The notes below the pieces were generated by a model. That model searched no databases. It had not been told where the DNA came from and saw nothing but the letters and a program-made list of their open reading frames with translations. Shown piece after piece: positions 1-13,132 of a stretch of 13,132 bases of DNA. Position 1 is the stretch's first letter. Every line of letters begins with the position of its first letter. The position numbers were made by a program, and so were the translations under genes. Source of the DNA: Acidobacteriota bacterium (GTDB taxonomy: Bacteria > Acidobacteriota > JBCCFW01); NCBI GenBank assembly GCA_039029535.1, contig JBCCFW010000201.1, positions 1 through 13,132 of the forward strand. Direction: 5' to 3'.

Positions 1-1
1 G

Positions 2-901
2 TTCAAGGCCGCCAAGAACGAGGTCGAGGTCGCCGGCATTCGCACTTGTCACGTCCGCGACGGCGCCGCGCTCGTCCGCTTCTTCCACTGGCTCGAGAAG
101 CAGGTCGCCGCCGGCGCGGAGATCAGCGAGATCGGCGCGGCCGATCAGCTCGAACAGTTCCGTAGCGAGGGCGAGCACTTCCAAGGGCTCTCGTTCCCGA
201 GCATCTCGGCCTTCGCCAGCCACGGCGCCCTGCCGCACTACCGGCCGCTGCCCGACGAGGAAGGCCATCGCGTCATCGACGGGAGCTCGCTCTACCTCCT
301 CGACTCGGGTGCGCAGTACCTCGACGGCACCACCGACGTCACCCGCACCGTGTGCTTCGGCGAGCCGACGGCCGAGCAGGTCGCGCGCTTCACCGAGGTG
401 CTGCGTGGTCACGTCGCTCTGGCGCGGGTGACCTTCCCGCGTCGCACCGACGGCAAGCAGCTCGACGTGCTCGCCCGGCTCCCGCTCTGGGAGACCGGCC
501 ACGACTACGGTCACGGCACGGGTCACGGCGTCGGCGCCTACCTCAACGTGCACGAGGGACCGCAGGGCATCAGCCCGAAGTCCCGCGACATCGCGCTCCA
601 GCCGGGGATGGTGCTGTCGAACGAGCCCGGGTACTACCTCGAGGGTGACTTCGGCATCCGCACCGAGAACCTGGTCATCGTGGAGACCCGCGACGACCAC
701 GGTCAGGACGGCAACGACTTCCTCGGCTTCGAGACGGTGACCCTCGCTCCCATCGACCGGAAGCTCATCGACGTCGACGCGCTCCTGCCGGGCGAGCGCG
801 CGTGGCTCGACGCGTATCACGCCGACGTCCGAGCGAAGCTCTCGCCGCTGCTGAACGACGAGGTCCGCACTTGGCTCGAGGCGGCGACCGAGCCCCTGTA
901 G
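2..901 (+). CDS. Xaa-Pro aminopeptidase (aminopeptidase P, peptidase family M24B), C-terminal portion. The 5' end lies upstream of the window.
   Basis: The frame is open from the window edge to TAG at 899-901. The translation carries M24 metal-ligand signatures (HGTGHGVGAYLNVHE, NEPGYY, GIRTEN) plus the extra C-terminal domain typical of three-domain aminopeptidase P. Confidence 0.85.
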   Translation, partial: FKAAKNEVEVAGIRTCHVRDGAALVRFFHWLEKQVAAGAEISEIGAADQLEQFRSEGEHFQGLSFPSISAFASHGALPHYRPLPDEEGHRVIDGSSLYLLDSGAQYLDGTTDVTRTVCFGEPTAEQVARFTEVLRGHVALARVTFPRRTDGKQLDVLARLPLWETGHDYGHGTGHGVGAYLNVHEGPQGISPKSRDIALQPGMVLSNEPGYYLEGDFGIRTENLVIVETRDDHGQDGNDFLGFETVTLAPIDRKLIDVDALLPGERAWLDAYHADVRAKLSPLLNDEVRTWLEAATEPL

Positions 902-920
902 TCGTCGGTCGGTCCAGGCC

Positions 921-1907
921 ATGAGCGAGCGTCTCGCCTTCGTCACCGGAGGCACGGGCTTCGTCGGCGCGGCGGTCATCCGCGCGCTGTGCGCGGAGGG
1001 CACGCGGGTGCGCGCGCTCGTGCGTCCGGGCTCGGACCGCAGCAACCTCGCCGAGCTCGACGTCGAGCTGGTCGAGGGCGACCTGTCGTCCCGGGAGGCC
1101 CTGCTCGCGGGGATGACCGGCTGCGACGAGGTCCATCACTGCGCGGCGCTCTACGCCTTCTGGTCGGCAGACCCCGCCGAGTTCATCGAGAGCAACGTCG
1201 AGGGCACGCGACGCATCATTCAGGAGGCCGTCGAGGCGAAGGTGTCCCGCTTCGTGCACTGCAGCTCGGTCGCGACGGTCGCCCCCATCCGGGGGAAGGC
1301 GGCGACCGAGGACTCGCAGGCCGACCCCGACAAGGCGCCCGGCCCCTACAAGCGGAGCAAGATCCTCTCCGAGCACGAGGCCTTGCGCCTGGCTGGCGAG
1401 GGCGCGCCGGTGGTGGTGGTCAATCCAGCGGCTCCGGTCGGTCCCGGCGACATCAAGCCCACGCCCACCGGCCAGATGGTCCTCGACTTCCTCGAGGGTC
1501 GGATGCCCGCCTTCGTCGACACGAGCCTCAACGTCGTGGACGTGGACGACGTCGCGCGCGGTCACCTGCTCGCCGCGCGGAAGGGTCGGGTCGGCGAACG
1601 CTACATCCTCGGGGGCGAGAACCTGACTCTCGAAGAGATCCTCGGGCTGCTCGCCGAAGCCAGCGGTCGCAAGGCGCCGACCTTGTGCCTTCCGCACTGG
1701 GTCCCGGAGATGGTCGCGCGTTTCTCCGAAGCCTGGGCCAAGGTGTCGGGCCGACCGCCCCGCGTCGCCTTGGAGTCGGCGCGGCTCGCCCGTCACCACA
1801 TGCGCTTCGACGACACCAAGGCCCGCGAGGAGCTCGGGCACTCCTCCCGCCCGGCCCGCGAGGCCCTGACGCGGGCGGTGGAGTGGTTCACGCGTGATGT
1901 CGGCTGA
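921..1907 (+). CDS. NAD(P)-dependent epimerase/dehydratase, extended SDR family (HpnA / dihydroflavonol-reductase-like sugar epimerase fold).
   Basis: ATG at 921 lies 20 nt after the aminopeptidase stop. The N-terminal Rossmann motif is FVTGGTGFVGAAV and the catalytic YxxxK is PYKRSK. The product is 328 aa and ends with TGA at 1905-1907. Confidence 0.8.
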   Translation: MSERLAFVTGGTGFVGAAVIRALCAEGTRVRALVRPGSDRSNLAELDVELVEGDLSSREALLAGMTGCDEVHHCAALYAFWSADPAEFIESNVEGTRRIIQEAVEAKVSRFVHCSSVATVAPIRGKAATEDSQADPDKAPGPYKRSKILSEHEALRLAGEGAPVVVVNPAAPVGPGDIKPTPTGQMVLDFLEGRMPAFVDTSLNVVDVDDVARGHLLAARKGRVGERYILGGENLTLEEILGLLAEASGRKAPTLCLPHWVPEMVARFSEAWAKVSGRPPRVALESARLARHHMRFDDTKAREELGHSSRPAREALTRAVEWFTRDVG

Positions 1908-1938
1908 AGCGCCCCACGAGCCGATGGAGAAGAGAGGC

Positions 1939-2712
1939 ATGCTGCACGTCCTCGGAGCGATCGCCCTGCTCGTCCTCGGCTGGGCGACCCTCCTCTTCTT
2001 CGCGCAGCGTCAGCTTCTCTTTCCTGCCCCCCCAGCCCCCGTGGCTCCCCCGCCTCTACCGACCGACGCCGAGCGCGTCGAGCTCGGACCCGACGCGGTC
2101 GAGGCCTTCTACTTTCCACCCCGCGGAACGACGCCCGGCCCCGTCGTCGTCTACACCCACGGCAACGGCGAGCTCATCGACTACTCGGTCCGCGAGGTCG
2201 AGGACCGACGACAGCGAGGGCTCGGGCTGCTCCTCGTCGAGTACCCGGGCTACGGTCGCTCGGGCGGACGACCGAGTGAGGCGAGCATCACGACGACCAT
2301 GCTCGCGGCCCACGACTTCCTGACCCAGCGTCCCGAGGTCGACGCCGCGCGCATCGTCGCCCACGGACGCTCGCTCGGCGGCGGCGCCGCCTGCGTGCTC
2401 TCGCGTCACCGGCCGCTGGCCGCGCTCGTGCTCGAGTCGACCTTCACCAGCGTGCGGGCCTTCGCCCCTCAGTTCGGGATGCCGGGCTTCCTCGTCCGTG
2501 ATCCCTTCGACAACCTCGGGGCAGTGAAGGTCTTCGACGGACCGATCCTCCTGATCCACGGTGACCATGACGAGGTCATCCCACCCTCGCACGCCACCGA
2601 GCTCGCCGACGCCATCGGCGGCGAGGTGCAGTGGCTGCCCTGTGGTCACAACGACTGTCCGCCACCGTGGTCGAGGATCGAGACCTTCCTGTCCGAGCAC
2701 GACTTGCTCTGA
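1939..2712 (+). CDS. Membrane-anchored alpha/beta-fold serine hydrolase, ABHD13/ABHD17-like (Hydrolase_4 type).
   Basis: One N-terminal hydrophobic helix (MLHVLGAIALLVLGWATLLFF) is followed by HGNGE, a GxSxG nucleophile elbow (HGRSLGGG), the catalytic Asp region (LLIHGDHDEVIP) and the His motif (CGHND). I prefer the ATG at 1939 because GGAGAAGAGAGG sits just upstream. In-frame alternatives are GTG 1894 (ORF-track start), ATG 1897 and ATG 1924. These overlap the epimerase stop. Confidence 0.75.
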   Translation: MLHVLGAIALLVLGWATLLFFAQRQLLFPAPPAPVAPPPLPTDAERVELGPDAVEAFYFPPRGTTPGPVVVYTHGNGELIDYSVREVEDRRQRGLGLLLVEYPGYGRSGGRPSEASITTTMLAAHDFLTQRPEVDAARIVAHGRSLGGGAACVLSRHRPLAALVLESTFTSVRAFAPQFGMPGFLVRDPFDNLGAVKVFDGPILLIHGDHDEVIPPSHATELADAIGGEVQWLPCGHNDCPPPWSRIETFLSEHDLL

Positions 2713-4029
2713 CGAAAAAAAGCCGCCCGACCGGCCCCGGACGATGCCGGGGCAGGCCGGACGACGTGCTCCCTCCCGCGCTCCCACGCACGCGACCGGC
2801 CTCGGTCTCCCGTGGGGGTTGCTCGGGGATCGGGAGCACCAGGGTCTCCCCCCTGTCATCCATTGCTGGCACGCGCTAGAGCTGCGAGCAGCTCGCTGGT
2901 GCGTGCCGACCTCGATCTTCGGCAGGACACCCTCGCCGACGACCAGGTTCACCGTGCCGACCCTCTCAGCCAGCTCGGCGTAAGCCTCCAACTCCTTCAA
3001 ACGCTGAAGGACCGGATGGTCCGCCATGACCTGCGCCGTCTGGGCCAGCGAGCGCGTGGCGGCCGCCTCCTCACGTCGGGTGATGACGTTGGCCTCGGCC
3101 TCCTTGCGCGCCTCGATGACCCGGTTGAGCAACTCACGCATCTCGCCGGGAAGGACCAGGTCCTTCACGACGACACGCTCGACCACGAGACCGACCGCCT
3201 CGGCCCGGGCTCGGACCTCGGCGAGCAGCCCCTCGGTCAGCGCGACGCGATCGGCGAGCAGCTCGTCCAGGGACCGCGAGGTCACCGCCTCGCGGGCGGC
3301 GACCTGCACGGCCAGGTAGAGCACCTCGTCCGCATCCTGCGCCGTGCCCACGAGACGCCGGGCGTCGGCCACGTGGTACTCGGCCGCCAGGTTGAGCCGC
3401 AGGCTCACGCGGTCGGAGGTCATGACCTCCTGGGCGTTCACCTTGAGCTGACGCTGACGCAGGTCGACGGTCGTGTAGCGCACGTCGTTCTCGACTCGCC
3501 ACGCGGCGTGACGACCCGGACCGAGCTCGGCGTCGACGACCCCATCGACGAGACGCAAGGCCACCGCACCCTGGGGCACGGTCGTCTCCACGTAGTCGGT
3601 GGACGGGACGAGACGCACGAGCTCACGCGCCAGCGGCGCCGTCTCGACGCCCGAGACGTCGACGATCTCCACGTCGATCGCCTTCTCCACGTGGACGTGA
3701 CCGTTCACGCGCCGACGGCTCGTCGCCACGGTCCAGATCGCGTGCTCGCCGTGACCCAGCCACAGCACCGGCACCCCGGCCCGACGCACGAGCGCTCGCT
3801 CGGTGCGACCGAGACGCACGACCTGAACGTCACCGTGCGCGACCAGCGCCAGCTCGTCCGGCCGCAGCCGTGCGAGGAGCACGTCGGTGTCGTGGTGGGT
3901 CACCGTCAGCGGACCCGGCCAACGCCAGAGCCGATGGACGCCCTCACCGAGGTACCGCACCGGTCGACTCCGTCGCGTGACGAGGACGCGCTCGCCCGGC
4001 GCGACCTCGATTCGCTTGCTGAGAATCAT
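2056..4029 (-). CDS. SPFH/band-7 domain protein (stomatin/slipin-like). No predicted transmembrane helix. The last ~290 codons of the listed ORF are probably not genuine protein.
   Basis: ATG at 4029 has a strong Shine-Dalgarno (AAGGAGAGAGTC) upstream. The SPFH core is recognisable (LGPGRHAAWRVENDVRYTTVDLRQ ... VKDLVLPGEMRELL ... coiled-coil EARKEAEANVITRREEAAA ... VNLVVGEG). Homologues end shortly after this point. Here the frame stays open, crosses the terminator at 2715..2762 and continues codon-aligned antisense to the hydrolase until TAG at 2056. Confidence 0.7.
   Translation of the reverse strand: MILSKRIEVAPGERVLVTRRSRPVRYLGEGVHRLWRWPGPLTVTHHDTDVLLARLRPDELALVAHGDVQVVRLGRTERALVRRAGVPVLWLGHGEHAIWTVATSRRRVNGHVHVEKAIDVEIVDVSGVETAPLARELVRLVPSTDYVETTVPQGAVALRLVDGVVDAELGPGRHAAWRVENDVRYTTVDLRQRQLKVNAQEVMTSDRVSLRLNLAAEYHVADARRLVGTAQDADEVLYLAVQVAAREAVTSRSLDELLADRVALTEGLLAEVRARAEAVGLVVERVVVKDLVLPGEMRELLNRVIEARKEAEANVITRREEAAATRSLAQTAQVMADHPVLQRLKELEAYAELAERVGTVNLVVGEGVLPKIEVGTHQRAARSSSACQQWMTGGRPWCSRSPSNPHGRPRPVACVGAREGARRPACPGIVRGRSGGFFSSEQVVLGQEGLDPRPRWRTVVVTTGQPLHLAADGVGELGGVRGWDDLVMVTVDQEDRSVEDLHCPEVVEGITDEEARHPELRGEGPHAGEGRLEHERGQRPVTREHAGGAAAERASVGDDARGVDLGTLGQEVVGREHGRRDARLTRSSARATVARVLDEEQPEPSLSSVLDLADRVVDELAVAVGVDDDGAGRRSAGWKVEGLDRVGSELDALGVGR
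2715..2762 (-). terminator. Intrinsic terminator for minus-strand transcription: a GC-rich hairpin followed by T7 on the minus strand.
   Basis: On the plus strand an A7 run is followed by the inverted repeat GGCCCCGG-acgatg-CCGGGGC(A)GGCCGG. Read on the minus strand this is a hairpin followed by TTTTTTT. It lies just outside the hydrolase stop and inside the read-through tail of the SPFH ORF. Confidence 0.5.
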
Positions 4030-4233
4030 GACTCTCTCCTTCCTATCCGAAGCAACTCGCCCATGGAAGAGGTGCCGGCCGCTCCCGCTTCGCGGTCACC
4101 GTCCCTCCGTCGTCTCTCGCCGCGTCCGCGGTGACGGGTCGTCGCTCCGATGGACCCGTCCACGAGCGACACGTCGCTGGTGAACGAATTGATCGAAGCG
4201 AGGACGTCGTCCCGGTGACGGGAACGAGGAGAC

Positions 4234-4254
4234 GACCGGTTCGGCGAACCGGTC
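4234..4254. promoter_or_regulatory. Perfect 21-bp palindrome GACCGGTTC-ggc-GAACCGGTC.
   Basis: It reads the same on both strands. It sits about 14 nt 3' of the tRNA end on the minus strand and about 200 nt upstream of the SPFH start codon. It could be a tRNA 3' processing or terminator hairpin, or an operator. Confidence 0.35.
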
Positions 4255-4267
4255 ACGGCCGACACCT

Positions 4268-4343
4268 TGGTGTGGATGAGGGGATTCGAACCCCCGACCG
4301 ACAGGTCTTCAGCCTGTTGCTCTACCTGCTGAGCTACGTCCGC
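4268..4343 (-). tRNA. tRNA-Phe (anticodon GAA)-like gene with encoded CCA. The acceptor stem carries two C-A mispairs, so it may be a variant or a pseudo-tRNA.
   Basis: The minus strand reads GCGGACG-TA-GCTC-AGCAGGTA-GAGC-A-ACAGG-CTGAAGA-CCTGT-CGGTC-GGGGG-TTCGAAT-CCCCT-CATCCAC-A-CCA. This gives a full cloverleaf: a D arm with G18G19, a 5-bp anticodon stem, loop CU-GAA-GA and a T loop TTCGAAT. Positions 2:71 and 6:67 are C-A, and position 37 is G rather than A. Confidence 0.65.
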
Positions 4344-4659
4344 GTTCTCGAATCTCTCGAGTTGCCTCGTGGCACTTGCCCGACCTTCACGCGCTCGATC
4401 GACGACCAAGCCCAGCCCGCAGCGACACCTGGAAGCTCCAGGCGCACCGGGAGGGCTGCCACGCCGAGCGCAGCCGAGCAAAGTCTTCTTCTGTTTGGTT
4501 TGGAGTGAACGGATGTGGTGAATGACGACGAAACGGACGGGTGCACGAGGCCCGCCTCCGCAGGGCTCATGCCGACTCCCTCCGCCGGCACGAGAACCCG
4601 TCACGTCGACACGGGACTCGTCTGACCCCCGTCACTCAGGTGAGCGACGGGGGGCTAGG

Positions 4660-4696
4660 ACGCGAAAAGGGCCGGTCCCTTGCGGTTCCGGCCCTT
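4660..4696 (-). terminator. Intrinsic terminator on the minus strand, downstream of the candidate small gene.
   Basis: On the minus strand GGGCCGG-aaccgcaaggga-CCGGCCC is followed by TTTTCGCG. It is preceded by two further hairpins (CCCCGTCACTC/GAGCGACGGGG, and CTGAGT..ACTCAG with GCAGC..GCTGC). Confidence 0.5.
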
Positions 4697-4741
4697 CCGA
4701 CGAGTGCAGCTTCGAGGCTGCGTGCTGAGTGACTCAGCGGG

Positions 4742-4906
4742 TCATCGGAGGACCGTCCCTTCCACGCCGGCGTCGGTGCCCCTGGGGGATCCGAGGCCGT
4801 CCAAGAGGGAGATCGCATTCGCGTCGGCAGGGCAGACCATCGCCTGGTGCCAGGGCGTGCTCGCCTTGGCCGCCGGACGGGCTGGACTGTCGTGTCTCGG
4901 GAACAT
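4742..4906 (-). CDS. Candidate small protein of 54 aa (MFPRHDSPARPAAKASTPWHQAMVCPADANAISLLDGLGSPRGTDAGVEGTVLR). Function unknown.
   Basis: On the minus strand a sigma-70-like promoter (TTGACC, 17 nt, TACATT) sits about 35 nt upstream of a consensus Shine-Dalgarno AGGAGG (GAGAGGAGGTCCC-ATG). The in-frame ATG follows (internal Met of ORF-track 4742..5020), then stop TGA, then three hairpins ending in the 4660..4696 terminator. Confidence 0.35.
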   Translation of the reverse strand: MFPRHDSPARPAAKASTPWHQAMVCPADANAISLLDGLGSPRGTDAGVEGTVLR

Positions 4907-4931
4907 GGGACCTCCTCTCGGAGCAAGAGAC

Positions 4932-4966
4932 GGGAATGTAAGACAGGCACGCAATGAGGTCAAGCC
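4932..4966 (-). promoter_or_regulatory. Putative sigma-70-type promoter for the small gene (-35 TTGACC, -10 TACATT). Coordinates are approximate.
   Basis: The minus strand reads cTTGACCtcattgcgtgcctgtctTACATTcccgtct. The spacer is 17 nt, and the segment is locally AT-enriched. Confidence 0.35.
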
Positions 4967-5043
4967 CACACTTTGATTTCGATGACATTGCGAGCCTTCA
5001 CGGGGCATTGCGGCACGCAAGCCAGCCCTCTCGCAGGCGCTGC

Positions 5044-5121
5044 CCGAACAAACACGAGGCCCCGAACTGTTGTTCGAACAGCTCGGGGCCCCAAGACTCG
5101 TCTCACCCGGGGTGAGACGAC
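5044..5121 (-). terminator. Tandem hairpins directly 3' of the giant gene on the minus strand. Likely its terminator.
   Basis: CGTCTCACCC-g-GGGTGAGACG occupies about 5099-5119, and GGCCCCGAACTGTTG-ttcg-AACAGCTCGGGGCC about 5058-5090. On the minus strand the second is followed by TCGTGTTTGTTCGG. Confidence 0.45.
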
Positions 5122-5128
5122 GGCACGT

Positions 5129-8100
5129 TCACTCGCAGTTCATCGGGTCGGTCGCCTCGAGGACGAGCTGGACCCAGCCGTCATTGCCGCCGACCTTCTC
5201 GCTCTGGCCATCACCATTGACGACCCACGCGTAGTGGTTGTTCCACGCATGGGGGTCGAACACGCCGGTGAGATCGGCCGTCTGCGACACGTGATGCGTG
5301 CTGGCGCCCGGATTGCCGACGTCGCGGAAGTCGATGTCGGTGAGTCCCTGCATGATGTGGCTGGGCACGCCCGAAGCGGGGGTCCAATCGGGCCTTCCGG
5401 CCATCATCCGGAAGATGACCAGGGGATCGAGCTCGACTGCCGTCTCCCAGATCGGCGTCGCCTCTGCCGTCGCCATGCGCTCGTCCGTCGGATGGAGCGG
5501 CAGCTCGAGGTGCACCATCTCGAGACCCGGAAGGAGCTCGCCGGAGACCGGATCGAGCGGCGACGCCAGGGTGTTGGGCGCCGGACCCGTGTCGTTGGAG
5601 GGAATGAGCAGGTGGAGCACCGCCCCGTGAACGAGGTCGTCGCCCGCGATCCGGAAGCGCCGCGGCACCACGTGACGGAGGGAGCTGAACCCGAAGATCT
5701 CGGTCCCTCCGCTCGCGAAGAGCAGGCCGAGCTGGTAAGCCCGAATCGTGTGTGAGGTGTTGGGCCTCAACTGCTCGGTCGGCGTCCAGCCAGAGACGAA
5801 CAACGGGACGCATTCGAGCGCCGAGTTGGGAACCGCCGGCTCGAAGGTCAAGTTGGTCGGCGGCGGCAAGGAGATGACGGTGGGGGCCGGCTGGCCGGTG
5901 GGGCTCGCCACCCGACGCTCGCTTCCCAGCGGCGTGGAAGTCACGGTCATCCAGGCAGGACCATGGCCAGCGAGGGTCTCGAGCTCCTGGCGGCTGAATG
6001 ACGGTGACCCGCTACCGAAGACGGTCTCCTCACGATAGCGACGCGGATTGCCGGCTGGATCGGTGGCATCGGAAGAGGGGTCGTAGATCCAGCCCCTCTC
6101 GTGAATCGTCGCGAAGGCAGGGTCCCCGATGCCCATCCGGACCACGAGGCCGGCATTGGCGATGTCCGCCTGATCCTCGGCCAGGTCCCAGTCGGCGGCA
6201 TGGGTACCGACCGTGAAGTTCGTCATCGAGAAGGTTCGGCCCACCACCGGGGCCGTGCCGAAGTCGAACTCGTGCAGGAACTGAGCGAGCCACCCGCCTC
6301 CCGAGGGGCTGAACTGTGACACGAACGCATTGATCGTCTCGTCCGGATTGTCCCCCCCCACGGTAGTACCTCGCACGCCAGCGTGATTGAGGCCTTCGAA
6401 CCCCGTGATCGGCGAGACGGACATGGTGGTCGTGCTGGCGGGCGTGAACCCATTGATCTCGCGACGCGCTTCCTTCTGGAAGAGACCGCGGAGAGCCGCT
6501 CCCTCCATGGGTCGGACTGCCGGATCCTCGGGAGCATTCGGAGGCGTGAAGGTCGAGCCCGTGTCGAAGGGTTGATCCTCGTGGAACCCGGACGGTAACG
6601 AGAGGGTGTTGTCACTGCCCTCGGGCAGGGCGTGGCAATGCGCGCAGGCGGGGTCGACGCCGGGGTTCGCTGGCACGATGTGAAACAGCTTCATGCCGCG
6701 CAGGGCCCCCGAGCCCTGTGTCGGATCGTTGTAGCCCGCCGGCGTTTGGCTCGGGTTCAGCTTTCCCGAGAACTCTCTCGTCTTGAGCTGCTTGGGGTTC
6801 GGCGGATAGTGAATGGAGTTGATGAACTCCTCGAAGACCGCGATCTCGTCATCGTCGAGGATGCGGTCACGGCCGAGGAGCCCCACGAACGCGCCGTTGA
6901 AATCCTGGAAGGTGTTCCGGTCGCCACGCCAGTGGTACGGCGCGTTGGTCACCAGCCGTTGGCTGGTGGTCGTGAGAGGCTGACCCGTGACGGGATCCGT
7001 CGGAGTCAAGTCACCGATCGGAGCGACCTCATGGTTCAGGAGCCCCTGGAGCGACTGGGTCACCATGTAGCGTTTCGGCGCGCCGAAGCGCAGCTCGTTG
7101 TTGAGATTGGGAGGTCCGACGTCGGTCGTGACCACGGTGAGGAGCTGCTCGGGGACGCAGGATGCTCCGGCAAAGGCATCACCGGCATCCATCGCGGTGA
7201 CGTCCCCGTCACAGTCACAGTCACCGACCTCGGACACCTCGATGACGGTGTCCCCATCACAGTCGACACCATTGAGGCAGGTCTCTCCTGCCGTGACGTC
7301 GACGTCGGCGACACCATCGCAGTTGCAGTCACCCACCTCGACCGGATCGATGATGGTGTTCCCGTTGCAATCGAGCCCCTTGACGCCAGGAAGGCCACCA
7401 CTGAGGTCCCAGGCCAAGCCGTCGGTCCGACCGTCGACGTGGCAGCTCGCACAGGAGTCGAAGCCGTTGCCGGAGAGCCGGGCGCTGTACAAGAACTCTC
7501 GGCCTTCCTTGACGTAGTCCGGCGTCGGGTCGTGGAGGTCCCAGGGCCACTCGAGATGGGGCATCGTCGGACCGTTGGGATTGAAGACCGTGATCGAGTT
7601 GGACACGCGATTGAGGATGATGAGACGGTCGGGCTGACCGGACTCCCCTTCCTGCAGGGCGAGACCACGAGGACCGGCCATCGGGCTGGGCTCGGGCACG
7701 ACATCGAAGCTCTCGACCAGCCAATCGTCAGTGTTGGCCCCAGTCAGCGTGACGCGTCCGATTCGGTCGCTCCCGAAAGCCGCGATGAGCACCTGTTTCT
7801 CGCCACTCGCGCTCTCGTGAACGATGATGTCGGTGGGCTGCACCAGAGCCCGACTGCGATCGACCGGCATCTCGGCCCCACTGACGAACATCGCATTGAG
7901 ATCGCGGGACAGGACCGTGGGAGTCGGCGAGCAGGGGTCGGGGATGACGTAGAGGAAGCTCTCGACGAAACCGGTGCTGAGGAGCGAAACGGCGTGCTCA
8001 CCGTGCACGCCGGCCTCGCGGTTCAGCGCCCTGGCACCCACCACGTAGAGCGTGCCTGCATCGTCGAAGGCCATGTTCCAGTTGGTGGTCCCGAGACCAC

Positions 8101-9139
8101 CACGGATGCGGGAGTCAGCACGGCGGCTGAAGGGCGAGGGACCGCCGAGGAGCGACTTGGAGGTCTGCGACCAGAGGTCGGCGTCGTAGCGGAAGCCACG
8201 CACGGTGTCCTCGCTCTGGTGTGAGCCGCCCAGGTGTCCCAGCACGAAGAGCCGATCACAGGTCGGGTCCGGGCTCGTGTCGAGAGTCCAGGGCTGCTTG
8301 AGGGCGAAGGTGTCGATCCGGAAGTCCCCGAAGACGTCATCGGGGGTCAGCCCGTCGCCATTGATGTCGTCCATGGCGTCGATGTCGCCGTCGAGGTCGA
8401 CATCGTTGGTGGCCGTCGGAACGAAGCGGCGGAAGCGCTCGGCTCCTCCCGGAAGAGTGCACATCGGGTCGACCTCGGGGTGACAGCCCGGGACGAGGTT
8501 CTCGTAGTCACCCTCCACGGTGGCCAGGGTCACCGGATCGTAGATGCCGAGCGTGTCCAGGGTCATGTGGGTGACCACGAGCACGGTCATCGGCAGGCCC
8601 GTCCCCGGCGCTCCCACGTCCACTTCGGTCATGTCGAGCGGCTCGTCCATGACCTCGATGGTCTTGAAGTCGAACATCCGGAGCTCGTCGACGCTCTTGG
8701 GGTCCTTGGGATCGGCGGCGGTCCAGACCAACTGGCCGGTGGTGATCGAGTCCCCGAGGAAATTCGCCACGTGGAAGCGCCCAAGAGTCTGCGACCAGCG
8801 CACCGAGACGGGCTCGAGCCCGGTCGGGATGCGCATCTCGAACTGCCCCTGGATGGCCATTCCCTGGGTGGCACCGTAGATCTCGAGCGAGTTGTCCGGC
8901 GTGTTCACGACGAGCAGGAAGTCCTGCTCCTCACCGGTCTTGGTGTCCTGAAGAGTGATGAGCTCGAGCGGATGGACCTGAGGACTCTCGACGTTGTAGT
9001 AGTCAGTCCGGCCTTGCGCCCAGGCCGGGGCGGCCGGCGTGAGGGAAACCAGGAGCGCGAGGGCCCCCAGTGCCCCCACTCGGAGCTCGCGAGTGAGGTG
9101 CGCGCGAACCGTTCGACGTGCTGGCTTGCGGTGGAACAT
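5129..9139 (-). CDS. Large secreted multidomain protein of 1337 aa. It has a Sec signal peptide, beta-propeller (YVTN/NHL-like) repeats, EF-hand/dockerin-like Ca2+ loops, a di-heme cytochrome c peroxidase/MauG-like core (two CxxCH) interrupted by Cys-rich Ca-binding tandem repeats, and a C-terminal domain of about 270 aa with no recognisable similarity.
   Basis: I prefer ATG at 9139 because GGGAGG lies 3 nt upstream and it begins a textbook signal peptide (MFHRKPARRTVRAHLTRELRVGALGALALLVSLTPAAPAWA/QG). The ORF-track start GTG 9358 adds 73 non-signal residues and is less likely. Propeller-blade motifs include VVNTPDNSLEIY, VANFLGDSITTG and ILNRVSNSITVFN. Heme 1 is LYSARLSGNGFDSCASCH (codons 7453..7439) and heme 2 is KLFHIVPANPGVDPACAHCH (about 6632..6646), with APYHWRGD between them. 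Stop TGA is at 5129-5131. Confidence 0.8.
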   Translation of the reverse strand: MFHRKPARRTVRAHLTRELRVGALGALALLVSLTPAAPAWAQGRTDYYNVESPQVHPLELITLQDTKTGEEQDFLLVVNTPDNSLEIYGATQGMAIQGQFEMRIPTGLEPVSVRWSQTLGRFHVANFLGDSITTGQLVWTAADPKDPKSVDELRMFDFKTIEVMDEPLDMTEVDVGAPGTGLPMTVLVVTHMTLDTLGIYDPVTLATVEGDYENLVPGCHPEVDPMCTLPGGAERFRRFVPTATNDVDLDGDIDAMDDINGDGLTPDDVFGDFRIDTFALKQPWTLDTSPDPTCDRLFVLGHLGGSHQSEDTVRGFRYDADLWSQTSKSLLGGPSPFSRRADSRIRGGLGTTNWNMAFDDAGTLYVVGARALNREAGVHGEHAVSLLSTGFVESFLYVIPDPCSPTPTVLSRDLNAMFVSGAEMPVDRSRALVQPTDIIVHESASGEKQVLIAAFGSDRIGRVTLTGANTDDWLVESFDVVPEPSPMAGPRGLALQEGESGQPDRLIILNRVSNSITVFNPNGPTMPHLEWPWDLHDPTPDYVKEGREFLYSARLSGNGFDSCASCHVDGRTDGLAWDLSGGLPGVKGLDCNGNTIIDPVEVGDCNCDGVADVDVTAGETCLNGVDCDGDTVIEVSEVGDCDCDGDVTAMDAGDAFAGASCVPEQLLTVVTTDVGPPNLNNELRFGAPKRYMVTQSLQGLLNHEVAPIGDLTPTDPVTGQPLTTTSQRLVTNAPYHWRGDRNTFQDFNGAFVGLLGRDRILDDDEIAVFEEFINSIHYPPNPKQLKTREFSGKLNPSQTPAGYNDPTQGSGALRGMKLFHIVPANPGVDPACAHCHALPEGSDNTLSLPSGFHEDQPFDTGSTFTPPNAPEDPAVRPMEGAALRGLFQKEARREINGFTPASTTTMSVSPITGFEGLNHAGVRGTTVGGDNPDETINAFVSQFSPSGGGWLAQFLHEFDFGTAPVVGRTFSMTNFTVGTHAADWDLAEDQADIANAGLVVRMGIGDPAFATIHERGWIYDPSSDATDPAGNPRRYREETVFGSGSPSFSRQELETLAGHGPAWMTVTSTPLGSERRVASPTGQPAPTVISLPPPTNLTFEPAVPNSALECVPLFVSGWTPTEQLRPNTSHTIRAYQLGLLFASGGTEIFGFSSLRHVVPRRFRIAGDDLVHGAVLHLLIPSNDTGPAPNTLASPLDPVSGELLPGLEMVHLELPLHPTDERMATAEATPIWETAVELDPLVIFRMMAGRPDWTPASGVPSHIMQGLTDIDFRDVGNPGASTHHVSQTADLTGVFDPHAWNNHYAWVVNGDGQSEKVGGNDGWVQLVLEATDPMNCE
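9017..9139 (-). other. Signal peptide of the giant protein. Predicted cleavage after AWA.
   Basis: A positively charged n-region (HRKPARRTVRAH), a hydrophobic core (LRVGALGALALLVSL) and an AxA site (PAWA-QG). Confidence 0.6.
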
Positions 9140-9197
9140 GGGCCTCCCGAGAAAGTCGTGGCCGACCCGTGACACGGCCGGCCGGGTGACCGACCGA

Positions 9198-9210
9198 GTT
9201 CCTGGAACTG
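9198..9210. promoter_or_regulatory. Perfect 13-bp palindrome AGTTCC-W-GGAACT, about 60 nt upstream of the giant-gene start codon. Candidate operator.
   Basis: Plus strand AGTTCCTGGAACT equals its reverse complement. It lies in the 5' region of the minus-strand giant gene. A second hairpin, CCTGACG-actccca-CGTCAGG, sits near 9306-9330. Confidence 0.35.
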
Positions 9211-9374
9211 GCCGGCTACTCTCGACAACGGGGCTGCGAGCCCAGTGCGCAGGCAAATCGCCGAGCTCGTCCCGATCCGCCGCGGTCGCCACTCCCCCGG
9301 GAGGACCTGACGACTCCCACGTCAGGCAATCCGGTGACCTAGCGGACGCTGACCGCACGGCCGTGGAGAGCGGT

Positions 9375-9530
9375 GGGACTCACTTCCCTGGCCTGACGGG
9401 GCACGGGGGCATGGAGCGCGCCAGTGGCGTTGCCGTGACCTCACGACGACCGCGCGACTCAGCACGGCCCTGGAGGGCCGGGGGATTCACTTCCCCGGCC
9501 CGACGGGGCGTGGGGGCATGGAGCGCGCCA
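9375..9530. repeat. Two copies of a 49-bp direct repeat (about 90% identical, 107-bp period) in the asnS / giant-gene intergenic region.
   Basis: Copy A (9375..9423) is GGGACTCACTTCCCTGGCCTGACGGGGCACGGGGGCATGGAGCGCGCCA. Copy B (9482..9530) is GGGATTCACTTCCCCGGCCCGACGGGGCGTGGGGGCATGGAGCGCGCCA. Five substitutions separate them. Each copy has internal CCCCG..CGGGG dyad potential. Confidence 0.6.
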
Positions 9531-9559
9531 AGGGCGCGCGCCGGCCCCCACACCTGAAA

Positions 9560-10960
9560 CTAAAACGCGGCCGAGCGTCGCGTGCGCGGGTACGGGATGA
9601 CGTCGCGGATGTTGGCCATCCCCGTCACGTACTGGAGGCAGCGGTCGAGCCCCAGCCCGAAGCCCGCGTGGGGCGTCGTGCCGTAGCGGCGGAGATCCCG
9701 GTACCACCAGTAGTTCTCGATGGGCAGGCCGGTCTCGCCGATCCGCTCGTCGAGGACGTCGAGACGCTCCTCACGCTGGCTCCCTCCGATGATCTCGCCG
9801 ATCCCCGGGGCCAGCACGTCCATCGCGGCGACCGTCTTCTGGTCGTCGTTGAGACGCATGTAGAAGGCCTTGATCTCCTTCGGATAGTTCATGACCACCA
9901 CCGGCCGGCCGACGTGCTCCTCGGTGAGCCAGCGTTCGTGCTCGGACTGGAGGTCGGTCCCCCACTCCACCGGGAACTCGAACGTCTTGCCCGAGTCCTG
10001 CAAGGCCTTCACGGCGTCGCCGTACTCCATCCGCTCGAAGCTCGCCTCGACGAAGCGCTCGAGGCGCTCCACCGCGGTCTTCTCGATGCGCTCGGCGAAG
10101 AACGCCATGTCGTCGCCGCGGGTGTCGAGGACCTCCCGGAAGATCGACTTGAGCATGGCCTCGGCCAGGTCGGCGTCGTCGGAGAGATCGGCGAAGCTGA
10201 TCTCCGGCTCGACCATCCAGAACTCGGCCAGGTGACGCGAGGTGTTCGAGTTCTCCGCCCGGAACGTCGGGCCAAACGTGTAGACCTTGCTCAGCGCCTG
10301 GCAGAAGCCCTCGACGTTGAGCTGACCCGACACGGTGAGGAAGGCCTCCTTGCCGAAGAAGTCCTGCTCGAAGTCGGGTGACCCCTCCGGCGTGAGCGGC
10401 GTGTTGACCAGGTCCAGGGTCGAGACCCGGAACATCTCCCCCGCCCCCTCGCAGTCGGAGGCGGTGATGATCGGGGTCTGCACCCAGTAGAAGCCGTTCT
10501 CGTGGAAGAAGCGGTGAATCGCCTGGGAGAGGGCGTGCCGAACCCGCGCCACCGCCCCGAAGGTGTTGGTGCGGGTGCGCAGGTGCGCGACCTCCCGAAG
10601 GTACTCGAAGCCGTGACGCTTCGCGGCAATCGGGTAGGTGTCGGGGTCCTCGACCCAGCCGACGACCTCGATGCTCTCCGCCCGGATCTCGACCGACTGC
10701 CCCTTGCCCTTGGACTCGACCAGCTCGCCGGTGACCGACACCGAGCAGCCCGGGCCGATCTTGAGCACCACGTCCTCGTAATTGGCCAGGTCCTTCGGAG
10801 CGACGACCTGCAAGTTGTCGAAGCAGGAGCCGTCGTTGACCTGAACGAAGCTCAGGCCCGCCTTGGAGTCGCGGCGGGTGCGCACCCAACCGCGAATCGT
10901 GACGCTGGAGCCGACGCTCGGGGAACCGCTGAGAACCGAAGAGATGCTGACCGTGGACAT
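9560..10960 (-). CDS. asnS: Asparagine--tRNA ligase (asparaginyl-tRNA synthetase, class IIb).
   Basis: The 466-aa product has an OB-fold anticodon-binding N-terminus ([24 protein letters not shown]). It carries the class II motifs [33 protein letters not shown] and [11 protein letters not shown] at 10960 has GGAGG 9 nt upstream. Stop TAG is at 9560-9562. Confidence 0.95.
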
Positions 10961-11047
10961 GACGTGAATCCTCCGAAGTCGGGGAGGGTATCAGCGCCGT
11001 GCTCGGACGAGGTGCATCCCTGCGCGCGAGCACGACATGCTGGCCTG

Positions 11048-11809
11048 ATGTCGCACCTGCTCCCCCTCGCCTGTGGTCTCGCGGCCGGCCTCGTCGCCGG
11101 CCTGCTCGGCGTGGGTGGCGGTCTCATCCTCGTGCCGGCGATGGTCTTCCTGCTCGACGTGCCCCTCAAGCGGGCAGTCGGCACCTCCCTGGCGGCCGTC
11201 ATCGCCATCGCGGCCGTGGCCGTGGTCGCCGAGCAGGTCGCCGCTCCCGAGAACCTGCGCTGGGAGTGGGCCGGCTGGCTCACGCTCGGCGCCATCCCGG
11301 GCTCCTTCGTCGGCGCCAAGCTGGTCGCCCGTCTCCCCACCCGTCAACTCGGCCTGGCCCTCACGGTCGTGCTGGTGCTCGCCGCCGTGAAGATCAGCGG
11401 GTTGCTCCCCGGCCTCGACGCCGTCCGACTCCCGCTGTCGGGTCCCCTCCCTCACGTCGCGGCGGGGTTCGTCGCCGGGATCATCTCCGCCCTGTTCGGC
11501 ATCGGAGGCGGGCTGCTCGCGGTACCCCTGCTGGCGCTCTTCCACCCGGAGTGGCGCTTTCACGCCTGCCGGGCGACGTCGCTGATCATGATCGTGCCGA
11601 CCGCGCTCGCGGGGGCACTGTTCCACCGCAAGCTCGAGCAGCTCGACCGCGCGCTAGCAGCTCGCCTGGTACCGGGCGCCCTGGCCGGAAGCGTGGCGGG
11701 AGTGGTGATCGCCCAGTACAGCCCAGCGAATGTCCTGAAGCTGCTGTTCGCGATCTTCCTCCTGGCCTCCGCCTTCCGCCTCGGCCGCCGAAGCCTGGGC
11801 GCCAGTTGA
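11048..11809 (+). CDS. TauE/SafE (TSUP, DUF81) family inner-membrane transporter, such as a sulfite/sulfoacetate exporter-like permease.
   Basis: The 253-aa product is highly hydrophobic and has the two-repeat topology with paired glycine-rich motifs (LLGVGGGLILVPAMV and LFGIGGGLLAVPLL). ATG at 11048 opens directly into the first helix, and the upstream part of the ORF-track frame is non-hydrophobic. Stop TGA is at 11807-11809. Confidence 0.85.
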   Translation: MSHLLPLACGLAAGLVAGLLGVGGGLILVPAMVFLLDVPLKRAVGTSLAAVIAIAAVAVVAEQVAAPENLRWEWAGWLTLGAIPGSFVGAKLVARLPTRQLGLALTVVLVLAAVKISGLLPGLDAVRLPLSGPLPHVAAGFVAGIISALFGIGGGLLAVPLLALFHPEWRFHACRATSLIMIVPTALAGALFHRKLEQLDRALAARLVPGALAGSVAGVVIAQYSPANVLKLLFAIFLLASAFRLGRRSLGAS

Positions 11810-12538
11810 TCGAGCGATGAGCTCGTTGAGACGAGCTTCCATCTCGACCAGCGCCTGGGACTCGAGCTGACGGACTCGCTCCTTGGAGAGTCCGAGCTCG
11901 GCGGCCAACGACGACAAGGTGCGCCGTTCGCCACCGAGCCCAAATCCGAACCGGCCCTCCAACACGTGGCGGTGGCGAGGCGTCAGGCTGTCGAGAGCCC
12001 GACGCACGAGATCGCAGCGCTCTGCCTCGAGCAAGTTCTCGTCCTGACAGGGCTCCTCCTGGCCCAGCCGGGCGTCCGCCTCCGCATCCCCGCCCTCGGG
12101 CAAGAGGTCCCCGAGGCTCAGCTCGCGGGGGAGCGGAAGGTCGGTGCGCTCGAGACGGGAACGGGGCACTCGCACCGTTCTCGCCTGCATGTTCACCGCC
12201 TCCGAGAGTGCCCTCCGCACCCACCAACTCGCATAGGTCATGAAACGGAAGCCGCGCGACGCGTCGTAGCGTCCCACTGCTTCGAGAAGTCCTCGACAGG
12301 CTTCACCCATCAGGTCCTCGGCTGACAGCCCGCGATGGCGGAATGCCAGCACTGCCCGGATGAGCAGCGCGAAGTGAGCCTCCAACAACCTGCGCGTGGC
12401 CTCGGCATCACCATCCGCCGCCGCAGCCACGAGTGCGATCTCCTCGTCTCGGTCAATGCGACGTCCCCTCTCGAACGTCCCCGAGTACGCACCCAACAAC
12501 GAAGCCCTGCGTCCCTTGCGGTTGTCTCTGCTGGCCAC
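11654..12538 (-). CDS. Compact RNA polymerase sigma factor of the sigma-70 family, with RpoD-like regions 2, 3.0 and 4.
   Basis: Region 2.3/2.4 reads FRFMTYASWWVRRALSEAV, region 3.0 reads ARTVRVPRSRLE, and the region 4.2 helix-turn-helix reads RRTLSSLAAELGLSKERVRQLESQALVEM. I prefer GTG at 12538 because GGGAGGT sits 6 nt upstream. The ORF-track start is TTG at 12595. The 3' end overlaps the convergent permease gene by about 156 nt before TAG at 11654. Confidence 0.8.
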   Translation of the reverse strand: MASRDNRKGRRASLLGAYSGTFERGRRIDRDEEIALVAAAADGDAEATRRLLEAHFALLIRAVLAFRHRGLSAEDLMGEACRGLLEAVGRYDASRGFRFMTYASWWVRRALSEAVNMQARTVRVPRSRLERTDLPLPRELSLGDLLPEGGDAEADARLGQEEPCQDENLLEAERCDLVRRALDSLTPRHRHVLEGRFGFGLGGERRTLSSLAAELGLSKERVRQLESQALVEMEARLNELIARSTGAQASAAEAEGGGQEEDREQQLQDIRWAVLGDHHSRHASGQGARYQASC

Positions 12539-12689
12539 GTTTCGACCTCCCGCCGCGGGCACTTGCCCGTCGGCCCATTGGAGCGTCCGACCCAATTCGG
12601 CCTCGCGTCCTCGGCGGCTCCGGACCGGTTCCCCAGCGCGCCACCCGCCTCGTCAGCTCCGGCGCCCCCCGGCGCCACGGTCGCTCTGA

Positions 12690-12730
12690 AGGGAGATTAA
12701 TGCCGCAGCAGCATGAATGTCAATGCAGCA
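12690..12730 (-). promoter_or_regulatory. Putative sigma-70-type promoter for the sigma-factor gene (-35 TTGACA, then a 17-18 nt spacer, then TTAATC/TAATCT). Coordinates are approximate.
   Basis: The minus strand reads cATTGACAttcatgctgctgcggcaTTAATCTccc within the only AT-rich stretch of the window (about 12690-12830). AATGCCG occurs twice there in direct orientation. Confidence 0.35.
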
Positions 12731-12782
12731 TTGCTTTCTGGACAACAAAATGCCGAGACCGCATCCGAAACTGGGAAATTCG

Positions 12783-12845
12783 GAGCTCTAGAGGCGCATT
12801 TTCGTTGATTGCTTTAGCAGCAAGAAGCGCTTCAGCCGAGCTCCC
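12783..12845. promoter_or_regulatory. Structured AT-rich element between the helicase stop and the sigma-factor promoter. It may be a helicase terminator and/or an operator.
   Basis: Arms GGAGCTC and GAGCTCC are separated by 49 nt. They enclose a perfect 10-bp palindrome GAAGCGCTTC and the hairpin TTGCT-ttagc-AGCAA. Confidence 0.3.
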
Positions 12846-12860
12846 AGGGCGTGCGGTCGG

Positions 12861-13132
12861 TCACTTCCGACGCACGACGACCAGCTCGCCATGGCGGGAG
12901 TGCGTCTCCCCTCGCTCTCGTCCCGCCGCGAGGTCGGGCCACCCTCCTCGCCGACGTGCCAGCAGCTCCGCCAGGCCCCGCACCGGTCGGTCCTCCGCTG
13001 CCTTCCGGGCGAGGTCGGCCGGGAAGGCCCCCGAGAGCACCAGCCGCCGTCGCGCACGGGTCAACGCCACGTAGAGCAAGCGCGCTCGCTCCGCCGCATC
13101 GGTGCGGGCCTGCTGCCGCCGGGCCACCGCCA
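12861..13132 (-). CDS. C-terminal end of a superfamily-1 DNA helicase (UvrD/Rep/RecB/RecD-like). The gene continues beyond the right edge of the window.
   Basis: The frame is open from the window edge to TGA at 12861-12863. It contains the hallmark C-terminal motif LLYVALTRARRRLVL of UvrD-type helicase C-terminal domains. Confidence 0.55.
   Translation of the reverse strand, partial: AVARRQQARTDAAERARLLYVALTRARRRLVLSGAFPADLARKAAEDRPVRGLAELLARRRGGWPDLAAGRERGETHSRHGELVVVRRK

What the first reader, a model, noticed from the sequence alone, without database searches (positions are those of the whole stretch)
4742..4975. Self-contained small gene (54 aa) with near-consensus promoter, AGGAGG and terminator between the giant gene and the tRNA
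In a genome where most genes here have weak or GC-shifted signals, this roughly 230-bp unit on the minus strand has an unusually complete set. It has a -35 TTGACC and -10 TACATT promoter, a consensus Shine-Dalgarno AGGAGG, an ATG and a stop, followed by three hairpins ending in a GC-stem/TTTT terminator. The predicted peptide is Pro/Ala-rich with a single Trp, His, Met and Cys clustered together (TPWHQAMVCPAD). I recognise no homology. It could be a small regulatory protein or a metal- or heme-associated peptide. A purely speculative further possibility is a substrate or partner of the neighbouring MauG-like oxidase, since MauG and MbnH modify Trp residues of partner proteins. Alternatively the transcript might act as an sRNA and the ORF could be incidental.
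Basis: partly seen in the sequence, partly recalled or inferred. Interest (0 to 1): 0.6.

Follow-up and report, generated by a model that had tools for sequence, protein, structure and literature searches.

The report
Orphan 54-codon gene with strong signals
A compact promoter, ribosome-binding site, 54-codon reading frame and terminator sit between a giant haem-protein gene and a tRNA in an uncultured Acidobacteriota genome; it is probably a real but ordinary lineage-specific small gene, with no detectable relatives and no sign of a link to its neighbour.

Summary
The promoter is the only sigma-70-like site in the 13-kb contig. The AGGAGG is the strongest Shine-Dalgarno in the window and the only AGGAGG followed by an ATG. 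The combination never occurred in 20 Mb of simulated sequence. Excess RNA structure lies only in the 3' hairpin cluster, not in the ORF body. Third-codon-position GC (GC3) rises inside the ORF and that frame scores best of six.

Coding status is not proven. Codon usage is intermediate (likelihood ratio about 1). AlphaFold finds no fold. The ORF is absent from the NCBI-sourced proteins of the collection. The peptide has no homologue in 5.8 billion protein clusters, 1.84 billion representatives, Pfam, NCBIfam, PHROGs, PADLOC or PDB. The organism has no close relatives in public data, so frame conservation cannot be tested.

The MauG/MbnH-partner idea is not supported. The giant gene has its own terminator, the peptide lacks a signal peptide, and three homologous loci have no such ORF. 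The best reading is a monocistronic mRNA of about 265 nt for a cytoplasmic, probably disordered orphan small protein (confidence about 0.55). Interest is low to moderate.

The parts
5055..5093 (-). Intrinsic terminator of the upstream giant gene (17-bp stem, tail TGTTTGTTCG). It marks the upstream boundary of the small unit.
   Evidence: the only terminator-like site reported by the scan, I2
4935..4963 (-). Sigma-70-type promoter: -35 TTGACC (4963..4958), 17-nt spacer, -10 TACATT (4940..4935). The inferred transcription start is near 4931..4926.
   Evidence: 9 of 12 matches, 0.1 expected; the only such site on either strand of the window; no other site even with relaxed criteria in 5128..4330
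4911..4916 (-). Shine-Dalgarno AGGAGG (the extended match AGGAGGT pairs with the 16S 3' tail), 4 nt before the ATG.
   Evidence: -12.5 kcal/mol, strongest in the window; the giant gene uses GGGAGG with a similar 3-nt spacing; the only AGGAGG + ATG in the window
4742..4906 (-). ORF of 54 codons plus TGA: MFPRHDSPARPAAKASTPWHQAMVCPADANAISLLDGLGSPRGTDAGVEGTVLR. It is 5.6 kDa with pI 6.7 and has no hydrophobic segment.
   Evidence: The same ORF was called by the gene caller of the Logan assembly. It is not among the NCBI-sourced proteins.
4724..4738 (-). 3' UTR hairpin 1 (GCUGAG-UCA-CUCAGC), starting 3 nt after the stop codon.
   Evidence: -8.2 kcal/mol
4706..4721 (-). 3' UTR hairpin 2 (GCAGC-CUCGAA-GCUGC).
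   Evidence: -8.1 kcal/mol
4663..4698 (-). Terminator-like hairpin: GGGCCGG..CC-GCAA-GG..CCGGCCC followed by UUUU. The predicted 3' end of the transcript is near 4663.
   Evidence: -24.4 kcal/mol, I17; (3' UTR z = -4.7). The pattern scan did not report it because the T run has only 4 T.
4626..4653 (-). Fourth strong hairpin (12-13 bp, no U tract) just beyond the terminator. It could be a second transcription or exonuclease barrier between this unit and tRNA-Phe.
   Evidence: I4; -25.5 kcal/mol; z = -6.5 when included

Best explanation
The unit is most likely an independently transcribed, monocistronic small mRNA of about 265 nt, running from about 4928 to about 4663 on the minus strand. A near-consensus sigma-70 promoter starts it. 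A 5' UTR of about 20 nt carries the best Shine-Dalgarno in the contig. Ribosomes would translate a 54-residue, 5.6-kDa, soluble, cytoplasmic peptide rich in Pro, Ala and Gly that is probably disordered. A cluster of hairpins ending in a GC stem plus UUUU terminates and stabilises the transcript before tRNA-Phe.

What the sequence shows: the signals, their order and spacing, their joint improbability, the frame-specific GC3 rise, and the confinement of RNA structure to the 3' end.

What is inferred: that the promoter fires, that the ORF is translated, and what the peptide does. My best guess is that it acts like most characterised bacterial small proteins, by binding and modulating a larger partner. 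The only candidate functional patch is the W19-H20-x-x-M23-x-C25 cluster. I regard it as a lineage-restricted, possibly young, orphan gene that is not functionally tied to the neighbouring di-haem protein.
For: - The promoter is the only sigma-70-like site in the window.
- It has the strongest SD among the gene starts tested, with a spacing like that of the giant gene.
- It is the only AGGAGG + ATG in the window.
- Promoter + AGGAGG + start + ORF of at least 50 codons occurred 0 times in 20 Mb of Markov sequence, roughly 0.3 or fewer per 6-Mb genome before the terminator is required.
- The ORF frame has the best codon log-likelihood of six frames: +0.12 against -0.07 to -0.93.
- GC3 is 0.83-0.90 in windows inside the ORF, 0.43-0.57 just upstream and 0.70-0.77 downstream. 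Overall GC3 is 0.82, like the giant gene's 0.83.
- The 5' UTR plus ORF has no excess RNA structure (z = -0.22), while the 3' UTR does (z = -4.7 and -6.5). That is the pattern of an mRNA with a terminator, not of a structured RNA.
- The giant gene's own terminator lies upstream.
- An independent gene caller predicted exactly this ORF.
- None of the overlapping ORFs in the other frames matches any Pfam family.
Against: - There is no homologue anywhere: only itself in 5.8 billion clusters; only tandem-repeat artefacts among 1.84 billion representatives; nothing in JGI metagenome contigs, IMG/VR or plasmids; nothing significant in Pfam, NCBIfam, PHROGs, PADLOC or PDB.
- Codon usage does not discriminate. 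The codon log-likelihood is below 99.4% of true-frame windows and above 92% of off-frame windows. CAI of 0.60 is the 8th percentile of true windows and the 89th of stop-free off-frame windows. The ORF has seven or eight rare codons.
- AlphaFold2 on the single sequence gives pLDDT 60, pTM 0.13 and no secondary structure.
- The ORF is not among the NCBI-sourced proteins in the collection, although its neighbours are.
- The gene caller that did predict it also called a spurious 192-aa ORF across the tRNA.
- Five-mer SD + ATG combinations occur at 4-5 non-start positions in the window.
- There are no expression data.
Confidence: 0.55

Rival explanations
1. It is a small regulatory RNA, or a dual-function RNA whose main activity is base pairing. 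The promoter and terminator make a transcript of about 265 nt, and the ORF is incidental or secondary.
For: - A strong promoter plus a strong terminator flanking about 265 nt in an intergenic region is the classical sRNA gene layout.
- The whole transcript folds with z = -2.9 to -3.0.
- The peptide has no homologue and no predicted fold, and codon usage is indecisive.
- Dual-function RNAs of this size are documented (PMC12310071 and PMC12612679, found).
Against: - The structure excess comes entirely from the 3' hairpins. The 187-nt body has z = -0.22, and 1 of 22 coding control windows reached the whole-transcript z score.
- No Rfam family matches, even at E up to 10.
- The predicted helix between the SD and an internal CUCCCUCU is no better than in shuffles (p = 0.42).
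- A perfect AGGAGG 4 nt from an ATG, about 12 nt from the transcription start, is very unlikely in a purely non-coding RNA, on the order of 1e-3 or less by base composition (inference).
- GC3 periodicity coincides with the ORF.
Confidence: 0.12
2. It has no function. The signals are a chance constellation or the decayed 5' remnant of a former gene in a long (785-bp) intergenic spacer, and any product is biologically irrelevant.
For: - There is no conservation of any kind.
- The peptide is low-complexity, and AlphaFold2 predicts no fold.
- Codon usage lies at the low edge of real genes.
- Open frames are uninformative in this GC-rich DNA.
- A second SD-like + ATG ORF (4570..4334, 78 aa) runs into the tRNA and is surely spurious, so such look-alikes exist here.
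Against: - The full composite was never seen in 20 Mb of simulated sequence.
- It uses the only promoter-like site and the best SD in the contig.
- The stop codon is followed within 3 nt by a significantly structured hairpin/terminator block.
- GC3 rises exactly within the ORF.
Confidence: 0.2
3. The promoter mainly serves tRNA-Phe, 585 nt downstream. The ORF and hairpins would lie in a long leader, with read-through of a weak terminator.
For: - No promoter-like site lies between 4934 and the tRNA start at 4343, even with relaxed criteria.
- The terminator has only four U.
- The unit and the tRNA are on the same strand.
Against: - Two strong hairpins (-24.4 and -25.5 kcal/mol) lie between the ORF and the tRNA.
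- The scan finds no promoter for any other gene in the window, so the absence of one upstream of the tRNA says little.
- A 585-nt leader with a perfect SD and an ORF is not a known tRNA gene layout (own knowledge).
- The ORF is not a Phe-rich attenuation leader: it has 1 Phe in 54 residues.
Confidence: 0.08
4. It is a substrate or partner peptide of the neighbouring di-haem (MauG/MbnH-like) giant protein, which would oxidise its single Trp to build a W/H/M/C metal site.
For: - It is adjacent to a protein with two CxxCH motifs and weak, sub-threshold local matches to CCP_MauG and the MbnH family.
- MbnH converts a Trp of MbnP into kynurenine, which together with His and Met binds copper (PMC11951088).
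- The W-H-x-x-M-x-C cluster has a permutation p of 0.006, chosen post hoc.
Against: - The two are separate transcription units, with a terminator between them.
- The peptide has no signal peptide or hydrophobic segment (maximum Kyte-Doolittle 1.06), whereas the giant protein has one (2.56) and c-type haem proteins mature outside the cytoplasm (own knowledge).
- There is no similarity to MauA or MbnP, or to any other family.
- Three loci encoding homologues of the giant protein have different downstream genes and no tblastn match to the peptide.
- No similar peptide occurs among the proteins of the same sample, although the MAG has at least six paralogues of the giant protein.
Confidence: 0.03

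Closest known systems
Unannotated or orphan bacterial small proteins (sORF-encoded proteins of about 50 aa or fewer) on short monocistronic mRNAs, for example the small mRNA with an extended SD in Bradyrhizobiaceae (PMC5711450)
   Same: It is a short stand-alone transcript with its own promoter and terminator, an unusually strong SD and a very short ORF. It appears to have been missed by the standard annotation pipeline.
   Different: The Bradyrhizobium case is conserved across a family and experimentally ribosome-associated. Here there is no relative at all and no expression evidence, and the ORF is longer (54 aa against 14 aa).
Dual-function sRNAs (SgrS/SgrT, RNAIII/Hld, SR1/SR1P, Spot 42/SpfP; reviewed in PMC12310071 and PMC12612679)
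   Same: Transcript size of about 200-500 nt, an intergenic location, its own promoter and Rho-independent terminator, and a small ORF inside.
   Different: No base-pairing seed or conserved structure can be shown. The ORF fills 62% of the transcript and starts about 22 nt from the 5' end, which looks like a plain small mRNA.
MauG-preMADH and MbnH-MbnP pairs (a di-haem peroxidase-like enzyme plus its Trp-containing protein substrate)
   Same: It lies next to a di-haem CxxCH protein and has a Trp beside His and Met in the peptide.
   Different: It is not co-transcribed, has no signal peptide, has no homology to MauA or MbnP, does not co-occur in homologous loci, and is 54 aa instead of a folded protein substrate.
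Type I toxin mRNAs (hok, tisB and similar)
   Same: A small ORF of about 50 codons. A fold-back that sequesters the SD is predicted in the minimum-free-energy structure.
   Different: The peptide is not hydrophobic. The fold-back is no better than in shuffled sequence. There is no antisense promoter.

Membership tests
Protein-coding small gene (generic criteria) | Ribosome-binding site at a proper distance from a start codon, an in-frame stop, and transcription signals | tested here: met
   AGGAGG, 4 nt, ATG; duplex energy -12.5 kcal/mol, the best in the window. Promoter. Terminator.
Protein-coding small gene (generic criteria) | Codon usage or composition typical of the genome's genes | tested here: inconclusive
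   It is the best of six frames and GC3 rises locally. But the codon log-likelihood is below 99.4% of true windows and CAI is at the 8th percentile, so the likelihood ratio is about 1.
Protein-coding small gene (generic criteria) | Reading frame conserved in related genomes under purifying selection | not testable with these tools
   No relatives exist in the collections. The peptide matches only itself. The nearest slipin homologue is 58% identical. Internal 34-37-mers of the tRNA are absent from the GTDB species representatives and from JGI metagenomes.
MauG/MbnH substrate partner (MauA/MbnP-like) | Encoded in the same operon as the di-haem enzyme | tested here: not met
   The giant gene ends with its own terminator at 5093..5055, and the small ORF has its own promoter at 4963..4935.
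MauG/MbnH substrate partner (MauA/MbnP-like) | Exported to the compartment of the c-type haem enzyme (signal peptide) | tested here: not met
   The maximum 11-residue Kyte-Doolittle hydropathy is 1.06, against 2.56 in the giant protein's N-terminus. There is no twin-arginine or Sec-like N-region.
MauG/MbnH substrate partner (MauA/MbnP-like) | Sequence homology to MauA or MbnP, and co-occurrence with homologues of the enzyme | tested here: not met
   No Pfam or NCBIfam hit. No tblastn match in L002-L005, whose downstream genes differ: PEPCK, a 146-aa ORF and a 206-aa ORF.
Known RNA families (Rfam 15, including 6S RNA and the acidobacterial motifs) | Covariance-model score at or above the gathering threshold | tested here: not met
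   Only tRNA passes. The best other matches are terminator-like hairpins at E of 0.13 or worse, far below the gathering scores.
Dual-function sRNA | Discrete small transcript with its own promoter and terminator that contains a translated sORF | tested here: inconclusive
   The layout is predicted from sequence. Transcription and translation cannot be tested here.
Dual-function sRNA | A base-pairing region or structure beyond that of an mRNA | tested here: not met
   The body has z = -0.22. The helix between the SD and the internal CU-rich segment has p = 0.42 against shuffles.
Type I toxin | Hydrophobic membrane peptide with an overlapping antisense RNA | tested here: not met
   GRAVY is -0.24 and there is no transmembrane segment. 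There is no promoter-like site on the plus strand.
Transcription-attenuation leader peptide for Phe | A run of Phe codons followed by alternative terminator and antiterminator structures | tested here: not met
   One Phe in 54 residues.

The most novel reading that the evidence does not exclude
The unit is a recently born, lineage-restricted (possibly de novo) small protein gene. It would already have optimal expression signals but still have near-intergenic codon usage, no fold and no homologue. Its W-H-x-x-M-x-C patch could give it a metal-binding (Cu(I)-type) or redox role in the cytoplasm. A more exotic version, in which it is a Trp-bearing substrate of the adjacent di-haem protein, is nearly excluded.
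Probability: 0.1. Interest if true: 0.5.

Novelty: new member of a known kind. Interest (0 to 1): 0.22.

Why it matters
If it is translated, this would be one more example of the many small, taxonomically restricted proteins that standard annotation misses. Here the ORF is absent from the NCBI-sourced protein set, while a more permissive gene caller predicted it. It sits in a poorly sampled Acidobacteriota lineage. It could serve as a test case for young or orphan genes: strong expression signals combined with unadapted codon usage and no fold. It answers no long-standing question, and there is no evidence tying it to the interesting neighbouring di-haem beta-propeller protein family.

Tried and rejected
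1. SD-sequestering fold-back. The MFE and partition function pair 4922..4909 with 4814..4800 at P of about 0.97. Duplex energies against shuffled downstream sequence are the same (p = 0.42), and real coding windows do as well. It is not a feature.
2. A 6S-like or otherwise structured RNA body. The 5' UTR plus ORF has z = -0.22 and Rfam finds nothing.
3. A mobile-element or MITE reading, based on the 14-nt direct repeat GGGT[G/C]AGACGAGTC next to hairpins on both sides (5108..5095 and 4628..4615, D3). About 0.25 such repeats are expected by chance in this region by my estimate, and the window has no further copies. I dropped it.
4. Operator-like CGCAATG repeats. All three copies in the window lie at 4950..5012 around the promoter. 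But a triple 7-mer occurs in 2% of random and about 5% of real 120-nt windows, so this is only weak.
5. An alternative coding frame or gene remnant. Eight overlapping ORFs on both strands have no Pfam hit at E up to 1.
6. Comparative analysis. Searches with the peptide, the giant protein, the slipin and tRNA segments found no close relative. The other contigs of the same MAG were not retrievable.
7. The phmmer hits P0107-P0112. They are tandem-repeat proteins with many weak repeated stretches and are not homologues.
8. The MauG-partner hypothesis (see rivals).

Full report
**Source and context.** The window is a complete 13,132-bp contig of an NCBI metagenome-assembled genome labelled Acidobacteriota bacterium. 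The 1,336-aa version of the giant protein is AAF533_26855. An identical 3.4-kb contig occurs in the Logan assembly of run SRR22824298.

Gene order on the minus strand is:
- AsnRS (10960..9560)
- the giant protein (9139..5129 from the NCBI start)
- the small unit
- tRNA-Phe(GAA) (4343..4268)
- a slipin/SPFH gene (4029..)

.

The giant protein has a signal-peptide-like N-terminus and two CxxCH motifs. It gives only sub-threshold local matches to CCP_MauG and the MbnH family. It has at least six paralogues in the same MAG.

On the minus strand:
- the -35 TTGACC is at 4963..4958, the spacer is 17 nt, and the -10 TACATT is at 4940..4935
- AGGAGG is at 4916..4911, the ATG at 4906 and the TGA at 4744..4742 (54 codons)
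- hairpins lie at 4738..4724 and 4721..4706
- a GC-rich stem with UUUU lies at 4698..4663
- a further 12-13-bp hairpin lies at 4653..4626

. The giant gene ends with its own 17-bp terminator and T-rich tail at 5093..5055, so the small unit is bounded on both sides.

**Is it more than chance?**
- The promoter is the only site meeting the scan's criteria in 1.6 kb, where 0.1 is expected. My re-implementation finds no other on either strand of the whole contig.
- The SD/anti-SD duplex (-12.5 kcal/mol) is stronger than at any other gene start tested: giant -10.3, AsnRS -9.5, slipin -8.1. The 4-nt spacing resembles the giant gene's GGGAGG-3 nt-ATG.
- It is the only AGGAGG followed by an ATG in the window. 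Five-mer SD + ATG combinations occur at nine starts, about half of them not gene starts.
- In 20 Mb of second-order Markov sequence trained on the window there were 224 promoter-like sites. None was followed by AGGAGG + start + ORF of at least 50 codons, and 5 were with a 5-mer SD. That implies roughly 0.3 or fewer per genome before a terminator is required.
- The 3' UTR is far more structured than shuffles, with z = -4.7, and z = -6.5 with the fourth hairpin.
- The open frame itself means nothing, because five of six frames are open here.

**Coding or not?**
- The ORF's frame has the best codon log-likelihood of six: +0.12 against -0.07 to -0.93. That value is lower than 99.4% of 54-codon windows from real genes of the contig and higher than 92% of off-frame windows.
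- A synonymous-only index (CAI 0.60) sits at the 8th percentile of true windows and the 89th of stop-free off-frame windows.
- Both measures give a likelihood ratio near 1.
- GC3 is 0.82 overall, the same as the giant gene's 0.83. It rises to 0.83-0.90 only inside the ORF, against 0.43-0.57 upstream and 0.70-0.77 downstream. This is modest positive evidence.
- The 187-nt 5' UTR + ORF shows no excess RNA structure (z = -0.22; coding controls have mean -0.83). That fits an mRNA rather than a structured RNA.
- AlphaFold2 without an alignment gives pLDDT 60 and no secondary structure.
- The peptide is neutral (pI 6.7) and Ala/Pro/Gly-rich, without a hydrophobic segment.
- The Logan gene caller predicted exactly this ORF, but it also called a spurious ORF across the tRNA.
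- The ORF is not among the NCBI-sourced proteins, unlike its neighbours.

**Homology and comparative evidence: none.**
- The peptide matches only itself among 5.8 billion clusters.
- In an exhaustive phmmer search of 1.84 billion representatives, the six other hits are tandem-repeat proteins scoring through many weak repeated stretches.
- Nothing turned up in JGI metagenome contigs, IMG/VR or plasmids.
- Nothing significant turned up in Pfam, NCBIfam, PHROGs, PADLOC or PDB.
- No Rfam family matches the region.
- The organism has no close relatives in the collections. The best non-self homologue of the giant protein outside this MAG is 41-42% identical. The best slipin is 58% identical. Internal segments of the tRNA-Phe gene have no exact match in 185,579 species representatives or in JGI metagenomes.
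- Other contigs of the MAG could not be fetched.

Frame conservation and covariation therefore cannot be tested with public data.

**Link to the neighbouring di-haem protein.** MauG and MbnH act on exported, co-encoded protein substrates, and MbnH makes a kynurenine that binds copper together with His and Met (PMC11951088). Here:
- the two genes are separate transcription units
- the peptide has no export signal, while the giant protein does
- three loci encoding homologues of the giant protein (a JGI contig, GCA_027069135 and Acidobacteria bacterium Mor1) carry unrelated downstream genes and no tblastn match

The W-H-x-x-M-x-C cluster is unlikely under permutation (p = 0.006), but the pattern was chosen after looking. 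I rate this idea at about 3%.

**Leads that dissolved.**
- The minimum-free-energy structure sequesters the SD in a 14-bp helix with an internal CUCCCUCU. Shuffled sequences do as well (p = 0.42).
- A 14-nt direct repeat flanking the unit is within chance.
- All three CGCAATG heptamers of the window cluster at the promoter. Comparable triples occur in 2-5% of 120-nt windows.

**Verdict.** The unit is most probably (about 0.55) a genuine, monocistronic, orphan small-protein gene whose product is cytoplasmic and disordered.

| Rival reading | Estimated probability |
|---|---|
| Functionless chance constellation or gene remnant | about 0.2 |
| sRNA or dual-function RNA | about 0.12 |
| Long leader or promoter for tRNA-Phe | about 0.08 |
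| Partner of the di-haem protein | about 0.03 |

It is a new member of a known kind (unannotated lineage-specific small ORFs) and of low to moderate interest. Read-level population genetics, metatranscriptomics and peptide detection would decide it.

Noticed in passing
window 4268..4343 (-): The tRNA-Phe(GAA) gene has two C:A mismatches in the acceptor stem (2:71 and 6:67). It also has G rather than A at position 37 and an unusual D-loop (AGCAGGTA). It still scores 64 bits. Its internal 34- and 37-nt segments have no exact match in the GTDB species representatives or in JGI metagenomes. It may be an atypical or degenerate tRNA copy.
   Followed up: partly
window 2056..4029 (-): The slipin/SPFH ORF is 657 aa, and NCBI annotates it that way. 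All homologues are 360-385 aa and cover only about 56% of it. The extra C-terminal 280 aa or so have off-frame composition (GC by codon position 0.73/0.82/0.56) and overlap the convergent alpha/beta-hydrolase gene at 1894..2712 (+). This probably reflects a lost stop codon, or an assembly or sequence error near 2900.
   Followed up: partly
window 4334..4570 (-): A second SD-like site (GGAGGGAG) lies 5-8 nt before an ATG at 4570 and opens a 78-aa ORF that runs 10 nt into the tRNA-Phe gene. Its GC3 is only 0.70 and it matches no family. It is almost certainly spurious and is a useful reminder of the local false-positive rate.
   Followed up: yes
window 5129..9358 (-): The giant protein (1,336-1,409 aa) has a beta-propeller-like N-terminal part and two CxxCH motifs. 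It belongs to a family with at least six paralogues in this MAG and relatives in marine Acidobacteriota and Myxococcota MAGs. Many more distant relatives are annotated as YVTN beta-propeller plus CCP_MauG proteins. Its function is unknown and no gene neighbourhood is conserved across the loci examined.
   Followed up: partly
window 4950..5012: The only three CGCAATG heptamers in the contig lie at about -81, -61 and -25 (inverted, in the promoter spacer) relative to the inferred transcription start. The -81 copy is part of the palindrome TTGCG-TGC-CGCAA. They could be operator half-sites, but the statistics are weak.
   Followed up: yes
window 4226..4260 (-): A perfect 10-bp palindrome (GACCGGTTCG-C-CGAACCGGTC, 4254..4234) lies just downstream of the tRNA-Phe 3' end. 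It is a likely terminator or processing hairpin for the tRNA, without a clear U tract (I9).
   Followed up: no

Follow-up and report, generated by a model that had tools for sequence, protein, structure and literature searches.

The locus lies in a 13,132-nucleotide window (the whole stretch of DNA that was analysed) on a contig of an Acidobacteriota bacterium, and consists of a long ORF on the minus strand, present at 5129–9139 as the original prediction had it. The ORF starts with an ATG at 9139, preceded by the sequence GGGAGG, and ends with a stop codon at 5129–5131. Its product is 1336 aa in length, one residue shorter than the 1337 aa first counted, and is identical to NCBI MEM7248975.1 (locus AAF533_26855). 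The GC3 of the ORF (0.84) matches the expectation for a real gene in a contig of 68% GC. The neighbours within the window are housekeeping genes, and since a terminator-like hairpin follows the ORF, the gene is likely to form a stand-alone transcription unit. The features of the locus are as follows:

5129–9139, minus strand: complete CDS of 1336 aa plus stop, with which full-length homologues align end to end
9017–9139, minus strand: predicted Sec-type signal peptide, aa 1–41 (basic n-region, hydrophobic core, AWA/QG cleavage site), read from the sequence
7535–9016, minus strand: seven-bladed YVTN-type beta-propeller, aa ~42–535
8300–8527, minus strand: Asp-rich, low-confidence excursion within the propeller, aa ~205–280 (pLDDT ~50), including CHPEVDPMC and DVDLDGDIDAMDDINGDG
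6305–7534, minus strand: di-heme bCCP/MauG-fold core, aa ~536–945
7439–7453, minus strand: heme-1 motif CASCH, aa 563–567 (C563, C566, H567), invariant in 74/74 homologues
7136–7393, minus strand: Cys/Asp-rich, paralogue-specific insertion, aa 583–668 (86 aa; pLDDT < 50)
7022–7087, minus strand: segment F685...K689...VTQSLQGLLN-H-E704, from a local hhalign alignment to E. coli YhjA (E 5e-5)
6920–6946, minus strand: family signature NAPYHWRGD, aa 732–740, with invariant W737 and R738
6632–6646, minus strand: heme-2 motif CAHCH, aa 832–836 (C832, C835, H836), invariant in 74/74 homologues
5894–6304, minus strand: tail module 1, aa ~946–1082 (pLDDT > 90), with conserved HEFDFGxxPxVG and TPLGSERR
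5132–5893, minus strand: family-specific beta-rich tail, aa ~1083–1336, with conserved RHEAPRRFR, LPLHPT and WETAVE
5055–5093, minus strand: terminator-like hairpin with a 17-bp stem, 36 nt past the stop codon

An ORF of this kind might be an assembly or annotation artefact joining two or three adjacent genes, especially as it comes from a MAG contig and the adjacent ORF at 2056–4029 appears over-extended. The chance of this is close to nil, however, because the whole architecture is kept in ~75 homologues that are full-length and stem from MAGs of Acidobacteriota and Planctomycetota. More than 70 of these come from independent assemblies, are uninterrupted at 1040–1270 aa, and include a protein of the closed 5.99-Mb genome of Acidobacteria bacterium Mor1; GC3 is also uniformly high over the whole ORF. 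The fused-gene artefact, which had been named as a possible undoing of the original prediction, is thereby refuted. The family itself is rare and uncharacterised, comprising ~100 clusters at 50% identity that are found chiefly in Acidobacteriota and Planctomycetota. At least eight paralogues occur in one MAG, and tandem copies are seen elsewhere. Across 17 close loci and 82 superfamily loci, no neighbour turned out to be conserved, and the gene neighbourhood gives no pointer to a substrate, a redox partner or an operon partner.

Every homologue begins with a hydrophobic leader that ends just upstream of a conserved mature N-terminus, QGRTDYxNVESPQVHP, and this leader suggests that the protein would be exported by the Sec route and the leader cleaved off. 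Beyond it, the layout first proposed (a secreted, multidomain protein running from a propeller through a di-heme CCP/MauG-type core to an unrecognised C-terminal region) is borne out. The propeller has the seven-bladed fold with YVTN-like blades of YVTN/YncE-type propellers (PF10282, PF21783). Its Asp-rich excursion, which carries DxDxDG-like motifs at aa 246–263, is mostly gapped in homologues, with the D-x-D-x-D core conserved. The tail that follows the di-heme core is beta-rich, contains conserved modules, and measures ~390 aa and not the ~270 aa estimated earlier. No informative match to these ~390 aa was found. Conservation of the tail equals that of the propeller, and the tail occurs in this architecture only; its first module, in which D959, P964, P1070 and G1072 are invariant, is also seen in ~880-aa relatives, with the BLASTP alignment to the homologue P0080 reaching aa 1077. 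In the predicted structure, both half-models have a pTM of 0.84–0.85 and the tail a pLDDT above 90, and therefore a rigid multidomain body is indicated. The di-heme core is modelled with moderate confidence (pLDDT ~70–85), and it appears to be strongly diverged, because a Foldseek search against the PDB gave no significant match (best E 0.05).

The core has the two-lobe di-heme cytochrome fold of the bCCP/MauG superfamily, with one CxxCH motif per lobe (typically ~140–170 residues apart). Both heme contexts quoted in the original prediction are present, namely RLSGNGFDSCASCH for heme 1 and KLFH...CAHCH for heme 2, and in MbnH-like and HZS-gamma proteins the heme-2 context lines up with the G-x-K-L-F-H found upstream of heme 2 here. 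The two sites were also said to lie further apart than in canonical enzymes, and this is true of the present protein (269 aa) only as an outlier, with the family at 159–170 aa and near the canonical enzymes. The wide spacing results from the 86-aa insertion, in which 8 Cys and 15 Asp were counted; it is built from two 36-aa repeats, on which four EF-hand-like DxDxDG loops lie. The block of Cys-rich repeats is thus real, while its Ca binding is predicted from motifs alone, with no Pfam hit behind it; neither relatives (by word search) nor a DNA tandem repeat were found for it. It is missing from at least 70 of the 74 homologues and occurs in a shorter form in one sister paralogue, so that both the block and the wide spacing are lineage-specific to this paralogue and no family feature. 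The insertion may be a surface loop, probably disulfide-stapled and Ca-binding, that would stand outside the catalytic design.

Several positions of the core can be compared with those of classical bacterial cytochrome c peroxidases (bCCP). F685 and E704 are candidate counterparts of the bCCP inter-heme aromatic and distal Glu, respectively, because the local alignment to YhjA agrees with the distances counted from the heme-1 His, which are +37 and +56 here and +39 and +59 in YhjA. Among 74 sequences, position 685 is aromatic in 65 (F in 52, W in 9, Y in 4), K689 is present in all 74, and position 704 is E in 64 and D in 6. The Trp of the bCCP FWDGR motif aligns with W737 in a global hhalign alignment and with position 685 in a local one. 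At position 581, the likely counterpart of the bCCP distal-His position, the family carries D, T, G or N, and the Met ligand of YhjA aligns with F943 (F in 72/74), albeit in a low-confidence alignment (E 0.011). The sixth ligand of the electron-transfer heme is Met in bCCP, Tyr in MauG and His in HZS-gamma. No conserved Tyr was found at the aligned heme-2 ligand position. The superfamily also has a Ca2+ site at the lobe interface. In the present family, conserved Asn residues occur at N702, N732 and N781.

These comparisons weigh on a first alternative, that of an ordinary di-heme cytochrome c peroxidase that detoxifies H2O2 and happens to carry accessory domains. The Pfam CCP_MauG model (PF03150), to which the original prediction had looked for a hit, matches 27 of 31 family members at E <= 0.01, and the homologues P0062 (35.8 bits), P0011 (29.8) and P0016 (29.4) pass its gathering threshold. 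The present protein stays below that threshold (19.6 bits vs 25.6), with a match at aa 546–574 only, and similarity to CCP at the sequence level is limited to ~40 residues around heme 1, beside which the protein has more than 900 further conserved residues. Moreover, classical bCCP has a distal His and a Met ligand, neither of which is seen at the aligned positions here; FWDGR is replaced by [FWY]-P-x-D-K, the NAPYHWRGD motif is additional, and the protein exceeds bCCP in size by a factor of three to four. At least eight paralogues in one MAG, together with tandem copies, would also be unusual for a detoxification enzyme, and HZS-gamma matches closer than any CCP. Ordinary peroxidase function is, on this evidence, rather unlikely.

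A second alternative, to which we assign a similarly low likelihood, is a MauG/MbnH-type protein-modifying oxidase, in which a bis-Fe(IV) state would oxidise the protein's own propeller or tail in cis or a docked partner. The suggested likeness to the myxobacterial-type 'di-heme enzyme' family does not hold: TIGR04039 (the MbnH/MXAN_0977 di-heme family) gives 18 bits vs a cutoff of 362.85, with a match at aa 540–569 only, and membership is rejected. No MbnP-like partner gene is adjacent in the window, in the 17 close loci or in the 82 superfamily loci, nor is mauA/mauB or any other conserved partner gene found nearby. The partner genes and Tyr ligand of the bis-Fe(IV)-forming di-heme oxidases MauG, MbnH and BthA (3L4M, 6E1C and 6V59) are thus not found here, and the data point to no particular modified residue.

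Among solved structures, both domains are most closely related to subunits of hydrazine synthase (HZS), an anammox enzyme that the earlier reading had left out. The best PDB matches are HZS-beta for the propeller and HZS-gamma for the di-heme unit, and a GLxWDLGD motif after heme 1 is common to the family and HZS-gamma (CASCHYErGQTTGLIWDLGDEG). At the sequence level, the family profile matches HZS-beta at 3e-8, HZS-gamma at 2e-4 and the MbnH-like structure 6e1c at 1e-6. Identity with the Kuenenia stuttgartiensis beta and gamma subunits (PDB 5C2V) is only 17–18%. The two subunits form a single fused protein in Ca. Scalindua; compared with HZS, the present protein has ~390 extra C-terminal residues and its hosts are outside the anammox bacteria.

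These likenesses could be taken to place the protein in a genuine hydrazine synthase or in an anammox-type nitrogen pathway, which is nonetheless extremely improbable. No gene for an HZS alpha subunit is present in the window or recurs in related loci, and no neighbour is conserved. The four Cys of the CxxCH motifs are the only conserved Cys in the core of the 74 homologues, and therefore the third heme-linking Cys (Cys165 of HZS gamma) is absent. The NCBIfam hydrazine_gamma model gives 11.3 bits vs a cutoff of 625, and the organisms that carry the family are Acidobacteriota and various Planctomycetota MAGs instead of Brocadiia. In a published analysis of beta-gamma homologues, the key HZS residues proved not to be conserved (PMC12758564). 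The hydrazine-synthase or anammox reading is effectively refuted. In the preferred reading, the protein is no hydrazine synthase, no MauG and no MbnH.

Fused HZS beta-gamma-like propeller/di-heme proteins outside anammox bacteria, with two CxxCH motifs on the C-terminal side, were described bioinformatically by Hagglund et al. 2025 (PMC12758564) as widespread in Planctomycetota and other phyla. The clades highlighted there co-locate with an alpha-like gene, and some add multi-heme domains, whereas the present family, compared by described features, stands alone, has no extra hemes and possesses its own C-terminal module. The propeller and di-heme fusion as such is therefore already in the literature (PMC12758564), and the present assignment is itself bioinformatic, its general architecture having been reported previously. 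Added here are the family-specific C-terminal module, the occurrence of at least eight paralogues in one genome, and the lack of an operon partner.

Taken with the evidence above, the protein seems somewhat likelier than an even chance to be an enzyme that is exported, carries two c-type hemes and belongs to a tail-extended branch of the HZS beta-gamma-like fusions of a seven-bladed propeller and a bCCP/MauG-fold di-heme domain. It would be a redox enzyme of the periplasm or the cell exterior, and its catalysis would take place at heme 1. Hydrazine synthase was long held to be without relatives. In Acidobacteriota and Planctomycetota that are not anammox bacteria, a beta-gamma-like propeller/di-heme unit occurs on its own, as a secreted protein present in several copies, and the family has a conserved C-terminal module of its own rather than an alpha subunit. 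One characterised member would reveal the ancestral beta-gamma role, be it peroxidase, N-oxide chemistry or macromolecule oxidation, and would also extend how far the bCCP/MauG superfamily is known to reach.

More speculatively, and with a low probability, the family might comprise secreted, substrate-diversified oxidative enzymes that either perform, at an HZS-gamma-type open heme, chemistry not so far known outside anammox or oxidise extracellular polymers or proteins as RoxA or MauG do. In the former case, the open heme could convert NO or hydroxylamine in aerobic or facultative heterotrophs. In the latter, the propeller and the unique tail could form a substrate channel, the role of alpha in hydrazine synthase. 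The RoxA rubber oxygenase (4B2N), which acts on a polymer, also belongs to this di-heme superfamily and is likewise extracellular and enlarged.

For the preferred reading of a tail-extended, HZS beta-gamma-like enzyme, a working order of events can be proposed. Sec export would be followed by covalent attachment of two hemes, at C563/C566/H567 and C832/C835/H836. Electrons would be exchanged between a soluble partner and heme 2, which sits in the C-terminal heme lobe, and might then reach heme 1 via a conserved aromatic, either F685 or W737. Because an inhibitory distal His is missing and the acidic E704 is kept at the candidate distal-Glu position, heme 1 is probably an open catalytic site, where H2O2, O2 or some N-oxide (NO, for instance) would be reduced or activated as the small oxidant. 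A rigid scaffold may be the role of the propeller and tail, whether to shape the access of substrates or to bind a larger one.

The minus-strand gene at 5129-9139 is a genuine coding sequence, as the original prediction had it. Its longest frame spans 5129-9358, and an ATG at 9139, with GGGAGG just 5' of it, starts a 1336-aa product identical to GenBank MEM7248975.1, which is annotated as 'hypothetical protein AAF533_26855'. The GC3 of 0.84 is like that of a real gene, and the overlapping shadow ORFs differ in codon-position GC. Both heme contexts quoted earlier were found, as CASCH at aa 563-567 (heme 1) and CAHCH at aa 832-836 (heme 2). The N-terminus is basic and then hydrophobic and reads as a Sec signal peptide (aa 1-41) with predicted cleavage between AWA and QG; it is followed by a propeller (aa ~42-535), a di-heme core (aa ~536-945) and a tail (aa ~946-1336). 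The mature N-terminus, QGRTDYYNVESPQVHP (aa 42-57, window 8969-9016), lies right after the predicted cleavage site and ranks among the family's best-conserved segments; it may serve in propeller closure or form an N-terminal pyroglutamate.

A protein of such mixed composition could conceivably be an artefact in which two adjacent genes have been fused. This reading was rejected because about 75 homologues share the same end-to-end architecture. Among 5.8 billion proteins searched, 91 relatives came up; some 75 of them are full-length (1040-1270 aa) and can be aligned all the way from signal peptide to final residues, including one from the closed 5.99-Mb genome of Acidobacteria bacterium Mor1. 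The claimed single-protein chimera is thus upheld, and the four heme Cys and two heme His are invariant across 74 aligned sequences. A one-genome-per-species scan yielded 388 relatives, with the full-length type coming mostly from Planctomycetota and Acidobacteriota MAGs and shorter forms of ~880 aa occurring in Phycisphaerae, Bryobacterales and others. The wider group also has different architectures (P0082, P0083 and P0085, 1447-1481 aa; P0091, 1717 aa), namely propeller and di-heme portions followed by arrays of Ig-like domains, and one protein with three CxxCH motifs.

The structure was predicted as two overlapping parts, aa 1-560 and aa 520-1336. The first is a beta-propeller (pLDDT 83, pTM 0.85), which bears out the proposed N-terminal domain, and it is interrupted by a low-confidence Asp-rich excursion at aa ~205-280 for which a Pfam search gave no match. 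The fold matches of the propeller extend beyond HZS-beta, a hydrazine synthase subunit of anammox bacteria (PDB 5C2V), to other seven-bladed propellers, including YncE and 6-phosphogluconolactonase. For the second part (pLDDT 77, pTM 0.84), Foldseek against the PDB gave a significant match for neither core nor tail; HZS-gamma (E 0.05) and the MbnH structure 6e1c (E 0.15) ranked first for the core, which is therefore strongly diverged.

Profile searches with the 1336-aa protein placed nothing above threshold in Pfam or NCBIfam, and the sub-threshold matches fall around heme 1 only. It scored 19.6 bits with CCP_MauG (cutoff 25.6), 18 bits with TIGR04039/MbnH (cutoff 363) and 11 bits with hydrazine_gamma (cutoff 625). 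The suggested resemblance to the MbnH-type 'di-heme enzyme' family fails on the second of these scores. The CCP/MauG-type core was correctly called as to superfamily and architecture, although the protein by itself stays under the CCP_MauG cutoff; across the family, that model matches 27 of 31 members, several of them above cutoff. The family profile matched the YVTN propeller 1l0q (7e-10), HZS-beta (3e-8), 6e1c (1e-6) and HZS-gamma (2e-4), and matches to di-heme families such as CCP_MauG, 6e1c and HZS-gamma were limited to the heme-1 helix-CxxCH region. Just after heme 1, the protein carries DGLAWDLSG (family consensus tDGLaWDLgD), a motif held in common with HZS-gamma (TGLIWDLGDE) but lacking in classical CCPs.

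Recent work searching for HZS relatives reported that fused proteins of beta-gamma type, which combine a seven-bladed propeller with two canonical heme motifs, occur widely beyond the anammox bacteria; they do not conserve key HZS residues, and their function is unknown (Hagglund et al. 2025, PMC12758564). HZS-gamma is itself homologous to bCCP/MauG; its catalytic heme is open and water-ligated and is fed by a bis-His heme at the surface (PMC12607021). The 1336-aa protein fits structurally into this beta-gamma-like class, and its assignment to an HZS-beta-gamma-like branch of the bCCP/MauG superfamily is very probable. It differs in that its gene stands alone, in its conserved, family-specific C-terminal module and, for this particular paralogue, in a Cys/Asp insert; unlike HZS-gamma, it has no third heme-linking Cys. 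The general propeller and di-heme architecture has thus already been reported (PMC12758564), and the present results hold no pointer yet to a specific new chemistry. Nonetheless, this uncharacterised di-heme family is relevant to how hydrazine synthase arose.

The Cys-rich repeat block said to lie between the hemes is indeed present, at aa 583-668, as two 36-aa repeats that each hold two EF-hand-like D-x-[DN]-x-[DN]-[GT] loops and four Cys. Its significance is another matter, for the block is missing in more than 70 of the 74 homologues, with a shorter version in one sister paralogue only. The block is disordered in the structure prediction, has no Pfam match, drew no relatives in a word-index search and has no DNA-level tandem repeat detected beneath it. 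Calcium binding by it would be no more than a reasonable guess from the loop motifs. Likewise, the wide heme spacing is real, at 269 aa, but it is exceptional: most of the family has its CxxCH motifs 159-170 aa apart, the 880-aa relatives have them at 140-147 aa, and in E. coli YhjA, C2 lies 140 residues beyond the heme-1 His. Given this norm and the rarity of the block, the sequence comparison identifies the wide spacing as a lineage-specific loop insertion.

Candidate catalytic residues were sought with hhalign, by aligning the family core with E. coli ccp/yhjA (structure 9qdt). An unsplit alignment was set aside, as the internal duplication led it to match heme 2 to the peroxidatic heme, and a search meant to yield a diverse CCP profile was of little use, since everything it returned was 85% identical or more. 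For the heme-1 lobe, the local alignment is nearly gapless (E 5e-5). It places the Trp of bCCP FWDGR opposite position 685 (Phe in 52, Trp in 9 and Tyr in 4 of the 74 sequences), which is followed by an invariant K689, and the distal Glu (PIEM) opposite E704 (E in 64, D in 6); the offsets from the heme-1 His agree, at +37 and +56 in the family and +39 and +59 in YhjA. The global alignment contradicts this for the Trp, setting the invariant W737 (NAPYHWRGD) opposite it. E704 and either position 685 or W737 would therefore be the putative equivalents of the bCCP distal Glu and Trp. At the position of the classical inhibitory distal His, the family has D, T, G or N, a replacement which suggests an open heme 1. 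In the heme-2 lobe, where the alignment is weak (E 0.011), R884 corresponds to the Arg of bCCP LRN (+48 versus +50) and H919 to the His of YFH, and F943, a nearly invariant Phe, lies opposite the Met-ligand position of bCCP.

The favoured reading is an exported di-heme redox enzyme, for which a mechanism can be proposed only tentatively. Electrons would enter at heme 2, and heme 1 would be the open catalytic site, with the propeller and tail serving as scaffold and substrate-access modules.

The tail, in which no motif had been recognised, has a predicted structure with pLDDT above 90, equals the propeller in conservation and likewise has no Pfam match. Its first module, to about aa 1080, is common to the 880-aa relatives. 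The final ~250 aa are restricted to the full-length family: a phmmer search of 1.84 billion cluster representatives matched 114 proteins C-terminally, nearly all of 1000-1250 aa. Giant SprB-repeat/T9SS adhesins (P0154, P0190) are matched weakly but repeatedly by aa about 1265-1331 (window about 5147-5347), which suggests that the protein ends in a small beta module of adhesin type. In addition, Cys403 of the propeller (window about 7931-7933) and a Cys near the C-terminal end (aa 1335; about 5135-5137) co-vary, with both present in 27 of the 74 sequences, neither in 24, Cys403 only in 21 and the C-terminal Cys only in 2. Since the latter occurs almost only where Cys403 is present, this hints at a disulfide that would anchor the tail on the propeller.

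The family is multi-copy. Eight matches carry the AAF533 locus prefix of the source MAG, giving at least eight paralogues of 1100-1300 aa (P0001-P0004, P0018, P0028, P0034 and P0040; a look-up of P0004 found no record), with 34-62% identity to the 1336-aa protein per domain. Another MAG has a tandem pair (locus L002, 4557-7937 and 8155-11541), and several MAGs in the one-genome-per-species scan gave two loci each.

Comparison of homologue neighbourhoods, through two annotated look-ups and all-against-all ORF clustering, uncovered no convincing recurrent neighbour family in 17 close-family or 82 wider-group loci, nor any alpha-subunit-like, MauA/B-like or MbnP-like partner gene. Genes for Ser/Thr kinases, some of which also have WD40 or TPR domains, do lie within about 6 kb in six Planctomycetota loci (L008 6534-9476, L015, L017, L018 9175-12498, L019 12187-14514 and L023). 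Planctomycetota genomes are kinase-rich, so this recurrence is unconvincing and probably due to chance.

The window is an entire Acidobacteriota MAG contig (13,132 bp, GC about 68%), and the neighbours are housekeeping or unrelated genes: an M24 peptidase, epimerase, alpha/beta hydrolase, SPFH protein, tRNA-Phe, class II aminoacyl-tRNA synthetase, TauE and a sigma-70 factor. The features flanking the di-heme gene are as follows:

4268-4343, minus strand: tRNA-Phe (GAA), downstream of the gene
3' of the stop codon: hairpin with a 17-bp stem
9355-9429 and 9462-9536: 75-nt direct repeat, present twice in the 420-bp upstream intergenic region

The repeat copies are 85% identical and 107 nt apart, and the second holds a 17-nt imperfect inverted repeat; no third copy occurs in the window at three or fewer mismatches. 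The pair may constitute a small element of repetitive or regulatory type. Between the tRNA-Phe and the stop codon (4344-5128, ~785 bp), GC is lower, at about 0.65, no convincing ORF was found, and there is one sigma-70-like promoter match (4963-4935, minus strand). Farther on, the 657-aa SPFH/Band-7 ORF (2056-4029, minus strand) has its domain confined to aa 150-322, its C-terminal ~250 aa resemble non-coding translation, and it overlaps the opposite-strand alpha/beta-hydrolase gene (1894-2712, plus strand) by about 650 nt. The probable cause of this oddity is either an ORF extended too far or a stop or frameshift that the MAG assembly missed.
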